NCBI RefSeq assembly: GCF_056712565.1
Contig: NZ_CM160072.1
Reading direction: 5' to 3' (one strand)
DNA length: 64,000 bases
Shown here: piece by piece, positions 1 to 64,000 of the stretch
How the letters are laid out: every line of letters starts with the position of its first letter
Position numbering within the stretch: the stretch's first letter is position 1
Program-made: the position numbers and the translations under genes
Notes under the pieces: generated by a model
Told to the model about the DNA's origin: nothing
Database searches by the model: none
The model's input: only the letters and a program-made list of their open reading frames with translations

Positions 1-91
1 ATTGACATCCTCACTGCCCTAAAGGATGGGGATTTCGGTAATGCTGCCAACTTACTGATTTAGTGTATGATGGTGATTTTAAGGTGCTTGC

Positions 92-367
92 GTGGCTTCC
101 ATTTCCATCAGATGTCCTTCCTGCTCCGCTACTGAAGGCGTGGTGCGTAACGGCAAAAGCACTGCCGGACATCAGCGCTATCTCTGCTCTCATTGCCGTA
201 AAACATGGCAACTACAGTTCACTTACACCGCCTCTCAGCCCGGTACGCACCAGAAAATCATTGATATGGCCATGAATGGCGTCGGATGTCGCGCCAGTGC
301 ACGCATTATGGGCGTTGGCCTCAACACGGTTTTACGTCACTTAAAAAACTCAGGCCGTAGTCGGTAA
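92..367 (+). CDS. insA: IS1 InsA (transposition repressor / N-terminal part of InsAB' transposase)
   Basis: 91-aa ORF with zinc-finger CPSCS...CSHC and helix-turn-helix typical of InsA. Confidence 0.9.
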
Positions 368-393
368 CCTCGCGCATACAACCGGGCAGTGAT

Positions 394-789
394 GTGATTG
401 TCTGCGCTGAAATGGACGAACAGTGGGGCTACGTCGGTGCTAAATCACGTCAGCGCTGGCTGTTTTACGCGTATGACAGGATACGGAGGACGGTTGTGGC
501 GCACGTCTTCGGTGAACGCACTCTGGCCACACTGGAGCGTCTTCTGAGCCTGCTGTCGGCCTTTGAGGTCGTGGTATAGATGACGGATGGCTGGCCGCTG
601 TATGAATCACGCCTGAAGGGAAAGCTGCACGTTATCAGCAAGCGTTACACTCAGCGCATTGAGCGACATAATCTGAATCTGAGACAACATCTGGCAAGGC
701 TGGGACGGAAGTTACTGTCGTTCTCAAAATCGGTGGAGTTGCATGACAAGGTCATCGGGCATTATCTGAACATAAAACACTATCAGTAA
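394..789 (+). pseudogene. insB: IS1 insB with in-frame TAG stop (577-579) splitting it into two ORFs (394-579, 580-789)
   Basis: ORFs ...SAFEVVV* and [36 protein letters not shown]... are contiguous in frame; recalled canonical InsB reads ...DVVIWMTDGW, so TGG to TAG is implied. Confidence 0.7.
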
Positions 790-876
790 GTTGGAGTCAT
801 TACCTCCTCCCGAACTCAAAGCTATCATACAGATAATTACTGGTTAACCCTATATAGGGCATTTTAAAGTGTTGTG

Positions 877-1250
877 ATCTTACCCAGCAATAGTGGACAC
901 GCGGCTAAGTGAGTAAACTCTCAGTCAGAGGTGACTCACAAGACAAAACAGTTTCAACCAGTAAAAAAACGTAAACACCATTCGCATGAATTTCGTAGTT
1001 AAGATCTGAAGCTTGCAGAATGCATCGGTGTTACTGCCGGAGTCCGTGAACTTAGTCTGCATTAATCACCACAGCTTTACATCTGTCGCAGTAAACAGCA
1101 AAATCAGCAAACTTACTTAATTATATCGAGTGCGATTACAATCGCTGGCGATGGTACAGTTGGTGTGGCGGTCTCAGTCCGGAACAATTTGAAAATCAGA
1201 ATCTCACTTAAAACGGCATCCATTTTACAAAAGATGGCCGTCTGTGTATT
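877..1250 (+). mobile_element. Degenerate IS3-family left-end remnant (terminal repeat TGATCTTACCCAGCAATAGTGGACACGCGGCTAAGTGAG plus decayed orfA 5' region)
   Basis: Terminal IR-like sequence at 877-915 followed by sequence resembling a decayed IS3 orfA start (no intact ATG or ORF); right limit approximate. Confidence 0.5.
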
Positions 1251-1549
1251 TATAATGAATACCTTCTACATGTTTAGAGTGCATAATCCACGACAAGGCG
1301 ATATCCTAAAAATTAGCTAGCAGGCAACTTTGATGGCATAGATAATGTTTTTAGTAAAAAAGAGTTGACTGAATATAATACAGCCTCTTCCTACATAAGA
1401 AGGAATGTGCTCACAAAAAAAACCATTAGTCTGCTTCCTGTTCTTACAATAATCAGTATTATGTATTTTATTTATATAGCAAAATATGCTTGTTACACCT
1501 GTCATAATTAGGCATGGTAAAATTATTGACTGAACCCTGGGGGAGAAAG

Positions 1550-1807
1550 ATGCACAGTGATTATTATAATATGGTTTTTGGTGAAAAATTGGCCAATATT
1601 TTATATGAAGCTAACTCTCAATTTTTTTACGAGAGAAATGTCATAGAAGAGGCAGTCAACGCTTTATTCTGTGAGCGTGAAATAATAAACAACAAGAACA
1701 TAATAAAGAAGCTGATGTTCTTTTTGTCAGATGTTAATCACACCAAGAAAGATGTTGTTCAGAGCGCACTTAATATTATCATTGACATTACATCAGGTGA
1801 TATTTGA
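1550..1807 (+). CDS. Small helical regulator of the YmgB/AriR-like family (hypothetical)
   Basis: ORF 1514-1807 with a GGGGGAG RBS-like sequence before the internal ATG at 1550; C-terminal NNKNII...SDV...K.DVV...L.IIIDITSGD resembles AriR/YmgB-type proteins; AT-rich, horizontally acquired context. Confidence 0.4.
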   Translation: MHSDYYNMVFGEKLANILYEANSQFFYERNVIEEAVNALFCEREIINNKNIIKKLMFFLSDVNHTKKDVVQSALNIIIDITSGDI

Positions 1808-2065
1808 GATTTTACATAAAAGATAATCTCTCAAGGAGTCTTATCTGAAAACGAAATATATAGTCCCTCTCGTTTTGTAATATCGATTGGCTTTGTTGAA
1901 TCGGTTACGTACCCCGGAGCCGGTCATATTTTCAGGTAATACACACGCTTTCAGACATTTCGGCTTTCGTCATTTTGGTATCATGGGCATAGCTTCTGCT
2001 ACCTGACCATCATAATCACGCAGCTTCAGTGAAGCAGTGACCACCTGTTTAACCCGGTGTATCGT

Positions 2066-2285
2066 TATGATCTTATCCAGCAATAATGGACACGCGGCTA
2101 AGTGAACCGCCCCGGGTTTCCTGGAGAGTGTTTTATCTGTGAACTCAGGCTGCCAGATCATCGTTTCCGATGGAAGCATAATAAGCTTTTTCTGCTTCTG
2201 CCGGTGGGATATGGCCCTGCCTTTCCAGCAATCGTCGATTGTTATACCAGTCCACCCACGTGAGTGTGGTCAGCTCATCATACTG
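2066..2285 (-). mobile_element. IS3-family right-end remnant (3' end of transposase orfB plus terminal inverted repeat)
   Basis: Minus-strand translation gives ...CQYDELTTLTWVDWYNNRRLLERQGHIPPAEAEKAYYASIGNDDLAA* followed by terminal repeat (2066-2104); upstream frame closed by stops. Confidence 0.55.
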
Positions 2286-2542
2286 ACACGTGCATTACCC
2301 CTACCGCGATAATGCAACCGTACAATATAGGGCGTTTCCTAAACGCAGCCCTCATCACTCCAATCCAACAAGACACAGCATTTTTGATCACGAAGAAAGA
2401 CAAATAATTTCCGTAAATGTTTCCGTTGTTACAAATAACAACAGTGTTTTACATTTCTTTGGCCTCAGGCCCGCGCATGTTGCCATTCGATGTCATTTTC
2501 CTGACTCGTTTCTTCTTTATGGTGTAGTGTGATCTTCACTTT

Positions 2543-3916
2543 ATGGATGCTAACAATATGAAAAGAAAAATTATTCCCGTGCTAATCGGTTGTACGCTCT
2601 CTTTCTCTGCCCTGGCGGCACAACCTACGGCTGAGCGCTATGTCGTCAGTTTTCCAGAAGGCACGCACGTGAACTACGCCGGCGCATTTGCCAGTGCATT
2701 CCCGAACGGCCTTCCGGTTGGGATAGGTTCTGGCCTGCTGTTCACCGGTAAACAGGGCGATGCCCTGACATTCGCAACCATTACCGATCGCGGTCCGAAC
2801 GCGGATTCACCGAAAGAGGGGAAAAACGAAACTAAAATTTTCGTTACGCCAGATTTCGCGCCGCTGCTGATGACGATTCGTGTACAAAACGGCAAAGCGG
2901 AGGCCATCGATCCCCGTCCTCTGCATGACGATAAAGGCGCGATCAACGGTCTGCCGCTGGCAAGCGACGTGATTGGCTCCACCAATGAAGTGGCCTTCAG
3001 CGACACGTTACATAGACTGAAGGGGGATAATCGCGGGCTGGATACGGAAGGGATCACTCCGGATGGTAAAGGAGGTTACTGGCTGTGCGATGAGTATGGC
3101 CCGTTCCTGATTAACATCGACAGTAAAGGGAAAATCCTGGCAATCCACGGTCCGCAGGCGGCGGAAGGGGAAAAAGCGATTGCGGGCGGTTTGCCAAATA
3201 TCCTCAAATGGCGTCAGGCGAACCGCGGCTTTGAAGGCCTCACCCGTATGCCGGACGGGCGTATTATTGTCGCCGTGCAAAGTACGCTGGATATCGACGC
3301 TAAGAGCAAGAAAAAGGCGCTGTTTACGCGTCTGGTGAGCTTCGATCCGGCAAGCGGAAAAACCGCGATGTACGGTTATCCTATCGACAGCGCGGCCTAC
3401 AGCAAAAACAGCGACGCTAAAATCGGAGACATCGTGGCGCTCGATAACCAGCACATCCTGCTGATCGAACAGGGAAGAGATAAAAACAACAGAATGCGTA
3501 ACCTGATTTACGAGGTCGATCTCAATAAGGCGAGCGACCTGTCAGGCTTCGACAAGCCGGGTGAGTATCCGGAGTTTGATGATGAGAAAACCCTGTCACA
3601 GCGCGGCATTACCCTTGCGCAGAAAACGCAGGTTGTTGATCTGCGCTCCTTGGGCTGGCAGCAGGAGAAGGCTGAAGGGTTGGCGCTGATCGACAGCAAA
3701 ACGCTGGCGGTGGCGAACGATAACGACTTTGGCGTGAAGGTGGCGATGCAACATCCGGTCGAGGGCAAGACATTCAAGGATTATCGGGTGAACGCGGAAG
3801 GAAAGCTGACGCTTGACGACAAGCAGGTTGAAACGACCCTCAGAGTGAAGCCACTGGAGAAACCGGAGTCTGACAGTGAACTGTGGATTGTGACGCTGCC
3901 GGAAGCGTTGAAATAA
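2543..3916 (+). CDS. Exported phytase-like / esterase-like beta-propeller family protein (signal peptide; alternative start at 2558)
   Basis: 457-aa ORF; N-terminal MKRKIIPVLIGCTLSFSALAA signal peptide; motifs DRGPN, GFEGLTRMPDG, NDNDFG reminiscent of phytase-like esterase domain proteins. Confidence 0.6.
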   Translation: MDANNMKRKIIPVLIGCTLSFSALAAQPTAERYVVSFPEGTHVNYAGAFASAFPNGLPVGIGSGLLFTGKQGDALTFATITDRGPNADSPKEGKNETKIFVTPDFAPLLMTIRVQNGKAEAIDPRPLHDDKGAINGLPLASDVIGSTNEVAFSDTLHRLKGDNRGLDTEGITPDGKGGYWLCDEYGPFLINIDSKGKILAIHGPQAAEGEKAIAGGLPNILKWRQANRGFEGLTRMPDGRIIVAVQSTLDIDAKSKKKALFTRLVSFDPASGKTAMYGYPIDSAAYSKNSDAKIGDIVALDNQHILLIEQGRDKNNRMRNLIYEVDLNKASDLSGFDKPGEYPEFDDEKTLSQRGITLAQKTQVVDLRSLGWQQEKAEGLALIDSKTLAVANDNDFGVKVAMQHPVEGKTFKDYRVNAEGKLTLDDKQVETTLRVKPLEKPESDSELWIVTLPEALK

Positions 3917-4119
3917 GTTTATAAGGTACGGACAGCAGTATCGCTTAGTTTTTCAAATTCATGTATGTGAACAATATTGGGGTTCCGGCGTAGACCCCCA
4001 ATGAAAGCGTCACCACGTGAAAACATGCCTGCACGGTTTACACGTCATCTCATGGTGGCAGCCGGTTAACTTTCCTGCTACACCAGTGGAAAAAGGCCAT
4101 AAGCAGTCCGAACAAAAGT

Positions 4120-5215
4120 AAGCGTACAGCGAGGGCCGTATTGACGGGGATGTGTTATTCAGCTGGCAGTGCTATGCGCCACGGAAGCAGTTCGCTGACC
4201 CGGTTGACCGGCCAGTCTGCTATGACGCCAGGCACATGGCGAAGGTAGCTTTCTGGATCCACGTCATTCAGTTTGCACGTCCCGATCAGGCTGTACAGTA
4301 GCGCTCCCCGCTCACCACCATGGCCAGAGCCGAAGAACAGGGTCTTCATCTTTTCACGCAACCAGCTTTCCAGGGATTTCAACAGCGGTTTCGTTTTTCG
4401 CTGACGTTCAGCAAGCCGCTGCTCTGCCGGCATTCCCCTTATATCCGCCTCTATGGCGTACAACTGACCGATCTGCTCTAGGGCTTCTTCCGTCAGTGCT
4501 GACGGGATGCGGACGTGCACATCGTGGATCTTTCGGCGGGCATGAGCCCAGCAGGCAGCTTCCGTTATCCCACCATTGCGATACAGCTCGTTGAACCCGG
4601 CGTACGCATCCGCTTGCAGCACACCGCTGAAGCAAGCAAGATGAGTCTGCGGATGGATGCCTTTTCTGTCCGGGCTGTAAGCGAACCACACTGCAGGTGC
4701 CAACGCTGACCCGGCATTGCGGTCATCACGAACATACGCCCACAACCGCCCGGTCTTCGTCTTCTTATTACCCGGCAGCAGTACCTGGACCGGGGTATCA
4801 TCGGCATGGAGTTTGCCGTCAGTCATGACATAGCCATGAAGCGCCTCTTCCAGCGGAGACAGCAGCCGGCAGCATGCATCCACCCAGCCCGACAGCAGTG
4901 AACGGCTCAGCTCCACACCTTGCCGGCCGTATATTTCTGACTGGCAATACAGCGGGGTGTGCTCTGCATACTTCGAGGTCAGCACGCGGGCCAGCAGCCC
5001 CGGTCCGGCGATACCCCGCTCGATGGGCCGCGAAGGTGCAGGTGCCTGCACGATGGCATCGCACTGAGTACAGGCATGTTTTTCCCGTACCGTCCGGATA
5101 ACCCGGAAGGCGCTACGCATCAACTCCAGCTGTTCGGCGGTATCAGTCTCCTCCTCGCCAGGAACGGGCTGACTCACTGTAACCACCTCCGAAAACAACT
5201 CTGCAATTATCAGAA
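4120..5215 (-). mobile_element. Truncated IS66-family element (right end with terminal GTAAGCG... repeat; 5' part missing)
   Basis: Contains C-terminal two-thirds of an IS66 TnpC-like transposase and an IS66-like terminal sequence near 4120-4150; no tnpA/tnpB upstream. Confidence 0.6.
4155..5198 (-). pseudogene. IS66-family transposase TnpC, N-terminally truncated (347 aa of ~520)
   Basis: ORF retains CxxC zinc-finger and DDE core region typical of IS66 TnpC but lacks the N-terminal leucine-zipper region and tnpA/tnpB partners. Confidence 0.7.
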
Positions 5216-5462
5216 CGCTAGTTTTCCCCTTGTCTCACGAAAGTCCTCCCTCCTTTATCGCGCGTGCGTGCGGAAGCATCTTTTCGCAACAACCCCCCGG
5301 GATTCCGCTACGGCTCTGCCATCGCAATCCCCCCGTTTATCTCCGGACAGCCACATTCCCGATTATTTTTTACGTTTCTCCCCGGTTGTTATGCCAGTGA
5401 AGGTGGCGCGCTGTTTTCATGACCACACCGGCTGGTTTAACAACATCCGGAGGAACATTCTC

Positions 5463-5669
5463 ATGGCTACCCCTGTTTCGCTGATGGATGACCAGATGGT
5501 CGACATGGCGTTTATCACTCAACTTACCGGCTTAACCGATAAGTGGTTTTACAAACTCATCAAAGATGGGGGCTTTCCTGCCCCCATCAAAATGGGGCGC
5601 AGCTCCCGCTGGCTGAAAAGTGAAGTGGAAGCCTGGCTGCAGGCGCGTATTGCACAGTCCCGTCCGTAA
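5463..5669 (+). CDS. alpA: AlpA-family prophage/island transcriptional regulator
   Basis: 68-aa product MATPVSLMDDQMVDMAFITQLTGLTDKWFYKLIKDGGFPAPIKMGRSSRWLKSEVEAWL...; the long upstream ORF extension (4959-) is a frame artefact. Confidence 0.85.
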   Translation: MATPVSLMDDQMVDMAFITQLTGLTDKWFYKLIKDGGFPAPIKMGRSSRWLKSEVEAWLQARIAQSRP

Positions 5670-5748
5670 TTTCTGACCGTTATCCGTTCACCCGCAGCAG
5701 ACGTAATCTCCGGCCTGCCGGCGGCATTCTGCTGCCTGTTATATCCCC

Positions 5749-6366
5749 GTGAGGAATATGAAAATGAAACAACAGTATCAGACCCGCTACGAATGGCTCC
5801 ACGAAAGCTACCAGAAATGGCTGACCGGCTTCACCCGGCACGCCGTATTCTGGGGCGTGTGTCATCCGAATATCTACTACTTCCATAATCTGACGCCCGG
5901 TTGGGTGTCATTCAATGGTGAAAAACCGGAGATTGCCATCGTACCCCAGAGCCTGCACCGGCTGATTTATGGCCCTGACAAACGGGCCACACCGCCCCTG
6001 GATGATGATCTGATAGTGAATTTATGCACCAGTGAACATCTGCTGGTTCATCATCCGATGCTGGAAGGCATTCTCCTGTCTGAATGTGAACGTCTGAGGC
6101 AGCGTTCTCTGGCAAATAAACTGATCAGCCTCTTCCGTCAGTTTGGTGGCACGGAGTTGCGCCTCAAACTGGTCTGGCTTTGCTGGCTTGATTTAATGAC
6201 CGGAAACTGCCTTGACGACTGGACGGAGAATCTGAAACGGAAATCAGAAAAAGAGCTGGAGGAATGGATCATCAACCGTCAGAAGCAGAGCGCAGCACTG
6301 ACGGATCTGATGGATCAGTACGTGCTCCTGTCATACCGCACAACGGTTGACGATAAGCGCACCTGA
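5749..6366 (+). CDS. Inovirus Gp2-like island protein (hypothetical)
   Basis: 205-aa ORF immediately after alpA, the position this family occupies in CP4-57/CP4-44-type islands. Confidence 0.6.
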   Translation: MRNMKMKQQYQTRYEWLHESYQKWLTGFTRHAVFWGVCHPNIYYFHNLTPGWVSFNGEKPEIAIVPQSLHRLIYGPDKRATPPLDDDLIVNLCTSEHLLVHHPMLEGILLSECERLRQRSLANKLISLFRQFGGTELRLKLVWLCWLDLMTGNCLDDWTENLKRKSEKELEEWIINRQKQSAALTDLMDQYVLLSYRTTVDDKRT

Positions 6367-6687
6367 TGCCAGTTGTTTCAGGGAAGCTGGTATCCGGGCA
6401 GGGTGCCAGGGCTGACTGAACGGCCTGTCTGCCTGCCGTTTCGCTCTCCGTGCGTTCTGTCACACGCTGCACCTGAACGCCGGACTGCGGGCACGCAGAC
6501 AGGAAAGTCGCAGGCTGGAACTTCTGACCGGCGGGTATCAGTTATATGCCTGTTGATTCATCACCACCACGCAGCTCCTGAGCTTTAGTTCATCACCGAT
6601 ATTCATACATCTGAATATCGGTGATGAAATCCCCATAATAATCAATCATCTAAGTCTGAAGCATAATGGAGAAAAACTGCTCACCGG

Positions 6688-8241
6688 TTACTTCGCTCTC
6701 AGCTTATTGTAGTGATAACCCGAGGTAAAAATACCAGAGACATCAGACAACTTTAAACTGGCTATCTGGGGAAGCAGAACATACATGGTTTTTCCTTCCG
6801 GCACGACAGAAAGCCTGAACTGAGATTCAAGAATGTTCAGCAATGCGTTCAGTTTTTTCCTGTTTCTGAACCGGCCCGGGCCACACTGGAGAATATAATT
6901 TTTCCTGACACGGGGCGGGCATTCTCCGCGGCACTCCTCAATGAGCCAGTCGAACAGCTCCTCGGCGTCCTTCTGCTGCAGTTCAGATTCATCAGGTAAC
7001 GCAAATAATTTTTTATATTCATCTGTGTACCACGAACTTATTACGACAGCAGACGTCATGATATCGGCAGAGATTTTCCCTTCACCATAGCTGAAATACT
7101 GAAATAACGCTGCAATTCTTGCAATGTTTTCTGTTTTTTTTGAAACATGTCCCCGAAACGGGCTTAAGGGTCCGGAAGGGGATAAATCCTGCTCCAGAAC
7201 ATTATAGTGCTCAATAAATATTTTTTGCGCTTCAGGCGAAAAATGCAGACAATACCGTTCATCCTCACTGGATTTTTCAATACTGCCTCTGGCCAGTTCC
7301 ATTAATCGTTCATGAAATGCCGTTAATGATCCTCCCGGAATCACAGCTCCGTTAATAAAGCGTTTCCCCTGCGTGGTTGCAGGTTTACTGATAAGACAAC
7401 GGGCAAGAAAACCACTGTCCCTGGCAACAGAACCTTTTCGCTCCATATATCGGTCAAAAAGACCGGGTTGCACCATGAGGGATAACGTCATTCTGGCATT
7501 TTCAATCATCTGTTCGGGTTCATTCTTTCTGTCCACAGACAATACAGAGCCATCCCACATTTTGTTAATAAAAGGCAACTCAGACAGGGTATATCCATCA
7601 AATATAATACCGGCTTCATCTGACATAATACCAACTGAACGCCATTTACCACAAAGCTGATTCTTAATTGCCGCAGTCGTGGCATCATTAAAAATGAATT
7701 TATACCTCACAGGTTCTTCCGCACTGTTTTTCTGAAGTACTTCCAGTTGTCTGAGGGTTTCTGACTCATCCGCGCCTTTGCGGAGTTCTTTATTCAGTTT
7801 TGACAACAATGCTTTTTTCTGAGCCTTTAAAAGCTCTTCCTTGTTTTTCCAGACAGCCAGTTCACTTTTGTATCTGGAATATAACTGCATCTCCTGCTGG
7901 TACAGGGGCTTCATTAATAATTTGTCCACTGCGGTTTTTCGTTCTCCGGACTCGGCAAGCGTCAGGAAAAAAAGAGAGACCGGCCCCCGCAGTGTATTCA
8001 GTCTGCAGACATCAATCAGATTCTGGCAGACAAGTGAAACAGCGCCCAGGGCAGACGCTGCCACAAGCCCAAGGGGAGCCTGCGTAATTTGCTGAGCTTC
8101 AATAACGGCATCACGAATGAGTGGAGGCAGCGAACTCAGGGGAAACTCATCACAAGGCTGACCGAATGACATAGTAACCTCACTATACACAGATATAAAA
8201 GCACTGCAATTCTGGCTATTAATAGCAAAAATAGCAGTCAA
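6688..8241 (-). CDS. YfjI-like island protein (DUF3987 family); true start may be internal (about 8172)
   Basis: 517-aa ORF; size and context match yfjI-type genes of CP4-57-like elements; contains an A8/T8 homopolymer at 7134-7141. Confidence 0.6.
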   Translation of the reverse strand: MTAIFAINSQNCSAFISVYSEVTMSFGQPCDEFPLSSLPPLIRDAVIEAQQITQAPLGLVAASALGAVSLVCQNLIDVCRLNTLRGPVSLFFLTLAESGERKTAVDKLLMKPLYQQEMQLYSRYKSELAVWKNKEELLKAQKKALLSKLNKELRKGADESETLRQLEVLQKNSAEEPVRYKFIFNDATTAAIKNQLCGKWRSVGIMSDEAGIIFDGYTLSELPFINKMWDGSVLSVDRKNEPEQMIENARMTLSLMVQPGLFDRYMERKGSVARDSGFLARCLISKPATTQGKRFINGAVIPGGSLTAFHERLMELARGSIEKSSEDERYCLHFSPEAQKIFIEHYNVLEQDLSPSGPLSPFRGHVSKKTENIARIAALFQYFSYGEGKISADIMTSAVVISSWYTDEYKKLFALPDESELQQKDAEELFDWLIEECRGECPPRVRKNYILQCGPGRFRNRKKLNALLNILESQFRLSVVPEGKTMYVLLPQIASLKLSDVSGIFTSGYHYNKLRAK

Positions 8242-9401
8242 ATCAATATGAGGTAAAATTTTTTGTTGATTTAATGGTTAAATAATAACCACAGTGTATT
8301 TTGCTGCTGAAGAAAGACAAAATGAATCTGTGTGTCCCCTCCTTCCCTTCGGAGCACATCCACTATTCAAATTTTACACAACCACGTACGAACAAAAAGC
8401 ATCATCCCGGGTATTGCAGATACCGGTTTCCTGCCGGGAAGAATCATAAACAGAACACCGGGAATAACGCCTTCAGGAATCACCCCCCCTCCTGAAGAAG
8501 AATAAAATAAAGAAGACTACAGTTCCTGCACTGAATGCTGAGTACAATATTTTATGGACAGGATGACATTTTTATAAATAACAAAAACCATTTAATACTG
8601 ATACATCAATAAAATACTTCTTCCCTGCTGACACAGATAAAATGCACCATTTTTTCTTCAAATACTTCTGTATAATCGCCAGCCAATGATGAGAATGGAT
8701 TAAAATAACACTTCTTCGACAAACACAAAAACAGCCTTCATTTTACATCATCATCCAGTTTCAGTTAACCCCGGACGAGCGACAGTGTTTCAGTACAGGA
8801 ATTAAAAGCCAGCTTTTGCTCAGTAAAACACACTCAACTAATAATATCTCAGCAGATATTATCCTGACCAGGACACCTCACATTACTGAATTCTCTTCCG
8901 ACAGTATCACTGCACAAATAAAAAGAACGGGATAAATATTCAGACCGGAAGAATGGTGTCACAAAAGCATTTAATCATTACGCATGACCAGGAAGGGAAA
9001 CACTTAACCACATGGTATCAACAGATATCATTACGTGTGCACTCTTATAAAAAACACACAGAAGAAGTAAGATAATTATAAACGTAAATTTAATATCTCC
9101 CACTGACATCTCCCCCACAATACACTAAAAAATACTCACAGCAGTAAACACAGATACACCTGATAATCATACAGCCGATAAATATTTTCCCCTTTACGGA
9201 GAAATCAGCCTGCTGTTTAACAATAACGGCGTATTTTCATGGAAGGAGATCACCCAGTAACGGATAAGTCCTGATCTCCTTCATGTTAATACGCAACAAT
9301 CCCATCGATTCAAAACAATTTCAGACAGATATTATCTCCGTGAATCCCCCGCCACCTTTCCGGTGCGCGGGGTTTTGTCTTTTTTCACCGGGAATACATG
9401 T

Positions 9402-10274
9402 ATGAATCCGTCTGATGCCATTGAGGCAATTGAAAAACCGCTCTCCTCCCTGCCTTACTCACTTTCCCGTCACATCCTGGAACATCTGCGCAAACTCACC
9501 AGTCACGAACCCGTGATTGGCATTATGGGTAAAAGCGGGGCCGGTAAATCCTCACTCTGTAATGCACTGTTTCAGGGGGAGGTCACCCCGGTCAGTGATG
9601 TTCACGCCGGCACCCGGGAAGTACGGCGCTTCCGTCTGAGTGGCCACGGTCACAGCATGGTTATCACTGACCTGCCCGGGGTGGGCGAGAGCCGGGACAG
9701 GGATGCAGAGTATGAAGCCCTGTACCGTGACATTCTGCCCGAACTGGACCTGGTGCTGTGGCTGATTAAAGCCGATGACCGCGCCCTGTCTGTGGATGAG
9801 TATTTCTGGCGACACATCCTGCACCGGGGACATCAGCAGGTGCTGTTTGTGGTGACGCAGGCCGACAAAACGGAGCCCTGCCATGAATGGGATATGGCCG
9901 GCATTCAGCCTTCTCCCGCACAGGCACAGAACATTCGGGAGAAAACGGAGGCGGTATTCCGTCTGTTCCGGCCCGTACATCCGGTTGTTGCCGTATCGGC
10001 CCGCACCGGCTGGGAACTGGATACGCTGGTCAGTGCGCTAATGACAGCACTTCCCGACCATGCCGCCAGTCCCCTGATGACCCGCCTGCAGGACGAGCTG
10101 CGCACGGAATCTGTCCGCGCTCAGGCCCGTGAACAGTTTACCGGTGCGGTGGACCGGATATTTGACACGGCGGAGAGCGTCTGTGTTGCCTCTGTTGCCC
10201 GTACGGTTCTGCGTGCCGTCCGTGACACGGTGGTCTCTGTTGCCCGCGCTGTATGGAACTGGATTTTCTTCTGA
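9402..10274 (+). CDS. yeeP: YeeP/YfjP/YkfA-family GTPase (50S ribosome-binding GTPase domain)
   Basis: P-loop GIMGKSGAGKSS, DLPGVGE switch region; canonical partner upstream of flu in CP4-44-type islands; appears intact here. Confidence 0.8.
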   Translation: MNPSDAIEAIEKPLSSLPYSLSRHILEHLRKLTSHEPVIGIMGKSGAGKSSLCNALFQGEVTPVSDVHAGTREVRRFRLSGHGHSMVITDLPGVGESRDRDAEYEALYRDILPELDLVLWLIKADDRALSVDEYFWRHILHRGHQQVLFVVTQADKTEPCHEWDMAGIQPSPAQAQNIREKTEAVFRLFRPVHPVVAVSARTGWELDTLVSALMTALPDHAASPLMTRLQDELRTESVRAQAREQFTGAVDRIFDTAESVCVASVARTVLRAVRDTVVSVARAVWNWIFF

Positions 10275-31813: not shown

Positions 31814-33127
31814 TTATTCCGATAATTCACGTTTACGTAAGAACAGCACGACGCTGGCGACAATACCGACCGCCACGACAACGCCAATAATCCCAAGCGA
31901 CATCAATTCAGAAATCGACCAACCGAACATATTGCCCACGGACAACGCTGAGATTTGCGCACTTTCACCGGCAAAACTGAAACCGCCTTTGAGCGCCATT
32001 TCAGTGAAGTAAGGCGCGAACTGGGTGGCGATCAGCAGGACGGTAATCATCACGATGACCCCGCTTATCAACGTCCTGACCAGGTCTCCGCGGTGGATAA
32101 CCGTAGCCATACAGATAAAGAACGGTGCTACCGGCAGGTCTGCGAGGGGTAACACTTTGTTGCCCGGTAAAATGCTGGCCAGAATTAACATAATGGGTAT
32201 CAGTAGCAGACCGACAGCAATGGTGGTTGGATGCCCCAGCGTCACAGCAGTATCCAGACCGATATACACTTCACGTCCTTTGAAATATTTCTGGAAGAAC
32301 TTTCTTGCACCGTCGGAGATGGGCAGCAGGCCCTCAACAATCAGGCGGATCATGCGCGGGAACAACACCATGATTGCCGCAACGGTAATCATCAGACTGG
32401 CGCAACCTTTAAAGCCTTCACCAGCCGCCAGGCCAAAAATCAGACCGAGCACTACGCCGATAATCACCGGATCGCCGACCATGCCGTAGCGTTTCTGGAT
32501 CTCCTGAGCATCGATATTGCGTCCCTTCATGAAAGGGATTTTTTCATAGATAGCATCAAGTAGAACGAAAAGCGGTACTGAACTGGAACCGTAGCCTTGC
32601 GGTATCGAAATACCTTCCAGCCCGACGATGTTCTGTACCCGTTTTGCCGTCCAGTCGGCCATTTTTAACGATAGCGCCGCATGGCAGATTGCCCCCAGCA
32701 CACCATAAATCAGGCTACCGGTCATAAGCTGGACCACCGTACCCGTAATGGCGTAGTGCCAGTAATTGTAAATATCGACGTTCATCGTTTTGGTCAGACG
32801 GGTGACCAGCATGGCGACATTGAGAAGAAAAATAACTGGGATAATCATGGCGCCAATGGCTGTCGCATAACCAACGCCGGAGGCAGGGCCTGCGCCAACG
32901 TCAAAGACATGCAGGGCTAGGCCGAAACGCTCAATCATCACTTTGATAGGGGGACTGAGGCTGTCGATCGCCATGACGATCACCAGTCCCATACCGACAA
33001 AACCAATCCCAACCGTTACCCCTGCCTTAATCGCCTGCAGCCAGGGGATGCGGAAGATAAGGCCAATCACGATCATGATGATAGGGACGAAAACGGTACC
33101 GCCGAGAGACAGGATGTAATCAAACAT
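31814..33127 (-). CDS. sgcC: PTS enzyme IIC component (galactitol-type)
   Basis: 437-aa polytopic membrane ORF. Confidence 0.8.
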   Translation of the reverse strand: MFDYILSLGGTVFVPIIMIVIGLIFRIPWLQAIKAGVTVGIGFVGMGLVIVMAIDSLSPPIKVMIERFGLALHVFDVGAGPASGVGYATAIGAMIIPVIFLLNVAMLVTRLTKTMNVDIYNYWHYAITGTVVQLMTGSLIYGVLGAICHAALSLKMADWTAKRVQNIVGLEGISIPQGYGSSSVPLFVLLDAIYEKIPFMKGRNIDAQEIQKRYGMVGDPVIIGVVLGLIFGLAAGEGFKGCASLMITVAAIMVLFPRMIRLIVEGLLPISDGARKFFQKYFKGREVYIGLDTAVTLGHPTTIAVGLLLIPIMLILASILPGNKVLPLADLPVAPFFICMATVIHRGDLVRTLISGVIVMITVLLIATQFAPYFTEMALKGGFSFAGESAQISALSVGNMFGWSISELMSLGIIGVVVAVGIVASVVLFLRKRELSE

Positions 33128-33138
33128 AATGCCTCCTT

Positions 33139-33417
33139 TTATTGAGTTAACAGAGCCTTGATTTGTTGTTTTAACGCGTCGTCGTTGATCCCTGTGAGCA
33201 GGGCGGCGCCATTAAGCGTAGGGATGCCGTAATCACTGTTGGTTCGCATGGAGGTTACAATAAGGTCCATACCGTTACAGTTAAGAGGGATCTCATTCAG
33301 ACAGCATTGGGCGGTAGTGGCTGAAATGCCCTGTTCAGTCAGGAACTCTTGCAGCTTGTGTGCAATCATGGTTGAAGTCGACATGCCGGTACCGCATGCC
33401 ACAAGGATCTTTTTCAT
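33139..33417 (-). CDS. sgcB: PTS enzyme IIB component
   Basis: 92-aa ORF with N-terminal cysteine (MKKILVACGTGMSTS). Confidence 0.8.
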   Translation of the reverse strand: MKKILVACGTGMSTSTMIAHKLQEFLTEQGISATTAQCCLNEIPLNCNGMDLIVTSMRTNSDYGIPTLNGAALLTGINDDALKQQIKALLTQ

Positions 33418-34565
33418 AATGGATGTGCCTCTTGTGTAGTGCCTGAATCAGGCTCAACGGGGAAATGTGCTGCTGACATACCTGCCAGAGCGGTCAATAG
33501 GCGGATGCAATCAGTCAAATCACGCAGGCTGGCAACCTCCGCCGGAGAATGGGTATAGCGACAAGGAATAGAGAGACTGGCGCAGGGAATACCATCCTGC
33601 TCAACCTGGATATAACCGGTTTCTGTTATCACGCCGGGAGCCACTTCTCGCTGCACCGGAATGTTGTGTTCAAGAGCCGTCTGTTCCAACATCCGTATCA
33701 GGCGAGGAGGCGTGATTAATCCGGCCAGCGTTCCCCGACCATGGTAGTTCAGGCAGGTGATCCCAACGCCCTGATTAATCCTGACCTCGGAATAATCGTG
33801 TAAATCAGGGGTGTCACACGATGGAGTGATATCAATACCAATCGCCAGGTCAGGTTTTACACGGCGTAATACGGGAACAATGCCGCGGATATTAAATTCT
33901 TCCTGTACCGAAGCCACCAGATAAACGGCGATATCAAGCCCCATAGTACTGATAGCATCCGCTACACCGAGCAGGGCAGTACAGCCTAGACGATCGTCTA
34001 GTGCTTTACTGCACACCAGATCGTTTGCCAGGAGTTGCGGCGGGTTATACAGAGTGACAGGCGTACCGACTTGAATGCCCATCCGTATAGCGTCGTCTTT
34101 GTCTTTGGCACCAATATCAATCCACAGTTTGTCGACAGAAGGTGACTGCGTGCGCTCGTCGCCTTTGGCAAAGTGGTAGGACTTAATGCCGATACACCCC
34201 ATGACTGGCCCTTTGTCCCCGGTGAGGGTGACGATGGAACCAGCCATAGTGACCTGCGCAGGACCGCCTACGCGTTCAAAGCGTAAAAATCCAGACGGCT
34301 CTATTTTGCGCACCATAAAACCGACTTCATCCATATGCGCAAAAATCATCAGTCGCAGCGCATCGGGTTTATCACTACCGTAGCGCGCGACGACATTCCC
34401 AAGCCTGTCTCGCCAGACCTCTTTTGCCTGACGCCTGAATTCGCACAGCATGACGTCAGCGACAGCGTTTTCGTGTCCTGAAATCGCATTGTGCTGCAAA
34501 AGCGAGAACAGGGTTTCCTGCACAGAAAATGACATAGCTATCTCCGTAGACCGTAAAACAATCAC
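33414..34565 (-). CDS. sgcX: M42-family peptidase/endoglucanase-like protein
   Basis: 383-aa ORF; start may be internal (MSFSVQ...). Confidence 0.75.
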   Translation of the reverse strand: MIVLRSTEIAMSFSVQETLFSLLQHNAISGHENAVADVMLCEFRRQAKEVWRDRLGNVVARYGSDKPDALRLMIFAHMDEVGFMVRKIEPSGFLRFERVGGPAQVTMAGSIVTLTGDKGPVMGCIGIKSYHFAKGDERTQSPSVDKLWIDIGAKDKDDAIRMGIQVGTPVTLYNPPQLLANDLVCSKALDDRLGCTALLGVADAISTMGLDIAVYLVASVQEEFNIRGIVPVLRRVKPDLAIGIDITPSCDTPDLHDYSEVRINQGVGITCLNYHGRGTLAGLITPPRLIRMLEQTALEHNIPVQREVAPGVITETGYIQVEQDGIPCASLSIPCRYTHSPAEVASLRDLTDCIRLLTALAGMSAAHFPVEPDSGTTQEAHPL

Positions 34566-34933
34566 TCGTTGAGCGTTTTATAGGCGCAGACTGGTCGAAT
34601 AATTGTGAGAACGTTCACGTGAAAACGCGCAAAGCTGAACAAATAAAAAATTATGTGAGCCGAGTGGAATAAAAGCGCTCAACGTTTGTGAAAGTTACGG
34701 GCTGGAGAGACCAGTGATTATGGTTGAAATAATGAGGATGAATAAAACGCGGTAACTGTTATAGCACCACTTTGTTGCAGGACGCTCCCTCTTCATTACG
34801 TCCTGCACGTGGATACCCCAGCATCTCCATCAGCGGATCTTAGAATGTAATGGCGCGTGGCAGGTCGTTGGTTCCCAGCATAATGTAAGAAAACATCGGA
34901 TCTCCTGAATAGATTCAGAGGGAGTATAGATAA

Positions 34934-35194
34934 TCAGCTCAAATCACTCTCCGCTTTATGAGCCCAGGCTGGCATTGCCGTCAGATAACGTTTTGCACGC
35001 TTATGTGCTTCCTCCGGGCCGACTTTTTGCCAGGAATCAAGGAAGCTGGCTAAACCTGATACCGCTTCTTCCCAGGGTTTGAGATTGCCGTTGCTGTCGC
35101 TGCATTACGCACAATATTGATCACTGGCACTGTGTGCATCTGGTGCCGACATCGGCATTCCGCAAGCCTGACAGAACTGTTCATGTTGTGACAT
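34934..35194 (-). pseudogene. Small zinc-ribbon protein gene interrupted by an in-frame TAA at codon 30
   Basis: AAGGAG RBS then ATG at 35194; translation MSQHEQFCQACGMPMSAPDAHSASDQYCA*CSDSNGNLKPWEEAVSGLASFLDSWQKVGPEEAHKRAKRYLTAMPAWAHKAESDLS*; the stop sits inside the second CxxC pair. Confidence 0.55.
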
Positions 35195-35320
35195 ATGATG
35201 CTCCTTATGGTGACATCTTGATTAATAAACATACTGAATATGTATTGTGCAGGTGATACATCAGATCAAAGCAAAGGTAAAGCCTCGATATTTCCAGCCA
35301 GAAATACCGGGAACCTGTTG

Positions 35321-36067
35321 TTACCGGGCGATGAGTGCGAACACGCCCCAGCCAAAGCATTCCCGCGCGTAGGTCACGTAGCGTTTCGGCGCGATGTTTA
35401 GTTCGGCCCTGACTTCGGCGGCGAAGTCATCGTCAGGATTCGCTTCCAGCCAGCGGCGCATGGTCAGCCATTTTGCGGCTTCATACCGGTCCCAGCCTTC
35501 CTGGTCTGCCAGTACCATTTCCACCACGTCATAGCCGAGATCGTCGAACGCTCCGACAAGTCCTGGCAGCGTCAGGAAATCGCTTGTCGAGCTGACGCCG
35601 CAGGCCTGGGCTATTTCTTCTGTTGCTGGTAGCTGACGCCAGTAGGGTTCGCCGATAAGCATGATCCCGCCCGGTTTCAGGCTTTGCGCTAGCAGCTCCT
35701 CCGCCCCGGCAAACCCACCGGCAATCCATGTCGCGCCGACGCAGGCCGCCACGTCACATTTTTCATTTGCGACGTAACCGGCCGCATCGTTATGAATAAA
35801 ATGTACGCGTTCGCTGACGCCGAGTTCTTCCGCGCGACGCTTTGCCTGCGCGGTGAAGAGCGAACTCATGTCGATGCCAGTCCCCGTAATGCCATGATCC
35901 CTGGCCCAGGTGCAGAGCATCTCGCCCGAGCCGCTGCCGAGGTCAAGAATGCGGGTGCCCGGCTTCATGCGCAGCACGCGACCCAGCGTGGCGTACTTCT
36001 CTTCGGTGAACGGGTTATGGATGCGGTGTTCACTTTCGCTGATGGTAAAAATACGTGGGATATCCAT
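35321..36067 (-). CDS. yjhP: SAM-dependent methyltransferase
   Basis: 248-aa ORF with LDLGSGSG motif I. Confidence 0.8.
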   Translation of the reverse strand: MDIPRIFTISESEHRIHNPFTEEKYATLGRVLRMKPGTRILDLGSGSGEMLCTWARDHGITGTGIDMSSLFTAQAKRRAEELGVSERVHFIHNDAAGYVANEKCDVAACVGATWIAGGFAGAEELLAQSLKPGGIMLIGEPYWRQLPATEEIAQACGVSSTSDFLTLPGLVGAFDDLGYDVVEMVLADQEGWDRYEAAKWLTMRRWLEANPDDDFAAEVRAELNIAPKRYVTYARECFGWGVFALIAR

Positions 36068-36122
36068 TATTTAATTCCTGTTATTGGGTTAAGCCTTAAA
36101 AAGGACACAACAAGATTGTTAT

Positions 36123-36668
36123 TCACGTCAGTGCTCCGGTTTCATCAGGGTCTGCGCACCGGATGTGGCCGGTCAGGGTCATGGGCTGAGCGGTGAGTGA
36201 TTGCATCATCCAGCAGGCTTTGTGCTCCTCCGGGATGGGATAAGGTGCCGGATAGCCTTTGTCTCCGGCACAGGGTTCGAACCCATGTCGGGGGTAATAG
36301 GTGGCGTGGCCGAGAACAAAAACCGTCTGGCAGCCCATCAACCTCAGGTGCTCGATGCCAGTGCGTATCAACCGTCCTCCCACGCCCATCCCTTGGTATT
36401 CCGGTATGAAAGCCAGGGGAGCGAGGATGTGCATCAACGGTGAATCCATTTCTCCTTTGAAGGTTGCCCGGGTAAATAAAATATGCCCGACGGCTTTGCC
36501 TTCATACCGGGCTAGCAGCGATAACGCGGGGCGCGCGCTTTCATCCTCAAGTAAAGAGGCCACTAAATCGGCTTCTTTGCCGAAGCCAAATGCGCGGGTT
36601 TCGACTTCCCGGATATCACTGGCATCACTTTTATCTGTGATATGAAAAGTGAAGTGGTGTACTGTCAT
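36123..36668 (-). CDS. yjhQ: GNAT-family acetyltransferase (putative antitoxin partner of TopAI)
   Basis: 181-aa ORF with GNAT motifs (…YQGMGVGGRLI…). Confidence 0.8.
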   Translation of the reverse strand: MTVHHFTFHITDKSDASDIREVETRAFGFGKEADLVASLLEDESARPALSLLARYEGKAVGHILFTRATFKGEMDSPLMHILAPLAFIPEYQGMGVGGRLIRTGIEHLRLMGCQTVFVLGHATYYPRHGFEPCAGDKGYPAPYPIPEEHKACWMMQSLTAQPMTLTGHIRCADPDETGALT

Positions 36669-36679
36669 AGAAACTCTCC

Positions 36680-36936
36680 TTAGCGATTATCGAGCTGAGC
36701 GCGAACTTTATTCAGCTCGGTGGTGTTGATTCGATAGGGCTGGCCATTGACGGACTTGATAAGTTTTTGGTTTTGAGTTTTTTGAAGACGGCGAGCGTGC
36801 AGTCGGTCAGCAACAGCCCTTCGCGGCTGTAGCATTCAACGGAAGTGACGCGGCCTGAAGAATCGCGGACGTGCGCAATACGTCTACCTTTAGCGAGAAC
36901 GTGTAAGGTATGTTGTTCCTGACGGGATAAATTCAT
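36680..36936 (-). pseudogene. topAI: topAI/yjhX-family topoisomerase I inhibitor toxin gene with a frameshift in an A-run
   Basis: ATG 36936 to stop 36680 is 257 nt (not a multiple of 3); annotated frame ends early (…[23 protein letters not shown]), while a +1 shift at ACCAAAAAC (about 36765) restores …[28 protein letters not shown] ending just before the yjhQ RBS. Confidence 0.7.
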
Positions 36937-37897
36937 ACTGAAGAACCTATTTAATCATCATGTGCAAAACGTGCAAACACACCGCGGTGTCCGCATTCGA
37001 TTTCGGCGCATTGATAATCAGTCCGGCCTGAAAAGGTCGGGGAACTGATTATCGGATGATTACATTCTCCAGCATCAAAGCCTCGGGTTGAGTTGAAAGG
37101 TATTTACGGAGCGAATATTAACACGTAGTTATAGGAGGGATATGTTTCAGTAGAAAAAGTGTGATGTACTTTGGAAATTGAATGCCAACCCATTTACTGG
37201 AAAAGGCAGATGACACTGACGAATGCATGTTGAAGTACGCCTGAAATGGCCTCATCGGCTTTTCCCTTCGGGAGATTATTCTCCTTTTGTTAAATCCAGA
37301 ACATAAATATGCTCACCCATATTCGATGCTTGAAAAATTGAAGCCAATCCTGATAAGTAATTTTTTTGAAAGGGTATTTTCCGGATTCACACCGGCTTTG
37401 ATGAGTGAAAAACCGTTCTCTTTTATTCAGTCAATCGTGGCGGTAATTGCTTCAATTGCATATCCCTGGCGAGCATAAGCGGGACTGATGGTATAGCCGA
37501 GCCAAAACACATCGCATTGCTGACGTAAATAGATATCACCAATCAAAACCTGCGTCATTTGTTGACAATGGCCAATTGAATATCGCGAGCAAGTGTAAGA
37601 ACTCCCAGCAAGACCCTGTAAATAATTCTGTGTAACTGCCCACGATTAAAGGTGGCCGCTCAGGCGGTCACCGTATTCGATAATAAATGGGTCTGGAAAA
37701 AGTGCAGCATCTGGCAGCGTAATGCAGGTAGCCCAGTTCAACTCTCACTACCAGTATGATCCCAAGTTCGAGCGCGGAATGTATCTGTATGAGCATCGTC
37801 GCTGTTTCAATAACATCATCGACTACTGTAACTCACTTTGCTATCACGGTAAGTTGCAGCCTAAAAGAGGGATGGAAAAAGGACGATTTTCCCCGCA

Positions 37898-38914
37898 ATG
37901 GGATATTTACATATTGATGGTAGAGGCATGAAGCCAAATGGAGGGAGCCGTCATAACCCTCTTGAAGCTGAAACAATAGCAGCATGGCTGGTGGCACATA
38001 AGGATGATATAGAGCGCCATTACGGGGAACCACTGTACAAAGTTGTTGGTGTTGTGACGCCATTTTCGGCGCAGGTTAATGCTATCAAAATGTCATTGCG
38101 TAAGCTGGAAATTAATGGCAAAGACGAGCAGGGTTTACTGACAGTGGGGACTGTGCACTCCTTGCAGGGGGCGGAAAGGGCGATTGTTCTCTTTTCTCCT
38201 GTCTACTCAAAACATGAAGATGGCAGGTTTCTTGATAGCAACAGCACTATCCTCAATGTTGCTGTCTCACGCGCTAAAGATAGTTTTCTGGTATTTGGCG
38301 ATATGGACCTTATCGAGATGCAGCCCGCATTTTCGCCGCGAGGGTTATTGGCAAAATATCTCTTTTCTTCAGATAATAATGCGTTGCAATTTGAGTTTCA
38401 GAAACGACAGGATTTAATTTCCGCACATACACAAATTTCAACGCTGCATGGTGTGGAGCAGCATGATGAATTTTTGAACAAGACTCTTGCCGGAGCTCAA
38501 AAGAAAATAACGATTATTTCCCCTTGGTTATCCTGGCAAAAAGTGGAGCAAACGGGATTTCTGGCATCAATGGCTTTGGCCCGTTCCCGGGGCATTGATA
38601 TTACCGTGGTGACGGATAAAAACTGCAATATAGCGCATGTCGATGATGATAAGCGTCAGGAGAAACAACATCTGCTGAATGATGCTGTTGAAAAGCTCAA
38701 TAAGATGGGTATCGCTACGAAATTGGTTAATCGTGTTCACAGCAAAATTGTGATTGAGGATGAAGAACTGCTGTGTGTCGGATCTTTTAACTGGTTCAGT
38801 GCTACACGGGAAGATAAGTATCAACGATACGATACGTCTTTGGTGTACCGTGGTGAAGGCGTAAAAAATGAAATAAAGGCAATATATGGTAGTCTGGATC
38901 AACGTCAGCTTTAA
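37898..38914 (+). CDS. yjhR: Helicase-remnant protein (C-terminal SF1 helicase domain plus PLD-like domain)
   Basis: 338-aa ORF; the preceding ORF 37722-37931 encodes an adjoining helicase segment in another frame, so this is a frameshifted fragment of a larger gene. Confidence 0.65.
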
Positions 38915-39496
38915 ATGTGATGAGCCGTTCATGATACAGGAGTAGTAAAGGGCATATTTTACCAATGTTAAGGCGACTTTCCGTTTTATTGTGAGTCGCC
39001 TTTCCTGATTATAAATCTTATTGTTTACCTAATCATTTTCCTTTGCATAATGCGCCTGGGATTAATGGCGGGTGCTTTTAGGAATGAAAGAAAATGCAAG
39101 CAATAATATAATAATGGCCTAATTTCTTTGAACATCATTAAGCATATCATCATCGTCTATTTGCCAGAATCCGTCGACTTATAATCGCCAGAACGGCATA
39201 TCAGGACGGTGCTGCGAACGCTGTGGCCCAAAACGTTCCAGTAAACTGTGTAGATGTTCGTAGATTTCCGAGCCATAATCGAAAAGGCGCGGATGTCTAT
39301 TAAGGCATCCGGCTAATCTGTAAGCAATAACAACGGTTTATGCGGTGCGCGTTTTTCACCCTTGTGCCAGATTATTATATTGGCAATTGCCTGCTGTTCG
39401 AGCCCGCAAGTGAAGAGATATTACCTTGATCTCATTTGTTTTTTGTTGTCTACTCTGAGAACGAACAAGGACATCCCCCATGAATAAACTCCCCGC

Positions 39497-40477
39497 TCAC
39501 CTTTCGCGCCAAAACTGCAAAATTGCTTCTACAAATCTGTCAGAAATAATCCCCCGACGGGCTGCAGTGCTGAAATGACTGCTTCGCAGTGCCGTCGTCC
39601 AGTTCTCCGGTGACCGGTACGCTGAACCGTAATATCCCGTGCTTAAATCGTCCGGGTCTTCATCAGGCGCGTTCGTCAGTCCTCTTTCACCTTGTTGCTG
39701 GAAGTCGACGAAAATAATATTGGCTAAAACATTATTTTGATAATTGCCATAAATAGCTTCATACGAATGCGGGAAATTTTCTTTCCAGTACCAGGTGGTA
39801 TCGCCGCAAAACCACGGCGCGTCAGTAATATTATTAAGCTGAGAATGGTATTGTTTTAGATCCCTACGAAAGGCTTCAACCATATGATTAAAGTGTTGAG
39901 GGTGTGACGCGTAGTCACTGGTCATTAAGTCAAATTCGCCTTGCATCCAGCATGCGCCGAGGAATTTGTTCTGCGGATTTTTTGCCAGTGCGGCTCGCGT
40001 TCTGCTGACTAAATCCTGGTACAGCGGAGTATCCGTTCCCCAACGACAAGCATCATGGCTGGCTCCGTGCCGTTCTGAATATGTCCCTTCGCTGCCCGCG
40101 GTAAAAGCCGATCCGCCACGGCAACACGGAACGATAAGAATCCCTGCATTATCAGGAATGAAGGGCAGTAATTTCCGTGCAATATGCAGTGCCTGGCCAA
40201 CGGTGCCGTACTGTGTTTGATGATTCGTTGCCAGAGGATGGTGATAACCCTGCATATCCTGAACATCGTGTGGGCAGTGAGTCAGTGGAATAATGTCGTT
40301 AAAGTGACATGGCGGGCCTCCGGGATGCGTATGCGCAAATCTCGCTAATTGTTTAATTCTGGGATGAGGCGCATCTTCCCTGTCCGGTAATGGCAGTCCT
40401 TCGCCATACGCCATGGCATTAGACTGACCAGCAACGGTAAGAACATAGTAATAATCGGGCGATATTATTGCGTTCAT
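39497..40477 (-). CDS. nanS: 9-O-acetyl-N-acetylneuraminate esterase
   Basis: Start MNAIISPDYYYVLTVAGQSNAMAYGEG...; SGNH-type esterase. Confidence 0.85.
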   Translation of the reverse strand: MNAIISPDYYYVLTVAGQSNAMAYGEGLPLPDREDAPHPRIKQLARFAHTHPGGPPCHFNDIIPLTHCPHDVQDMQGYHHPLATNHQTQYGTVGQALHIARKLLPFIPDNAGILIVPCCRGGSAFTAGSEGTYSERHGASHDACRWGTDTPLYQDLVSRTRAALAKNPQNKFLGACWMQGEFDLMTSDYASHPQHFNHMVEAFRRDLKQYHSQLNNITDAPWFCGDTTWYWKENFPHSYEAIYGNYQNNVLANIIFVDFQQQGERGLTNAPDEDPDDLSTGYYGSAYRSPENWTTALRSSHFSTAARRGIISDRFVEAILQFWRER

Positions 40478-40541
40478 ATAAATTTCGCGTAATTGAAATG
40501 ACAAATTGATAGCAGGGCCCCTTTACCGGGGCCCTGAAGCG

Positions 40542-41648
40542 TTAGTTTTGTACTGTGACTTTATTATCCTTCACAGTGATCAAAACTGAATCCGTCACCG
40601 CTTTGCCGCCTGCAGTTTCACCGCCAATAATCAATAGACTATTATTCCAGGGCAATGATACTCCGTAGGCCCGACCTTGCGATAATTCACCCGATTTATC
40701 CCATTTCCCGTTATGCCAAAGATGAATATCAGTGCTATATGATTTTTTCAGGCCTTCATGCGCATAGTTCTTACCGTTCTGGTAATTTTCTCGTGAACCT
40801 TTGAATCCGGCCCCTCCGGCAAATATAAGAGAATCATTGCTTATCCCCGCAAAACCGCCAGCTACGCCATCTGGTGATGAGACGGGAGCAAGCTTATTCC
40901 ATTTTAAATTATTACCGGTGAAATCAAGTTCAAATACGGCATCCGTTCGCAATCCTGGTTTGGCTTCGCCATTAATAAGCCAGGTTTTATCACCTTTATT
41001 CACAACCGCCGCACCAGCCGTTCCGTACCAGGGCGATTCGCCAGCGTAACTCCATTGCTGTGTTGAGGGATCAAAAGACAACAGAAACTTATTGAAGAAA
41101 TAATCTTCTGCTTTTTTGTCAAAATAGTGAGCATTGATTTTATCTATAGCGGTTGAATCTTTTCCAGCCTCGTTGAGATCTTCAAAATAGCCATTGAAGA
41201 TATTCTGGTTAACACCACCAGTAACATAAGCCTTGCCGTTGTGTACAAAAGTCACATGGCCCGCCATGCCCATCGGCGCGTGCGACATCAATTTAACCCA
41301 ACTATTGGTTTTGGGGTTGTATTTGTGTACGTCATTAAATACCTGAGTCAAGCCCTCGCTGTTTTTGCCAATGCCGCCAAACACATACAGATTGCCATCA
41401 ATAAATGCAGAGGTTGCTTGATCTCTTGGTCCGCCAGGGAATGCAGCTAACGCTGTCCATTTTTTATCTTTGGCCTGTGTATCCAGCTTGTACCATGCCG
41501 TACCTGCGCTACCTAAACCAATGTAGACAGTGTCGTTATCAATTGCTCCGGTACCACTTTTAAATGGCACAGGAGTTTCCGGTAATACAGATGCGTTTGC
41601 GGCAAATGAAGCCATCATGATAGCAAGCGCCGTTATTGTTTTATTCAT
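40542..41648 (-). CDS. nanM: N-acetylneuraminate epimerase (Kelch-repeat mutarotase)
   Basis: Start MNKTITALAIMMASFAANA (signal peptide); Kelch-type beta-propeller repeats. Confidence 0.85.
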   Translation of the reverse strand: MNKTITALAIMMASFAANASVLPETPVPFKSGTGAIDNDTVYIGLGSAGTAWYKLDTQAKDKKWTALAAFPGGPRDQATSAFIDGNLYVFGGIGKNSEGLTQVFNDVHKYNPKTNSWVKLMSHAPMGMAGHVTFVHNGKAYVTGGVNQNIFNGYFEDLNEAGKDSTAIDKINAHYFDKKAEDYFFNKFLLSFDPSTQQWSYAGESPWYGTAGAAVVNKGDKTWLINGEAKPGLRTDAVFELDFTGNNLKWNKLAPVSSPDGVAGGFAGISNDSLIFAGGAGFKGSRENYQNGKNYAHEGLKKSYSTDIHLWHNGKWDKSGELSQGRAYGVSLPWNNSLLIIGGETAGGKAVTDSVLITVKDNKVTVQN

Positions 41649-41667
41649 TGTGACTGTCTCCTGTCTA

Positions 41668-42384
41668 CTACAGTTTAAATGACACACCAATGCGATAACT
41701 GTTTTCCGATAAATTATCTCTGCCGTTGTAAACACCCTGACGGTCAAGGTAGTCATATTCTATGTATGGCGTAATATCGGGCGTCATATGGTATTGTAGA
41801 ACAAATGCATTTTCCGTCGCCCATTTCTTATGGTTTGCATAGCGATAATCGTTCTGTTTGCTGTATAGCGTCGTTTGCCATGCGAAGGTGAAATCACTAT
41901 TAATATGGTAAGTGACATATCCATCCCAACGATGAACGTTATCACGAGACATATCACCGGATAAGTCTTGTTGTCGGTAAGCTTTCCAGTCGTAACGATA
42001 GCGAATGCCAAAATTAAGATCTTTTGTCGCGTCCCAGGACAGTTTTACGTAGGGTCCGTAGCGTGTGCCGTTGCTGCTAAAATGCGTTAACATTCCCGGG
42101 CGCACCGTCCATTGATCATCAAGTTTAATCGCGTAATTAACTTCAACCTGAACATCATTGAGTGCGGCATTTTCCTTTTTATTATCATGAATGGTATTCC
42201 AGGTATTACTTTCCATGCTTGCCCACCATCCATTTTGCCATCCCTCACTGACTTTGAGTCGAGTCTCATAGGCGTGGCTTCCACTACGATATCCACCACG
42301 TACGTCCAGTGTCGCAGCCTGAGAAATTAATGGGGACGAAAAGCACAGTAATAATACGCCAGAAAGTATTTTAGCCTTTTTCAT
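41668..42384 (-). CDS. nanC: KdgM-family outer-membrane N-acetylneuraminic acid channel
   Basis: Start MKKAKILSGVLLLCFSSPLISQA; beta-barrel porin. Confidence 0.85.
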   Translation of the reverse strand: MKKAKILSGVLLLCFSSPLISQAATLDVRGGYRSGSHAYETRLKVSEGWQNGWWASMESNTWNTIHDNKKENAALNDVQVEVNYAIKLDDQWTVRPGMLTHFSSNGTRYGPYVKLSWDATKDLNFGIRYRYDWKAYRQQDLSGDMSRDNVHRWDGYVTYHINSDFTFAWQTTLYSKQNDYRYANHKKWATENAFVLQYHMTPDITPYIEYDYLDRQGVYNGRDNLSENSYRIGVSFKL

Positions 42385-43839
42385 AAATTTCACTCATTTG
42401 TAGGATACAGAAAGCAATACAAAGCCCGCATAAACAATTAGCATTTATGTTGTGTAATATTTTTTTGCCAGGCTTATAGTGTCTTTGGCAACCGGTAGCT
42501 GTATTTTATATTTTTTTGTATAAGGTCTCCTGTGAAAAATCTCTTTTCACATTATTTAAATAAACAGAGAACCAGATTAAATACCTGAGTATAAAATCTC
42601 TTCTGATGTTTAATTGATTTGAATGTTCGTAAGCTATATCACTTACTCAATCCATTTTACCCAGAGTCATAAAATAGAATGTCTGTTGATCTCATTTTCA
42701 TATTCCTTTCAGACTGAAGTGCGTTTTCATCACCCGATGAGAAAGAACTGAAGTGATGTTTGCCATAGATTGCGAGATGCCCTGTCTCATTGACTATCTT
42801 GGTGCACCTTTATACCTGTTATACCAGATCAAAAATCACGCAATCCATACAACAAAACCAGATTTGCAATTCGTGTCACAAAATATGTCGATCTTTTTCT
42901 AAGAGGAAGATGCCATGTGAAGCCAGACGAACACTTGCGGTGGTCTTCAAAAACTAAAGATCTTAGTTTAACTATTTGTTTTATAAATAATTTGTTTAGA
43001 GTCTAAACAAGGGGAGCTTTGCAAGCTAACTCAGTGAGCTTGGTGAAAATCAGTGTTTACCCGCCATCAGGCTGAGCATAATTCTCATCATGAAATATGT
43101 TTCCTGGTTTGTGGCTTGTAACTGGTCACTTCTGAAGTCGATCTGGAGAGGCTTGTTGATGTTGGTGTTTTCAGGATGATGTTTCACTTAGTTTGTTTGC
43201 CGTATCGCCCGGCGAATGGCTGTGATTGAGGAAGGTTTAAGTCGTAGTGACCAAAGCTATATTTACCAACGAATGTAGATGAAAAAATCATCTCCTGCGT
43301 TCCCCCATATCTCCAGGATAAAAAGGAATGTAACAATCTCATGGCGTAAGCTGACGAATCAGCAGGAATAATCGCTAGGGACCTAAGAATTAGCATGATA
43401 ATAGCCACTAAGAAATTACTGCGCTCCATGAAATAGCCATTTTGTGGCAAATGGAGTTGACTAATAATGTCATATGTGAGACGGCTAGTTGAACGAATAT
43501 TAAATTTTGCTGAATTTTTTATGTTGATTTTACTTGTTACAGAACATATCACATGATATATAGATAAGATTAGTTGCATTAATGATGAGGGTTATTATTA
43601 GATTCGTATCCGATTGATAAATATATAAAGGTACATAGCATGCAAGAGCATGGCGTTTGTATGGCAACGTTATTATAATTAACAGTTGCTACTCCATTTA
43701 AGTTCACTCAGAAGAACTGGTCCACTTACGTTAGTTATTAAGCAAACGTTCGCTTTTATAAACATAATCAGGATAAAAATGTTGGATTATTGCTAACCCA
43801 GCACAGCTAGTGCGCGTCTGTAATTATAAGGGAAAAACG

Positions 43840-44442
43840 ATGAAGAATAAGGCTGATAACAAAAAAAGGAACTTCCTGACCCATAGTGAAATCGAATCAC
43901 TCCTTAAAGCAGCAAATACCGGGCCTCATGCAGCACGTAATTATTGTCTGACTTTGCTTTGTTTTATTCATGGTTTCCGGGCGAGTGAAATTTGTCGATT
44001 GAGGATTTCGGATATTGATCTTAAGGCAAAGTGTATATATATCCATCGATTAAAAAAAGGCTTTTCAACAACGCACCCGCTATTGAATAAAGAAGTTCAG
44101 GCTTTAAAAAACTGGTTGAGTATCCGTACTTCGTACCCGCATGCTGAGAGCGAGTGGGTATTTTTATCACGTAAGGGGAATCCGCTTTCTCGGCAACAGT
44201 TTTACCATATTATCTCGACTTCCGGTGGTAATGCCGGGTTGTCACTGGAGATTCATCCGCACATGTTACGCCATTCGTGTGGTTTTGCTTTGGCGAATAT
44301 GGGAATAGATACGCGACTTATCCAGGATTATCTTGGGCATCGCAATATTCGTCATACTGTCTGGTATACCGCCAGCAATGCAGGGCGTTTTTACGGCATC
44401 TGGGATAGAGCCAGAGGACGACAGCGTCACGCTGTTTTATAG
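43840..44442 (+). CDS. fimB: Type 1 fimbriae tyrosine recombinase FimB (bidirectional switching)
   Basis: 200-aa product MKNKADNKKRNFLTHSEIESLL...; tyrosine recombinase motifs (…HMLRHSCGF…LGHRNIRHTVWYT). Confidence 0.95.
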   Translation: MKNKADNKKRNFLTHSEIESLLKAANTGPHAARNYCLTLLCFIHGFRASEICRLRISDIDLKAKCIYIHRLKKGFSTTHPLLNKEVQALKNWLSIRTSYPHAESEWVFLSRKGNPLSRQQFYHIISTSGGNAGLSLEIHPHMLRHSCGFALANMGIDTRLIQDYLGHRNIRHTVWYTASNAGRFYGIWDRARGRQRHAVL

Positions 44443-44919
44443 AGATAGTTGAGATACCAGGGATGGTGTTAAAAACTACATTATTCTTACGATATATCAA
44501 AAATGATTAACCATTTATTAATTGATGTTATTGTAAGTGTGATTCTTAATTATCATAATAAACATTAAGTTAACCATATCCATACAAAATACAATGGTTT
44601 ATGTTCTTCAAAATAAATAAACAAAATCATTCATAAATTTACACATCACTTAAAATCTCCTGTTTCCGCACTTTTTTCTTTATTTTTTAAGCAACTGGAA
44701 GTTAATCCACTGCAATCTATTGTTATATTGAATCAAATCAATGAAAATAGATGTTGTCACATCAGTGATATTTTATTTTTGTATGATATTTAATGTAATT
44801 GACTGATAGCCACATCACTCCGTGTGTGGTTATCTTTTTATCTATTGGGCTAATTTTGACCGATTGAGGTTTCCTATAGGTATTCATTCAAATATATCTC
44901 AGTTAGGAGTACTACTATT

Positions 44920-45516
44920 GTGAGTAAACGTCGTTATCTTACCGGTAAAGAAGTTCAGGCCATGATGCAGGCGGTTTGTTACGGGGCAACGGGAGCCAGA
45001 GATTATTGTCTTATTCTGTTGGCATATCGGCATGGGATGCGTATTAGTGAACTGCTTGATCTGCATTATCAGGACCTTGACCTTAATGAAGGTAGAATAA
45101 ATATTCGCCGACTGAAGAACGGATTTTCTACCGTTCACCCGTTACGTTTTGATGAGCGTGAAGCCGTGGAACGCTGGACCCAGGAACGTGCTAACTGGAA
45201 AGGCGCTGACCGGACTGACGCTATATTTATTTCTCGCCGCGGGAGTCGGCTTTCTCGCCAGCAGGCCTATCGCATTATTCGCGATGCCGGTATTGAAGCT
45301 GGAACCGTAACGCAGACTCATCCTCATATGTTAAGGCATGCTTGCGGTTATGAATTGGCGGAGCGTGGTGCAGATACTCGTTTAATTCAGGATTATCTCG
45401 GGCATCGAAATATTCGCCATACTGTGCGTTATACCGCCAGTAATGCTGCTCGTTTTGCCGGATTATGGGAAAGAAATAATCTCATAAACGAAAAATTAAA
45501 AAGAGAAGAGGTTTGA
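44920..45516 (+). CDS. fimE: Type 1 fimbriae tyrosine recombinase FimE (ON-to-OFF switching), GTG start
   Basis: 198-aa product MSKRRYLTGKEVQAMMQAV... Confidence 0.95.
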   Translation: MSKRRYLTGKEVQAMMQAVCYGATGARDYCLILLAYRHGMRISELLDLHYQDLDLNEGRINIRRLKNGFSTVHPLRFDEREAVERWTQERANWKGADRTDAIFISRRGSRLSRQQAYRIIRDAGIEAGTVTQTHPHMLRHACGYELAERGADTRLIQDYLGHRNIRHTVRYTASNAARFAGLWERNNLINEKLKREEV

Positions 45517-45565
45517 TTTAACTTATTGATAATAAAGTTAAAAAAAACAAATAAATACAAGACAA

Positions 45566-45892
45566 TTGGGGCCAAACTGTCCATATCATAAATAAGTTAC
45601 GACAAACTTTTTCAGTTTATTTGTTGGCTTAATATTCTATTGTTATCTTTATTTATAGATGTTTATATTGCATGAGGTGGTTTTTGGAGAGAAGAATGAG
45701 GAAGATGCGTCGAGCCACAGAAACGCATCTTCCTCATTCTTAGCTTTACATATAGCGGAGGTGATGTGAAATTAATTTACAATAGAAATAATTTACATAT
45801 CAAACAGTTAGATGCTTTTTGTCGTTTTTTAATATTTTTATGCTTGAGAAAAAATACGTAACTTATTTATGATATGGACAGTTTGGCCCCAA
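45566..45892 (+). promoter_or_regulatory. fimS invertible promoter element, oriented with the fimA promoter pointing at fimA (phase ON); bounded here by perfect 36-bp inverted repeats
   Basis: TTGGGGCCA at 45566-45574 and TGGCCCCAA at 45884-45892; -35 TTGAGA (45844-45849) and -10 TATGAT (45868-45873) read toward fimA; identity extends to TTGGGGCCAAACTGTCCATATCATAAATAAGTTACG (45566-45601) versus its exact reverse complement (45857-45892). Confidence 0.85.
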
Positions 45893-46011
45893 ATGTTTCA
45901 TCTTTTGGGGGAAAACTGTGCAGTGTTGGCAGTCAAACTCGTTGACAAAACAAAGTGTACAGAACGACTGCCCATGTCGATTTAGAAATAGTTTTTTGAA
46001 AGGAAAGCAGC

Positions 46012-46560
46012 ATGAAAATTAAAACTCTGGCAATCGTTGTTCTGTCGGCTCTGTCCCTCAGTTCTACAGTGGCTCTGGCCGCTGCCACGACGGTTAATGG
46101 TGGGACCGTTCACTTTAAAGGGGAAGTTGTTAACGCCGCTTGCGCAGTTGATGCAGGCTCTGTTGATCAAACCGTTCAGTTAGGACAGGTTCGTACCGCA
46201 TCGCTGGCACAGGAAGGAGCAACCAGTTCTGCTGTCGGTTTTAACATTCAGCTGAATGATTGCGATACCAATGTTGCATCTAAAGCCGCTGTTGCCTTTT
46301 TAGGTACGGCGATTGATGCGGGTCATACCAACGTTCTGGCTCTGCAGAGTTCAGCTGCGGGTAGCGCAACAAACGTTGGTGTGCAGATCCTGGACAGAAC
46401 GGGTGCTGCGCTGACGCTGGATGGTGCGACATTTAGTTCAGAAACAACCCTGAATAACGGAACCAATACCATTCCGTTCCAGGCGCGTTATTTTGCAACC
46501 GGGGCCGCAACCCCGGGTGCTGCTAATGCGGATGCGACCTTCAAGGTTCAGTATCAATAA
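46012..46560 (+). CDS. fimA: Type 1 fimbrial major subunit
   Basis: 182 aa, signal peptide, pilin fold, ...FKVQYQ C-terminus. Confidence 0.95.
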
Positions 46561-46624
46561 CCTACCCAGGTTCAGGGACGTCATTACGGGCAGGGATGCC
46601 CACCCTTGTGCGATAAAAATAACG

Positions 46625-47164
46625 ATGAAAAGGAAGAGATTATTTCTATTAGCGTCGTTGCTGCCAATGTTTGCTCTGGCCGGAAATAAATGGAATACCA
46701 CGTTGCCCGGCGGAAATATGCAATTTCAGGGCGTCATTATTGCGGAAACTTGCCGGATTGAAGCCGGTGATAAACAAATGACGGTCAATATGGGGCAAAT
46801 CAGCAGTAACCGGTTTCATGCGGTTGGGGAAGATAGCGCACCGGTGCCTTTTGTTATTCATTTACGGGAATGTAGCACGGTGGTGAGTGAACGTGTAGGT
46901 GTGGCGTTTCACGGTGTCGCGGATGGTAAAAATCCGGATGTGCTTTCCGTGGGAGAGGGGCCAGGGATAGCCACCAATATTGGCGTAGCGTTGTTTGATG
47001 ATGAAGGAAACCTCGTACCGATTAATCGTCCTCCAGCAAACTGGAAACGGCTTTATTCAGGCTCTACTTCGCTACATTTCATCGCCAAATATCGTGCTAC
47101 CGGGCGTCGGGTTACTGGCGGCATCGCCAATGCCCAGGCCTGGTTCTCTTTAACCTATCAGTAA
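46625..47164 (+). CDS. fimI: Fimbrial protein FimI
   Basis: 179 aa from [19 protein letters not shown]; pilin-like. Confidence 0.9.
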
Positions 47165-47200
47165 TTGTTCAGCAGATAATGTGATAACAGGAACAGGACA

Positions 47201-47926
47201 GTGAGTAATAAAAACGTCAATGTAAGGAAATCGCAGGAAATAACATTCTGCTTGCTGGCAGGTATCCTGATGTTCATGGCAATGATGGTTGCCGGACGCG
47301 CTGAAGCGGGAGTGGCCTTAGGTGCGACTCGCGTAATTTATCCGGCAGGGCAAAAACAAGTGCAACTTGCCGTGACAAATAATGATGAAAATAGTACCTA
47401 TTTAATTCAATCATGGGTGGAAAATGCCGATGGTGTAAAGGATGGTCGTTTTATCGTGACGCCTCCTCTGTTTGCGATGAAGGGAAAAAAAGAGAATACC
47501 TTACGTATTCTTGATGCAACAAATAACCAATTGCCACAGGACCGGGAAAGTTTATTCTGGATGAACGTTAAAGCGATTCCGTCAATGGATAAATCAAAAT
47601 TGACTGAGAATACGCTACAGCTCGCAATTATCAGCCGCATTAAACTGTACTATCGCCCGGCTAAATTAGCGTTGCCACCCGATCAGGCCGCAGAAAAATT
47701 AAGATTTCGTCGTAGCGCGAATTCTCTGACGCTGATTAACCCGACACCCTATTACCTGACGGTAACAGAGTTGAATGCCGGAACCCGGGTTCTTGAAAAT
47801 GCATTGGTGCCTCCAATGGGCGAAAGCACGGTTAAATTGCCTTCTGATGCAGGAAGCAATATTACTTACCGAACAATAAATGATTATGGCGCACTTACCC
47901 CCAAAATGACGGGCGTAATGGAATAA
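47201..47926 (+). CDS. fimC: Periplasmic pilus chaperone
   Basis: 241 aa, PapD-like chaperone. Confidence 0.95.
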   Translation: MSNKNVNVRKSQEITFCLLAGILMFMAMMVAGRAEAGVALGATRVIYPAGQKQVQLAVTNNDENSTYLIQSWVENADGVKDGRFIVTPPLFAMKGKKENTLRILDATNNQLPQDRESLFWMNVKAIPSMDKSKLTENTLQLAIISRIKLYYRPAKLALPPDQAAEKLRFRRSANSLTLINPTPYYLTVTELNAGTRVLENALVPPMGESTVKLPSDAGSNITYRTINDYGALTPKMTGVME

Positions 47927-47992
47927 CGCAGGGGGAATTTTTCGCCTGAATAAAAAGAATTGACTGCCGGGTGATTTTAAGCCGGAGGAATA

Positions 47993-50629
47993 ATGTCATA
48001 TCTGAATTTAAGACTTTACCAGCGAAACACACAATGCTTGCATATTCGTAAGCATCGTTTGGCTGGTTTTTTTGTCCGACTCGTTGTCGCCTGTGCTTTT
48101 GCCGCACAGGCACCTTTGTCATCTGCCGACCTCTATTTTAATCCGCGCTTTTTAGCGGATGATCCCCAGGCTGTGGCCGATTTATCGCGTTTTGAAAATG
48201 GGCAAGAATTACCGCCAGGGACGTATCGCGTCGATATCTATTTGAATAATGGTTATATGGCAACGCGTGATGTCACATTTAATACGGGCGACAGTGAACA
48301 AGGGATTGTTCCCTGCCTGACACGCGCGCAACTCGCCAGTATGGGGCTGAATACGGCTTCTGTCGCCGGTATGAATCTGCTGGCGGATGATGCCTGTGTG
48401 CCATTAACCACAATGGTCCAGGACGCTACTGCGCATCTGGATGTTGGTCAGCAGCGACTGAACCTGACGATCCCTCAGGCATTTATGAGTAATCGCGCGC
48501 GTGGTTATATTCCTCCTGAGTTATGGGATCCCGGTATTAATGCCGGATTGCTCAATTATAATTTCAGCGGAAATAGTGTACAGAATCGGATTGGGGGTAA
48601 CAGCCATTATGCATATTTAAACCTACAGAGTGGGTTAAATATTGGTGCGTGGCGTTTACGCGACAATACCACCTGGAGTTATAACAGTAGCGACAGATCA
48701 TCAGGTAGCAAAAATAAATGGCAGCATATCAATACCTGGCTTGAGCGAGACATAATACCGTTACGTTCCCGGCTGACGCTGGGTGATGGTTATACTCAGG
48801 GCGATATTTTCGATGGTATTAACTTTCGCGGCGCACAATTGGCCTCAGATGACAATATGTTACCCGATAGTCAAAGAGGATTTGCCCCGGTGATCCACGG
48901 TATTGCTCGTGGTACTGCACAGGTCACTATTAAACAAAATGGGTATGACATTTATAATAGTACGGTGCCACCGGGGCCTTTTACCATCAACGATATCTAT
49001 GCCGCAGGTAATAGTGGTGACTTGCAGGTAACGATCAAAGAGGCTGACGGCAGCACGCAGATTTTTACCGTACCCTATTCGTCAGTCCCGCTTTTGCAAC
49101 GTGAAGGGCATACTCGTTATTCCATTACGGCAGGAGAATACCGTAGTGGAAATGCGCAGCAGGAAAAACCCCGCTTTTTCCAGAGTACATTACTCCACGG
49201 CCTTCCGGCTGGCTGGACAATATATGGTGGAACGCAACTGGCGGATCGTTATCGTGCTTTTAATTTCGGTATCGGGAAAAACATGGGGGCACTGGGCGCT
49301 CTGTCTGTGGATATGACGCAGGCTAATTCCACACTTCCCGATGACAGTCAGCATGACGGACAATCGGTGCGTTTTCTCTATAACAAATCGCTCAATGAAT
49401 CAGGCACGAATATTCAGTTAGTGGGTTACCGTTATTCGACCAGCGGATATTTTAATTTCGCTGATACAACATACAGTCGAATGAATGGCTACAACATCGA
49501 AACACAGGACGGAGTTATTCAGGTTAAGCCGAAATTCACCGACTATTACAACCTCGCTTATAACAAACGCGGGAAATTACAACTCACCGTTACTCAGCAA
49601 CTCGGGCGCACATCAACACTGTATTTGAGTGGTAGCCATCAAACTTATTGGGGAACGAGTAATGTCGATGAGCAATTCCAGGCTGGATTAAATACTGCGT
49701 TCGAAGATATCAACTGGACGCTCAGCTATAGCCTGACGAAAAACGCCTGGCAAAAAGGACGGGATCAGATGTTAGCGCTTAACGTCAATATTCCTTTCAG
49801 CCACTGGCTGCGTTCTGACAGTAAATCTCAGTGGCGACATGCCAGTGCCAGCTACAGCATGTCACACGATCTCAACGGTCGGATGACCAATCTGGCTGGT
49901 GTATACGGTACGTTGCTGGAAGACAACAACCTCAGCTATAGCGTGCAAACCGGCTATGCCGGGGGAGGCGATGGAAATAGCGGAAGTACAGGCTACGCCA
50001 CGCTGAATTATCGCGGTGGTTACGGCAATGCCAATATCGGTTACAGCCATAGCGATGATATTAAGCAGCTCTATTACGGAGTCAGCGGTGGGGTACTGGC
50101 TCATGCCAATGGCGTAACGCTGGGGCAGCCGTTAAACGATACGGTGGTGCTTGTTAAAGCGCCTGGCGCAAAAGATGCAAAAGTCGAAAACCAGACGGGG
50201 GTGCGTACCGACTGGCGTGGTTATGCCGTGCTGCCTTATGCCACTGAATATCGGGAAAATAGAGTGGCGCTGGATACCAATACCCTGGCTGATAACGTCG
50301 ATTTAGATAACGCGGTTGCTAACGTTGTTCCCACTCGTGGGGCGATCGTGCGAGCAGAGTTTAAAGCGCGCGTTGGGATAAAACTGCTCATGACGCTGAC
50401 CCACAATAATAAGCCGCTGCCGTTTGGGGCGATGGTGACATCAGAGAGTAGCCAGAGTAGCGGCATTGTTGCGGATAATGGTCAGGTTTACCTCAGCGGA
50501 ATGCCTTTAGCGGGAAAAGTTCAGGTGAAATGGGGAGAAGAGGAAAATGCTCACTGTGTCGCCAATTATCAACTGCCACCAGAGAGTCAGCAGCAGTTAT
50601 TAACCCAGCTATCAGCTGAATGTCGTTAA
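47993..50629 (+). CDS. fimD: Outer-membrane fimbrial usher
   Basis: 878 aa usher. Confidence 0.95.
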   Translation: MSYLNLRLYQRNTQCLHIRKHRLAGFFVRLVVACAFAAQAPLSSADLYFNPRFLADDPQAVADLSRFENGQELPPGTYRVDIYLNNGYMATRDVTFNTGDSEQGIVPCLTRAQLASMGLNTASVAGMNLLADDACVPLTTMVQDATAHLDVGQQRLNLTIPQAFMSNRARGYIPPELWDPGINAGLLNYNFSGNSVQNRIGGNSHYAYLNLQSGLNIGAWRLRDNTTWSYNSSDRSSGSKNKWQHINTWLERDIIPLRSRLTLGDGYTQGDIFDGINFRGAQLASDDNMLPDSQRGFAPVIHGIARGTAQVTIKQNGYDIYNSTVPPGPFTINDIYAAGNSGDLQVTIKEADGSTQIFTVPYSSVPLLQREGHTRYSITAGEYRSGNAQQEKPRFFQSTLLHGLPAGWTIYGGTQLADRYRAFNFGIGKNMGALGALSVDMTQANSTLPDDSQHDGQSVRFLYNKSLNESGTNIQLVGYRYSTSGYFNFADTTYSRMNGYNIETQDGVIQVKPKFTDYYNLAYNKRGKLQLTVTQQLGRTSTLYLSGSHQTYWGTSNVDEQFQAGLNTAFEDINWTLSYSLTKNAWQKGRDQMLALNVNIPFSHWLRSDSKSQWRHASASYSMSHDLNGRMTNLAGVYGTLLEDNNLSYSVQTGYAGGGDGNSGSTGYATLNYRGGYGNANIGYSHSDDIKQLYYGVSGGVLAHANGVTLGQPLNDTVVLVKAPGAKDAKVENQTGVRTDWRGYAVLPYATEYRENRVALDTNTLADNVDLDNAVANVVPTRGAIVRAEFKARVGIKLLMTLTHNNKPLPFGAMVTSESSQSSGIVADNGQVYLSGMPLAGKVQVKWGEEENAHCVANYQLPPESQQQLLTQLSAECR

Positions 50630-50635
50630 GGGGGC

Positions 50636-51169
50636 GTGATGAGAAACAAACCTTTTTATCTTCTGTGCGCTTTTTTGTGGCTGGCGGTGAGTCACGCTTT
50701 GGCTGCGGATAGCACGATTACTATCCGCGGCTATGTCAGGGATAACGGCTGTAGTGTGGCCGCTGAATCAACCAATTTTACTGTTGATCTGATGGAAAAC
50801 GCGGCGAAGCAATTTAACAACATTGGCGCGACGACTCCTGTTGTTCCATTTCGTATTTTGCTGTCACCCTGTGGTAATGCCGTTTCTGCCGTAAAGGTTG
50901 GGTTTACTGGCGTTGCAGATAGCCACAATGCCAACCTGCTTGCACTTGAAAATACGGTGTCAGCGGCTTCGGGACTGGGAATACAGCTTCTGAATGAGCA
51001 GCAAAATCAAATACCCCTTAATGCTCCATCGTCCGCGCTTTCGTGGACGACCCTGACGCCGGGTAAACCAAATACGCTGAATTTTTACGCCCGGCTAATG
51101 GCGACACAGGTGCCTGTCACTGCGGGGCATATCAATGCCACGGCTACCTTCACTCTTGAATATCAGTAA
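50636..51169 (+). CDS. fimF: Fimbrial minor subunit FimF
   Basis: 177-aa pilin-like ORF (start possibly 50639). Confidence 0.9.
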
Positions 51170-51175
51170 CTGGAG

Positions 51176-51685
51176 ATGCTCATGAAATGGTGCAAACGTG
51201 GGTATGTATTGGCGGCAATATTGGCGCTCGCAAGTGCGACGATACAGGCAGCCGATGTCACCATCACGGTGAACGGTAAGGTCGTCGCCAAACCGTGTAC
51301 GGTTTCCACCACCAATGCCACGGTTGATCTCGGCGATCTTTATTCTTTCAGTCTTATGTCTGCCGGGGCGGCATCGGCCTGGCATGATGTTGCGCTTGAG
51401 TTGACTAATTGTCCGGTGGGAACGTCGAGGGTCACTGCCAGCTTCAGCGGGGCAGCCGACAGTACCGGATATTATAAAAACCAGGGGACCGCGCAAAACA
51501 TCCAGTTAGAGCTACAGGATGACAGTGGCAACACATTGAATACTGGCGCAACCAAAACAGTTCAGGTGGATGATTCCTCACAATCAGCGCACTTCCCGTT
51601 ACAGGTCAGAGCATTGACAGTAAATGGCGGAGCCACTCAGGGAACCATTCAGGCAGTGATTAGCATCACCTATACCTACAGCTGA
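51176..51685 (+). CDS. fimG: Fimbrial minor subunit FimG
   Basis: 169-aa pilin-like ORF. Confidence 0.9.
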   Translation: MLMKWCKRGYVLAAILALASATIQAADVTITVNGKVVAKPCTVSTTNATVDLGDLYSFSLMSAGAASAWHDVALELTNCPVGTSRVTASFSGAADSTGYYKNQGTAQNIQLELQDDSGNTLNTGATKTVQVDDSSQSAHFPLQVRALTVNGGATQGTIQAVISITYTYS

Positions 51686-51695
51686 ACCCGAAGAG

Positions 51696-52607
51696 ATGAT
51701 TGTAATGAAACGAGTTATTACCCTGTTTGCTGTACTGCTGATGGGCTGGTCGGTAAATGCCTGGTCATTCGCCTGTAAAACCGCCAATGGTACCGCTATC
51801 CCTATTGGCGGTGGCAGCGCCAATGTTTATGTAAACCTTGCGCCCGTCGTGAATGTGGGGCAAAACCTGGTCGTGGATCTTTCGACGCAAATCTTTTGCC
51901 ATAACGATTATCCGGAAACCATTACAGACTATGTCACACTGCAACGAGGCTCGGCTTATGGCGGCGTGTTATCTAATTTTTCCGGGACCGTAAAATATAG
52001 TGGCAGTAGCTATCCATTTCCTACCACCAGCGAAACGCCGCGCGTTGTTTATAATTCGAGAACGGATAAGCCGTGGCCGGTGGCGCTTTATTTGACGCCT
52101 GTGAGCAGTGCGGGCGGGGTGGCGATTAAAGCTGGCTCATTAATTGCCGTGCTTATTTTGCGACAGACCAACAACTATAACAGCGATGATTTCCAGTTTG
52201 TGTGGAATATTTACGCCAATAATGATGTGGTGGTGCCTACTGGCGGCTGCGATGTTTCTGCTCGTGATGTCACCGTTACTCTGCCGGACTACCCTGGTTC
52301 AGTGCCAATTCCTCTTACCGTTTATTGTGCGAAAAGCCAAAACCTGGGGTATTACCTCTCCGGCACAACCGCAGATGCGGGCAACTCGATTTTCACCAAT
52401 ACCGCGTCGTTTTCACCTGCACAGGGCGTCGGCGTACAGTTGACGCGCAACGGTACGATTATTCCAGCGAATAACACGGTATCGTTAGGAGCAGTAGGGA
52501 CTTCGGCGGTGAGTCTGGGATTAACGGCAAATTATGCACGTACCGGAGGGCAGGTGACTGCAGGGAATGTGCAATCGATTATTGGCGTGACTTTTGTTTA
52601 TCAATAA
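51696..52607 (+). CDS. fimH: Mannose-binding tip adhesin FimH
   Basis: 303-aa ORF (probable start MKRVITLFAVLLMGWSVNAWS at 51705), lectin plus pilin domain. Confidence 0.95.
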   Translation: MIVMKRVITLFAVLLMGWSVNAWSFACKTANGTAIPIGGGSANVYVNLAPVVNVGQNLVVDLSTQIFCHNDYPETITDYVTLQRGSAYGGVLSNFSGTVKYSGSSYPFPTTSETPRVVYNSRTDKPWPVALYLTPVSSAGGVAIKAGSLIAVLILRQTNNYNSDDFQFVWNIYANNDVVVPTGGCDVSARDVTVTLPDYPGSVPIPLTVYCAKSQNLGYYLSGTTADAGNSIFTNTASFSPAQGVGVQLTRNGTIIPANNTVSLGAVGTSAVSLGLTANYARTGGQVTAGNVQSIIGVTFVYQ

Positions 52608-52671
52608 AGAAATCACAGGACATTGCTAATGCTGGTACGCAATATTACCTGAAGCTAAAAACCTGCACGTT

Positions 52672-52780
52672 AGCCCTTTGTAGGCCAGATAAGACGCGTC
52701 AGCGTCGCATCTGGCATAAACAAAGCGCACTTTGCTGGTCTGTTCCCCTCACCCTAACCCTCTCCCCGGAGGGGCGAGGG
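52672..52780. repeat. REP/BIME-type palindromic repeats between fimH and gntP
   Basis: TGTAGGCCAGATAAGACGCGTCAGCGTCGCATCTGGCA (REP-like) and CCCCGGAGGGGCGAGGGG palindrome. Confidence 0.6.
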
Positions 52781-52849
52781 GACTGTCCGGGCACATTTTT
52801 AGACTTTGTCATCAGTCTGAGCCTGCCATTGGCAGGCTCTGGTGTCCTT

Positions 52850-54193
52850 TTACGCTACCATGCTAATAATCAGCACAATAATCAGCCCAACCACGGAGTT
52901 GACCAGCTCCAGCAGACCCCAGGTTTTCAACGTGTCTTTTACTGACAGGTCAAAGTAACCTTTGAACAACCAGAAAGATGCATCGTTAATGTGGGTGAGG
53001 GTGTTGGAACCCGCAGCCGTCGCCAGTACCAGCAGCGCCGGATTCACGCCAACCAGCTGACCAGTTGCTGGATCTAGGATTGCAGCACTGATAATCCCGG
53101 CGGCGGTCATCGCCGAAACGACACCCTGACCCGTCGCCAGACGAATTAGCACAGTGATCAGCCATGCCATGATGTAGGGCGAGATATTGCCGTGGGACAT
53201 CAACATGCCGATGGTGTCGCCAATGCCGGTGTCGATGATGGTCTGCTTCAGCACGCCACCCGCACCGATGATCAGAATCACCATTGCAATACTCTTCACC
53301 GCGCTTTCAAAAGCGTTCATCACCCACTGCATGTCATGACCACGTGCGGTGCCAAAGAGTACGAATGCAACCACCATCGCAATAAACATTGCAATCGGCG
53401 AGGAACCGATAAAGTTAACCACTTCCCAGGCAGGGGTATCTTTTACCAGCCAGATATTGGCGATGGTGGTAGAGATCATAATGATCGCCGGGATCAGCGG
53501 CACCAGAATCGAAACGCCGAAAGAGGGCAGATTATTCATATCTACCGGTTGATCTGCTTTCAGGAATGATGGCGTTGGGCGCTCAAGATTGCCGAGGAAC
53601 TTCGGCAGGATCAGACCTGCGCAGATTACACTTGGGATCGTCACCAGTACGCCATAGATATAAACCATCCCCATATCCGCGCCATAAGCATTCACCAGCG
53701 CCACCGGACCCGGCTGCGGTGGGAACAGTGAATGTGCGGTAGTGGCAGCTGCTACTGCCGGGATCGCCAGTTTCAGGAACGGAATTTTAGCTTCGGCGGC
53801 AATAACAATAACCAGCGGCGCTAACATGATAAAGGCCACTTCATAGAACATCGCCAGACCAAAAATCAGGCCGATGATAATCACCGACAGCTGTACATAG
53901 CGCAGACCGAGACGCGCCAGCAGCGTATGCGCTATCTGGTGAGCCGCGCCGGAGTCGACCATCAATTTACCGATGACCGCACCGAACACCACGATGATAG
54001 CCAGTTCCCCCAGCGTGTTGCCGAAGCCCGCTTTCATAGTGTGCAGCAGCGACATCAAATCCATGCCCGCCAGCATCCCGACGGACAGCGCCGCCACCAA
54101 CAAAGCCACCATTGAATTGATTTTGAACTTCAAATTCAGTACCAGCATCAGACCAATGCCGAATACCACCCAGAGAATGTTAAGCACATGCAT
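52850..54193 (-). CDS. gntP: GntP-family transporter
   Basis: 447-aa membrane ORF, divergent from uxuA. Confidence 0.85.
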
Positions 54194-54254
54194 AACGTTT
54201 TACCTTACCTGGTTGAACCGTTGTTATTTTGGGCGATATGTTATGTAAATTGGT

Positions 54255-54368
54255 CAACCATTGTTGCGATGAATGTCACATCCTCTGATCAATAACCATC
54301 GATTACCCTTTGCTGCAATTTGCAGCAACAACCATGAGAGTGAAATTCTTGTGATGTGGTTAACCAAT
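54255..54368. promoter_or_regulatory. gntP-uxuA divergent control region with two TTGGT-N-ACCAA type palindromes (candidate UxuR/ExuR operators)
   Basis: AAATTGGTCAACCATTG (about 54257-54273) and GTGGTTAACCAATTT (about 54356-54370). Confidence 0.5.
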
Positions 54369-54532
54369 TTCAGAATTCGGGTTGACATGTCTTACCAAAA
54401 GGTAGAACTTATACGCCATCTCATCCGATGCAACGCCACGGCTGCGGTCTGGTTGTTCATCCGGATACCTAAACAACTCCAGGGTTCCGCGTCTCTTTGC
54501 TGTGGAACCCACTATGTGAAAGAGGAAAAATC

Positions 54533-55717
54533 ATGGAACAGACCTGGCGCTGGTACGGCCCAAACGATCCGGTTTCTTTAGCTGATGTCCGTCAGGCGGG
54601 CGCAACTGGCGTGGTTACCGCGCTGCACCATATCCCGAACGGCGAAGTATGGTCCGTTGAAGAGATCCTCAAACGCAAGGCGATCATTGAAGACGCAGGC
54701 CTGGTGTGGTCTGTCGTAGAAAGCGTGCCAATTCACGAAGATATCAAAACCCACACTGGCAACTATGAGCAGTGGATCGCTAACTATCAGCAGACTCTGC
54801 GCAACCTGGCGCAGTGTGGCATTCGCACCGTGTGCTACAACTTCATGCCGGTGCTCGACTGGACCCGTACTGACCTCGAATACGTGCTGCCAGACGGCTC
54901 CAAAGCTCTGCGCTTCGACCAGATCGAATTCGCTGCATTCGAAATGCATATCCTGAAACGCCCAGGCGCGGAAGCGGATTACACCGAAGAAGAAATTGCT
55001 CAGGCAGCTGAACGCTTCGCCACTATGAGCGATGAAGACAAAGCGCGTCTGACCCGTAACATCATTGCTGGTCTTCCGGGCGCGGAAGAAGGCTACACCC
55101 TCGACCAGTTCCGTAAACACCTGGAGCTGTACAAAGATATCGACAAAGCGAAGCTGCGCGAAAACTTTGCCGTCTTCCTGAAAGCGATTATTCCAGTTGC
55201 TGAAGAAGTCGGCGTGCGTATGGCTGTTCACCCGGACGATCCGCCGCGCCCGATCCTCGGCCTGCCGCGCATTGTTTCCACCATTGAAGATATGCAGTGG
55301 ATGGTTGATACCGTAAACAGCATGGCAAACGGTTTTACCATGTGCACCGGTTCCTACGGCGTGCGTGCTGACAACGATCTGGTTGATATGATCAAGCAGT
55401 TCGGTCCGCGTATTTACTTCACCCATCTGCGCTCCACCATGCGTGAAGATAACCCGAAAACCTTCCACGAAGCGGCGCACCTGAACGGTGACGTTGATAT
55501 GTACGAAGTGGTGAAAGCGATTGTTGAAGAAGAACACCGTCGTAAAGCGGAAGGCAAAGAAGACCTGATCCCGATGCGTCCGGACCACGGTCATCAGATG
55601 CTGGACGACCTGAAGAAGAAAACCAACCCAGGTTACTCCGCAATTGGTCGTCTGAAAGGCCTGGCCGAAGTTCGCGGTGTCGAACTGGCGATCCAGCGCG
55701 CTTTCTTTAGCCGTTAA
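54533..55717 (+). CDS. uxuA: D-mannonate dehydratase
   Basis: 394 aa from [28 protein letters not shown]... Confidence 0.95.
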
Positions 55718-55797
55718 TATCCACCGGCATGGCTGCGCGCCGTGCCGGTTCCTTCTTCCTTGCCGTCACTCTTTGAAGACGGATTCTGGAGTTTACG

Positions 55798-57258
55798 ATG
55801 ACTACTATTGTTGACAGCAATCTGCCGGTTGCCCGCCCGTCATGGGATCATTCTCGTCTGGAATCACGCATTGTGCATCTCGGTTGCGGGGCGTTTCACC
55901 GCGCGCACCAGGCGCTGTATACCCATCATCTGCTGGAAAGCACCGACAGCGACTGGGGCATCTGCGAAGTTAACCTGATGCCAGGCAACGACCGCGTGCT
56001 GATCGAAAACCTGAAAAAACAGCAACTGCTGTACACCGTAGCGGAAAAAGGCGCAGAGAGCACCGAGCTGAAAATTATCGGTTCGATGAAAGAAGCGCTG
56101 CATCCGGAAATCGATGGCTGCGAAGGTATTCTCAACGCGATGGCGCGTCCGCAAACGGCGATTGTCTCTCTAACGGTCACGGAAAAAGGCTACTGCGCTG
56201 ATGCGGCAAGCGGTCAACTGGATCTCAATAACCCGCTGATCAAGCACGATCTGGAAAACCCGACTGCGCCGAAGTCCGCGATTGGTTACATCGTCGAAGC
56301 GTTGCGTCTGCGTCGTGAAAAAGGGTTGAAAGCGTTTACGGTGATGTCCTGCGATAACGTGCGTGAAAACGGTCATGTGGCGAAGGTCGCGGTACTGGGG
56401 CTGGCTCAGGCGCGTGACCCGCAGCTGGCGGCATGGATTGAAGAAAATGTCACCTTCCCGTGCACCATGGTTGACCGCATCGTTCCGGCGGCGACGCCAG
56501 AAACCATACAGGAAATTGCTGACCAGCTGGGTGTTTACGACCCGTGCGCCATTGCCTGCGAACCGTTCCGTCAGTGGGTGATTGAAGATAACTTCGTTAA
56601 TGGTCGCCCGGATTGGGATAAAGTGGGCGCACAGTTCGTTGCAGACGTTGTGCCGTTCGAAATGATGAAGCTGCGTATGCTGAACGGCAGCCACTCTTTT
56701 CTGGCGTACCTCGGTTACCTCGGCGGCTATGAAACCATTGCCGACACCGTGACTAACCCGGCTTATCGCAAAGCGGCCTTTGCCCTGATGATGCAGGAAC
56801 AAGCGCCAACGCTGTCGATGCCGGAAGGTACAGACCTGAACGCCTATGCGACGCTGCTGATCGAGCGTTTCAGCAACCCGTCTCTGCGTCACCGTACCTG
56901 GCAGATTGCGATGGACGGCAGCCAGAAGTTACCGCAGCGTCTGCTGGACCCGGTGCGTCTGCACCTGCAAAACGGCGGCAGCTGGCGTCACCTGGCGCTG
57001 GGCGTGGCTGGCTGGATGCGTTACACCCAGGGCGTGGATGAGCAGGGTAATGCCATTGACGTGGTCGACCCGATGCTGGCGGAGTTCCAGAAGATCAACG
57101 CGCAGTATCAGGGCGCAGACCGCGTGAAAGCGCTGCTGGGCCTGAGCGGTATTTTTGCCGATGATCTGCCGCAGAATGCCGACTTTGTTGGCGCAGTGAC
57201 GGCGGCATATCAGCAGCTGTGCGAACGCGGTGCGCGCGAGTGTGTGGCTGCGCTGTAA
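55798..57258 (+). CDS. uxuB: D-mannonate oxidoreductase (fructuronate reductase)
   Basis: 486-aa ORF, mannitol dehydrogenase family. Confidence 0.95.
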   Translation: MTTIVDSNLPVARPSWDHSRLESRIVHLGCGAFHRAHQALYTHHLLESTDSDWGICEVNLMPGNDRVLIENLKKQQLLYTVAEKGAESTELKIIGSMKEALHPEIDGCEGILNAMARPQTAIVSLTVTEKGYCADAASGQLDLNNPLIKHDLENPTAPKSAIGYIVEALRLRREKGLKAFTVMSCDNVRENGHVAKVAVLGLAQARDPQLAAWIEENVTFPCTMVDRIVPAATPETIQEIADQLGVYDPCAIACEPFRQWVIEDNFVNGRPDWDKVGAQFVADVVPFEMMKLRMLNGSHSFLAYLGYLGGYETIADTVTNPAYRKAAFALMMQEQAPTLSMPEGTDLNAYATLLIERFSNPSLRHRTWQIAMDGSQKLPQRLLDPVRLHLQNGGSWRHLALGVAGWMRYTQGVDEQGNAIDVVDPMLAEFQKINAQYQGADRVKALLGLSGIFADDLPQNADFVGAVTAAYQQLCERGARECVAAL

Positions 57259-57282
57259 CTAACTGATTACCCTACAGACTTA

Positions 57283-57327
57283 CTGGTCAATCAAACTGAT
57301 ATTTGGTTGACCAGTTTTCGTTTTTTT
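57283..57327 (+). terminator. Rho-independent terminator of uxuAB
   Basis: CTGGTCAA-loop-TTGACCAG followed by TTTTCGTTTTTTT. Confidence 0.75.
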
Positions 57328-57395
57328 GCCCACCTGTACGTGCCAACTTCCAGTGCTAATGGTATAGTTTGATATTAACGGGGGCCGTAAAATTG

Positions 57396-57440
57396 CCCGT
57401 TGTAGGCCGGATAAGGCGTTCACGCCGCATCCGGCAAAAA
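57396..57440. repeat. REP element
   Basis: GCCCGTTGTAGGCCGGATAAGGCGTTCACGCCGCATCCGGCA. Confidence 0.7.
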
Positions 57441-57472
57441 TTTGATTAACCGCACCTAACGGACACAACACC

Positions 57473-58246
57473 ATGAAATCTGCCACCTCTGCGCAAAGAC
57501 CTTACCAGGAAGTCGGGGCGATGATCCGCGATCTGATCATAAAGACGCCGTACAATCCTGGCGAACGGCTGCCGCCGGAGCGTGAAATTGCAGAAATGCT
57601 TGATGTCACGCGGACGGTGGTACGTGAAGCGCTGATCATGCTGGAGATCAAAGGGCTGGTGGAAGTACGCCGGGGTGCCGGTATCTATGTTCTTGATAAC
57701 TCAGGCAGCCAGAACACAGACAGTCCGGATGCCAACGTCTGCAACGATGCCGGTCCTTTTGAGCTGTTACAGGCGCGGCAGTTATTGGAGAGCAACATCG
57801 CCGAGTTTGCCGCTTTGCAGGCTACCCGCGAAGATATCGTCAAAATGCGTCAGGCATTGCAACTGGAAGAGCGTGAACTGGCTTCCAGTGCGCCGGGCAG
57901 CAGCGAAAGCGGTGACATGCAGTTCCATCTCGCTATTGCCGAAGCAACGCATAACAGCATGCTGGTGGAGCTGTTCCGTCAGTCCTGGCAGTGGCGGGAA
58001 AACAATCCAATGTGGATCCAGTTGCACAGCCATCTGGATGACAGCCTGTATCGCAAAGAGTGGTTGGGCGATCACAAACAGATCCTCGCCGCGTTAATCA
58101 AAAAAGATGCCCGAGCGGCGAAGCTGGCAATGTGGCAGCATCTGGAAAACGTTAAGCAACGTCTGCTGGAATTCTCGAACGTTGACGATATTTATTTTGA
58201 TGGCTATCTGTTTGATTCATGGCCGCTGGATAAAGTCGACGCCTGA
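57473..58246 (+). CDS. uxuR: GntR/FadR-family regulator of hexuronate utilisation
   Basis: 257-aa ORF with N-terminal GntR HTH. Confidence 0.9.
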   Translation: MKSATSAQRPYQEVGAMIRDLIIKTPYNPGERLPPEREIAEMLDVTRTVVREALIMLEIKGLVEVRRGAGIYVLDNSGSQNTDSPDANVCNDAGPFELLQARQLLESNIAEFAALQATREDIVKMRQALQLEERELASSAPGSSESGDMQFHLAIAEATHNSMLVELFRQSWQWRENNPMWIQLHSHLDDSLYRKEWLGDHKQILAALIKKDARAAKLAMWQHLENVKQRLLEFSNVDDIYFDGYLFDSWPLDKVDA

Positions 58247-58257
58247 CTTATTATAAT

Positions 58258-58286
58258 AAGCGCAAGGGTAAACGTTCCTTGCGCTT
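58258..58286. terminator. Hairpin between convergent uxuR and yjiC
   Basis: AAGCGCAAGG-GTAAACGTT-CCTTGCGCTT. Confidence 0.6.
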
Positions 58287-58386
58287 TCTTAAATTAAGAA
58301 GTCGCAATGAGTATTACTTTGTAAATTGCAGGGTATTGTTTAGCTATCTGTATAACCTGAATGTTAGTACTCATTCTTCCTGGTAG

Positions 58387-59217
58387 TTATTTACCAATAT
58401 AATTCCATTCACCATTTTTTAATTCAAACAGTTCTGGAAGAGATGACGGTTGCAGAGTCATACGTTTGAGTGGTGCATTTTCATCACCCGGGATAACTTT
58501 ATATCCCATTTTTGCATGGATCTCCGCGGTACCGGGATAGGCTTCTATACCAATTATTGGGTCATTACCCAACTCAATATTAGCATTAAGTAATGCGGCA
58601 AGGGCGAATCCGGAAGAATTTGCTACCCCTGTTACCGTCATTATCTGATCAATATAGATATCAATCCTTGGCTGCTCATTGGTCCATCTTTTTGCCTGAG
58701 AAGCTGGAAGGGTTGAAATATATCCTATCGTGGTTCCGGCATAACCAGGAACATTGCAACCAGGGCCTAATGTTATTTCATGAACTGTATAGTCCTCAAC
58801 AGGATCGAAAGGGCTCTTCATAAATAAATTTAGCCGTAAACCTTCTGCTAACTCTGTGGTAGCATGCGCCTTTTTACATATGCCACCATATATTTCGTCT
58901 AAAGCTGAGGTGATTTTCAAGTTCCGATAGAGCATACGTCCTGTTGTTGTAATACCATCGGATTCTCTGCATGCTCCTGTCACATAATTAAATGGCCAAG
59001 GCTCTTTACTAATATCAAGTTTTCTAATTTCGACAACGCTTTTTCCATCGTAATTATGGTTATTGCCACGAGTAAGAGGCGGAAGATAGATGTTTTCCGA
59101 ATCCATGCGTGCATATTTTAATTTACGTGTAAACTCACTGTCGACTATTGGGTGATGAAGGAAGTGAGCATCTGTAATAATTTGACTCTGAAGGGCATTG
59201 CTTAATGGCATAGACAT
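58387..59217 (-). CDS. yjiC: Uncharacterised protein YjiC-like
   Basis: 276-aa ORF; synteny after uxuR. Confidence 0.65.
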   Translation of the reverse strand: MSMPLSNALQSQIITDAHFLHHPIVDSEFTRKLKYARMDSENIYLPPLTRGNNHNYDGKSVVEIRKLDISKEPWPFNYVTGACRESDGITTTGRMLYRNLKITSALDEIYGGICKKAHATTELAEGLRLNLFMKSPFDPVEDYTVHEITLGPGCNVPGYAGTTIGYISTLPASQAKRWTNEQPRIDIYIDQIMTVTGVANSSGFALAALLNANIELGNDPIIGIEAYPGTAEIHAKMGYKVIPGDENAPLKRMTLQPSSLPELFELKNGEWNYIGK

Positions 59218-59890
59218 AATAGTTACCTTTTATGAGTATTTCACTGATGTTTAGAAAAATAGATAAATTTTTCTGTAGTAAAAAGAGAAGTAAACAAATG
59301 ACATGCATGTTTCTGTTGTAGTGATATCAACTCTACACGGTGATATTAAAGGGTAGGAAACACTCTAAAGTATCAAAAAAACGCTCATTTAAAATTATTT
59401 GCATGCAATTTAAAAGCATATCTTATTACTAATTGGAATTTGATGTTGCTATATTGAGGTCTATATTAATAATGCCTGTGAATGGTATTTTTGATGTATT
59501 TGATATGTTATCAATTTATATTATTTACAAACTAATTGTTTCAAATAATACATGGCTGATTATGCGGAAATAAATAATTTCCCACCGGAATTAAGTAGCA
59601 GCGGTGACAAGTATTTTCATCTACGTAACTATTCGGAATATTCAGAATATACTAGCGGTTTTTTTTTGAGTTTGATGATTTTTATCAAATCATGACTTTT
59701 TTCCTGAAAAGTCAGTAGATATTCATAGGCAAGTAAGGTTTTATACTTTGCTGACAGGATTCAGGCCTGTCTCAGACTGACATGGATGTAATGAACAAAA
59801 GGGAATGGCTATGGAAAATGAGCATCAATACAGTGGTGCCCGGTGTTCAGGGCAAGCCGCATATGTTGCTAAACGTCAGGAGTGCGCAAA

Positions 59891-60283
59891 ATGATGCGAC
59901 AATCACTTCAGGCTGTTTTACCTGAAATTTCAGGCAATAAAACGTCATCGCTGCGTAAATCGGTATGCAGCGATCTCCTCACTCTTTTTAATTCTCCTCA
60001 TTCGGCATTACCGTCATTACTTGTTTCAGGCATGCCCGAGTGGCAAGTGCATAACCCGAGCGACAAACATCTCCAGAGCTGGTATTGCCGTCAGCTGCGT
60101 TCTGCACTGTTATTTCATGAGCCACGGATTGCGGCGTTGCAGGTTAATTTGAAAGAAGCGTACTGCCACACTCTGGCGATCAGCCTTGAGATAATGCTGT
60201 ACCACGACGATGAACCGCTAACGTTTGATCTGGTCTGGGATAATGGCGGTTGGCGCAGTGCGACGCTGGAGAATGTCAGCTAA
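59891..60283 (+). CDS. iraD: Anti-adaptor protein IraD (RssB inhibitor)
   Basis: 130 aa from [17 protein letters not shown]...; ORF-track start 59882 is an upstream extension. Confidence 0.8.
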
Positions 60284-61187
60284 GCACAATCTCCAGCTCG
60301 CGCAGTTCACGCCAGAAGCGTTCGGCAACGGGATTCATGCGGGTATTCATCCGGTATGCATAGGCCTGAATCGGGATCACCAGTTCGTCCCGATTCAGTA
60401 CAACGAGCTTCCCGCTGCGAATTTCTTGTTGGATGGCGTACTCCGGCAGCCAGGCAATCCCACAGCCGTCGAGGGCAACCTGCTTTAAAAGCTCGCTCAT
60501 CGAAGAGACAAAAAAGGTGCTGAAACTTAACTCACTGTGGCGCGTCAGGGTGCGATTAATCAATCGCCCCATGTAGGAGTTGCGGCTGTAATTCAGTAAC
60601 GGAAAGTGTGGCTGCGCGAGGTTAAAAAGTGCTTCTCCGTGTTCGTCACTGGCGCAGACAGGGAACAATTGAGATTCAAATAAGCGAATGTGGTCAAACG
60701 GCGCTTCCAGCAAATCTTCGTCGTGAAAGGAAAAAATACAGTCACTTTGCCCTTCACGCAGTTTATCGACCGCTTCATCGACATCAATAGCTTCAATTGC
60801 CCAGGTAAAGAGCGGTGGCATCTGGCTGATAATGGACGGTAACAGCCCGAGGGAAAGAGAGTGTGCAGCGGCTATCTTGATTTTTCGTTGCGCGTAATCG
60901 CTGCCGCCACGCAGCTCTGCCAGATTGCTCTCTAACTGTTGCAACAGATGGCGGATCTGCGAATGGAAGATTTTCCCTTGTTCTGAGAGTTGCAGCGGCG
61001 TTACCTGGCGGTTAAACAATTCAACACCAATCGCCTGTTCCAGCGCACGGATGCGGCGGCTGAATGCCGGTTGCGAGACGTTGCGACTGACTGCCGCCTG
61101 GGAAAAATTGCGGCATTTTTCCAGGGTCAGAAAATCATAAAGCCATTTGGTTTCAATATTATGCAAAATCGCACCACAGTCATCCAT
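60276..61187 (-). CDS. hypT: LysR-family transcriptional regulator (hypochlorite-responsive HypT-like)
   Basis: 303-aa ORF with N-terminal LysR HTH. Confidence 0.8.
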
Positions 61188-61251
61188 TACGTTTTACTCT
61201 GTCAGCCGCCCTTGCGGGCATTCTACGTCCATTCGGGCGGCTGACAACCGT

Positions 61252-62424
61252 TTAAGCCGTTTCAAACGTTCCTTTCACGCAGGCTTTGCCGTCTTTGACC
61301 ATCAGTTTGCCGCGAGCGTATACCTGCTCAATGCGCAGTTCTGGCGTCATGACCAGCAAGTCAGCATCATTGCCTGGCAGAATTTCGCCTTTCCCGGTCA
61401 GGTTAAGGAAACCGGCTACGCTACTGGTGAGCGGGCGCAGGGCATCGCTGATACTGAAATCATAGTCTTTGACCAGCACCTGCACGGTTTCCAGCAACGT
61501 TTCAAAACCGGCAACACCGATATGGGTTAAATTCCCTTCGTCATCGAAGAACGGCTGGCTACCGTTGCCGTCGGAGCTGAGGGTGACGCGTGCCAGCGGA
61601 ATACCCGCCTGAACGGCGCGGGCAATACCTTCGGCAGGGGCGACCGGTTCGTCAATGCTGCTGGTGATATCGATGGTGCCGCCTTTGCGCGCGAACTCCA
61701 GCGCCTGCTCAAACAACGGTACGTTGCGGTTAACGTGGGTCGGCAGCAGCTTGCTGATCGGCACATCGCAGTTTTCCAGCAGGTCATAAATAGGCTGTAA
61801 CGCCTTTTTACTGTCGCCCATGTGGAACACGGTGACGCCAGGTTTACCGCCGAGCAAACCGCCAACGCGGGATTCTGCCGCCATATTGGCCAGGTGATAA
61901 ACGTCCGGTGCGGCAGAACGGTGATCAGAGATGGCGCATTTCACGCCAATCACACGATCGATAATCGCCACGTCTTTTTCCACGGAACCCGTAATGGTGC
62001 GGGAAGGGACATGATAAGCGCCGGTCAGCATCCAGGCGCTGATGCCTTCTTCATTGAGCGCACGGGTCTTGGCGAGCAGGGATTCCGGGTGGCGAGAGAT
62101 AGAGTCGGTGCCCAGCAGACCAACCACTGACGTGACGCCCGCTTCCGTCAGGCGACTTAGCGCCACTTCCGGCGTGCGCGTCGTGGGACCTGCTTCGCCG
62201 CCACCGCCAATCAAATGGACGTGTTGATCAATAAAACCTGGGCAGAGGATCTGCCCACTGAGATCGACAACCGTGCAGTTCGGTACAATGTCAGAAGGGA
62301 TATTGCTGGCAACGGCGATAATTTTGCCGTTAGCGACGAGGACATCGCAAATTCCCCGATCTTCCGGCGCATACAAATGCGCTCCCTGCAGCAGGGTAAA
62401 ACCGGCTGCGGTATAATCAATCAT
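61252..62424 (-). CDS. iadA: Isoaspartyl dipeptidase (amidohydrolase superfamily)
   Basis: 390-aa ORF with metal-binding HxH motif. Confidence 0.85.
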   Translation of the reverse strand: MIDYTAAGFTLLQGAHLYAPEDRGICDVLVANGKIIAVASNIPSDIVPNCTVVDLSGQILCPGFIDQHVHLIGGGGEAGPTTRTPEVALSRLTEAGVTSVVGLLGTDSISRHPESLLAKTRALNEEGISAWMLTGAYHVPSRTITGSVEKDVAIIDRVIGVKCAISDHRSAAPDVYHLANMAAESRVGGLLGGKPGVTVFHMGDSKKALQPIYDLLENCDVPISKLLPTHVNRNVPLFEQALEFARKGGTIDITSSIDEPVAPAEGIARAVQAGIPLARVTLSSDGNGSQPFFDDEGNLTHIGVAGFETLLETVQVLVKDYDFSISDALRPLTSSVAGFLNLTGKGEILPGNDADLLVMTPELRIEQVYARGKLMVKDGKACVKGTFETA

Positions 62425-62436
62425 GGTAACTCCTTG

Positions 62437-62898
62437 TTAAACAATAAGCTGCATAACCCAGATCGACAGCAATGCGTTAATCACGCAGACCGTAATGATA
62501 TGCGGGTAATATTTGGCATTCACTTCGGCTGTCCCCAGGCAGCGACCGACATTTTGCACCGGGTTGCCCATTAAATACATCGCGGGCAGTAAAACGGTGA
62601 CATCGTGACCGGTTAATGCGCCAGCGGTTGCCAGACTGGCGGCAACACCGACTGCGCCACCCATACTCATTAATGCGGCTAAAAGGACGGTTGCCGCTTC
62701 ACCGGGTAATCCCCACAGCGCCATTACGGGTTCACAGATATGCCCCACCCAGTCGAGCAGGCCGGTAATTTTCAGCGCCTGAATGATGACAAACGCCATC
62801 ACCACGTTTGGCAGCAGGTTGGTCGTGGCGATAGTAAAGCCACGGCGCGCGCCATCGATAAACATATCCATGACGTTTTTGCGGACCTGAGTTGTCAT
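62437..62898 (-). CDS. yjiG: Inner-membrane protein YjiG (SpmB-like)
   Basis: 153-aa membrane ORF overlapping yjiH by 4 bp. Confidence 0.8.
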   Translation of the reverse strand: MTTQVRKNVMDMFIDGARRGFTIATTNLLPNVVMAFVIIQALKITGLLDWVGHICEPVMALWGLPGEAATVLLAALMSMGGAVGVAASLATAGALTGHDVTVLLPAMYLMGNPVQNVGRCLGTAEVNAKYYPHIITVCVINALLSIWVMQLIV

Positions 62899-63590
62899 GC
62901 TTGCGCTCCTTGCGTTGGGTTGCGACGTTCTTCGAAGTTAAGCCAGACGCGCAAAATGTTGGCTCCGACAAATTTAAACACCAGGATGACGGCTAAAGGT
63001 ACGATTACGGACGTGCCCAGAAAGGCAAACACCGCGACGCCGGAAGAGAAGTAGTTGGTGATGATGGCGCTACCGCTGGTTTGATATGCGGCGAAAATCA
63101 CTTTATCGCGTTCGGTAATTTCACCTTCCTGCGCCAGCTCTTTGGTCATACCGGCGGCGGCATCGGTGTTTTGCAGGTTAGCGATCAGCGCCAGCGAGCA
63201 GATCCCTGGAATGCCCAACAACGGTTTTAGCACAGGTGTCATTAACTGCTGCGCGGCGCGTAATCCACCAAGACCATCGGTAATTGAAATAATCCCCAGA
63301 GAGAGAATGACTGACGGTGCCAGCTCCAGCGCAAAGAGAAAGCCATCTTTAGCCCCCGCGCCACCCGCGCCGCGAAATGAGGTGGTGGCTCCGTTCGCAC
63401 CAGGCAGTTGCCCAAACGATCCGTTCAGAACGGAAAAATCAAAAACGCGCCACCAGCTGTCTGTTCCGGAAAAAACACCGGAAAAAAAGATTATGGTGAG
63501 AAAAAAGGCCAGATACCCTTTAATGCCCACTTTTTCTGTCGCCAGCTCCCCGGCTACAGCATCCCCTTGTTGTGTCATAACAATCCCCAT
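62895..63590 (-). CDS. yjiH: Inner-membrane protein YjiH (SpmA-like nucleoside-recognition domain)
   Basis: 231-aa membrane ORF. Confidence 0.8.
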   Translation of the reverse strand: MGIVMTQQGDAVAGELATEKVGIKGYLAFFLTIIFFSGVFSGTDSWWRVFDFSVLNGSFGQLPGANGATTSFRGAGGAGAKDGFLFALELAPSVILSLGIISITDGLGGLRAAQQLMTPVLKPLLGIPGICSLALIANLQNTDAAAGMTKELAQEGEITERDKVIFAAYQTSGSAIITNYFSSGVAVFAFLGTSVIVPLAVILVFKFVGANILRVWLNFEERRNPTQGAQA

Positions 63591-63827
63591 TGTTTTTTTG
63601 TGTTTGTGTGTTGCTTGAGCCAGGAAAATTCCTGGAACTGAAAAACCTTATCAGCCATGTGGGTATGGGGAAAATGCAAGTATGTTTCTGGCTATGCGTT
63701 TTTTGCATAGCGGAAAAATTACGCTGTGTGGAAAAGGCTCTGCGCAGGATTGAGTTGCAGAAAATTCATAAACCAAGTGACAATGACATCAGTAAATAAA
63801 AACAGAAAATCCAGGGACGAAAACGAG

Positions 63828-64000
63828 ATGGCAAAGTACAACGAAAAAGAGCTGGCGGATACGAGCAAGTTTTTAAGTTTTGTCCTCCGACACAAACCGG
63901 AGGCGATTGGTATCGTACTGGACCGTGAAGGATGGGCGGATATCGATAAGCTCATACTTTGTGCCCAAAAAGCGGGCAAGCGGTTAACCCGTGCATTGCT
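63828..64000 (+). CDS. kptA: RNA 2'-phosphotransferase KptA (5' partial; runs off the window)
   Basis: [42 protein letters not shown]... Confidence 0.8.

What the first reader, a model, noticed from the sequence alone, without database searches (positions are those of the whole stretch)
37..804. IS1 copy with a TGG to TAG nonsense codon in insB
insA is intact, but the insB frame is broken at 577-579 (…EVVV* then MTDGW…), so this copy cannot make a full InsAB' transposase. It would be non-autonomous yet still mobilisable in trans, and it marks the position where K-12 has an IS1 directly abutting yjhU.
Basis: partly seen in the sequence, partly recalled or inferred. Interest (0 to 1): 0.3.

Follow-up and report, generated by a model that had tools for sequence, protein, structure and literature searches.

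The report
Dead IS1F copy beside fec operon
This is the well-known chromosomal insertion sequence IS1F next to the iron-citrate (fec) genes of E. coli, whose transposase gene is a catalogued pseudogene; here it has two premature stop codons, not one, so the finding is real but ordinary.

Summary
Window 37-804 is a 768-bp IS1 with an intact insA, and TAG replaces TGG at 577-579 in the insB frame. The element is IS1F. It is 765/768 identical to K-12 IS1F, has the same left junction downstream of fecI/ykiE, and K-12 already lists its insB7 (b4576) as a pseudogene. PGAP labels the identical copy 'programmed frameshift; internal stop'. It lies four codons after the A6C frameshift site, is synonymous in insA, and is absent from K-12. 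In this allele the frameshifted product therefore ends before the DDE domain starts. Intact relatives exist: 99.2% identical multi-copy elements in Mixta and Siccibacter, a 99.5% copy with a target duplication in E. coli 7/2, and at least 18 E. coli genomes with an intact copy at this same fec junction. The stop codons are thus a widespread polymorphism of a decaying element. Published K-12 experiments show IS1F is immobile by itself but moves when InsAB' is overexpressed in trans. K-12's 'IS1 abutting yjhU' is a derived 21.3-kb deletion; here yjhU lies about 21 kb away. Already known; low interest.

The parts
37..804 (+). IS1F, a 768-bp iso-IS1 element (complete, with both ends)
   Evidence: It is 765/768 identical to K-12 IS1F and 696/768 (90.6%) to IS1A. 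PGAP annotates the identical copy as 'IS1 family transposase; programmed frameshift; internal stop'.
37..59 (+). Left terminal inverted repeat (IRL), GGTAATGCTGCCAACTTACTGAT
   Evidence: It differs from IS1A IRL at one base (G->A at position 4). There are 3 mismatches to IRR over 23 nt, against 5 in IS1A.
44..71 (+). Promoter-like site in IRL (CTGCCA-16-TATGAT), at the position of the IS1 promoter
   Evidence: Consensus scan. The bases are the same in IS1A. Its function is inferred from established IS1 biology, not tested.
92..367 (+). insA, intact (91 codons, GTG start): zinc ribbon plus helix-turn-helix repressor/inhibitor
   Evidence: ORF list. Pfam Zn_ribbon_InsA and HTH_Tnp_IS1 both match. 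The protein equals that of the intact copy in E. coli 7/2.
343..349 (+). A6C slippery motif for the programmed -1 frameshift, intact
358..360 (+). First amber codon in the -1 (InsAB') frame: CAG->TAG, InsAB' codon 90 (InsB codon 25). Synonymous CGC->CGT in insA.
   Evidence: K-12 IS1F, IS1A and all intact relatives have C at this base. The exact 99-mer carrying T occurs in 798 E. coli records.
286..789 (+). insB reading frame (pseudogene), interrupted at 358-360 and 577-579; natural stop TAA at 787-789
   Evidence: Translations. K-12 counterpart is the insB7/b4576 pseudogene. The repaired product matches Pfam DDE_Tnp_IS1 over 131/131 profile positions.
577..579 (+). Second amber codon: TGG->TAG, InsAB' codon 163 (InsB codon 98). 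It lies three codons before the presumed second catalytic Asp (MTDGW, 586-588).
   Evidence: It is shared with K-12 IS1F. The exact 99-mer is in 1,956 records. The DDE assignment is recalled from the literature, not tested.
782..804 (+). Right terminal inverted repeat (IRR)
1..36 (.). Left flank: the last bases of ykiE and the spacer upstream of fecI, identical to K-12. There is no target-site duplication (GGGGATTTC on the left, TCCTCCCGA on the right).
805..22123 (.). 21,319-bp island segment directly right of IS1F that K-12 lacks. K-12 DNA resumes at 22124, and yjhU is at about 22222-23208 on the minus strand.
   Evidence: BLAST of the K-12 right flank onto the window: 99.94% identity from base 1 to window 22124-26884. 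Gene content from a near-identical genome.

Best explanation
This is IS1F, the iso-IS1 that bounds the fec (ferric citrate) gene cluster in about half of complete E. coli genomes. It is caught here in an advanced state of decay. It descends from an active lineage that PGAP calls the IS1F/IS1X2 family. That lineage is still intact and multi-copy in Mixta, Siccibacter and Klebsiella, and in many E. coli strains and plasmids. In this allele two C:G->T:A transitions created amber codons in the transposase frame. One is at InsAB' codon 163 and is shared with K-12. The other is at codon 90 and is specific to this allele group. Normal translation therefore yields InsA. The rare -1 frameshift yields only an InsA-like 89-residue protein with no catalytic domain. 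The element keeps both inverted repeats, its promoter region and the slippery site. It is therefore a non-autonomous element. It cannot move itself, but it can still bind InsA/InsAB', serve as a substrate for transposase supplied in trans, and act as a portable stretch of homology for recombination and gene conversion. Shown here: the sequence lesions, their distribution and the intact relatives. Shown in the literature for the K-12 allele: native immobility and mobilisation in trans. Inferred: InsA is still made here, and this allele behaves like the K-12 one.
For: The identity and both lesions are documented. K-12 annotates insB7 (b4576) as a pseudogene, and PGAP notes 'internal stop' on the identical copy. 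The repaired InsAB' has all three Pfam IS1 domains, with the DDE domain at residues 102-232, so both stops fall before or inside it. Divergence from IS1A downstream of insA is 30 synonymous against 11 non-synonymous codon changes, meaning the lineage evolved as a working gene before it was inactivated. Intact copies at 98.4-99.2% identity all carry CAG and TGG. An intact 99.5% copy with an 8-bp target duplication sits in E. coli 7/2, a genome that also holds this exact dead copy. Intact alleles occur at the same fec junction in at least 18 genomes. Among fec-linked alleles the insA region carries 3 non-synonymous and 2 synonymous variants, which fits neutral decay. Native immobility and trans-mobilisation of K-12 IS1F are published (PMC12428005, PMC12903888). 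TAG-bearing copies also lie in at least three non-fec plasmid contexts.
Against: Nothing contradicts the pseudogene reading. Four caveats apply. The published mobility data concern the K-12 allele, not this one. The plasmid-borne TAG copies lack target duplications, so they do not prove simple transposition in nature. Whether a helper IS1 exists in the source genome could not be determined; the window holds no other IS1. Expression of InsA was not measured.
Confidence: 0.93

Rival explanations
1. Domesticated InsA module. On this reading the copy is kept because its intact insA supplies a trans-acting repressor or inhibitor that dampens incoming IS1F/IS1X2-type elements. The amber at 358-360, silent in insA, would have been favoured because it abolishes transposase while sparing InsA.
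For: InsA here is identical to that of an active sister copy, and C->T at 358 is synonymous in insA but nonsense in insB. The element persists at one locus in about 2,565 genomes.
Against: Other fec-linked alleles carry non-synonymous insA changes: H34P inside the CxxC zinc motif and T52K in K-12, and N86K in E2865. The tally is 3 non-synonymous to 2 synonymous variants, so there is no sign of purifying selection. Linkage to fec explains persistence without any selection on the IS. One silent/nonsense coincidence is weak evidence.
Confidence: 0.04
2. The stops are read through, by a natural suppressor tRNA or context-dependent read-through, or translation restarts at ATG 580 right after the TAG. 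Either route would still assemble an active or split transposase.
For: The TAG at 577-579 is directly followed by ATG. A Gln-inserting amber suppressor would restore the wild-type Gln at 358-360 (inference).
Against: K-12 IS1F, which has only the 577-579 stop, produced no detectable insertions when it was among the only IS1 copies left (PMC12428005). This allele has two stops, so read-through efficiencies multiply on top of the frameshift, which PMC12428005 describes as rare (about 2% of transcripts). The first stop prevents ribosomes from reaching 580 in frame. Splitting the presumed DDE triad between two peptides has no precedent that I know of in IS1.
Confidence: 0.02
3. Sequencing or assembly artefact: the stop codons are base-calling errors in this one assembly.
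For: None.
Against: The identical 768 bp occurs in many independently sequenced genomes, including BL21, strain C and clinical isolates. The exact 99-mers occur in 798 and 1,956 records.
Confidence: 0.01

Closest known systems
IS1F of E. coli K-12 MG1655 (insA7 b4294, insB7 b4576 pseudogene; NC_000913.3 4518472-4519239)
   Same: It is the same element at the same left junction downstream of fecI/ykiE. Identity is 765/768 nt, with the same TAG at InsB codon 98 and the same derived bases at IS positions 636, 677 and 703.
   Different: The window allele has an additional amber at 358-360 (IS position 322). It lacks K-12's two private insA missense changes (H34P, T52K). Its right flank is a 21.3-kb island segment that K-12 has lost. 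The K-12-type junction is in 357 genomes, and the window-type junction in 2,064.
Intact IS1F/IS1X2-type elements (Mixta spp., Siccibacter colletis, Klebsiella pneumoniae ATCC 13883, E. coli 7/2 RHS insertion; fec-linked copies in SCEC020007, SCU-316, Z1323HEC0393)
   Same: They share 97.8-99.7% nucleotide identity, the same length, ends and frameshift site. Some sit at exactly the same fec junction with the same flanks.
   Different: They carry CAG and TGG at the two codons and are annotated as complete frameshifted transposases (WP_094106546.1, WP_224689110.1). They are multi-copy, and at least one has a target duplication, so they are or recently were active.
Canonical IS1 (IS1A/IS1E of K-12)
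   Same: The architecture is the same: 768 bp, about 23-bp inverted repeats, insA, the A6C -1 frameshift and insB' with a DDE_Tnp_IS1 domain.
   Different: There are 72 nucleotide differences (90.6% identity) and slightly better matched ends (3 against 5 IRL/IRR mismatches). The canonical transposase frame is open and the element is mobile in K-12.

Membership tests
IS1 family insertion sequence | About 768-bp element bounded by about 23-bp imperfect inverted repeats starting GGT(A/G)ATG | tested here: met
   Window 37-59 and 782-804. There is one base difference from the IS1A IRL and one from its IRR.
IS1 family insertion sequence | insA and insB' in overlapping 0/-1 frames joined by an A6C slippery motif | tested here: met
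   insA is at 92-367, A6C at 343-349, and the insB frame runs to 789. The insB frame is interrupted twice.
IS1 family insertion sequence | Encoded protein carries Zn_ribbon_InsA, HTH_Tnp_IS1 and DDE_Tnp_IS1 domains | tested here: met
   The repaired InsAB' matches PF03811 (E = 1.6e-19), PF12759 (E = 1.8e-27) and PF03400 (E = 1.6e-73, 131/131 profile positions).
IS1 family insertion sequence | 8-9-bp target-site duplication flanking a simple insertion | tested here: not met
   The flanks are GGGGATTTC and TCCTCCCGA. This describes the history of this copy (rearranged flank) and is not a criterion for membership of the family.
IS1F iso-form (K-12 type IV IS1) | Near-identity to K-12 IS1F and the orthologous position next to fecI/ykiE | tested here: met
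   765/768 nt match, with an identical 36-nt left flank. A near-identical proxy genome has 13 mismatches over 6,036 nt of the fec flank against K-12.
Autonomous (transposase-competent) IS | Uninterrupted InsAB' reading path through the DDE domain | tested here: not met
   Amber codons sit at InsAB' codons 90 and 163.
Non-autonomous element mobilisable in trans | Intact transposase-binding ends | tested here: met
   Both inverted repeats are complete and identical to those of K-12 IS1F, since the three differences lie at IS positions 156, 210 and 322.
Non-autonomous element mobilisable in trans | Demonstrated movement when transposase is supplied from elsewhere | not testable with these tools
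   This is shown for the K-12 allele only, where IS1F supplied 44% of 48 sequenced insertions under InsAB' overexpression (PMC12903888). Natural TAG-bearing copies at other sites lack target duplications.

The most novel reading that the evidence does not exclude
The fec-linked IS1F is more than a relic. On this reading it is a maintained InsA-only locus that lowers transposition of related IS1F/IS1X2 elements arriving on plasmids. The recurrent shuffling of intact and amber alleles at this one site, where all four combinations of position 542 with positions 677/703 exist, would then reflect an ongoing conflict between reactivation by gene conversion and re-silencing.
Probability: 0.04. Interest if true: 0.4.

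Novelty: already known. Interest (0 to 1): 0.1.

Why it matters
It matters little. The element and its broken insB are already in the K-12 reference annotation and in PGAP output. Three modest points are useful. (1) The amber codon or codons give a sufficient, simple explanation for the native immobility of IS1F. Two 2025 experimental papers left that immobility unexplained: neither text contains 'nonsense', 'pseudogene' or 'premature', and every 'stop codon' passage found concerns the native insA/insAB' stops or reporter constructs rather than IS1F. (2) This widespread allele carries a second, earlier stop, so results from K-12 IS1F should not be assumed to describe the same protein products. 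(3) K-12's IS1F-yjhU junction is a derived 21.3-kb deletion ending exactly at the IS end. This is a textbook trace of IS1 activity at a copy that cannot make its own transposase.

Tried and rejected
I tried to read Umeda & Ohtsubo 1991 (Gene 98:1, the original description of IS1F) and Ohta et al. 2002 (the IS1 DDE motif). Neither is held. Whether the 1991 paper already noted the amber, and the exact catalytic residues, therefore rest on my recollection and on motif position only.

I could not list the other IS1 copies of the source genome. The window has none. The search tool shows one place per record, so it did not give the coordinates of the other three IS1 matches in the closest proxy, MCJCHV-1 (4 places).

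The species-representative genome scan returned TAG only once, in a 547-bp 'Archangium' contig that is 100% E. coli-like and probably contamination. It therefore gave no information on TAG outside E. coli.

I looked for target-site duplications around TAG-bearing plasmid copies, as proof of natural trans-mobilisation, and found none.

An Rfam scan of the window found nothing in the IS1. The artefact, read-through and split-transposase readings were considered and rejected (see rivals).

Full report
**Observation**

Window 37-804 (+) is a complete 768-bp IS1. It starts GGTAATGCTGCCAACTTACTGAT and ends with the matching inverted repeat. insA (92-367, GTG start, 91 codons) is open. In the -1 frame the sequence reads …EVVV-TAG-ATG-TDGW…, with the TAG at 577-579. 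IS1A of K-12 has TGG at that codon. It is not noise: the exact 99-mer around the TAG occurs in 1,956 records of the complete-genome E. coli collection. The whole 768 bp is 100% identical in many independent assemblies, including BL21, strain C and clinical isolates.

Alignment with IS1A and K-12 IS1F shows a C->T change at window 358 (IS position 322). It converts CAG to TAG at 358-360 in the -1 frame, four codons after the A6C slippery motif (343-349). In insA it is a silent CGC->CGT change. After the programmed frameshift, the ribosome therefore stops at InsAB' codon 90. In the repaired protein, Pfam places the DDE_Tnp_IS1 domain at residues 102-232, with Zn_ribbon_InsA at 1-36 and HTH_Tnp_IS1 at 43-86. 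This allele thus cannot make any part of the catalytic domain. The codon-163 stop alone, as in K-12, would remove the presumed second Asp (MTDGW, 586-588) and the Glu (RIERHN, 661-663). Those residue assignments are recalled from the literature and were not tested here.

**Identity of the element**

The element is IS1F. It differs from K-12 IS1F at three bases (IS positions 156, 210 and 322) and has the same 36-nt left flank. In a near-identical proxy genome (MCJCHV-1) the fecI-fecC flank differs from K-12 at 13 of 6,036 positions. K-12 annotates insA7 (b4294) as a gene and insB7 (b4576) as a pseudogene. PGAP labels the identical copy 'IS1 family transposase; programmed frameshift; internal stop'. 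The TAG at 577-579 is therefore the catalogued state of the reference element, not a peculiarity of this window.

**Origin**

IS1F differs from IS1A at 72 positions (90.6% identity). Downstream of insA the differences are 30 synonymous against 11 non-synonymous codons, including the stop. The lineage therefore diverged as a working gene.

An exact-pattern scan of species-representative genomes found 57 loci with the IS1F-specific sequence around the codon. Every full-length copy there has CAG and TGG. These include:
- at least 27 copies in Mixta sp. Marseille-Q2659 and at least 19 in M. mediterraneensis, at 98.4-99.2% identity;
- copies in Siccibacter colletis at 99.0-99.2% identity;
- copies in Klebsiella pneumoniae ATCC 13883 at 97.8% identity.

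Relative to these intact copies, the E. coli fec-linked allele group has four derived transitions: 542 (the amber), 636 (silent), 677 (S->L) and 703 (silent). The window allele adds 322, the second amber.

**Population picture in E. coli**

| Feature | Count |
|---|---|
| Left (fec) junction plus IS | 2,565 of 5,426 complete genomes |
| Window-type right junction | 2,064 genomes |
| K-12-type right junction | 357 genomes; the 12 listed are K-12 or other laboratory-derived strains |
| Exact 99-mer with T at position 322 | 798 records |
| Exact 99-mer with TAG at position 542 | 1,956 records |
| Same 99-mer with TGG | 2,036 records, at many chromosomal and plasmid sites |

Intact elements of this subfamily are therefore common in the species. 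One example is a 99.5% identical, PGAP-complete copy with an 8-bp target duplication inside an RHS gene of strain 7/2. That genome also holds the exact dead copy.

A query joining the fec flank to a repaired IS found 18 genomes with a perfect match. The three inspected have the same flanks on both sides and a complete, non-pseudo transposase annotation. Among fec-linked copies, all four combinations of G/A at position 542 with CC/TT at positions 677/703 occur. The locus has therefore experienced recombination or gene conversion with other copies, or recurrent mutation. The stop is a polymorphism, not a fixed state.

**Mobility**

Two 2025 papers on K-12 BW25113 report the relevant experiments:
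- Only IS1A and IS1E transpose natively.
- A strain retaining only IS1B, C, D and F gives no detectable IS1 insertions (PMC12428005).
- When InsAB' is overexpressed in trans, all four move, and IS1F supplies 44% of 48 sequenced insertions (PMC12903888).

The window allele has identical ends, so the same behaviour is inferred but not shown.

Neither paper's text contains 'nonsense', 'pseudogene' or 'premature'. Every 'stop codon' passage found concerns the native insA/insAB' stops or reporter constructs, not IS1F. One of the papers says the reason for IS1F's immobility is unknown. The annotated amber is a sufficient explanation.

In nature, TAG-bearing copies also occur away from fec, on IncF plasmids next to hicAB, on pEGY2 and on an Enterobacter mcr-10 plasmid. 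They have no target duplications, so they suggest spread but do not prove it.

**Context**

The element has no target duplication here (GGGGATTTC against TCCTCCCGA) or in K-12. The K-12 sequence immediately right of IS1F aligns from its first base to window 22124-26884 at 99.94% identity. K-12 therefore lacks window 805-22123 (21,319 bp), which holds these genes:
- an AriR-like regulator;
- a phytase-like esterase;
- IS fragments;
- YfjI;
- Ag43;
- an antirestriction protein;
- a YeeU/CbtA remnant;
- mtnK and mtnA.

Strain E2865 carries the K-12-like IS allele together with the window-type right flank, so the deletion is the derived state. A deletion ending exactly at an IS1 end is the classic product of IS1 intramolecular transposition (established knowledge). 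Because the K-12 copy already carries the amber, the simplest reading is that transposase came from another copy; this is inference. In this window yjhU lies at about 22222-23208, not next to the IS.

**Rival readings**

- An InsA-only 'domesticated repressor' reading cannot be excluded, but it is weakly supported. InsA here equals that of an active copy, yet other fec-linked alleles carry H34P, T52K and N86K. The tally in insA is 3 non-synonymous to 2 synonymous variants.
- Read-through or re-initiation is contradicted by the native immobility of the single-stop K-12 allele and by the presence of two stops here.
- An artefact is excluded.

**Verdict**

The added details are a second amber, intact alleles at the same site, the active sister lineage, and the K-12 deletion. 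They refine the picture without making it novel.

Noticed in passing
window 805-22123: This 21.3-kb island segment (AriR-like regulator, phytase-like esterase, IS3/IS5/IS66 fragments, YfjI, GTPase, Ag43, antirestriction protein, YeeU/CbtA remnant, mtnK-mtnA, fuculose aldolase, GRP transporter) is absent from K-12. The K-12 deletion ends exactly at the right end of IS1F. The window-type junction is in 2,064 genomes and the K-12-type junction in 357.
   Followed up: partly
window 10391-10627 (+): Rfam IS102 RNA (RF00124) match at 74.6 bits, with a gathering score of 46. It was the only Rfam hit in the window and lies in the area annotated as an IS66 transposase fragment in a near-identical genome.
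   Followed up: no
L061 (E. coli E2865, fec-linked IS1F), IS position 313: This allele has C->A in the A6C slippery motif, making A7. In insA this is N86K. It is a further independent lesion in the frameshift signal of a fec-linked copy.
   Followed up: no
L069, L070, L071 (SCEC020007, Z1323HEC0393, SCU-316): At the same fec junction and with the same flanks, these genomes carry an IS1F with an open InsAB' path. All four combinations of position 542 with positions 677/703 exist among fec-linked copies, pointing to gene conversion or recurrent mutation.
   Followed up: partly
L004-L027 and L035-L053 (Mixta sp. Marseille-Q2659, Mixta mediterraneensis): Dozens of intact IS1F-like copies per genome at 98.4-99.2% identity to the window element, apparently a recent burst of the active sister lineage.
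   Followed up: partly
L032 (Archangium violaceum, 547-bp contig); L031 (Candidatus Nanosynbacter MAG); L066 (Klebsiella oxytoca FDAARGOS_1334, 9.5-kb linear 'plasmid'): These records hold E. coli-type IS1F sequence. L032 is 100% identical over 396 nt including the TAG. L066 carries fecIRA plus the double-amber allele, 100% identical over 716 nt. They are probably contamination or mis-binning, or for L066 possibly recent transfer.
   Followed up: no
L063/L067, L065, L068 (IncF plasmids next to hicAB; pEk140_mcr-10; pEGY2): Full-length IS1F-type copies carrying the 542 amber but not the 677/703 changes sit in at least three non-fec plasmid contexts. None has a target-site duplication.
   Followed up: partly
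window 22124-26884 against K-12; L001 1-6036 against K-12: The DNA on both sides of the IS is nearly identical to K-12: 99.94% over 4,761 nt on the yjhU side and 13 mismatches in 6,036 nt on the fec side. This seems very low for unrelated strains and hints that this fec/KpLE2-like region moves horizontally. It was not tested against genome-wide divergence.
   Followed up: no

Follow-up and report, generated by a model that had tools for sequence, protein, structure and literature searches.

Positions 806-5215 of the window, the stretch of 64,000 nucleotides that was analysed, very probably form an inert mosaic within the leuX genomic island of Escherichia coli (the KpLE2/GI-leuX region). Alignment to reference insertion sequences (IS) identified relics of five elements in this interval, and the cargo lying among them consists of two intact genes, one of the YmgB/AriR family and the other coding for a PF13449 phytase-like protein. 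The mosaic is flanked by the fec operon and IS1F on one side, and by a P4/CP4-like island backbone (AlpA, YfjI, GTPase, Ag43 ... YeeU and a truncated CbtA, CbtA') on the other. This combination of dead IS fragments with two intact accessory genes is an ordinary, previously described patch, and nothing in the interval speaks for an element or a mechanism of a new kind.

The reference alignments place all of the relics and their junctions, with the terminal repeats at the expected tips. The identities to the reference elements are 84-100% for IS3, 95-97% for IS629/IS1203, 99% for ISEc8, 77% for IS903B and 99.6% for IS1F. Other than IS1, the relics are pieces of 35-1,027 bp without an intact transposase and without paired ends, and each of the nested junctions consists of an intact IS tip set against the internal sequence of an older IS. 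A sequence-only reading of this DNA had described an IS graveyard with embedded cargo, shaped by repeated insertion and deletion. This description holds, as every segment it called IS-derived matches a reference IS; the alignments also defined the breakpoints, several of which had to be moved. An Rfam search of window positions 1-23000 gave no match within 806-5215, its sole match being the IsrC/IS102 RNA upstream of Ag43.

The IS1 at the left edge of the mosaic (37-804, + strand; NCBIfam transpos_IS1) has the complete length of 768 bp. It is identical to IS1F of K-12 at 765 of the 768 positions (99.6%), has the same left flank, and is orthologous to that copy. Its ends and insA are intact, while insB carries an internal stop. 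No 9-bp target duplication was found around it (the left flank is ggggatttc, the right flank tcctcccga). A 70-bp spacer (805-874), with no match to the reference IS used, separates IS1 from the first IS3 relic, and the junction between IS1 and position 805 is conserved on plasmid pMRSN346647_113.1. The chromosomal site is the same as that of KpLE2/GI-leuX in K-12 (leuX-intB ... fec-IS1F-yjhU ... fim); GI-leuX has been described as 50 kb in size and as carrying fec, phage remnants and IS elements (PMC4374849). K-12 shares the fecI-ykiE-IS1F junction, the IS1F copy with the same insB stop, and the yjhU-yjhF-yjhG genes on the far side, but it lacks window positions 805-22123 entirely. Because IS1F in K-12 abuts the remnant of a sugar-transporter gene (its last 57 bp), K-12 represents the deleted form; the breakpoints show its IS1F-yjhU junction to be a 21.3-kb IS1-adjacent deletion.

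The first relic inside the mosaic is a decayed, internally deleted IS3 (875-1228, + strand), recognized by BLASTN against IS3A of K-12 and by a Pfam rve_2 match on 1113-1211. Positions 875-1112 correspond to IS3 positions 1-235 (88% identical, with indels; E=1e-82), and positions 1117-1228 to IS3 positions 1131-1242, the end of orfB (84% identical; E=1e-30); IS3 positions 236-1130 are absent. Since the two parts match both end regions of IS3 in the same orientation, they belong to one internally deleted element. The left inverted repeat (TGATC...) lies at 875-915, and 878-937 is identical to IS3A at 60/60 positions; at the other end, the right inverted repeat can no longer be recognized over its last 13 bp. 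The earlier placement of a plus-strand IS3 left end at 877-915 with a decayed orfA start is confirmed, the start codon having changed from ATG to AAG at 940-942. The piece is not a lone end, but an IS3 that runs to 1228. The IS3 pieces are relics and not functional members of the family.

Behind this relic lies AT-rich DNA not derived from any IS (1229-1888), with a GC content of 30-34% over about 1200-1900 in the composition profile. It had been put at 1.1 kb; the AT-richness and the gene within it are confirmed, whereas the non-IS part is only about 650 bp, because the end of an IS903-like element fills 1889-2064. The gene itself (1550-1807, + strand) is intact, codes for 85 amino acids and is preceded by a GGAG ribosome-binding motif. 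Its product scores 27.3 bits against PF10798 (gathering cutoff 22.3), carries the family name in the PGAP annotation as well, and weakly matches the PDB structure of YmgB, 2oxl (E=0.0012). Homologs occur almost only in E. coli and Salmonella plasmids. The gene is a putative small regulator, as had been suggested.

Three further IS ends are packed into the next few hundred base pairs. The element end of about 176 bp at 1889-2064 (minus strand) probably belongs to the IS903 group of the IS5 family: over 1912-2064 it shares 77% identity with IS903B positions 37-199 (E=2e-33), and the inverted-repeat tip at 1889 matches the 18-bp IS903 terminal repeat, GGCTTTGTTGAATAAATC, at 14/18 positions. It contains the C-terminal codons of a transposase and a 10-bp deletion, and in the PGAP annotation this place is a pseudogene named 'IS5/IS1182 family transposase'. 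By its sequence, the piece is a relative of IS903B that is too divergent to be IS903B itself. The sequence-only reading had overlooked it. Within the IS903-like element sits a solo left inverted repeat of IS3 (2068-2105, + strand, 38 bp), with 33/35 positions identical to IS3A positions 1-35 (E=2e-10), and this is cut in turn by the right end of an IS629/IS1203 element (2103-2276, minus strand). The latter aligns to IS1203 positions 1310-1137 with 166/174 identities, is 96.6% identical to an IS629 copy, and retains the right inverted repeat and the last 43 codons of orfB, that is 174 of 1,310 bp. Positions 2277-2285 are not IS-derived. The interval 2066-2285 had been taken for a single IS3-type right end with the C-terminus of orfB on the minus strand; the IS3-family orfB end is indeed there, as IS629/IS1203 and only at 2103-2276, but the single end dissolves into a solo IS3 left end on the plus strand plus the IS629/IS1203 right end.

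These boundaries bear on the idea that opposed IS3-type ends bracket the regulator as a composite-transposon-like unit. The IS3 left end at 875 does face an IS3-family right end at 2103-2276 across the ariR-like gene. The facing ends, however, belong to different elements, IS3 and IS629/IS1203, and for this reason there is no bracketed unit; moreover, the left element is a complete-ended IS3 relic finishing at 1228, the IS903-like end and the second IS3 left end intervene, and target duplications are lacking.

A stretch of 126 bp (2277-2402), with no IS match and outside the homology to the Enterobacter locus described below, connects the IS629 deletion joint to the cargo segment. The presumably captured chromosomal segment (2403-3919, + strand) consists of 155 bp of native upstream DNA followed by the phytase-like gene; a yfaZ-adjacent locus of E. 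hormaechei is 83.6% identical in nucleotide sequence over exactly this interval. The gene (2558-3916, + strand) is intact and codes for 452 amino acids, and the protein scores 148.6 bits against PF13449 (gathering cutoff 27.6). Full-length orthologs of 450-457 amino acids and 64-89% identity occur across the Enterobacterales. A search by sequence turned up no related structure that has been solved, and neither cargo protein has an NCBIfam match. The N-terminus, MKRKIIPVLIGCTLSFSALA followed by AQ, resembles a signal peptide when judged by eye; an exported phytase-like gene had already been suggested at this place.

The segment is followed by an interval at 3920-3999 and by a fragment of a plasmid-type DUF6404 gene (4000-4117, minus strand), comprising the last 80 bp of the gene (4038-4117) and 38 bp downstream. 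The fragment is 90.7% identical to the intact form of this gene on an iroN-carrying plasmid, and the gene was cut by ISEc8. The ISEc8 relic itself (4118-5144, minus strand, 1,027 bp) is an IS66-family element by its alignment to ISEc8, by Pfam (DDE_Tnp_IS66 and the C-terminal domain) and by NCBIfam (transpos_IS66). It is 98.7-99.3% identical to full ISEc8. What is left of the element is the right inverted repeat (GTAAGCG...) together with the 3' two-thirds of tnpC, from whose interior 153 bp have dropped out in frame at 4337-4341. Neither tnpA nor tnpB is present, and tnpC is short of about 132 codons at its N-terminal end, as the earlier account of a truncated IS66 copy had it. Strain FDAARGOS_1289 keeps the pre-deletion state of this locus, and alignment to it shows a 4,382-bp deletion joint at 5134-5148, with tatc microhomology at 5141-5144 and two parents that match at 9/11 positions. 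The deletion took the beginning of tnpC together with tnpB and tnpA, and besides these a pair of zinc-ribbon genes, one inovirus-Gp2-family gene and two hypothetical genes. The joint is carried by only 99 of 5,426 genomes. Even the full-length ISEc8 of FDAARGOS_1289 has no 8-bp target duplication (gaacaaaa vs cactattt), which argues that one of its flanks was rearranged.

The IS events were also thought to have probably removed the island integrase. Over its first 22 kb the window contains no integrase gene, as this idea would have it. Nevertheless, the deletion that truncated ISEc8, as reconstructed from FDAARGOS_1289, held no integrase. In strain HS13-1, which is 99.98% identical over window positions 1-28348, an intact tyrosine integrase directly adjoins tRNA-leuX about 24 kb upstream of IS1, and in related islands the AlpA...Ag43 backbone adjoins variable cargo at its left, not an integrase. 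The island integrase is probably the leuX-adjacent one, outside the window, and the module does not mark a lost integrase. Taken together with the anatomy of the facing ends, this makes a bracketed regulator combined with integrase loss by IS deletion highly improbable.

One of the closest known systems is the SRL pathogenicity island (PAI) of Shigella flexneri 2a, which Luck et al. reportedly described in 2001 and for which a later re-annotation is available (PMC6980539). Compared by gene order, it is like the longer form in FDAARGOS_1289: fec, phytase-like, IS66-family tnpC/tnpB/tnpA, inovirus Gp2 family, AlpA, GTPase, Ag43 and YeeU/YeeV. The SRL PAI lies at serX with a 16-kb resistance locus, whereas the copy in the window lies in the leuX island, minus tnpA, tnpB and five genes. 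The same gene order runs from orf34 to orf47, where orf34 is the phytase-like gene, whose product shares 99.8% identity with the protein family in E. coli, and orf35-37 are tnpC/tnpB/tnpA (PMC6980539, Table 2).

An older loss of a second integrase is possible, given that the full form of ISEc8 has no target duplication. One could imagine that the AlpA...CbtA' backbone was a second, once independent P4/CP4-like island with an integrase of its own immediately to the left of the Zn-ribbon/Gp2/AlpA genes, and that this integrase disappeared in an earlier rearrangement associated with ISEc8, at a time when the SRL PAI and GI-leuX versions had not yet diverged. The rearranged ISEc8 flank would fit such a history, and so would the truncated right end of the backbone (CbtA') and the close neighbourhood of integrase and alpA in CP4-57. 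P4-like genes are, in addition, listed twice in the SRL PAI, as orf2-6 and orf38-57 (PMC6980539, Table 2). In two other E. coli islands, however, the left side of the backbone is variable cargo with no integrase nearby, a leuX-adjacent integrase exists, and no internal repeat of the leuX 3' end (att), with up to 3 mismatches, occurs anywhere in the 64-kb window. A second island with its own integrase is therefore unlikely, and the leuX-adjacent integrase is kept as that of the island. The missing repeat implies that the distal boundary of the island has eroded or is to be sought elsewhere. At its left edge (cactattttatccc...), the conserved AlpA-Ag43 backbone coincides with the ISEc8 terminus to within 1-2 bp, and this edge occurs also in another island, which has no ISEc8.

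About 1,433 of 5,426 complete E. coli genomes, roughly a quarter, carry the module when coverage of at least 80% of its whole length is counted, and 2,123 carry 3920-5144. Sub-blocks with identical internal junctions are found between IS1 copies on plasmids (window 1888-5094; IS1 plus 805-1978), and the junction at 805 is kept while the DNA left of IS1 varies. Both observations would suit a currently active IS1 composite transposon carrying the two cargo genes. We consider this improbable: the IS1 pairs on two plasmids have no 9-bp target duplications, the positions at which IS1 breaks the block vary from plasmid to plasmid (1888, 1978, after 5094), a pattern that deletion next to IS1 or recombination would produce more readily than transposition of a single defined unit, and insB of the chromosomal IS1 is interrupted by a stop codon. 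The flanking ends within 806-5215 also come from different IS. With duplications absent at IS1, at ISEc8 in FDAARGOS_1289 and at the IS1 pairs on the two plasmids, we reject simple insertion or a composite transposon. It is rather doubtful, too, that the 4.3-kb block is kept as a unit by selection on the E. coli-restricted AriR-like regulator and the secreted phytase-like enzyme, with IS1 carrying it back and forth among the leuX island, islands of the SRL type and IncF-type plasmids, and that the left edge of the AlpA-Ag43 backbone marks a discrete site-specific module boundary.

The anatomy of the junctions shows several steps in the formation of the mosaic. An IS903-like element lay beside the AT-rich DNA with the ariR/ymgB-family gene; IS3 entered this element, and IS629/IS1203 entered the left inverted repeat of the nested IS3. 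The other IS3 copy (875-1228) was stripped of 895 bp in its middle and decayed. ISEc8 cut the plasmid-type DUF6404 gene and lost 153 bp in tnpC, and in one sublineage a microhomology-mediated deletion of 4,382 bp took 1.26 kb from the left of ISEc8 along with five genes of the island. In addition, one deletion starting within IS629 may have taken the rest of all three nested elements and joined the nested ends to the DNA upstream of the phytase-like gene. This gene was probably acquired from a chromosome like that of Enterobacter, bringing along 155 bp of its native upstream DNA. The succession of the old events and their count are those that parsimony favours; no genome turned up in which IS629, IS3 or the IS903-like element is still nested at this locus in full length, and since no target duplications survive, some junctions may reflect recombination between IS copies instead of insertion followed by deletion. 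None of the relics should be able to transpose, and movement between island and plasmid would proceed via flanking IS1 copies or homologous recombination. Both cargo genes are probably expressed from their own upstream DNA; a promoter and terminator scan of 780-5500 gave matches at or below chance.

The breakpoint map offers a clean version of a locus that appears in the PGAP annotation as no more than a series of partial transposases, and adds little beyond annotation. The joint of the 4,382-bp deletion could be used to mark the sublineage that carries it, and the cargo genes, being widespread in ExPEC and APEC strains, may merit functional study.

An IS1 copy occupies 37-804, next after fecI-ykiE (the window starts 36 bp before it). 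Farther along come yjhU, yjhF and yjhG, and past yjhG lie ORFs whose agreement with the K-12 fim and uxu genes is one of size and order alone. Taken together, these landmarks place the locus in the leuX genomic island (KpLE2 or GI-leuX), an island of roughly 50 kb with fec, yjhATS, fim, IS elements and phage remnants (PMC4374849). Over 1-28348 the window and E. coli HS13-1 are 99.98% identical, and 806-5215 is 100% identical to many extraintestinal isolates, both human and poultry.

Alignment of reference copies of IS3A (K-12), IS1203, IS629, ISEc8 and IS903B to the window bore out the sequence-only reading that the segments in 806-5215 are IS-derived, but redrew several of their limits. The IS3 left end was real, as was its decayed orfA start (ATG to AAG at 940-942), but its own right end is also present. 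Positions 1-235 of IS3 align at 875-1112 (+ strand, 88% identity, with indels) and positions 1131-1242 at 1117-1228 (+ strand, 84% identity); the two stretches are one IS3 from which the middle ~895 bp is gone and the final 13 bp are unrecognisable. Within this relic the first 60 bp (878-937) are 100% identical to IS3 and the remainder (938-1228) only 84-86%, a step that suggests a mosaic, or a tip converted by an active IS3 copy. The opposed “IS3-type right end” placed at 2066-2285 is IS-derived, yet it consists of two different things on opposite strands: a solo IS3 left inverted repeat at 2068-2105 (+, 33/35 identical) and the right end of IS629/IS1203 at 2103-2276 (-, 166/174 identical), which includes the final 43 orfB codons. 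The ~1.1 kb of AT-rich DNA thought to lie between the IS3 ends does hold an intact small regulator gene, but its non-IS part is only ~1229-1888 (GC 30-34%). The end of an IS903-group element at 1889-2064 (-), with an inverted repeat of 14/18 and 77% identity to IS903B positions 37-199 across a 10-bp gap, had been missed.

At each of the junctions 1889, 2068 and 2103, an intact IS tip stands against internal sequence of the neighbouring element. Three such tip-to-interior junctions are the signature of sequential nested transposition. The IS903-like element would have arrived first, IS3 would have inserted into it, and IS629 into the IS3 left repeat; a single deletion from within IS629 (2276|2277) would then be enough to remove the rest of all three elements.

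The regulator gene (1550-1807) is of the YmgB/AriR family, with a PF10798 match above threshold and a weak match to the YmgB structure; its close homologs are nearly confined to E. coli and Salmonella plasmids. The second cargo gene, at 2558-3916, clearly belongs to PF13449 and its protein appears on inspection to have a typical Sec-type N-terminus, in agreement with its earlier description as exported and phytase-like. Full-length orthologs with 64-89% identity occur in Enterobacter, Pantoea, Scandinavium, Cronobacter, Serratia and Yersinia. The E. hormaechei ortholog adjoins yfaZ, and nucleotide homology to the window covers exactly 2403-3919; the phytase-like gene was therefore captured with 155 bp of native upstream DNA. 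Of a DUF6404 gene cut by ISEc8, the final 80 bp remain (4038-4117); the intact gene is found on an iroN-carrying plasmid.

The IS66-family copy is an ISEc8 relic at 4118-5144 (-, 98.7-99.3% identity). As had been read, it is without tnpA, tnpB and the transposase N-terminus (~132 codons), and retains one terminus and the 3' two-thirds of tnpC. In strain FDAARGOS_1289 this locus has tnpB and tnpA alongside tnpC; two zinc-ribbon genes, a gene of the inovirus-Gp2 family and a pair of hypothetical genes separate them from the same alpA. Compared with this long form, the window is shorter by one clean deletion of 4,382 bp, at which the two ends have tatc in common and the two parents match at 9/11 positions; the ISEc8 truncation is this deletion, directly reconstructed. 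While at least 80% of 806-5215 is covered in 1,433 complete E. coli genomes, and 3920-5144 is carried by 2,123, the deletion joint is present in only 99 of 5,426, so the deletion arose recently, in a single sublineage. The window tnpC also has an internal 153-bp in-frame deletion at 4337-4341. It is common to the chromosomal copies, FDAARGOS_1289 included, and plasmid pSF10EC-2, and so is older than the spread of the module. PGAP calls the 461-aa shortened tnpC of FDAARGOS_1289 an intact CDS.

It had been supposed that IS-driven deletions removed the island integrase. This idea is not supported: the gene content of the deleted 4,382 bp, as seen in FDAARGOS_1289, includes no integrase, and in HS13-1 an intact tyrosine integrase comes directly after tRNA-leuX, at ~24 kb upstream of the IS1. 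In two other islands variable cargo, not an integrase, lies left of the Zn-ribbon, Gp2 and AlpA backbone, and YfjI, GTPase and Ag43 follow where the locus reaches that far. Since, in addition, the 64-kb window has no leuX 3'-end repeat, the layout fits the order tRNA, integrase, cargo, backbone. It is possible, though unlikely, that a second integrase was lost earlier: ISEc8 is without a target duplication even in its complete copy, but the two other islands have cargo at the same position.

The left edge of the AlpA-Ag43 backbone begins cactattttatccc. In an unrelated island of strain K-15KW01, the left edge of the Zn-ribbon/Gp2/AlpA...Ag43 backbone falls within 1-2 bp of the ISEc8 terminus of the present locus (locus L009, 11486-11490; locus L021, ~9000), with no ISEc8 at that edge. 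Such a coincidence may reflect either a discrete boundary of the module or a footprint left by IS66. The P4/CP4-like backbone has lost its right end too, since a CbtA-family toxin gene (17179-17277) is truncated after 33 codons; the YeeU-family antitoxin gene is intact. Upstream of the Ag43 gene, and close to it, is an Rfam IS102 (IsrC) sRNA (10391-10627, 74.6 bits); CP4-44 of K-12 has the same arrangement.

Parts of the module are also found on plasmids. pSF10EC-2 carries window 1888-5094 between two IS1 copies with every internal junction kept, and pMRSN346647_113.1 carries an IS1F-like copy and 805-1978, then IS1A. Because the IS1 pairs of both plasmids are without 9-bp duplications and their IS1 break points differ, these copies point to deletions next to IS1, or to recombination, and away from a single composite transposon of defined extent. 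The window IS1 itself is identical to K-12 IS1F at 765/768 positions, with the insB stop codon in common, and no target duplication was found at its two flanks. K-12 MG1655 lacks the whole of window 805-22123 (21,319 bp), and its IS1F runs straight into the final 57 bp of the gene for a GRP-family sugar transporter (22124 onward in the window). The IS1F-yjhU junction of K-12 is thus an IS1-adjacent deletion. Lost with it were the IS graveyard, the backbone from AlpA through Ag43 to YeeU, and a methylthioribose-salvage-like cluster of mtnK, mtnA, L-fuculose-phosphate-aldolase-like and GRP sugar-transporter genes (18017-22181), which is absent from K-12 and here separates the island backbone from yjhU.

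The ORFs of the Shigella SRL PAI from Luck et al. 2001 have been re-annotated (Table 2 of PMC6980539) as a phytase-like protein (orf34), IS66-family tnpC, tnpB and tnpA (orf35-37), inovirus Gp2 family (orf39), AlpA (orf41), GTPase (orf46), Ag43 (orf47), and YeeU and YeeV (orf52-53), which is the gene order in the long form of the present locus. PGAP already annotates every relic as a partial transposase. The module thus belongs to a kind already known, within an island that has been described before; all that the present analysis adds is its breakpoints at base level, the reconstructed deletion and the comparison with K-12.

Follow-up and report, generated by a model that had tools for sequence, protein, structure and literature searches.

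An orphan YmgB/AriR-family gene on a probable mobile cassette of Escherichia coli: a candidate stand-alone connector to the Rcs system

The analysed window comprises 64,000 nucleotides of contig NZ_CM160072.1 (RefSeq assembly GCF_056712565.1). Close to its left end a plus-strand open reading frame runs from an ATG at 1550 to a TGA at 1805-1807 (85 codons), exactly as given by an earlier interpretation made from the letters alone, in the following called the sequence-only reading. The product of 1550-1807 is a small (85 amino acids, 9.9 kDa), acidic (pI 5.0) and, by prediction, all-helical protein. The gene and its surroundings are composed of the following features:

37-804, plus strand: IS1, 768 bp, full-length, with an internal stop in the transposase; the nearest complete IS element
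871-1250, plus strand: internally deleted IS3 copy, right boundary (~1250) approximate, consisting of a 42-nt terminal repeat (871-912), a degenerate orfA (~910-1114) and the C-terminus of orfB (1113-1211)
1299-1549, plus strand: conserved non-coding 5' region, presumed promoter, operator or leader, with a perfect TATAAT at 1374-1379
1381-1422, plus strand: best-conserved upstream motif, CAGCCTCTTCCTACATAAGAAGGAATGTGCTCACAAAAAAAA, with the palindrome TTCCT-N8-AGGAA at 1388-1405
1514-1549, plus strand: in-frame 5' extension used in many RefSeq records, probably untranslated
1539-1545, plus strand: Shine-Dalgarno-like GGGGGAG, 4 nt 5' of ATG 1550 (GGGGGA in the 87%-identical allele)
1550-1807, plus strand, stop included: coding sequence of the 85-aa YmgB/AriR-family protein, identical to RefSeq WP_000555341.1
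1808-1872, plus strand: conserved 3' tail of the cassette, in which an intrinsic terminator was not recognised
1932-2062, minus strand: transposase fragment of the IS5/IS1182 family, from the PGAP annotation of identical genomes
2064-2276, minus strand: end of a second IS3-family element, with a 42-nt terminal sequence (2064-2105) and the transposase C-terminus (2145-2276)

The frame of the gene remains open further upstream, back to an ATG at 1514, from which a 97-aa form starts (WP_000239862.1). No Shine-Dalgarno sequence was found 5' of this codon. In an 87%-identical allele of IncF and ColV plasmids the called product has 85 aa and begins with MHSDYY, and here the loss of 1 nt between the two ATGs puts ATG 1514 out of frame. 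P0061 and P0065, the two distant relatives described below, as well as AriR and the 87% alleles, all start at the alignment column of ATG 1550. Judged from these alignments and from the placement of the GGGGGAG, which the sequence-only reading had recognised as a putative ribosome-binding site, ATG 1550 is the better-supported start compared to the 97-aa RefSeq start at 1514. The choice made by the sequence-only reading was thus favoured, and the correction from 97 to 85 aa represents a small, concrete improvement of the annotation.

The gene had been placed between IS3 remnants. IS3 ends are indeed present on both sides, their 42-nt terminal sequences (871-912 versus 2064-2105) being 93% identical, and PGAP annotates fragments of an “IS3 family transposase” at 1113-1211 and 2145-2276. 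Nevertheless, the description was incomplete, as the IS1 at 37-804 and the IS5 fragment at 1932-2062 were not mentioned. The IS1 is inserted where K-12 has its IS1F, adjoining fecI-ykiE. In K-12, IS1F abuts yjhU directly, and tblastn with the window protein gave no match in the IS1F-yjhU region. BL21 carries the gene, there followed by IS1A.

Five genetic contexts of the gene were compared, namely the fec-adjacent chromosomal site, BL21, plasmid pCP131-IncFIB, IncFII and ColV plasmids, and pSA53IncF. Only the stretch corresponding to 1299-1872 of the window was common to all of them, which defines a cassette of ~575 bp consisting of the gene together with its own upstream DNA of about 250 bp. 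In the IncFII and ColV plasmid context Tn3 fragments lie on either side of the gene. The GC content amounts to 31.4% for the gene and 32.1% for the cassette (1299-1872) compared to 49.3% for the whole window; sliding values of 0.31-0.33 over 1200-1800 rise to 0.50-0.56 on either side. The AT-rich setting proposed before was therefore evident, and horizontal acquisition, proposed along with it, agrees with the patchy distribution, the absence from K-12, the occurrence of the same cassette on IncF plasmids of three genera, the low GC content and the bordering IS elements. We regard as very probable an orphan gene on a mobile cassette, one that IS elements have moved between an accessory region near fec in the E. 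coli chromosome and IncF plasmids.

The gene was detected in 1,696 of 5,426 complete E. coli genomes (31%), nearly always as a single copy with at least 99% identity, while a 901-bp stretch around it was present in 2,230 of the 5,426. Annotation was inspected in 40 rows sampled from the ranking: all 39 full-length matches were annotated as an intact coding sequence, and the fortieth was an unannotated partial match of 28%. In PLSDB the gene was found on 49 plasmids from Escherichia, Salmonella and Shigella. Using tblastn with the window protein, neither a match in the phage collection nor a second copy of the gene within the 64-kb window was found. A different plasmid form is represented by cluster P0028 (620 sequences), where codons 1-6 and the entire upstream DNA have given way to a fragment of a Tn3-family transposase. 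As this form has lost the 5' end of the gene, the gene is dispensable there. At loci L018-L020 the P0028-type form constitutes a chimeric 96-aa ORF, which is still named a YmgB/AriR family protein in RefSeq. On pCP131-IncFIB (L003, 4046-6818) evgA-like and IS1-truncated evgS-like genes lie 1 kb 5' of the AriR-like gene. They were considered as functional partners and rejected, since an IS1 lies in between and the pairing is absent from the other contexts examined; the arrangement was judged to have been brought about by IS1 and not to reflect a conserved partnership.

The 5' region of the cassette contains the most strongly conserved non-coding element of the locus. The 42-nt motif at 1381-1422 lies ~160 nt 5' of the gene, is unique within the window (0 chance matches expected), and is more conserved than the coding sequence across clades with 46% protein identity. 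Its distance to the gene is ~130 nt in the 87% allele, which has a 28-nt deletion, and ~173 nt in P0061. The motif also recurs at loci L004 and L006-L014, ~130-175 nt 5' of YmgB-family genes. A fit to a MarA box, judged by eye on both strands against a degenerate marbox consensus, was poor, and this assignment was dropped. No BluR half-sites (GTACA/TGTAC) were present in 1200-1900, compared to three in the K-12 ycgZ promoter. In 1100-2200, neither a plus-strand promoter with sigma-70 consensus 5' of the gene nor an intrinsic terminator 3' of it was detected, and the 3' region folded no better than shuffled sequences (z = 0.05). An Rfam search of 800-2600 at a permissive threshold returned no family, with one sub-threshold ctRNA match (25 versus 45 bits). 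RNAalifold analysis of the 5' region, based on four sequences from three lineages and with a covariation term of -1.5, suggested an anti-Shine-Dalgarno pairing but was uninformative. Two small open reading frames in this region, 1365-1511 on the plus strand (48 aa, hydrophobic) and 1317-1505 on the minus strand (62 aa), were not accepted as genes, since indels of 1, 2 and 28 nt between the alleles break both frames.

The family assignment rests on several comparisons. The HMM search proposed by the sequence-only reading yielded a match to Pfam PF10798 (YmgB) of 27.3 bits (E 3.4e-6), extending over residues 28-84 and profile positions 2-59 of 59 and exceeding the gathering cut-off of 22.3 bits by a narrow margin. 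No other Pfam match was obtained at E <=1 except for a sub-threshold mTOR_dom match of 12 bits, the clade of the window protein has no domain entry in the precomputed Pfam tables, and the NCBIfam scan gave no relevant model or equivalog match. With phmmer the protein matched 2OXL, the sequence crystallised for the YmgB structure, at E 1.2e-3. A BLASTP comparison with AriR of K-12 showed 30% identity, colinear from end to end (residues 6-85 versus 8-88). At 85 aa the single-domain protein fits the size class of the family of about 85-90 aa. An AlphaFold2 model built on a family alignment of 32 sequences (pLDDT 79) consists of four helices, and the predicted helical bundle matches the YmgB structure 2OXL with a superposition of 1.1 Å. 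All positions invariant in 32 of 32 sequences (L14, E28, A35, N48, K49, I51, D68, L74 and T81) are kept in the window protein, and so is the N-N-K-N-I-I turn (NNKNII motif) of this alignment. In view of the Pfam score, the 2OXL match, the identity with AriR and the predicted fold, the resemblance to the YmgB/AriR family seen by the sequence-only reading holds, and membership in this family is almost certain. Orthology to AriR is not established, given the 30% identity and the lack of an NCBIfam equivalog match. The broader term “connector family” had to be narrowed. An AriR-like paralogue is present, but a resemblance to YmgA and YcgZ, the other small and likewise helical proteins of the K-12 operon acting in the same pathway as AriR, is not: no similarity was detectable to YmgA, and the weak alignment with YcgZ (18%) was non-significant. 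The term should be restricted to the YmgB/AriR branch.

A phmmer search of 1.84 billion representatives revealed no more than two true distant relatives (E <=1e-3), P0061 and P0065; the clade of the window protein is therefore narrow, and no donor lineage could be named from this search. P0061 (86 aa), found on IncF plasmids of E. coli, for instance CP076275, is the closest distinct clade with 46% identity. Like the window gene it is plasmid-borne, is embedded in homologous flanking DNA (homology of the window to this locus begins at about 1294) and carries the TTCCT-N8-AGGAA motif upstream at a comparable distance. In contrast to the window protein it has kept the family arginine discussed below (DIIRSTLE), and its neighbours are different, comprising a polysaccharide deacetylase, an SMR pump, a VirK/DUF535 gene, a PmrD-like gene and a glycosyltransferase. 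The P0065, P0071 and P0124 types (84-86 aa) share family and size with the window protein at 33-36% identity, but are encoded at a chromosomal core locus beside BluR and BluF and have the arginine conserved. The gene order at these loci is bluF-bluR-ycgX-ymgB-like-pmrD-like-icd, and P0065 is the type with 36% identity. A proximity of YmgB-family genes to genes of the PmrD family, another small two-component connector, was observed in two unrelated contexts, on the plasmid of L012/L014 and on the chromosome of L015, one of them having this gene order.

AriR (YmgB, b1166 of K-12, structure 2OXL) is the reference for the window protein. Both belong to the same Pfam family, have a similar length (85 versus 88 aa), an acidic pI and the NNKNII motif. 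They are only 30% identical, and among the differences is the replacement of Arg74 of AriR by Gln71. Further differences concern the genetic setting. AriR is encoded in the BluR-repressed ycgZ-ymgA-ariR-ymgC operon at the core bluF-bluR locus, whereas the window gene, without these partners and without a BluR operator, is an orphan whose mobile, AT-rich cassette resides near fec or in IncF plasmids. While ariR was found in 4,936 of the 5,426 complete E. coli genomes (91%), the window gene is restricted to 31%. AriR binds the TGS-helical region of SpoT, thereby raising ppGpp, and an R74G exchange abolishes SpoT binding, leaving Rcs activation and dimerisation unaffected (PMC10704370). YmgB binds RcsC's histidine-kinase domain and forms complexes with YmgA and YcgZ (PMC6900184), and its induction of Rcs is independent of RcsF (PMC11451591). 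The column of Arg74 is occupied by arginine in 29 of 32 family members; the three exceptions, all with glutamine, are the members of the window clade, Gln71 being shared by the window protein and the 87% allele. As Gln71 replaces the SpoT-binding Arg74, the ppGpp-raising activity of AriR is probably absent or weakened here.

As explanation for the locus as a whole we favour an intact stand-alone gene on a mobile cassette, encoding a connector that would act on the Rcs system in analogy to AriR, with a probability of roughly 0.55. The mechanistic part, a connector function on Rcs, is put forward tentatively, and we consider it somewhat less than an even bet. According to this proposal, the acidic helical-bundle protein would act through protein-protein contact, not by catalysis, and would most likely target RcsC at its cytoplasmic histidine-kinase domain. 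This contact might switch on the Rcs phosphorelay, by which colanic acid and RprA would be increased and CsgD and curli decreased. The protein may act alone or mixed with AriR, YmgA and YcgZ of the host. As a small cytoplasmic connector it would still address Rcs and no longer SpoT. Outside of BluR/BluF control it would have its own regulation, probably via the conserved upstream motif. Under laboratory conditions weak expression or H-NS silencing is probable for such AT-rich foreign DNA, and a low expression level is also probable because 5 of the 11 isoleucine codons of 1550-1807 are the rare ATA. We are aware of the fact that YcgZ and YmgA, the reported partners of AriR, are missing beside the gene, which is a counterpoint to the Rcs model, and that conservation of the RcsC-contact surface is not to be assumed at 30% sequence identity. 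No report on expression, interactions or a phenotype of the window paralogue was found in the literature that could be searched.

A more far-reaching version of this proposal seems rather improbable to us. It would see the cassette as a self-contained mobile connector module, which has shed the SpoT interface and kept the Rcs interface, brings its own conserved TTCCT-N8-AGGAA operator and serves IncF plasmids and genomic islands, upon arrival, to reset capsule, curli and biofilm formation of the host, possibly by combining with the AriR, YmgA and YcgZ already present there. If true, mobile elements would spread connectors of two-component systems. Already an active paralogue would mean that small two-component connectors travel on plasmids and islands, and that Rcs activation and SpoT control by AriR are naturally separable by a single surface residue. 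About a third of the sequenced E. coli carry the gene, among them BL21, a strain used in laboratories and for production, so that a real influence on Rcs, capsule or biofilm formation would have some practical relevance.

The most serious competing explanation, which we consider unlikely though clearly ahead of the others, is a hitchhiking relic. The gene would then be intact only through the recent spread of the cassette, a silent or neutral cargo between IS elements with no regulatory role. Selection was assessed by comparing the window coding sequence with that of the 87% allele. The two differ in 15 of 258 nt without any indel, whereas the adjacent non-coding 5' region (1299-1549) diverges by 8.2% with several indels (8% substitutions and 33 gap columns over 250 nt). 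This preservation of the frame argues for coding constraint and thus speaks against a relic. The dN/dS of 0.5-0.76, however, is compatible with one, as with 15 differences this value is indistinguishable from relaxed constraint. Likewise, the near-identity of the chromosomal copies (>=99%) reflects recent spread, not selection, so that their intactness says little on selection. Further points in favour of a relic are the 5'-truncated form, which is very common on plasmids, frameshifted variants in the databases (P0039, P0040 and P0053), the failure to recognise a promoter or terminator, the absence of partner genes and a neighbourhood dominated by IS debris. On the other hand, all family-invariant residues have been kept, the Shine-Dalgarno sequence and the upstream motif are retained across clades whose proteins are only 46% identical, and an intact coding sequence was annotated in every full-length match of the sample. 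We prefer the stand-alone Rcs connector over the relic.

Alternatively, though with a low probability, the protein could be an interfering paralogue, which forms mixed dimers or complexes with AriR, YmgA and YcgZ and thereby damps or re-tunes the BluF/BluR-Ymg-Rcs pathway without being an Rcs activator itself. AriR dimerises (PMC10704370) and binds YmgA and YcgZ (PMC6900184), and it is in its core helices that the window protein is conserved. Since ariR is present in 91% of the genomes, most carriers of the window gene encode both proteins; from the genome counts at least about 1,200 carriers must do so. This scenario is purely inferential, and at 30% identity the formation of heteromers is uncertain.

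Much less probable still is a nucleoid-associated modulator of the Hha/YmoA type, which would bind H-NS or DNA and tune the silencing of the AT-rich mobile DNA by which it is carried. In its original description by Lee and colleagues in 2007, YmgB is reported to resemble Hha in structure, and this likeness, together with the location of the gene on AT-rich plasmid and island DNA, speaks for such a role. Against it, neither the sequence nor the fold of the window protein matched Hha, no Pfam family other than YmgB was hit apart from the sub-threshold mTOR_dom, and a pI of 5.0 is unfavourable for DNA binding. Finally, a reading frame left open by chance in AT-rich spacer DNA can practically be dismissed: frames of such a length, starting with ATG and at least 85 aa long, arose in 2.4% of composition-matched first-order Markov simulations of 1250-1900, but the family HMM score above the curated threshold and the fold match refute this explanation, with the conserved frame and the Shine-Dalgarno sequence also against it. 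The length of the open reading frame is by itself weak evidence; the status as a gene rests on the family match.

Concerning the existing annotation, RefSeq names the product “biofilm development regulator YmgB/AriR family protein”, and in strain HS13-1, the genome of which is 100% identical over positions 1-25000 of the window, an 85-aa coding sequence is annotated at exactly 1550-1807. The family interpretation is right but not new, as the public annotation already carries the same name, and as it stands our result mainly confirms the database. The corrected start, Gln71 at the position of the SpoT-binding arginine, the orphan location on the cassette and the conserved palindrome 5' of the gene add to this in a minor way.

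The whole block from IS1 to yjhU (805-22200) is absent from K-12 and is pieced together from IS debris and a CP4-like island module. The latter encodes an AlpA-like HTH protein, YfjI, a GTPase, Ag43 (~10646-13765), a DUF932 protein, an antirestriction protein, a JAB/RadC protein, a DUF987 protein, and the YeeU antitoxin with a truncated CbtA toxin (about 17179-17277). Between IS3 and IS66 remnants, 2558-3916 encodes an intact protein of 452 aa with the “esterase-like activity of phytase” domain (Pfam PF13449, E 4.6e-43), the N-terminus of which resembles a signal peptide. The IS66 remnant at 4155-5198 (minus strand) is a tnpC truncated at the N-terminus. At the same site strain 7/2 has a complete IS66 (tnpA-tnpB-tnpC), followed by additional genes for zinc-ribbon and inovirus Gp2-family proteins, so that the junction varies between islands that are identical elsewhere. 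A cluster of mtnK, mtnA, a fuculose-phosphate aldolase-like gene and a GRP sugar transporter gene at 18017-22181, absent at this site in K-12, looks like an accessory cluster for methylthioribose salvage or of the DHAP-shunt type. Further downstream (~37900-41800), the annotation of an identical genome shows a frameshifted yjhR helicase gene and a fragment of a restriction endonuclease for phosphorothioated DNA, and a truncated nanS (sialate O-acetylesterase) lies beside intact nanM and nanC.

Follow-up and report, generated by a model that had tools for sequence, protein, structure and literature searches.

Does a homopolymer of eight A residues inside a yfjI-like gene act as a genetic switch, or is it a place where replication occasionally slips? 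An earlier note on the 64-kb stretch of DNA analyzed here (the window) had singled out this run, on what it called weak evidence, as a potential slipped-strand mispairing site within an intact reading frame of 517 amino acids. Our analysis leads us to favor strongly the view that the run is incidental and derived from base composition, and that it is an ordinary low-rate replication-slippage hotspot that produces sporadic pseudogenes and no switch. The earlier claim thus stands in the weak sense of a recurrent, low-frequency frameshift hotspot, but not in any stronger sense that would make the run a switch.

The run and its host gene

The run consists of exactly eight T residues on the plus strand, in the context ...TTTTCTG TTTTTTTT GAAACATG..., and thus of eight A residues (A8) on the coding strand, at nucleotides 1032-1039 of the coding sequence and 70% of the way into the gene (Table 1). 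The span originally assigned to it, 7130-7141, also takes in four additional bases, TCTG, that precede the T8. The open reading frame that contains the run extends over 6688-8241 on the minus strand, and it is open at present, as had been reported. The length of 517 amino acids is correct as the maximal length of this frame, counted from a TTG codon, but the protein itself is likely to be 494 amino acids long, starting from the ATG at 8172. A GAGG Shine-Dalgarno sequence is found 7 nt before this ATG, the upstream TTG has no such signal, and the start of K-12 YfjI aligns with the same ATG. An identical protein is annotated in RefSeq/PGAP as WP_001297234.1, "YfjI family protein," with 494 amino acids and a start at the ATG; we took this annotation from the 100%-identical gene of strain 7/2.

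Table 1. Positions of the A8 run, its host gene and associated features in the window.
Feature	Position	Strand	Remarks
yfjI-family (DUF3987) coding sequence	6688..8172	-	Likely coding sequence, 494 codons plus stop; Pfam match, PGAP annotation, GAGG, dN/dS
In-frame 23-codon extension to TTG	8173..8241	-	Accounts for the 517-aa reading frame; probably untranslated
Second-longest run in the gene, T7 on coding strand (A7 on plus strand)	7967..7973	-	Length 5 or 6 in three assemblies with T7 at the main tract
Walker A-like motif AESGERKT, residues 73-80	7933..7956	-	S75, G76 and K79 invariant in the alignment
Walker B-like motif IMSDEAG, residues 182-188	7609..7629	-	E186 invariant
A8 homopolymer (T8 on plus strand)	7134..7141	-	TCA AAA AAA ACA, Ser344-Lys345-Lys346-Thr347; outer bases are the last of TCA and the first of ACA
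Motif S-K-x-x-E-N-x-A-R-x-A-A-L, residues 344-356	7105..7143	-	From the alignment; inside a predicted long helix, residues 337-362
TGA reached by A9 or by a -1 ribosomal shift	7082..7084	-	17 codons past the tract; 363-aa product
TGA reached by A7	7056..7058	-	25 codons past the tract; 371-aa product

The protein matches Pfam PF13148 (DUF3987) with an E value of 1.5e-95 and a score of 321 bits, the cut-off being 27, and the match takes in positions 1-363 of a profile of 364. A search of NCBIfam yielded no equivalog and a sequence search of the PDB yielded no relative. We aligned 11 homologues from E. coli, Citrobacter, Enterobacter, Salmonella, Legionella and Pseudomonas, with identities of 24-90%, and found that S75, G76, K79 and E186 of the Walker A-like and Walker B-like motifs are invariant among them. 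An AlphaFold2 model of the protein (pLDDT 80.9, pTM 0.72) was compared with the PDB using Foldseek. The best matches are MCM subunits, with a probability of 1.0 but an E value of 1e-4 and low TM scores of 0.25-0.37, followed by RuvB and then by the helicase region of NrS-1. These helicase-like matches agree with a published account in which DUF3987 proteins have Walker A and B motifs and are assigned to superfamily 6, and in which AgaPH, a PriCT-DUF3987 protein, is an ATP-dependent 5'-3' DNA helicase (PMC11724360).

The dN/dS ratio between the two E. coli allele classes of the gene is 0.15-0.24, indicating that the yfjI-like gene is under purifying selection. Insertions in K-12 yfjI, whose product is 52% identical, have been found to be neutral in laboratory culture (bioRxiv 10.64898/2026.05.27.727350). 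According to the annotation of strain 7/2, the island that carries the gene also encodes an AlpA-like regulator, a YeeP-like GTPase, Ag43, DUF905 and DUF932 proteins, an antirestriction protein and YeeU/CbtA. Rfam, promoter and terminator scans around the yfjI-like gene returned nothing relevant to the tract.

Three further features of this region were observed. An Rfam match to IS102 RNA lies at 10391-10627 on the plus strand (74.6 bits against a gathering score of 46), just upstream of the Ag43 gene, the position expected from K-12. Upstream of the island, at 4155-5198 on the minus strand, the IS66-family transposase region differs from that of otherwise near-identical genomes: the reading frame in the window is a TTG-started fragment of 347 amino acids, and strain 7/2 has an intact tnpA-tnpB-tnpC set (L001:1086-3245). 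At about 15487, in the antirestriction gene, a TG repeat (GTCTGTGTGAAG) varies by one TG unit between copies. In strain 7/2, which has one unit fewer, the annotation gives the antirestriction gene as frameshifted; the unit is present in the window, Q65 and EC1722-1, and the gene is annotated as intact in the latter two.

Consequences of gaining or losing one A

Any change of one base in the length of the tract shifts the reading frame. After slippage by +1 or -1, translation would continue out of frame for 17 or 25 codons to a TGA and would yield a protein of 363 or 371 amino acids. Missing from both of these products are the invariant residue R352, the final part of the DUF3987 ATPase domain and the C-terminal domain, and a copy of the gene with either change is therefore expected to be a pseudogene. 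The truncated proteins are, by the same token, probably non-functional.

The run is expected by chance

The window contains five A/T runs of at least eight bases, as compared with analytically computed expectations of 3.8 under a first-order Markov model and 1.6 under independent, identically distributed composition. The tract is the only one of the five that lies in a long reading frame judged to be real. Its host gene has a GC content of 45% and encodes 36 Lys residues, 27 of them by AAA. When synonymous codons were reshuffled with the protein and its codon usage kept, at least one A/T run of eight or more bases appeared in 36% of 20,000 trials. The A8 run is no more than chance would provide and is a by-product of composition. 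It would have come about where two neighboring AAA Lys codons happen to sit between a TCA Ser codon and an ACA Thr codon, and it would have no dedicated function.

The run is not conserved among homologues

Within the motif that spans the tract, K345, R352 and A354 are invariant in the 11 homologues. Position 346, in contrast, is Lys in the E. coli island allele group only and is Met, Val, Asn or Ala elsewhere. A scan of viral contigs for relatives returned only two loci and a tblastn search of phages only three distant partial matches, and the DNA of homologues was then drawn from plasmids. None of nine more distant homologues has a run at the homologous DNA site, which reads TCT AAA ATG GCG in K-12 and TCA AAA GCG GCT in Legionella. 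Since both K346 and the run are absent from the other homologues, we regard the tract as a lineage-specific accident of K346 and the TCA codon and not as a conserved element.

A7 or A8 runs are present at other, non-homologous sites in several of the homologues, for example at nt 344 of K-12 yfjI and nt 1285 of the pCP127 gene. The K-12 run is itself an A8 (L016:6329-6336, coding nt 344-351, ...ATTGAAAAAAAAGCA...) in a gene that is 52% identical, and its separate position shows that runs of this kind are gained and lost within this Lys-rich, AT-rich family. The run is the same in both E. coli allele classes, whose DNA is about 93% identical (about 7% different). At this divergence 12 bases would be conserved by chance about 40% of the time, and the sharing of the run by both classes is thus no evidence of selection for the tract.

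Tract length in complete E. coli genomes

We used tract counts in complete genomes as a proxy for read-level length heterogeneity. Of the 5426 complete E. coli genomes searched, 1865 carry the yfjI-like gene. The allele class of the window, as defined by a 72-nt probe centered on the tract, comprises 1458 copies in 1177 genomes, and a second class comprises 765 copies in 756 genomes. Lengths of 7, 8 and 9 were probed exactly, and the variants found among these are changes of +1 or -1. With the exact probe for the window's class, T8 (plus-strand notation) was found in 1143 genomes, T7 in eight and T9 in two; the second class gave one T7 and no T9. Length variants thus account for about 0.7% of the copies in this set, and half or more of these variants come from assemblies in which other runs have also collapsed. 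All ten window-class variants, out of 11 variants of which ten were inspected, are annotated as "YfjI family protein, frameshifted." GE3, 2015C-3163 and the CE0007a/CE0026a/CE0026f set are among the variant assemblies. Shorter members of the protein cluster (300-399 amino acids) were set aside, as they are partial sequences at contig ends and are unrelated to the tract.

Some of these variants are suspect. At least five of the 11 variant copies lie in assemblies where other short runs within or close to the gene have also collapsed or lost bases: CE0007a and ETEC1731, for instance, also have a shortened A7 run at 7967-7973, and A24 also lacks a C from the CCC at 7334. Strain MLI104K2 has T7 in both of its paralogous copies. 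Its assembly (L002, NZ_CP116925.1) shows systematic undercalling of homopolymers, with A7 read as A5 and C8 as C6, with bases missing from many homopolymers nearby and with fecI and fimC annotated as frameshifted, and pseudogene calls in this record should be treated with caution. A single New Zealand cattle study contributed three of the eight T7 genomes, and some variant records, taken more widely, are drafts of unknown platform. All of this favors a rival account in which every T7 and T9 copy would be a sequencing or assembly error and the tract would be effectively invariant in nature.

Other variants do not fit that account. Over 17.5 kb, Q65 (NZ_CP180222.1) differs from strain 7/2 only in the tract, one SNP and one TG unit, and EC1722-1 (NZ_CP081192.1) likewise has no excess of homopolymer differences; for these two genomes, 17-22 kb around the gene was examined. 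None of the core essential genes in the DNA examined contains an A/T run of eight that could serve as a strict control for assembly error.

Comparator tracts

The non-coding A run beside fimS, at 45540-45547, was considered as a baseline for such errors and found to be unsuitable. An exact A7 occurs there in 643 of 4607 genomes (14%), including K-12 MG1655 and strain 7/2, and is an inherited common allele; we retain the run as an example of an unconstrained tract. This A8, which adjoins the inverted repeat TTGGGGCCA downstream of fimE, is a stable population polymorphism, with A9 in one genome.

A second comparator lies at 8471-8497, between yfjI and the GTPase gene and about 300 nt upstream of the yfjI ATG, where a perfect 8-bp hairpin (CTTCAGGA ... 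TCCTGAAG) encloses a poly-C loop (poly-G on the yfjI strand). This loop has at least nine length or sequence states in 34 copies, either G5-G9 followed by TGAT or G6-G9 followed by AT, and it differs between haplotypes that are 0-2 SNPs apart. It is thus far more polymorphic than the coding A8, although part of its variation may be sequencing error. Relative to both the fimS-side run and the poly-G loop, the coding A8 is stable.

Frameshift alleles recur on the same haplotypes

We also looked up six predicted frameshift products, representing A7 and A9 on each of three allele backgrounds, by exact sequence among about 15 billion proteins. All six were present, on 71, 53, 38, 16, 12 and 7 contigs. 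A gene-position index has, for the window's allele, 43,924 blocks with the full-length protein as compared with 81 for A7 and 105 for A9 (about 0.4%). The full-length JJ2434-type protein was found in 14,657 blocks and its two variants on 38 and 7 contigs. Variant records are spread over assemblies of Logan, ENA and NCBI and over many independent runs, among them ERR4561848, SRR30408863, SRR26082349 and SRR927598, and they include changes in both directions, which speaks against an origin in error alone. The neighboring T7 run was intact in all 20 variant loci examined; this is not independent evidence, however, because an exact match to the predicted product demands it.

When 33 copies were aligned over the 3.9 kb that surround the gene, they formed 22 haplotype groups at a threshold of three or fewer SNPs. 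One 3.9-kb haplotype occurs in three states: A8 in the window and strain 7/2, A7 in Q65 and A9 in L037. Zero SNPs separate L028 (A7) from L045 (A9), and a single haplotype group contains CE0026a, ETEC1731 and L032 with A7 together with L040 with A9. The occurrence of different tract lengths on the same haplotype indicates that bases have been gained and lost at the tract repeatedly and independently, as is characteristic of a slippage hotspot. In addition, L034 and L036, which have near-identical haplotypes, are both A7, as inheritance would predict. In view of these records and of Q65 and EC1722-1, we consider it unlikely that all of the T7 and T9 copies are errors.

Taken together, about 0.4-0.7% of sequenced copies are frameshifted, a figure in which real alleles and artifacts are mixed.

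The preferred reading: an ordinary slippage hotspot

We infer that replication slippage is the mutational process at the tract. Slippage at the A8 would generate rare +1 and -1 alleles, as at any homopolymer of eight bases, and such frameshift alleles would arise repeatedly yet stay well under 1% of copies. Frameshifted copies would be removed or lost under the purifying selection that acts on the gene. Published work is in line with this reading. Indel rates climb exponentially with run length (PMC8510543). In many bacteria, counter-selection against A/T runs in coding regions is evident at about 9 nt, and hypermutability through replication slippage is expected of such runs (PMC1088944). Slippage at coding homopolymers is a phenomenon already known and understood, of which this tract is one instance.

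The biological weight of the finding is small, namely a common E. coli island gene with a slippage-prone A8 that gives occasional pseudogene alleles. Its practical use lies in annotation and quality control. Calls of "frameshifted YfjI family protein" at this site represent in part real, rare alleles and in part undercalled homopolymers in long reads, and the tract is a handy sentinel for such undercalling, as illustrated by the one assembly that undercalls both paralogues.

Is the tract a contingency locus?

A rival reading takes the A8 for a contingency locus, at which programmed slipped-strand mispairing would switch YfjI between on and off states at high frequency. A true switch of this kind would be an unusual case of simple-repeat phase variation in E. 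coli, governing a mobile-element helicase. In its favor, a change of +1 or -1 does give an early stop, and A7 and A9 alleles both occur, sometimes on identical haplotypes. Frequent length polymorphism, however, is not seen across the lengths probed (7, 8 and 9): the frame is intact in over 99% of the approximately 2200 copies from complete genomes, the only departures among these lengths are +1 and -1, and variants amount to about 0.4% in the large index. There is also neither excess length nor maintenance across homologues, since the tract is expected by chance (P=0.36) and the nine more distant homologues have no run, and its position in the gene is distal. Compared with what a switch in mismatch-repair-proficient E. 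coli would call for, eight A/T bases make a short run. Tracts that are truly unconstrained or unstable present quite another picture in these data, as illustrated by the fimS-side run (14% A7) and the poly-G loop (at least nine states in 34 copies). We therefore regard a contingency locus as highly improbable.

Is the tract a site of programmed recoding?

The run could alternatively act on the message, with A_AAA_AAA directing -1 ribosomal frameshifting or transcriptional slippage, so that, as with dnaX, one gene would yield both the full-length protein and a truncated isoform of 363 amino acids. The heptamer A AAA AAA is indeed in the X XXY YYZ register relative to the zero frame, as expected of a slippery site, and the -1 frame closes after 17 codons to give a dnaX-like truncated product. 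Moreover, AAA-AAA sequences are reported to be capable of frameshifting in E. coli (PMC1851650). The surroundings of the heptamer nevertheless argue against recoding. Predicted folding of the 94 nt downstream is no more stable than that of shuffled sequences (minimum free energy of -17 versus a mean of -18.4 kcal/mol, z=+0.45), and no good Shine-Dalgarno-like element precedes the site, the only candidate being a weak GGGGA. The site is absent from every homologue outside the E. coli island allele group, and hence there is no conserved dual product. With regard to transcriptional slippage, which calls for a run of about nine or more depending on the organism, the run is eight, and counter-selection is typically evident at nine (PMC1088944). 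Programmed recoding is accordingly given very little credence here.

It is also conceivable, as a speculation, that slippage gives a partial rescue of A9 mutant alleles. Ribosome sliding on poly(A) tracks was rejected, given that about 11 or more consecutive A residues are required and the run has eight.

A further proposal draws on these ideas: a low-frequency, reversible on/off or isoform switch, operating through DNA slippage, transcriptional slippage on A9 alleles or -1 frameshifting, would produce a YfjI of 363 or 371 amino acids and thereby modulate replication or mobilization of the AlpA/Ag43 island in a subpopulation of cells. Such a protein would keep the Walker A/B core and lack the R352 helix and the C-terminal domain. 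We saw no sign of phase variation or programmed recoding at the tract in the complete genomes, the large index, the homologues or the downstream folding, and we hold this proposal to be very doubtful.

Comparison with known systems

The host protein belongs with AgaPH and the YfjI of K-12 CP4-57. It shares with them a full-length DUF3987 match and conserved Walker A-like and Walker B-like motifs. The best solved-structure matches of its model, at low TM scores, are the AAA+ motors MCM and RuvB, and its gene lies within an AlpA-containing integrative island. It is 52% identical to K-12 YfjI, neither a PriCT domain nor an adjacent primase-polymerase was seen, and its helicase activity is putative.

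With the contingency loci of Neisseria, Haemophilus and Campylobacter, the tract has in common a homopolymer in a reading frame whose length sets the frame. Unlike those loci, it is in frame in about 99.5% of copies, has no spectrum of lengths, is short, lies in the distal third of its gene and is not conserved, and the product is an intracellular helicase-like protein and not one with a surface or restriction-modification function. With dnaX-type -1 frameshifting at A AAA AAG, it shares a slippery heptamer, A AAA AAA, in register and an early stop in the -1 frame. It differs from dnaX, and from the slippage at A9/T9 of IS elements, in having no stimulatory structure or Shine-Dalgarno-like element, in not being conserved and in comprising eight bases, not nine or more.

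The closest likeness is to the non-programmed homopolymer hotspots described by Baranov et al. (2005, PMC1088944) and by the Foster laboratory (PMC8510543). Here as there, an A/T run in a coding sequence gives rise to rare +1 and -1 changes, which recur on the same haplotype, and the truncated products are annotated as pseudogenes. Nothing material separates this tract from those hotspots, and at eight bases it lies one base below the usual 9-nt length at which counter-selection becomes evident.

Follow-up and report, generated by a model that had tools for sequence, protein, structure and literature searches.

Organisation of the topAI-yjhQ-yjhP locus

The window, meaning the whole 64,000-nucleotide stretch of DNA that was analysed, carries on its minus strand the genes topAI, yjhQ and yjhP, preceded by the regulatory uORF toiL (Table 1). 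The toxin gene had been identified as topAI in an earlier note on this DNA, and its sequence is indeed that of K-12 topAI save for one A; the yjhQ gene that the same note had described as intact is a complete ORF of 181 aa. The yjhQ DNA is identical to that of strain 104 (WP_001350781.1), and the YjhQ protein differs from that of K-12 by S30G and V87F. The YjhP protein is identical to that of K-12, as are the 330 nt upstream of topAI, toiL included. The published hallmarks of toiL, a TTG-ATG-CTG context, AAT as the 4th codon and Val5, are all present in the window (bioRxiv 10.1101/682021). The native topAI TAA is separated from the yjhQ ATG (36668) by a spacer of 11 nt, the length published for K-12 (PMC4666372).

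Upstream of the topAI leader, window positions 37290-39000 hold gene remnants, comprising fragments of an acetyltransferase-like ORF at about 37427-37558 and a truncated helicase gene, yjhR, with a 338-aa ORF at 37898-38914. The DNA of strain 104 is identical across 37290-39000, and its annotation lists yjhR as an incomplete pseudogene with a frameshift. In contrast to the private deletion in topAI described below, the remnants are thus old lesions that both genomes share.

Table 1 Positions of the topAI operon features and of the fim switch in the window
Feature	Position	Strand	Remarks
yjhP, SAM-dependent methyltransferase, third operon gene	35321..36067	-	Intact, 248 aa
yjhQ, GNAT-type antitoxin	36123..36668	-	Intact 181-aa ORF
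GGAGAG ribosome-binding site of yjhQ	36674..36679	-	Immediately follows the native TAA of topAI; 5 nt upstream of the yjhQ ATG
Displaced 3' part of topAI, -1 frame	36680..36763	-	L59-R85 and the native TAA; holds the conserved family motif
Frame-0 ORF of topAI	36712..36936	-	Residues 1-57 native TopAI, 58-74 out of frame
A5 run, site of the one-base deletion	36764..36768	-	A6 (codons K57-K58) in K-12, strain 104 and all top matches
First A6 run of topAI (K52-K53)	36778..36783	-	Intact in the window
toiL regulatory uORF	37049..37075	-	Intact; MLENVIIR and TAA, 8 codons
fimS	45566..45892		IRL TTGGGGCCA 45566-45574; IRR TGGCCCCAA 45884-45892

A single-base deletion places the 3' end of topAI out of frame

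Read directly from the window, the interval from the topAI ATG at 36936-36934 to the TAA at 36682-36680 spans 257 nt, a length that cannot be divided into whole codons. The earlier note had given this ORF of 257 nt, from the ATG at 36936 to a stop at 36680, with correct coordinates and arithmetic. In the ORF table, frame 0 extends for 74 codons and then meets a TGA at 36714-36712. On the minus strand the zero-frame codons around the run are GTC TTC AAA AAA CTC AAA ACC AAA AAC TTA TCA, and the -1 frame after the run reads CTT ATC AAG TCC GTC AAT GGC CAG CCC TAT CGA ATC AAC ACC ACC GAG CTG AAT AAA GTT CGC GCT CAG CTC GAT AAT CGC TAA. Insertion of one A into ACCAAAAAC (A5 at 36768-36764) yields a protein of 85 aa that is 100% identical to K-12 TopAI (WP_001054376.1 / YJHX_ECOLI), and a perfect match across 85 residues is not a chance pattern. 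Alignments show that the reduction of the second AAAAAA to AAAAA is the sole difference in topAI DNA from both K-12 MG1655 and strain 104. The one-base lesion in the A run and the C-terminus restored by a one-base shift, both proposed in the earlier note, are thereby borne out, since adding the A gives exactly K-12 TopAI. The comparison with K-12 that the note had called for gave a reference gene with A6 and 85 aa, which does not share the A5 run and the short C-terminus.

A 51-aa ORF in the restored frame (36680-36835) was considered as a separately translated C-terminal fragment and was rejected because it has no SD sequence and is absent from 15 billion predicted proteins.

Predicted effect of the truncation on TopAI

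In Enterobacterales, the full-length members of the family have 85 aa. Representatives at 50% identity, drawn from 1.8 billion proteins, can be aligned over their whole length and share the C-terminal consensus LIxSxxGxPYRIxxxGLxxVRxQxDNR; seven positions are near-invariant, with S62 and D83 falling in the part that is lost. The AlphaFold model derived from this alignment, with a mean pLDDT of 87.5, shows helices at residues 5-15, 48-56 and 72-83 and strands at 19-24, 30-36, 60-62 and 68-70. According to this model, the 28 residues dropped by the shift after K57 would comprise the last two strands, which form the second beta-hairpin, and the terminal helix.

The truncated protein still scores as a member of the family, with 100.2 bits against NCBIfam NF010240 (cut-off 99) compared with 148.6 for the intact protein. 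Pfam PF09857 is matched by residues 1-67 (E 1.4e-24), reaching only model position 67 of 85. The family context is also preserved, topAI being preceded by the toiL uORF and directly followed by yjhQ, the gene of the GNAT antitoxin. The single ORF of about 85 aa ending in S..G.PYRI...GL..VR.Q.DNR that the family requires is absent, the motif being found in the -1 frame only. Because frame 0 stops at 74 codons and the motif lies in the -1 frame, the gene is a disrupted member of the YjhX/TopAI family and, as written, a pseudogene.

No solved structure of a sequence relative was found in the PDB, and a Foldseek search with the model returned no match with E <1e-3, the resemblance being weakly winged-helix-like at a TM of about 0.4-0.5; the structural argument is therefore drawn from the AlphaFold model only. 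No truncation mapping of TopAI is reported in PMC4666372. If the base call is real, the 74-aa product is probably inactive as a toxin, because the conserved C-terminal motif, the beta-hairpin and the last helix are lost; on this condition the inactivation proposed in the earlier note is a reasonable reading. It could instead be that the deletion is real and the product retains partial activity, for example by binding YjhQ or TopA via its N-terminal helix-hairpin-helix, which would make this an attenuated or altered allele. Residues 1-57, with the first hairpin and two helices, are unaltered and still score above the Pfam and NCBIfam cut-offs, and no mapping of the TopAI interaction surfaces has been published. 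This alternative is nevertheless considered improbable: a third of a small single-domain fold is gone, including S62, D83 and the PYRI and DNR motifs, and the length of 85 aa is strictly conserved in full-length homologues.

An apparent fusion of YjhX to a 294-aa Salmonella methyltransferase, suggested by a shared 90%-identity cluster, was dismissed as a clustering artefact, as the two sequences share nothing.

The deletion is private among complete genomes

A 1.2-kb query matched 1772 of the 5426 RefSeq complete E. coli genomes, where the locus is annotated as 'topAI: YjhX family toxin' followed by 'yjhQ: GNAT family N-acetyltransferase'. The best matches had 99.9% identity and were one base longer than the window. 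Positions 20000-44999 of the window match at least ten genomes, including strain 104, SF-468, E166, MS15052 and other ST95/APEC-type strains, with 25,000 bases aligned to 25,001 and no difference except the topAI gap. A 106-nt query spanning the run located the locus in 1661 RefSeq complete genomes, none of which matched the A5 allele exactly; the best identity was 99.1% over a span of 107 nt. The run is A6 in all of the best 60 of the 1661, and A5 accompanied by a nearby SNP is conceivable in the remainder. Neither the RefSeq complete genomes nor the ten longest contigs encoding the 74-aa product included an independent assembly in which this ST95 haplotype carries A5. By these comparisons of sequence, the one-base deletion in topAI is private to the strain.

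A private gap within 25 kb that otherwise agree perfectly with many genomes is also what a sequencing or assembly consensus error would produce, and the loss of a single base from a homopolymer is the classic type of such errors. That the missing A is an error of this kind, the strain truly carrying an A6 topAI, is given somewhat less than an even chance. The whole 64 kb was compared with strain 104, and the differences are the topAI indel, an isolated SNP at 12388, a patch of SNPs at 15826-16903 (1.1 kb) and the fim switch. The topAI gap is thus the sole indel besides the fim switch, and all 85 other homopolymers of at least 6 nt are equal in length to those of strain 104, including the 21 of at least 7 nt, which are the most error-prone. 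The agreement of these 85 homopolymers argues that the assembly is not generally error-prone at homopolymers, and so weighs against a miscall at topAI.

Of the 64 substitutions that distinguish the 64 kb from strain 104, 63 fall in the patch at 15826-16903, and the other one is the SNP at 12388. The patch lies in a CP4-type island and, by the annotation of strain 104, extends across the yeeU antitoxin, DUF987 and JAB-domain genes. The clustering of its SNPs suggests gene conversion or recombination among paralogous islands.

Mosaic structure of the fim switch

The fimS element is mostly in the opposite orientation to that of strain 104, yet it is mosaic, combining sequence of both. The 27-nt inner end AACTGTCCATATCATAAATAAGTTACG was found, inverted, at both ends of fimS, and a perfect 19-nt palindrome (45692-45741) results from a 14-nt insertion at 45726-45739. 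The element exceeds its normal length by about 13 nt. This mosaic is present in none of the 5426 RefSeq complete genomes, in which the best full-length match to fimS is 92.4%, and it is probably a consensus artefact of a mixed ON/OFF culture.

The chimeric fimS means that the window consensus has at least one local defect, and its likeness to an artefact of mixed reads lends some weight to a consensus error in topAI as well. The fimS problem, however, arises from biological heterogeneity and not from homopolymer miscalling.

Frequency of the deletion in public assemblies

Exact look-ups of predicted frameshift products among about 15 billion proteins were used as a frequency control. The 74-aa product of the window was found on 39 contigs, with a further 9 for the equivalent product of the second major topAI haplotype, and is already catalogued as 'YjhX family toxin' (WP_001338190.1 / EFQ02591.1). 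For the first A6 run of topAI the corresponding deletion was found on 128 + 92 contigs, and insertions were found on 4 contigs for each of the two runs. For the A4 run the deletion was found on 2 contigs and the insertion on 0, and the tested C3 and G3 runs gave 0-1. One-base deletions in A6/T6 runs of ordinary genes of the window were found on 72 contigs for kptA, 23 for fimB, 326 (+343) for sgcR, 20 for yjhI and 14 for uxuR, and those in A7 runs on 551 for kptA and 467 (+310) for fimB. The topAI A5 allele is thus at the background frequency for A6/T6 runs, and this background rises with run length. Such a rise is expected from replication slippage and from homopolymer miscalling alike, and indel rates are known to climb exponentially with run length in E. 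coli (PMC8510543).

These counts bear on the origin of the missing base. The strong excess of deletions over insertions at both topAI A6 runs (128 contigs to 4 at the first, 39 to 4 at the second) and the similar counts reached by A6/T6 deletions in ordinary genes (14-326 contigs) are both in keeping with consensus error. Toxin-specific selection was rejected as the cause of the recurrence of the allele, since the ordinary control genes show the same level. One-base A6/T6 deletions are carried by tens to hundreds of public contigs in ordinary E. coli genes, so that finding such a frameshift in a toxin gene does not in itself speak for selection or phase variation.

Both A6 runs of topAI are AAAAAA, yet in public assemblies base loss is about 3-5 times as frequent in the first as in the second, and the counts for A6/T6 runs vary more than 20-fold (14 to 326). 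Clonal inheritance, sequence context or platform bias could account for the unequal counts.

Contigs carrying the same allele

The ten longest contigs with the 74-aa product (L003-L012) were inspected. Several other single-base gaps were present within 6 kb in six of them (L005, L006, L008, L010, L011 and L012) and three in L004, whereas L009 has one and L003 (CP041563.1) and L007 (GG749206.1) have no others in the same interval. The carriers with several nearby gaps are noisy assemblies, and the six or seven of ten with further gaps within 6 kb are again in line with consensus error. At least three haplotypes are represented among the ten carriers, at 3 to about 150 SNPs per 6 kb, and the ST95-type background of the window is not one of them. 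The allele, or the error, must therefore have arisen repeatedly.

In L003 a 2.5-kb element of the IS66 family (contig positions 3289-5818, corresponding to window 36649-36658) is inserted in codons 4-7 of yjhQ, so that both the toxin gene, with its A5 topAI, and the antitoxin gene are damaged. Judged from its sequence, the topAI-yjhQ module of L003 looks like a case of genuine decay.

A functional switch is highly improbable

The earlier note had suggested that the toxin might be phase-variable by slippage. The A tract would then be a functional switch, acting either by phase-variable A5/A6 slippage or by the production of full-length TopAI through programmed -1 frameshifting or transcriptional slippage. 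The lesion does lie inside a homopolymer, a -1 shift would restore the frame, and both topAI A6 runs are repeatedly affected in public assemblies. Nevertheless this reading is highly improbable, and the suggestion of phase variation is not supported: the tract is merely 5-6 nt long, no exact A5 was found among the 1661 RefSeq complete genomes with the locus (A6 in the best 60), and the frequency of the allele is that of A6 runs in non-toxin genes. Contingency tracts are usually homopolymers of at least 7-8 nt or consist of many repeat units, and slippage by the E. coli RNA polymerase needs runs of about 8-9 nt. The features of a contingency locus, a long tract and both lengths common in relatives above background, are accordingly lacking here.

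The same is true of the features of programmed -1 frameshifting, namely a slippery heptamer, a stimulator and a conserved two-frame arrangement. The zero frame ACC AAA AAC gives the heptamer C AAA AAC, which is not of the form X XXY YYZ. The 73 nt downstream fold with -13.2 kcal/mol (z -0.79), and 44 of 200 shuffled sequences fold as well. Neither an Rfam element at the site nor an SD-like sequence upstream of the run was found. In Enterobacterales and beyond, each homologue is encoded by one ORF of about 85 aa, so the two-frame layout is not conserved.

Possible origin and consequences of the deletion

The data are best explained by an unprogrammed loss, private to this strain, of one A in the second A6 tract. 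An even chance is assigned to this reading; the choice between a real mutation and a consensus error is near even. A real mutation is favoured by the 85 other homopolymers that match strain 104 and by reports that cells tolerate, and can even profit from, the loss of TopAI (PMC11695965). The same allele also turns up on other backgrounds in two assemblies free of other gaps, L003 and L007, and in L003 it sits beside an IS66 element at the start of yjhQ, as would fit real decay of the module.

If the mutation is real, the following course of events can be proposed. Replication slippage in a short homopolymer would have dropped one A from the second A6. Translation would quit the native frame after K57 and halt 32 nt early, at the TGA at 36712-36714, giving a 74-aa product without the C-terminal beta-hairpin and helix, and the TopA-inhibiting toxin would most likely be dead. 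The toiL leader, yjhQ with its own ribosome-binding site and yjhP are unaltered. The premature TGA lies 43 nt before the yjhQ ATG and yjhQ retains its own GGAGAG, which argues for little polarity on yjhQ and yjhP; for yjhQ it would be negligible. An induced cell would then make antitoxin and methyltransferase but no functional toxin.

A real deletion would thus define a strain without functional TopAI that keeps the antibiotic-sensing leader, the antitoxin and the methyltransferase, and would be relevant just to TopAI-dependent phenotypes (supercoiling, antibiotic response) in this lineage. If the deletion is an error, it is an annotation nuisance. It is also conceivable, though quite unlikely, that the two AAAAAA (Lys-Lys) tracts of topAI serve as mutational fuses: A6 to A5 changes would recur independently across E. 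coli lineages and be kept because the loss of the toxin is sometimes beneficial, leaving YjhQ and YjhP as an orphan pair and making the ST95-type strain an escape mutant.

Comparison with known systems

Contingency loci and frameshifting of the dnaX type resemble the topAI lesion in that a homopolymer is the site of the event and the frame would be restored by a -1 shift. They differ in that the tract in the window is too short and has neither a slippery heptamer nor a stimulator. Unlike the off state of a contingency locus, that of the window is not conserved, and close relatives are without on/off polymorphism (best 60 of 1661 genomes).

The gene order toiL-topAI-yjhQ-yjhP is common to the window and to the K-12 TopAI (YjhX)-YjhQ operon with its toiL leader (PMC4666372; bioRxiv 10.1101/682021), the difference being a toxin ORF of 74 aa with a foreign tail in the window against one of 85 aa in K-12. 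The amino-acid sequence of WP_001338190.1 / EFQ02591.1 is identical to the frame-0 product of the window, whereas the haplotypes that encode them differ. The locus is ordinary, being a frameshifted copy of a well-characterised gene whose allele is already known and occurs at a frequency typical of any A6 run. Compared with ordinary homopolymer frameshift pseudogenes and consensus errors, the deletion is of the same type and of the same order of frequency, and it differs only in hitting a toxin whose loss should be harmless.

Follow-up and report, generated by a model that had tools for sequence, protein, structure and literature searches.

yjhR of Escherichia coli as the probable remnant of a type II Mokosh defence gene, truncated at an IS256-family relic and then frameshifted

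The yjhR locus and its two reading frames

The window analysed here is a 64,000-nucleotide stretch of E. coli chromosome, in which 20000-44000 has 100% identity with several strains (e.g., SF-468); its yjhR segment is identical in K-12 derivatives. The gene order is sgcX, yjhP, yjhQ, topAI, a GNAT fragment, yjhR, a restriction-endonuclease fragment, nanS, nanM, nanC, and fimB. RefSeq/PGAP describes positions 37674-38914 as [quoted passage not shown] Two plus-strand open reading frames (ORFs) lie within this feature, in different frames and overlapping by 34 nt: one of 69 aa at 37722-37931 and the annotated YjhR ORF of 338 aa at 37898-38914, the latter equal to residues 834-1171 of the intact 1,171-aa protein discussed below. 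A previous reading made from the letters of the window (here, the sequence-only reading) had named both ORFs, and they are present exactly as it gave them; its start coordinates of 37700 and 37722 do not hold, and true homology to the intact protein begins at 37689.

By blastn, PADLOC, and tblastn, the remnant falls into two plus-strand segments. Segment A (37689-37880, frame +3) holds codons 764-827 of 1,171 and is the start of the RecA2 half of a helicase. The 69-aa ORF begins within it, at the ATG at 37722, and continues out of frame to a stop at 37931. Segment B (37883-38914, frame +2) holds codons 829-1171 plus the stop. The first five codons of the PGAP feature (37674-37688) belong to an IS256-family relic and not to the parent gene, mkoC.

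The 338-aa ORF retains recognizable domains of two kinds. The Pfam family AAA_12, the C-terminal RecA-like half of Upf1-type SF1 helicases, matches residues 15-136 (E=7e-19), and PLDc_2 (PF13091) matches residues 195-300 (E=3e-11, 43.8 bits against a cut-off of 27), together with the PLD active-site motif (PF00614; E=7e-7, 29.4 bits against a cut-off of 21.9). These matches bear out the claim that 37898-38914 encodes C-terminal helicase and PLD-like domains. A motif search on the intact ortholog, mapped onto the window by alignment, places SF1 motif V (TVHSLQGAE, residues 918-926) at 38150-38176 and motif VI (NVAVSRA, residues 953-959) at 38255-38275, both in RecA2 and on the plus strand. The PLD-family nuclease domain occupies 38480-38797 (+), and its HxKxxxxD motif is intact as HSKIVIED at 38738-38761 (+), that is, ORF residues 281-288 and intact-protein residues 1114-1121. 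Thus, a PLD-superfamily domain with its active site is present. Of the helicase halves, Pfam finds AAA_12 alone in the remnant, with no AAA_11 or Walker A; of the motifs of a functional SF1 helicase (I, Ia, II, III, IV, V, and VI), V, VI, and the region before them remain.

The upstream frame, including the 69-aa ORF, has no Pfam or NCBIfam match and is recognized by the PADLOC MkoC profile (PDLC03924) only, at profile positions 739-809 (E=1.7e-32). For the 338-aa ORF, the match in the same profile spans positions 812-1135 of 1,136 (E=3.8e-139). The two frames are adjoining pieces of one protein, and the proposal that 37722-37931 encodes an adjoining helicase segment holds, since its profile positions directly precede those of the longer ORF. 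Together, the pieces cover positions 739-1135 only, short of the near full-length coverage of a type II Mokosh protein, and contain neither Walker A nor Walker B of the ATP-binding site.

A crude consensus scan of the plus strand from 37300 to 37898 found no sigma-70-like promoter, and by direct reading the Shine-Dalgarno-like AAGGA nearest to the ATG at 37898 ends 16 nt before it, which is too far. The one terminator-like match is internal to the gene and at the level expected from shuffles. Searches of 36500-39700 for Rfam families and repeats returned no RNA family and short chance repeats only, and a literature search on b4308 found nothing relevant.

Full-length relatives and the parent gene

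A Mokosh system pairs a PLD nuclease with an RNA helicase of the COG1112/Upf1-like kind; type II fuses the two, helicase first (Millman et al., 10.1101/2022.05.11.491447). In that preprint, three cloned Mokosh systems protected E. coli from phages, and mutation of either the ATP-binding site or the PLD active site abolished defence (Millman et al., 10.1101/2022.05.11.491447). A type II protein described in a later preprint is a monomer of 132 kDa, and its defence was narrow, reaching one single-stranded DNA phage only in the panel used (10.1101/2025.07.10.664194). YjhR itself has been linked to Mokosh and described as structurally like PLD6 (Cury et al. preprint, 10.1101/2022.12.12.520048).

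The family to which the remnant belongs is far larger than the annotated ORF. An exhaustive HMMER search, in which the query was a longer relative of 569 aa, puts the typical length at about 1,150-1,190 aa; most of the 150 best relatives considered have 1,100-1,250 aa, and the query aligns with roughly their residues 600-1170 (i.e., their C-terminal halves). A word-indexed protein search masks this state, all of its best 120 matches being shorter than 600 aa and dominated by short partials and pseudogene products. More directly, the same chromosomal locus holds intact copies in other strains. Strain 2013C-4282 carries a 1,171-aa ortholog (WP_106907644.1; calculated mass, 132.3 kDa), followed by the same restriction-endonuclease relic and then nanS, nanM, nanC, and fimB. 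This ortholog is the final gene, at the distal end, of a leuX island of ~25 kb that also has an integrase, a type I restriction-modification system, and toxin-antitoxin modules. Isolate AF16 has a second intact 1,171-aa copy at the yjhR locus (WP_024009495.1), and an E. coli metagenome-assembled contig has a longer yjhR copy beside nanS. The view that yjhR is a fragment of a larger gene is thereby confirmed.

We compared two intact proteins with the MkoC profile, namely WP_106907644.1 from 2013C-4282 and the paralog WP_000344098.1; both match it end to end (positions 1-1135 of 1,136), at 1,464 and 1,689 bits, respectively. Both have the domain order AAA_11/AAA_30, AAA_12, PLDc_2, consistent with a layout in which an N-terminal region is followed by an Upf1-like SF1 helicase (RecA1, which carries Walker A/B, before RecA2) and a PLD-family nuclease forms the C terminus. 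The helicase-then-PLD order, the end-to-end profile match, a mass equal to the reported 132 kDa, and the position of the gene in a tRNA-linked island with other defence genes are all features of type II Mokosh. Based on the profile, the parent gene of the yjhR remnant is identified as the type II Mokosh gene mkoC, which gives a name to the decayed defence or DNA-processing gene that the sequence-only reading had thought likely. The window copy is unlike a type II system in that it keeps residues 764-1171, frameshifted and without the ATP-binding half, and it would be a relic rather than a working system.

Other known proteins resemble the remnant or its parent in part. WP_000344098.1, annotated as "AAA domain-containing protein," is a ~70%-identical E. 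coli MkoC allele that also has 1,171 aa, the same domain order, and a place in a leuX-tRNA island, with 67% protein identity to the remnant over residues 830-1171. It differs in being intact, in belonging to another allele and lineage, and in its neighbours (an HNH endonuclease, a restriction endonuclease, and a PLD/DUF1156/DUF3780 system). Matches to this allele at the DNA level, at 60-80% identity, occur in about 850 of 5,426 complete genomes, and a full-length copy among other defence genes was confirmed in the one strain inspected, Z0117EC0148. Type I Mokosh is matched by the RecA2 part (MkoA, E~1e-18) and the PLD part (MkoB, E=1e-14); however, it consists of two genes and has a Ser/Thr kinase domain, and these scores are far weaker than those of MkoC. 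Among Upf1-like SF1B helicases (Upf1, IGHMBP2/SMUBP-2, DNA2), DNA2 and an RNA helicase give weak alignments to the motif V/VI region, SMUBP-2 aligns with the Walker A region of the intact ortholog, and the IGHMBP2 NCBIfam family matches at E=2.5e-9, but the relationship is distant only (E about 1e-4 against PDB chains). The PDB copy searched held no close homolog and no Mokosh among its solved structures, only distant SF1B helicases. Finally, single-HKD PLD nucleases (Nuc/NucT, Zucchini/PLD6, and DrmC of DISARM) share PLDc_2 and one HxKxxxxD, with weak NucT and DrmC matches; unlike the YjhR domain, which is the C terminus of a helicase fusion, they are free-standing or partners in other systems.

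Could the 338-aa protein instead be complete and conserved, its upstream similarity being coincidental? The many database entries of 320-400 aa might give that impression, but most of these short entries are the same pseudogene or partials from contig ends, the exhaustive search puts the family at about 1,150-1,190 aa, the same locus is occupied by intact orthologs of 1,171 aa, and the upstream frame matches the adjoining MkoC profile positions (E=2e-32, rounded). A variant of this idea, that the frameshift is a sequencing artefact, faces the identical GG in 921 independently assembled complete genomes. Relatives in which a 338-aa product is the whole conserved protein are not what we found; together with the tblastn results given next, these data already refute the idea, and we assign it a wholly negligible probability.

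Two lesions and their population history

The extent of the loss was mapped by tblastn of the two intact 1,171-aa proteins against all 64 kb (E<=10). Only two significant pieces were found: residues 759-832 at 37674-37895 in frame +3, and residues 827/830-1171 at 37877/37886-38911 in frame +2, with E-values of 5e-166 and 0.0 for the two queries, far beyond chance. The second piece, segment B, is 96% identical to the intact ortholog over residues 827-1171. Residues 1-758 have no match beyond chance in 36940-37688 or elsewhere in the window, and within 36940-38914 as a whole the two pieces account for residues 759-1171 and nothing before them. In agreement, blastn against the intact ortholog gives one alignment that starts at 37688 (gene nucleotide ~2289, codon 764), at 97.6% identity, and on the plus strand 37689-38914 matches residues 764-1171 only. 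The break separates the lost Walker A (GPPGTGKT, residues 294-301), motif II (DEAGQ, 697-701), and motif III (GDTEQ, 721-725) from the retained motifs V and VI and HKD. That no intact N-terminal ATPase domain lies upstream had been noticed before; we find Walker A, DEAGQ, and GDTEQ traceless in the whole window.

Immediately before the break lies a minus-strand relic of an IS256-family (ISEc39-like) element, 77 bp long (37612-37688), which comprises the outer end and the last ~14 transposase codons. It was identified by alignment with a near full-length ISEc39-family element (the transposase gene of which is itself frameshifted) and with another relic, together with the annotated surroundings of both. 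Its IS256-family similarity stops at 37688, the exact base where mkoC homology begins. Because the two similarities meet at the break, we infer that the 5' 2,288 nt were lost by a deletion that ran from inside the IS into the gene.

The second lesion is a 1-nt deletion at codon 828 (37881-37882, +), where GGG has become GG (AAAAAGGGACG in the intact state and AAAAAGGACG in the window). This loss of a G is the sole gap in a 1,227-nt alignment with intact orthologs, all of which have GGG at codon 828. The frameshift that was thought to join the two segments is thus a single-G deletion in a GGG run.

The position of the deletion, directly after a run of five A's (G GAA AAA GG), raises the alternative of programmed or tolerated -1 recoding at GAAAAAG, in which slippage of the ribosome or of RNA polymerase would restore a 397-aa product. 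By direct reading, a -1 slip of Lys-tRNA on A AAA A does restore the frame. However, GGG is ancestral (present in all intact orthologs and 665 genomes), and the shift would therefore be a mutation and not a conserved signal. Moreover, the heptamer departs from the canonical X XXY YYZ, because GAA in the P site cannot re-pair; there is no stimulatory structure or Rfam element; and the restored product would still be without the ATPase half. Given these points, we regard recoding as extremely improbable. Recoding or phase variation was also rejected as a candidate in its own right, the unshifted state being ancestral and common, the G run only 3 nt long, and an RNA element absent.

How these lesions are distributed was examined in the same 5,426 complete E. 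coli genomes. The segment around the frameshift is carried by 1,707 of them, with the exact GG 70-mer in 921 and the exact GGG 71-mer in 665, whereas high-identity DNA 5' of the break is present in only about 6. All five truncated alleles in which the 35-nt IS/mkoC junction could be checked have it in identical form; two of these share the allele of the window (K-12 and SF-468-type) and three come from other backgrounds (AVS0285, O55:H7 DEC5E, and the FDAARGOS_1267/EC101 group). Because the junction is shared and the upstream DNA so rare, the truncation has the look of one old event. Being polymorphic, the frameshift is probably later than the truncation, an order that we take from population frequencies rather than from a phylogeny.

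Further lesions are found in other truncated alleles: stops at codon 776 (in two strains) and at codon 981, and insertions of ISEc23, ISEc52, IS1, and IS903B. Segregating sites in six truncated alleles comprise 5 synonymous, 9 missense, and 2 nonsense changes, for an omega of ~0.6 that rests on these 16 sites and six alleles and fits neutrality but also weak constraint. Two intact alleles differ by 61 synonymous and 28 missense changes (omega, 0.13), and the site counts of truncated and intact alleles differ at a Fisher p of 0.009 in this small sample. Constraint on the truncated yjhR appears relaxed; the direction is clear and the sample small. The locus thus has the marks of a pseudogene: truncation and frameshift relative to intact orthologs at the same locus, relaxed constraint, and independent lesions.

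A decayed defence gene beside nanS

In total, the observations outlined above are best explained if a type II Mokosh gene, truncated at an IS256-family relic and then frameshifted, has left only its dead 3' third at 37689-38914, a reading to which we give a probability of roughly 93%. We propose that mkoC/yjhR was originally the last cargo gene of a leuX-tRNA island, beside nanS. A deletion with one end in the IS256-family element and the other at codon 763/764 would then have removed 2,288 nt, comprising the N-terminal region and all of RecA1, and with them the start of the gene and its 5' flank and so, presumably, its promoter. In a second step, in the lineage that includes K-12 and the window, loss of a G at codon 828 would have left the 338-aa ORF, with part of RecA2 and the PLD domain, and the remnant would have drifted neutrally since.

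The remnant is not expected to bind or hydrolyse ATP, and it should therefore act neither as a helicase nor in Mokosh defence. Since Mokosh mutants in the ATP-binding site lose defence, yjhR is almost certainly dead as a defence gene, as judged from its sequence, and we predict that, lacking the ATPase half, it would give no phage protection. The PLD domain is a separate matter and may retain some activity: the 338-aa ORF is intact in the window, with a perfect HKD, and it occurs in hundreds of genomes.

The last point raises the question of whether the truncated product (338 aa, or 397 aa without the frameshift) is still made and kept for a function of its own. Such a product might work alone, as a PLD nuclease that dimerises, or it might modulate the full-length MkoC paralog found in many strains. 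Single-HKD PLD nucleases (e.g., Nuc and Zucchini) act as homodimers, which would suit the former role. HKD and helicase motifs V and VI are intact, the ORF is unbroken in the window, its clusters are large (1,335 and 695 member sequences), and some genomes hold the remnant together with a ~70%-identical full-length paralog. On the other hand, alleles elsewhere have many independent lesions, including nonsense changes at two sites and IS insertions of at least four kinds, and the frameshift itself is polymorphic. The contrast in omega (~0.6 against 0.13 for intact alleles) and the several private missense changes of the window allele, next to only one or two private synonymous changes (the number turns on the treatment of 38737, a site shared with AF16), also argue against it. 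So do the lack of a promoter-like site upstream and the distance between the Shine-Dalgarno sequence and the ATG at 37898, and native folding is unlikely since the fragment begins in the middle of RecA2. We consider a retained function quite improbable. A more specific form, in which a RecA2-PLD stub made by read-through would be a PLD nuclease that dimerises constitutively, or would modulate full-length MkoC as a decoy or dominant-negative partner, we judge very improbable; were it true, it would explain the persistence of the remnant in about a third of E. coli genomes, the paralog being present in ~16%.

With decay of a type II Mokosh gene as the preferred reading, part of the picture was already known, namely, the RefSeq pseudogene flag and the link between YjhR and Mokosh in the 2022 preprint, and the feature is an ordinary pseudogene. 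Only detail is added here: where exactly the break lies, next to its IS256-family relic; the loss of a single G; the intact ancestors at the locus; how frequent each state is in the population; and evidence for neutral decay. The value is mainly housekeeping. K-12 would be without a working Mokosh and should not be counted as carrying one: where defence-system predictors or structural comparisons take K-12 YjhR as "a Mokosh from E. coli K12" (Cury et al.), they deal with residues 834-1171, about 29% of the protein and none of its ATPase. The right references for the yjhR allele are the intact WP_106907644.1 and WP_024009495.1. More generally, we posit that the locus exemplifies how IS-associated deletion ruins defence genes at the end of a tRNA-linked island, which are from then on passive passengers.

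The DNA between yjhR and nanS has a history of its own. At 39151-39397, on the minus strand, lies the relic of a restriction endonuclease (phosphorothioated-DNA-binding), of which the N-terminal ~82 codons remain, as seen from RefSeq annotation of identical DNA and from blastn to AF16. In AF16 this interval contains an intact restriction-endonuclease gene (873 nt) and, adjacent to it, an intact gene for an HNH endonuclease (651 nt); relative to AF16, 667 bp and 626 bp are missing from the window. Based on the intact AF16 genes and these losses, we infer that the yjhR-nanS interval is the wreck of a three-gene defence islet. The relic at 39151-39397 is separate from the Mokosh gene.

Loss of defence genes between yjhR and nanS

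In E. coli AF16, which carries an intact yjhR/mkoC at the same locus, the interval between yjhR and nanS holds a complete gene for a phosphorothioated-DNA-binding restriction endonuclease (873 nt) and an adjoining, intact HNH endonuclease gene (651 nt). The window retains a relic of the former at 39151-39397 (minus strand), corresponding to the first ~82 codons and frameshifted. Two further defence genes, those for the restriction endonuclease and the HNH endonuclease, have thus been deleted in the window, because 667 bp and 626 bp of the AF16 interval are missing from it, with the junctions falling near 39150/39151 and near 39494-39508.

The ORF for the 32-aa small protein YthB (39480-39578, plus strand; K-12 annotation) borders the deleted HNH endonuclease region and runs antisense to nanS at its 3' end. 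nanS itself (39497-40504, minus strand) is an unbroken ORF of 326/335 aa in the window. On identical DNA in K-12-type genomes, PGAP labels it “sialate O-acetylesterase, incomplete, missing C-terminus,” while nanS of ATCC 25922 is annotated as intact; the “incomplete” label is probably an annotation quirk.

Remnants to the left of yjhR

The yjhR truncation is bounded by a 77-bp IS256-family (ISEc39-like) end at 37612-37688. Many E. coli genomes have relics of this end, 60-80 bp long and 88-92% identical, at other sites as well; examples lie close to yafV and beneath or beside djlA. The stretch from topAI to the IS relic contains a GNAT/RimL-like acetyltransferase fragment (37313-37558, minus strand), which has an internal stop in the window (…ITATID*IKENG…); other strains retain an 82-100-aa ORF annotated as “GNAT family N-acetyltransferase.”

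Related modules and the leuX island

The island appears to be made up of related CP4-like modules. A DUF932/JAB (RadC-like)/YeeU antitoxin module at 14156-17070 shares 65-70% identity with the counterpart directly upstream of intact yjhR in E. coli 2013C-4282. In genomes of the SF-468 type (SF-468 being an E. coli strain), this module adjoins Ag43 and a CbtA toxin gene that is truncated.

Because the leuX-tRNA defence island of E. coli Z0117EC0148 (sequence L003, 2680-15221) houses an intact MkoC paralog (~70% identical), leuX is a hotspot for alternative Mokosh alleles. The paralog is accompanied there by genes for an HNH and a restriction endonuclease and by a PLD/DUF1156/DUF3780 “anti-phage-associated” gene set.

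Follow-up and report, generated by a model that had tools for sequence, protein, structure and literature searches.

The 1455-bp segment between nanC and fimB in the 64,000-nucleotide stretch of DNA analysed here (the window; NCBI RefSeq assembly GCF_056712565.1, contig NZ_CM160072.1) is almost certainly the E. coli nanC-fimB intergenic control region, in a near-K-12 allele and with three functional parts. The spacer is real, intact and already known, hence not a new system, and the long gene-free gap that it leaves between the two genes is neither an assembly gap nor an annotation gap. We established the identity of the locus, the sequences and spacing of its operators and their selective conservation by direct comparison with published sites, with K-12 and with other strains. 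The frequency with which E. coli switches on its type 1 fimbriae is set by the amount of FimB, and the fimbriae themselves are of major importance in colonisation and in urinary-tract virulence. The spacer converts host sialic acid and GlcNAc, signals of inflammation and mucus turnover, into lower fimB expression; with the module intact, this strain should regulate fimB like K-12.

Boundaries and composition of the nanC-fimB spacer

The identities of the flanking genes were taken from the RefSeq annotation of matching genomes and, for FimB, FimE and NanM, from NCBIfam. The locus is laid out as follows.

41668-42384, minus strand: nanC, N-acetylneuraminic acid outer-membrane channel, left edge of the spacer (RefSeq annotation of identical or matching genomes)
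42385-43839: nanC-fimB divergent intergenic control region, 1455 bp, 36.2% GC
43840-44442, plus strand: fimB, tyrosine-type DNA invertase, right edge of the spacer (NCBIfam NF007370, E = 2e-138, and RefSeq annotation)

The GC content of the spacer compares with 49.3% for the whole window and 43% for nanC and fimB, and its local minima reach about 30%. Its length is exceptional for the neighbourhood, since the next largest gene-free gap in the annotated, collinear 50 kb of MG1655 is only ~565 bp. The long AT-rich divergent region that the first-pass annotation had described between nanC and fimB was thus borne out, with one correction: its start had been placed at 42394 because an in-frame GTG at 42393 precedes the annotated nanC ATG at 42384, and it lies at 42385, a 9-bp shift of no consequence for the region itself. 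That annotation had also made its reading depend on conservation of the spacer or its operator motifs. Of 5426 complete E. coli genomes, 5109 contain the spacer (4699 at 80% coverage or more), and the operators described below are kept in the 12 strains compared.

No gene or RNA is annotated within the spacer in MG1655 or in 13 other RefSeq genomes. An Rfam search of 41500-46500 at permissive E-values gave no match in the spacer and just two chance-level microRNA-like matches, on a hairpin in fimS. As a separate observation, the fim switch in the window carries two palindrome-perfecting changes that are found in none of the 5426 complete genomes. The fimS sequence at 45540-45920 also shows a 27-nt end replacement and a 14-15-nt insertion, either of which may be an assembly artefact. 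Pfam searches of eight shorter spacer ORFs returned no matches and so lent no support to decayed-gene remnants, a repeat search of the spacer yielded just two 12-nt pairs, at chance level, and a generic promoter and terminator scan gave fewer matches than in shuffles. PMC10395866 and PMC7858067 contain nothing specific on the nanC-fimB spacer.

NanR and NagC operators lie at their published sequences and spacing

A motif scan for NanR repeats and NagC sites, proposed by the first-pass annotation, recovered the NanR tandem and exact copies of both published NagC operators. These sites and the elements around them are listed below; L017 denotes a divergent Escherichia locus used for comparison.

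42811-42825, minus strand: O_NR, NanR operator GGTATA-ACA-GGTATA (GGTATAACAGGTATA), tandem repeat match
42807-42802, minus strand: degenerate third NanR repeat AAG-GGTGCA, extending O_NR to 42802-42825
42823-42818, minus strand: hexamer of the putative nanC promoter, extended -10 TGgTATAAC, overlapping the NanR operator
42385-42811, minus strand: putative nanC leader, about 427 nt, from sequence and nanX paralogy
42827-42830: GATC (Dam) site adjoining O_NR, kept in 12/12 strains and in L017
42865-42887, plus strand: O_NC1, NagC operator (TGCAATTCGTGTCACAAAATATG), exact match to "fimB1" of PMC3098098 Table 1
Centred about -61.5 from the putative nanC start: candidate CRP-like site TGCAA-N6-TCACA, overlapping O_NC1
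42890-42893: GATC (Dam) site beside O_NC1, kept in 11/12 strains, GATA in L010 and L017
42969-42981 (minus strand) and 42982-42994 (plus strand): two adjoining candidate IHF-like cores, each one mismatch from WATCAANNNNTTR
43077-43099, plus strand: O_NC2, NagC operator (CATAATTCTCATCATGAAATATG), exact match to "fimB2" of PMC3098098 Table 1

The tandem GGTATA-N3-GGTATA occurs only once in the 64 kb, at O_NR, where the two exact repeats are joined in register by GGTGCA (4/6). Single GGTATA hexamers occur in the window at about chance frequency (24 observed vs 19.9 expected), and therefore the tandem arrangement alone is diagnostic. According to PMC8012715, NanR operators consist of direct GGTATA repeats 3 nt apart, of which the canonical operator has three, and a genomic SELEX peak places NanR at the nanC/fimB spacer (PMC5934670). 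On the nanC side, the promoter, a transcription start near 42811 and the leader are predicted from the sequence and from paralogy to the region upstream of nanX (yjhB), which is 64% identical over about 290 bp.

The two NagC operators are 212 bp apart, start to start. The second operator reportedly lies 212 bp nearer fimB in the work of Sohanpal in 2007. We scored both with an independent NagC matrix, trained on 8 non-fim sites with the fim sites excluded. O_NC2 was the best match in the 64 kb: its 20.35 bits fall within the 17.0-23.6 of the training sites and lie above the maximum of every shuffle, 20 of the window and 500 of the spacer. O_NC1 scored just 12.1 bits on this matrix, rank 6 and within chance. 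Relative to the derived fimB transcription start at 43569, O_NR to O_NC1 span -758 to -682 and the operators as a whole -758 to -470, in agreement with the distances in PMC3173223, where regulatory sites are located around 760 and 470 bp upstream of that start. The claim that this spacer is a NanR/NagC control region for sialic acid and GlcNAc, which the first-pass annotation had put forward, is supported.

Dam sites had been named there as well, and GATC at 42827 and 42890 indeed adjoin O_NR and O_NC1. Since the 5 GATC sites in the spacer match the chance expectation of 4.8, only the placement and conservation of the Dam sites are informative. A role for Dam at these operators is given, with reference to Sohanpal 2004, in PMC11316696. 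The IHF-like cores sit at 42982, the midpoint of the NagC operators, and are one-mismatch matches within the stretch of the spacer that varies most; positions 42969-42994 are thus candidate sites read from consensus cores. They may correspond to the IHF site that Sohanpal in 2007 reportedly placed midway between the NagC operators.

SlyA sites, promoter and leader of fimB

The fimB side of the spacer contains the following elements.

43375-43386, plus strand: O_SA2, SlyA operator (CTAGGGACCTAA), exact match to the PMC3173223 sequence
43390-43401, plus strand: O_SA1, SlyA operator (TTAGCATGATAA), exact match to the PMC3173223 sequence
43534-43569, plus strand: fimB sigma-70 promoter, with probable -35 TTGTTA (43534-43539), probable TG-extended -10 TATATA (43557-43562) and derived start 43569
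43569-43839, plus strand: fimB 5' untranslated leader, 271 nt (PMC3911127), near-invariant in strains
About 43794-43831, plus strand: MicA target in the fimB leader, with UGCGCGUCU at 43811-43819 (PMC3911127)

The start at 43569 was derived by arithmetic from published distances: the SlyA positions, reported at -194 to -167 of the fimB start (PMC3173223), and the 271-bp leader (PMC3911127) both give this coordinate. The -35 and -10 hexamers are our own reading of the sequence; the published fimB promoter escaped the generic promoter scan, which requires a final T that the -10 TATATA lacks. The SlyA operators (43375-43401) overlap H-NS sites, and PMC3173223 reports H-NS binding between about -500 and +150 relative to the fimB start.

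Operators are conserved islands within a fast-evolving spacer

Comparison with K-12, also proposed by the first-pass annotation, aligned 1455 of 1455 positions to MG1655 with 4 substitutions, none inside an operator (window/K-12: 42571 A/T, 42994 G/A, 42997 T/A and 43314 C/T); two of the four, 42994 and 42997, fall in the segment with the IHF-like cores. Across 12 strains the spacer length is nearly constant, at 1452-1465 bp, and the spacer has 12.0 variable columns per 100 bp, compared with 3.2 in nanC and 6.0 in fimB. Footprinting in these strains marked the operator module and the fimB promoter as cold spots of variation: O_NR and O_NC1 are invariant, and 43500-43599 contains no variable column. 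One and the same search detected the 96-bp operator module in 5089 genomes, with at least 99% identity in 3367, and a piece of equal length 100 bp away in only 1448. In L017, where the spacer as a whole is 78% identical, O_NR keeps 15/15 bases, O_NC1 22/23, O_NC2 21/23, the SlyA operators 12/12 and the fimB promoter 35/36. The operators are therefore conserved islands within a fast-evolving spacer.

The remainder of the spacer evolves unevenly. Its nanC-proximal 400 bp are better conserved in L017 (82-92%) than its centre, and the segment at about 42940-43350 is the most variable, with a pairwise diversity of 0.075-0.078, 12-bp and 1-bp indels and just 42-74% identity in L017, O_NC2 excepted. 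These data bear on a different account of the spacer, which accepts the operators as real and treats the exceptional length as functionless, the product of back-to-back long-leader promoters and fast-evolving filler placed between the NagC/IHF module and the SlyA sites. The diversity of the central segment exceeds even the synonymous diversity of nanC (0.028) and fimB (0.048), IS1 insertions are tolerated within the spacer in sequenced isolates, and the two leaders (271 nt published and about 427 nt predicted) would take up ~700 of the 1455 bp. Sohanpal in 2007 reportedly found the sequences downstream of O_NC2 dispensable, and activation stronger when the operators were moved closer, as this account would have it. 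On the other side stand the near-constant length of the spacer and the reach of H-NS noted above, for which an extended AT-rich tract may be needed in silencing. Likewise, in Klebsiella, Raoultella, Citrobacter, Enterobacter, Shimwellia and others, where nanC is absent, fimB is preceded by 0.4-1.7 kb of DNA that is poor in ORFs and lower in GC, which suggests, by this crude measure, that long upstream DNA is a general property of fimB. A functionless length is thus possible, although we rather doubt it.

We also considered that the central third (about 42940-43350), which holds the IHF-like cores together with the stretch separating the NagC loop from the SlyA/H-NS sites, is a lineage-specific tuning element rather than neutral filler. 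Its excess diversity and indels would then change the geometry of looping or the silencing by H-NS, so that E. coli lineages would differ in basal fimB level and in the rate of ON switching. We regard this as improbable.

A short ORF in the putative nanC leader

The conservation of the nanC-proximal 400 bp would also fit an unannotated small RNA or leader peptide in the spacer that helps control nanC or fimB. The one candidate is listed below.

42695-42657, minus strand: 12-codon ORF (MRSTDILFYDSG) in the putative nanC leader, with AGGA 9 nt upstream

Its start, length and stop are kept in 12/12 strains and in L017, and a short ORF occupies the same place in the paralogous nanX leader. However, the peptide sequence is altered in L017 (MRSTNNPFYDTG), the nanC transcription start on which the leader depends is itself a prediction, and Rfam contributed no family match. 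Neither leader folds better than its shuffles: z = -0.33 for the putative nanC leader and z = -0.15 for the fimB leader, which has no exceptional predicted structure; there is therefore no sign of a structured element. The MG1655 annotation includes many sRNAs and small proteins nearby, such as ythB, ykiE, fimR2 and ryjB, and nothing in the spacer. We consider an additional RNA or peptide regulator very unlikely, and a regulatory leader peptide common to nanC and nanX a minor possibility.

The 131-codon ORF is very probably not a gene

43184-43579, minus strand: 131-codon ORF, antisense to the fimB promoter region, judged non-coding

This ORF exists as the first-pass annotation had described it, AT-rich, 131 aa long and the longest in the spacer. 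If it were a real gene, the spacer would be two shorter intergenic regions. Three observations might be taken that way: only ~1% of spacers simulated with a Markov-1 model at this composition contain an ORF of such length, 7/12 strains keep a reading frame of 131-135 codons that begins at the same ATG, and the exact protein has been called automatically as "hypothetical protein" on at least 1000 contigs. The length is mildly unexpected, without being evidence of a gene. In K-12 MG1655 the ORF stops after 88 codons, with TAG at codon 89, and it reaches 131 codons here because one substitution in the window removes that stop; it ends after 73 aa in O157:H7 and after 105 aa in three strains. Among the length-keeping strains the middle third is read in another frame, and therefore the protein sequence is not conserved. 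The pN/pS ratios, which rest on few sites, are 0.39 in codons 1-72 and 3.55 in the C-terminal part; nanC and fimB have values of 0.02-0.03 (0.03 for nanC across 11 strains), and off-frame controls 0.3-2.8. Conservation of its 5' part is explained by the overlap with the SlyA/H-NS sites and the fimB promoter. No Shine-Dalgarno motif precedes the ATG, the promoter scan gave no minus-strand promoter-like site for the ORF, Pfam and NCBIfam gave no match, and the ORF is unannotated both by PGAP and in MG1655. With its truncations and frameshifts among strains, the absence of purifying selection and the lack of a family match, the earlier judgement that it is probably not coding is supported; a real gene here is barely credible, and the ORF should not be annotated as one.

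A model for control of nanC and fimB by amino sugars

The nanC-fimB spacer as a control region can be summarised in a model for which protein binding and the direction of regulation are taken from the literature. On the nanC side, a putative promoter overlapped by the NanR operator would be followed by a long leader. The distal activating module, 470-760 bp upstream of the fimB start, comprises the NanR operator, the two NagC operators and the two Dam sites, and the pair of NagC operators, 212 bp apart, probably loops the DNA around an IHF bend. On the fimB side, the promoter lies in AT-rich DNA bound by H-NS, where two SlyA sites counter silencing, and is followed by the 271-nt leader on which the small RNA MicA acts. 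Without amino sugars, NanR and NagC would occupy the module, so that nanC is repressed and fimB transcription raised. Sialic acid would inactivate NanR and GlcNAc-6-P would inactivate NagC, upon which nanCMS would be induced and fimB would fall; as fimB falls, fewer cells would switch type 1 fimbriae ON.

Comparison with known systems

The corresponding region of K-12 MG1655 (NC_000913.3, 4539502-4540956), studied by the Blomfield and Plumbridge groups, has the same flanking genes, orientation and length of 1455 bp. The operators for NanR, NagC (two) and SlyA (two), the GATC sites, the promoter region and the MicA target are identical; MG1655 differs from the window by the four substitutions given above, one of them restoring the stop of the 88-codon ORF.

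Outside Escherichia, Klebsiella, Raoultella, Citrobacter, Enterobacter and Shimwellia share the fimB-fimE-fimA synteny, with FimB 80-88% identical, and their fimB genes also have a long ORF-poor, lower-GC upstream stretch. These loci differ in that nanC and nanM are absent next door. Comparison of the spacer by blastn with 21 fimB loci of other genera gave no matches, and no double GGTATA repeat and no NagC match of 14 bits or more was present within 5 kb on either side of fimB in these loci. From this absence of nanC, operators and spacer similarity, the sugar-sensing module looks Escherichia-specific.

Its components have close relatives elsewhere in E. coli. The NanR operators of nanATEK-yhcH and nanXY/yjhBC likewise consist of GGTATA repeats spaced by 3 nt over a -10 region. 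The paralogy between the nanX and nanC upstream regions includes 53 bp at 90.6% identity and takes in the GATC and the CRP-like site; the nanX copy has three GGTATA repeats, whereas the nanC copy has two exact repeats and the degenerate GGTGCA. According to PMC3173223, the NanR bound at nanC also activates the divergent fimB gene from a distance.

The NagC looping systems nagE-nagBACD, chb and glmU likewise use two 23-bp operators acting together, and O_NC2 scores within the range of their sites on the matrix built from them. Cooperative two-site NagC binding at fimB is cited in PMC5401889. Unlike the looping repressors, the NagC pair of fimB lies 470-700 bp upstream of the promoter and activates (PMC3173223), and it additionally represses the adjacent nanC.

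Features and conservation of the nanC-fimB spacer

In the window, nanS-nanM-nanC are encoded on the minus strand, fimB-fimE-fimA on the plus strand, and the divergent region is bounded by annotation as follows:

41668-42384, minus strand: nanC
42385-43839: nanC-fimB spacer, 1,455 bp
43840-44442, plus strand: fimB

The first-pass annotation had described an AT-rich divergent region of about 1.4 kb at 42394-43839, and the spacer indeed has a GC content of 36.2%, compared to 49.3% for the window and 43% each for nanC and fimB. Its end stood as described, while its start moves, trivially, to 42385 with the annotated nanC ATG, the earlier position having come from an in-frame GTG at 42393, upstream of that ATG. 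In MG1655, the annotated K-12 reference, no other gene-free gap exceeds about 565 bp over the collinear 50 kb, which makes the length of the spacer exceptional for its neighbourhood.

By megablast, 42300-43900 was matched in 5,109 of the 5,426 complete E. coli genomes, 4,699 of them with at least 80% coverage, and the matches were invariably annotated as nanC | fimB. Compared to the nanC-fimB region of MG1655, the spacer is conserved at the same length, with 1,455/1,455 positions aligned without gaps and four substitutions (42571, 42994, 42997, and 43314). No annotated gene or RNA lies within it in MG1655 and 13 other RefSeq genomes, except for an IS1 in one isolate.

NanR, NagC, Dam, and IHF-like sites

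Scanning for NanR GGTATA repeats and NagC sites revealed the tandem NanR site and both NagC sites given for fimB in PMC3098098, accompanied by Dam and IHF-like sequences:

42811-42825, minus strand: NanR site GGTATA-ACA-GGTATA, single occurrence in 64 kb
42827: GATC (Dam), directly adjoining the NanR site
42865-42887: NagC site "fimB1" (O_NC1), exact match to PMC3098098, one occurrence
42890: GATC (Dam), directly adjoining the first NagC site
43077-43099: NagC site "fimB2" (O_NC2), exact match to PMC3098098, one occurrence
42969-42994: two IHF-like cores, one mismatch each, straddling 42982, the midpoint of both NagC sites

In register after the NanR tandem repeat comes GGTGCA, a degenerate copy of the hexamer. 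Since the lone GGTATA hexamer is not enriched across the window, only the tandem arrangement counts. The overall number of GATC in the spacer is at chance level. The two NagC operators are 212 bp apart, and IHF reportedly binds "midway" between them (Sohanpal 2007).

The whole window was scored with a NagC matrix trained on eight non-fim NagC sites, the fim sites being excluded. O_NC2 gave the top score of the window, 20.35 bits (training sites, 17.0-23.6), higher than any score in 20 shuffled versions of the window and 500 of the spacer. O_NC1 scored 12.1 bits (rank 6), which alone is indistinguishable from chance; this low score fits a weak site that would depend on cooperation with O_NC2. 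Further matches at 1466-1488 (17.45 bits) and 9071-9093 (16.2 bits) are near shuffle level, the shuffled maximum being 17.15.

Promoters, leaders, and the control of fimB

On the fimB side, two further operators were located:

43375-43386 and 43390-43401: SlyA operators, exact matches to the sequences from PMC3173223

The fimB start was placed at 43569 because the SlyA distances (-194 to -167 of the start; PMC3173223) and the 271-bp fimB leader (PMC3911127) both give this position. Relative to it, the stretch with the NanR and NagC operators runs from -758 to -470, in agreement with "around 760 and 470 bp" in PMC3173223. Upstream of the start, the promoter reads TTGTTA, a 17-nt spacer, and a TG-extended TATATA. 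A MicA target is reported at -46 to -9, about 43794-43831, in the fimB leader, and UGCGCGUCU at 43811-43819, inside this target, is presumably complementary to the 5' region of MicA.

On the nanC side, the extended -10 of the promoter, TGgTATAAC (42826-42818), probably lies inside the NanR operator, and we infer from the sequence a CRP-like site that overlaps O_NC1 and is centred at about -61.5. If this promoter holds, the nanC leader would be about 427 nt, so that transcribed leaders would occupy about 700 of the 1,455 bp, with about 750 bp between the two starts. The putative nanC leader contains a short reading frame:

42657-42695, minus strand: 12-codon ORF MRSTDILFYDSG, with AGGA 9 nt upstream

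This ORF begins and ends at the same codons and has the same length in 12/12 E. coli strains and in L017, a divergent Escherichia locus (MRSTNNPFYDTG), and it is without annotation in MG1655.

The published account is best supported (PMC3173223, PMC5401889, PMC5934670, PMC11316696, PMC3911127), in which occupation of the distal module by NanR and NagC would keep nanC repressed and increase the transcription of fimB. Neu5Ac would relieve NanR and GlcNAc-6-P would relieve NagC, so that host-released amino sugars would induce nanCMS and lower fimB, and type 1 fimbriae would then be switched ON in fewer cells. H-NS silencing at the fimB promoter would be countered by SlyA, and the fimB leader would be where MicA acts. 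The spacer is an already known feature, correctly observed in the first-pass annotation; the reading given there, that it integrates sialic acid and GlcNAc signals via NanR and NagC, is supported by published operators that are present exactly and conserved.

Conservation of the operators within a variable spacer

The window was aligned with 11 other E. coli strains picked across the identity range.

Variation across the locus in the strain alignment (variable columns per 100 bp; pairwise diversity)
nanC: 3.2; 0.007
Spacer: 12.0; 0.034
fimB: 6.0; 0.009

Diversity in the centre of the spacer reached 0.075-0.078, more than nanC (0.028) and fimB (0.048) show at synonymous sites. In a hot spot at 42940-43350, as many as 22 columns vary within 50 bp, and there are one 12-bp indel and 1-bp indels. 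The NanR site, O_NC1, O_NC2, the first GATC, and the MicA target were invariant or nearly so in the alignment, as was the 100-bp stretch enclosing the fimB promoter. The same difference is seen across the species: the 96-bp operator module was found in 5,089 genomes, with at least 99% identity in 3,367, compared to only 1,448 genomes for a hot-spot piece of equal length.

L017 turned up when one genome per species was scanned with FimB. Its identity to the window is 96.4% in nanC and 94.9% in fimB but only 77.9% in the spacer, falling to 42-74% in the central segment 42940-43350. Even so, 15/15 bases are kept in the NanR site, 22/23 in NagC1, 21/23 in NagC2, 12/12 in SlyA1, and 35/36 in the promoter. 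Altogether, the operators are kept across strains and L017, and conserved sites in a variable spacer are the footprint that functional operators would be expected to leave.

A 131-codon ORF opposite the fimB promoter

The spacer also holds a longer reading frame:

43184-43579, minus strand: 131-codon ORF

On the strand opposite to fimB, this ORF starts 10 nt into the fimB leader and extends back across the promoter and the sites of SlyA and H-NS. The 43314 substitution of MG1655 creates a TAG at codon 89, leaving 88 aa; the ORF has 73 aa in O157:H7 and 105 aa in three other strains, and strains with 131-135 codons have the middle third in another frame (a 1-bp indel plus compensation). Over codons 1-72 its pN/pS was 0.39, and in the C-terminal part it reached 3.55, compared to 0.03 for nanC and 0.02 for fimB, and off-frame control values overlap those of the ORF. 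The sequence has no Shine-Dalgarno motif for the ORF, Pfam and NCBIfam searches of its product gave no match, and a promoter scan gave no minus-strand promoter-like site. On all these grounds we reject it as a gene, in agreement with its earlier description as probably not coding. An ORF of such length occurred in about 1% of composition-matched simulations. Automatic callers label it "hypothetical protein" on many contigs, which explains why it is conspicuous and is no evidence of function.

The fim switch, the rest of the window, and insertions at related loci

Outside the spacer, the following features were noted:

1-804: IS1
805-22123: island with agn43, mtnK/mtnA, and other genes, in place of the MG1655 fec-nanXY region
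45566-45892: fimS, the invertible fim switch, between fimE and fimA

The window is collinear with MG1655 over 22124-45601. Several natural isolates match the island at 100% identity, and since it replaces fec-nanXY, the third NanR-controlled operon (nanXY) is absent from the window. The orientation of fimS is opposite to that in the MG1655 reference, and the fimA promoter (TTGAGA...TATGAT) is directed at fimA, i.e., phase ON. AH19D088 is the nearest natural relative whose switch is oriented as here. Measured against it, the 28 nt that lie internal to the left inverted repeat have given way to the 27 nt that usually occupy this place in the other orientation, so that both ends carry an identical 36-bp perfect inverted repeat; in addition, an insertion of 14-15 nt, CATCTTCCTCATTC[T], near 45727-45741 yields a perfect hairpin whose stem measures about 18-19 bp. 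Neither of these two was seen among the 5,426 complete E. coli genomes, and the odd fimS looks like a chimeric consensus of a mixed ON/OFF population or the result of template-switch mutations. The residual novelty is in such side issues, namely this switch, the central diversity excess, and the conserved 12-codon ORF of the putative nanC leader.

Insertion sequences turned up repeatedly among the loci compared. IS1 lies within the spacer near the SlyA sites in L014. In L013 and a genome match, H29, fimB has been lost together with most of fim through an IS1-bounded deletion whose breakpoint, about window 43576, adjoins the fimB start. In the EcN record (L004), fimB is broken by an ISEc53-family element. 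E. coli fimB at 100% amino-acid identity was found on contig CAUHML010000277.1 of a "Bacteroides" metagenome-assembled genome (L016) and on a 449-bp contig of a Jiangella anatolica assembly (L038), probably as contamination of those assemblies.

Comparison with fimB loci of other genera and with nanX

We compared 20 fimB loci (L018-L037) from Klebsiella, Raoultella, Citrobacter, Enterobacter, Shimwellia, Samsonia, and Yersinia, covering 5 kb on either side of fimB. They share the fimB-fimE-fimA order with E. coli, and a long tract of ORF-poor, lower-GC DNA, 0.4-1.7 kb, also precedes fimB in these genera, by the crude measure of the nearest ORF of at least 120 aa. At all 20 loci, nanC/nanM nearby, DNA similarity to the E. 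coli spacer, and, within the 5-kb flanks, a double GGTATA repeat or a NagC match of at least 14 bits were absent; judging by these absences, the sugar-sensing module appears to be confined to Escherichia.

The putative nanC promoter-leader block is paralogous to the region upstream of nanX (yjhB): identity is 90.6% across 53 bp and 64% across about 290 bp. The paralogous stretches, window 42650-42900 and 3800-4100 of the nanX upstream locus (L040), cover the nanC promoter, operator, and early leader. Common to both regions are a GATC and a CRP-like site, their register unchanged. GGTATA repeats number three in the nanX copy, all intact, and two plus GGTGCA in the nanC copy; the nanX leader carries a 9-codon ORF where the 12-codon ORF of the putative nanC leader aligns.

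Follow-up and report, generated by a model that had tools for sequence, protein, structure and literature searches.

The fim locus and the layout of the switch

The window, by which we mean the whole stretch of 64,000 nucleotides that was analysed, contains at 45566-45892 the element fimS, the phase switch of the type 1 fimbriae of Escherichia coli, which is located between fimE and fimA, with fimB upstream (Table 1). With the canonical fimS of the tyrosine recombinases FimB and FimE it shares this position, the 9-bp cores of its terminal repeats, the internal fimA promoter and the matches to the IHF consensus. A pattern scan found two copies only of the 9-bp core, at 45566 on the plus strand and at 45892 on the minus strand. 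The fimB region matches exactly that of strain AH19D088, in which fimB is annotated. Since the promoter is situated at the fimA-proximal end and on the plus strand, like fimE and fimA, and reads toward fimA, the element is in the phase-ON orientation.

As far as accessory sites can be recognized by sequence matching, candidate IHF sites lie on both sides of IRL, and the region of the Lrp sites is identical to that of the reference; the literature places Lrp and Fis sites within the region corresponding to 45602-45725 (PMC9993118). The architecture of the element, however, departs from the published definition of fimS as a 314-bp element with unlike internal half-site flanks (PMC9993118; PMC6083910): it measures 327 bp, its internal flanks are identical over 27 bp, and the IRL-side flank of the reference is gone.

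Table 1. Features of the fim switch region in the window.
Feature	Position	Strand	Remarks
fimB recombinase ORF	43810-44442	+	intact; from the ORF list; slightly longer than the annotated FimB of 200 aa
fimE recombinase gene	44920-45516	+	intact, 198 aa; equals annotated fimE of AH19D088 (WP_000044711.1)
IHF consensus match TATCAATAAGTTA	45519-45531	-	outside IRL; pattern scan; fits the published IHF-1 position (PMC9993118)
IRL, canonical 9-bp core TTGGGGCCA	45566-45574	+	
Anomalous 27 bp	45575-45601	+	OFF-type internal flank with inverted -10/start region; exact inverted copy of 45857-45883
Interior, first part	45602-45725	+	reference phase-ON fimS positions 38-161; sequence comparison
Perfect hairpin	45692-45741	no strand	arms 45692-45710 and 45723-45741; inverted-repeat search and folding
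Anomalous 14-nt insertion CATCTTCCTCATTC	45726-45739	+	reference OFF-strand positions 172-185; flanked by ACG and TT microhomologies
Rest of the element	45740-45892	+	reference phase-ON fimS positions 162-314
IHF consensus match	45798-45810	+	fits site IHF-2
fimA promoter	-35 TTGAGA 45844-45849; -10 TATGAT 45868-45873	+	18-nt spacer; consensus score 10/12
SnaBI site	45855		the only one within the element
Promoter-side internal flank	45857-45883		inside IRR
IRR	45884-45892		9-bp core
fimA major subunit gene	46012-46560	+	downstream of the ON-oriented promoter

Two departures from the reference fimS

As references, the phase-ON fimS of ST95-32 and of K-12, which were aligned with the element, and that of AH19D088, with which it was compared base by base, were used. 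All of these are 314 bp in size and have repeats of 9 bp only, with internal flanks unlike each other. In comparison to them, the element shows exactly two differences, and 300 of its 327 bp (45566-45574, 45602-45725 and 45740-45892) are identical to the reference phase-ON fimS.

The first difference, (a), concerns the flank of IRL, where the 28 bp TTTTGACTCATAGAGGAAAGCATCGCGG that follow the repeat in the reference are replaced by the 27 bp AACTGTCCATATCATAAATAAGTTACG, corresponding to the inverted flank of the IRR side. As a result, inverted-repeat arms of 49 nt (45553-45601 and 45857-45905) with 90% complementarity are present, the core of which (45566-45601 and 45857-45892) is a perfect inverted repeat of 36 bp. 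A perfect repeat of this length is beyond chance, and its origin is obvious from the reverse-complement copy. The replaced 28 bp held the internal recombinase half-site together with a HinfI site (GACTC) and a BstUI site (CGCG), both of which serve in orientation assays; neither GANTC nor CGCG is found anywhere in 45566-45892.

The second difference, (b), is an insertion of 14 nt, through which a stem of 3 bp in the reference grows to 19 perfectly paired bp around a loop of 12 nt. The insert reproduces 45695-45708 in reverse-complement form, and the folding energy of the hairpin amounts to -34.3 kcal/mol, as opposed to -6.7 kcal/mol in the reference. A role of the hairpin as intrinsic terminator was considered and dismissed, as it is devoid of a T-tract and a terminator scan gave none; likewise, the duplicated -10 region at the left end does not qualify as a divergent promoter, since it is without a -35 partner and fails a consensus scan.

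When the reverse-complement orientation of the reference fimS is designated OFF, the whole element can be rebuilt exactly from segments of the 314-bp reference in the order OFF1-36, ON38-161, OFF172-185 and ON162-314, so that every base has a source in either ON or OFF fimS. Microhomologies are present at the switch points, namely 9 nt and 1 nt (G) for the left change and 3 nt (ACG) and 2 nt (TT) for the central change. The three novel junctions of the element, with a slash marking the point of joining, are AAGTTACG/ACAAACTTT, GAAACG/CATCTTCC and CTCATTC/TTAGCTTT; with longer flanks, they read ATAAATAAGTTACG/ACAAACTTTTTCAG, CCACAGAAACG/CATCTTCCTC and CCTCATTC/TTAGCTTTAC.

An earlier note on this DNA, made from the sequence without database searches, had described the element as phase-ON, with perfect 36-bp inverted ends including an inverted copy of the -10/start region and without any GANTC site. 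Each of these statements agrees with our results: the inverted-repeat search returned the 36-bp ends, the TTGAGA/TATGAT promoter was located as described, 45575-45601 proved to be the exact reverse complement of 45857-45883, and the pattern scan of the element retrieved no GANTC. The HinfI site that the note expected near one end is indeed the GACTC of the reference, within the replaced 28 bp. Its account of reference fimS as having 9-bp repeats with unlike internal flanks was borne out by the alignment of ST95-32, K-12 and AH19D088; this also disposes of the objection, anticipated there, that reference switches might possess the same 36-bp identity. The hairpin-forming insertion of 14 nt had escaped the note.

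Variable repeat length as such is known from other promoter-carrying invertible elements with recombinases of the Fim family, such as hyxS, with 16-bp inverted repeats, and ipuS, with 7-bp inverted repeats (PMC6083910). In contrast to the element described here, these reside at separate loci and have sequences of their own, and neither repeats of 36 bp nor an inverted second copy of the -10 region of the promoter is found in any of them.

Rarity of the junctions and nearest relatives

The left junction is absent from all 5,426 complete E. coli genomes searched, none of which covers 80% or more of the 61-nt probe. For the hairpin junction, there is no full match in the same 5,426 genomes, and the best hits at full coverage, with 83.7%, reflect the 14-nt gap. 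The GTDB representative genomes and the JGI metagenome contigs, scanned for exact patterns, yielded neither junction. An ORF of 36 aa that spans the hairpin is not on record.

The nearest relative of the window is AH19D088, the fimS of which is ordinary and was assembled phase-ON, an orientation found in only 243 of the 4,721 fim-positive genomes. Outside fimS, the remaining 63.7 kb of the window differ from AH19D088 by two SNPs (8489 and 12388), one of which sits at the edge of a C-run, and by a single homopolymer indel, T6 to T5 at 36763, in topAI. Judged by these comparisons, both palindrome-forming changes are seen in the window only and do not extend beyond the invertible element.

Homopolymers and the edges of C-runs are common places for consensus errors, and it is at homopolymers that the other private differences of the window are found, although for the T5 allele of topAI this counts for little. 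The frameshifted TopAI product of 74 aa occurs in 49 index blocks, none of which has the fimS junctions. Given that the T5 allele is also present in otherwise clean GenBank assemblies, e.g., CP041563.1, it was downgraded as a proof of poor assembly.

Chimeric fimS in public genome assemblies

Composite probes that combine an OFF-type left junction with an ON-type right junction, as well as the mirror combination, were used to survey other assemblies, as no normal genome is expected to hold both halves of either probe; the fimS of the matching genomes was then decomposed into exact ON and OFF segments. In this way, at least 16 RefSeq complete genomes with an ON/OFF chimeric fimS were identified. 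Mosaics of 273-369 bp with garbled hybrid stretches are found in AH21G053, AH19E045, 23CRST013, 23CRST051, AST46, 377323_2f, 537-20, 204446, 317, 82.0311 and A21, while the laboratory K-12 derivatives LTE950 and BZKR2G40 show Ns as ambiguity codes within the internal flank that adjoins one repeat. A small, clean ON/OFF hybrid in the IRL-internal flank is present in DH5alpha (CP026085) and in SCU-484, and STEC307 has a 12-nt OFF patch, in register, on an ON backbone. From GenBank, a further garbled fimS (GCA_052952975.1) can be added. Each of these chimeric switches is unique, and the IRL-adjacent flank is a preferred site of the errors. They are clearly consensus errors that arise from mixed populations of ON and OFF reads.

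The element of the window resembles these chimeras in several respects. Like them, it is a mosaic of ON- and OFF-strand segments between normal flanks; the ends of the public chimeras are often symmetric, the hybrid stretch often resides in the IRL-adjacent flank, and the length usually exceeds 314 bp, most mosaics being 328-369 bp in size as compared to 327 bp in the window. It differs from them in that its segments are all exact and that there are only two small OFF patches, the central one being out of register.

Among the chimeric genomes, AH21G053 is of particular relevance, as over 38 kb a single homopolymer base separates it from the window and as it shares with AH19D088 its origin in one Melbourne project. 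The 369-bp fimS of this genome is garbled and nearly palindromic, with symmetric promoter-type ends as in the window and a 100% match to the composite probe. One and the same clone is thus represented by three states of the switch: ordinary ON in AH19D088, scrambled with symmetric ends in AH21G053, and the state of the window. A literature search retrieved no paper on the AH strains or on assembly chimeras at fimS.

Origin of the element

How the element is composed, that it is unique and that errors of this kind recur in other assemblies has been shown above; from this we infer that the 327-bp sequence is most likely a mixed-orientation consensus artefact that does not correspond to any real DNA molecule, so that the element is probably not a real feature. 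All of the aberrant sequence is fimS in the opposite orientation, and chimeras of the same class recur in independent assemblies, each of them unique. According to this explanation, a culture holding both phase-ON and phase-OFF cells would have been assembled or polished into a chimeric consensus, consisting of a phase-ON backbone with two opposite-orientation patches, one of 27 bp inside IRL and the other of 14 nt near the centre, and the source strain would carry an ordinary 314-bp fimS, like its clone-mates. Because the OFF sequence is the reverse complement of the ON sequence, any OFF patch creates an inverted duplication; this by itself would account for the growth of the terminal repeat to 36 bp from the classical 9 bp and for the perfect internal hairpin. 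For the left patch the register is exact, with OFF1-36 occupying positions 1-36 of the element. A mixed culture is a plausible assumption for this clone, given that AH19D088 was assembled ON, as few fim-positive genomes were, and AH21G053 as an ON/OFF mosaic, and the recurrence of similar errors at fimS, also within the same clone, favours the artefact.

Several observations do not sit easily with such an origin. All segments in the window are exact and the junctions sharp, whereas most of the documented mosaics are hybrid, garbled or interspersed with Ns, and the central patch is displaced by 11 nt from the position that these bases take in an OFF read. A column-wise mosaic, threaded through nine MAFFT alignments of ON and OFF, cannot give the whole element, and with six MAFFT parameter sets neither change could be reproduced on its own; similarly, the optimal global pairwise alignment of ON and OFF does not put the 14-nt insertion at the place where it is observed. 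A chunk-wise choice between columns, in the manner of Trycycler, is therefore unsupported, a result that applies to this mechanism alone. That the right end is untouched weighs little, as other documented artefacts are likewise one-sided. Microhomologies combined with short inverted copies, as found here, are the traces that a replication template switch would leave.

A genuine mutant switch that arose by replication template switching, possibly within one complex repair episode, and that would be blind to orientation and insensitive to FimE, is the main rival reading, and we regard it as rather unlikely. A nascent strand ending in IRL would re-pair with IRR over the 9-nt homology, copy 27 nt of the promoter-side flank and return to its template through a 1-nt homology; some 125 nt later, the 3' end, terminating in ACG, would fold back on CGT, copy 14 nt and return at TT. 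Covalent intermediates of FimB or FimE with DNA at the repeats, both genes being intact in the window, could act as a DNA-protein crosslink, a class of lesion that strongly promotes mutagenesis by template switching in E. coli (PMC6357072), and serve as trigger. Template switching at quasipalindromes is an established class of mutation, investigated by the Lovett laboratory and described in the Ripley model, in which the arms are lengthened and perfected by copying of the complementary arm, an outcome that the element shares, and which is characterized by short microhomologies at the switch points and by stimulation through DNA-protein crosslinks (PMC7202029; PMC6357072). The exactness of the segments, the microhomologies G, ACG and TT and the derivation of all novel sequence as reverse complement of nearby sequence conform to this pattern, and the insertion at the hairpin has the shape of a short-range fold-back copy, which models based on read pile-up explain poorly. 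That FimE depends on the half-sites at the flanks is documented (PMC6083910) and would be in accordance with the phenotype assumed for such a mutant. Classical quasipalindrome cases, however, start from an existing imperfect palindrome of approximately 15-20 bp with a short loop, and the homologies available here are weak in comparison, comprising 9-bp arms separated by 296 bp, a 3-bp stem and a return over 1 nt. Moreover, two rare and complex events would be required within 327 bp of a sequence that over 64 kb otherwise shows 2 SNPs relative to its clone-mate, neither junction was found in a second genome, a metagenome contig or a clone-mate among the sequences searched, and look-alike artefacts are documented at fimS, also in the same clone. 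For the remodelling as such, template switching is mechanistically a better description than the gene conversion between the switch ends that had been proposed in the earlier note.

Other origins are far less probable. Half-site swaps of a similar logic have been built before and reversed the specificity of FimE, as cited in PMC6083910, and both changes in the window are surgically clean and create perfect palindromes, which is what a deliberate construct of this kind, or an artificial edit of the record, might look like. The background, however, is a widespread natural clone with a KpLE2-type island and Ag43, the allele of which occurs in 3,869 index blocks, and not a laboratory K-12; the junctions are free of scars, markers and restriction sites, the hairpin insertion, with neither T-tract nor terminator, has no evident design purpose, and the literature search found no paper describing such a construct. 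Engineering is, hence, very improbable. An inherited fimS polymorphism of an E. coli lineage, which has nothing in its favour beyond the sequence itself, is the least probable reading and was rejected: neither junction, in either orientation, is present in the approximately 4,700 fim-positive genomes among the 5,426 complete ones or in the GTDB representatives and JGI metagenomes, and clone-mates that are identical over tens of kb have either an ordinary (AH19D088) or a differently scrambled switch (AH21G053). Site-specific recombination or inversion as the sole cause was dismissed by reasoning: its crossovers are restricted to the 9-bp cores and leave the content unchanged, but the element has one flank in duplicate and lacks the other.

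The sequence alone cannot tell a consensus chimera from a template-switch mutation. The consensus artefact, that is, an assembly error from mixed ON and OFF reads, had already been named in the earlier note as an outcome that would overturn its interpretation, and it is now the better-supported reading.

Predicted consequences for switching

In fimS, the recombinases contact four half-sites, which border the two 9-bp repeats (PMC9993118), and FimE cannot bind half-sites that are in the OFF configuration (PMC6083910); swapping of the flanks reverses the specificity of FimE, as referred to in PMC6083910. That the asymmetry of the flanks underlies the ON-to-OFF bias of FimE, as maintained in the earlier note, is in line with what is stated on this point in PMC6083910 and PMC9993118. 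If the element were real, IRL would always have an OFF-type and IRR always an ON-type half-site, whichever way the interior faces, and, with the same configuration of half-sites in both orientations, the two states would be indistinguishable to FimE. FimE would then no longer be directed from ON to OFF and would probably retain little of its activity, leaving a slow, unbiased and FimB-driven, thus ON-persistent, mode of switching. The prediction of an altered FimE bias, made in the earlier note, is consequently sound for a real sequence but concerns one that is probably not real. In addition, the 36-bp arms could allow a rare inversion that is independent of the recombinases.

The BstUI site of fimS is described as lying between the repeat and LRP-2 (PMC9993118). 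By their position, the replaced 28 bp likewise lie between the repeat and LRP-2, and the region in which the Lrp, Fis and IHF-2 sites are placed has the sequence of the reference and would be unaffected. The stability of the fimE read-through transcript depends on sequences within fimS (PMC9993118), and it may be speculated that the hairpin might affect such transcripts.

Significance for phase-variable elements

If the element is an artefact, as is most likely, it illustrates that palindromes which do not exist in the DNA can enter even genome records designated as complete, inside phase-variable invertons; in the survey, a scrambled fimS was present in at least 16 E. coli genomes of RefSeq. 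Work on inverton repeats, on the orientation of promoters and on the typing of fimS can be misled by records of this kind, and scans for unusual repeats should, therefore, discount anomalies that are located inside known invertible elements and made purely of opposite-strand sequence.

Should the element turn out to be real, it would represent a natural variant with ON-persistent fimbriation in a bloodstream-associated clone and could bear on the duration of the fimbriae ON state in this extraintestinal clone. It would further show that the repeats of invertons can grow by template switching, would exemplify how template switching associated with the recombinases remodels a phase switch, and would constitute a natural test of the half-site model for the directionality of FimE.

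Divergence from the Nearest Relative

Over the 64 kb, the window differs by SNPs from AH19D088, its nearest relative within the same clone, only at positions 8489 and 12388. The former marks the border of a C-homopolymer (C7 vs. C6T), while the latter falls within the Ag43 gene; since the window carries the common allele there (3,869 index blocks), this difference is probably private to AH19D088. According to the annotation of that strain, a mobile-element-rich island spans window positions 1-21650, upstream of the yjh/sgc/fim region. Several pseudogenes (yjhR, a sialate O-acetylesterase) are situated between topAI and nanM.

Compared with AH19D088, a homopolymer in topAI/yjhX is shortened from T6 to T5 at position 36763, and the resulting frameshift splits the 85-aa TopAI, a YjhX-family toxin, into ORFs of 74 and 51 aa. 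The T5 allele was found in none of the 1,661 RefSeq complete genomes having that region; the 74-aa product is on file in 49 index blocks, among which are GenBank assemblies that are clean in other respects (e.g., CP041563.1). The allele is either a repeated sequencing error or a repeated genuine inactivation of the toxin.

Features of the window
Feature	Position	Strand	Remarks
Ag43	10646-13765		in island; AH19D088 annotation
CP4-like toxin-antitoxin/antirestriction cluster			in island; AH19D088 annotation
IS1, IS3, IS5, IS66 fragments			in island; AH19D088 annotation
mtnK/mtnA			in island, adjoining fecI; AH19D088 annotation
topAI/yjhX frameshift ORFs	36712-36936 and 36680-36835	-
fimS hairpin	45692-45741		perfect 19-bp stem, 12-nt loop; -34.3 kcal/mol

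Orientation Mixing at fimS

Within fimS, the invertible switch of type 1 fimbriae, a private 14-nt insertion (45726-45739) gives rise to a hairpin, which is absent from the description of the element in the earlier note; lacking a T-tract, it is not terminator-like.

Garbled fimS sequences of 273-369 bp, mosaics of the ON and OFF orientations, are present in 11 “complete” E. coli genomes of RefSeq, namely NZ_CP196247.1 (AH21G053), NZ_CP196257.1 (AH19E045), NZ_AP045773.1, NZ_AP045826.1, NZ_AP043639.1, NZ_CP039404.1, NZ_CP091534.1, NZ_CP025910.1, NZ_CP023357.1, NZ_CP122454.1 and NZ_CP028754.1. Some of them contain artificial palindromes, such as GCGACGCATGCGGCCGCATGCGTCGC in AH21G053. Minor mixing errors occur in NZ_CP184740.1 (LTE950), NZ_CP064682.1 (BZKR2G40), NZ_CP026085.1 (DH5alpha), NZ_CP051744.1 (SCU-484) and NZ_CP091018.1 (STEC307). 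These comprise N codes in the internal flank beside one of the bounding inverted repeats, small clean ON/OFF hybrid flanks adjoining IRL, the fimE-side repeat, and a 12-nt OFF patch in register; together, they show that the repeat-adjacent flank is the place where mixed ON/OFF reads corrupt the fimS consensus.

In the E. coli genome collection, fimS is assembled phase-ON over the full probe in only 243 of the 4,721 fim-positive complete genomes. Of the window's clone, AH19D088 was assembled ON there and AH21G053 as an ON/OFF mosaic, which hints at a high ON fraction of this lineage in culture. The other top ON matches, ST95-32, AREA_R504 and N10, are alike across the fim region. The RefSeq records with mosaic fimS probably need correction at this locus.
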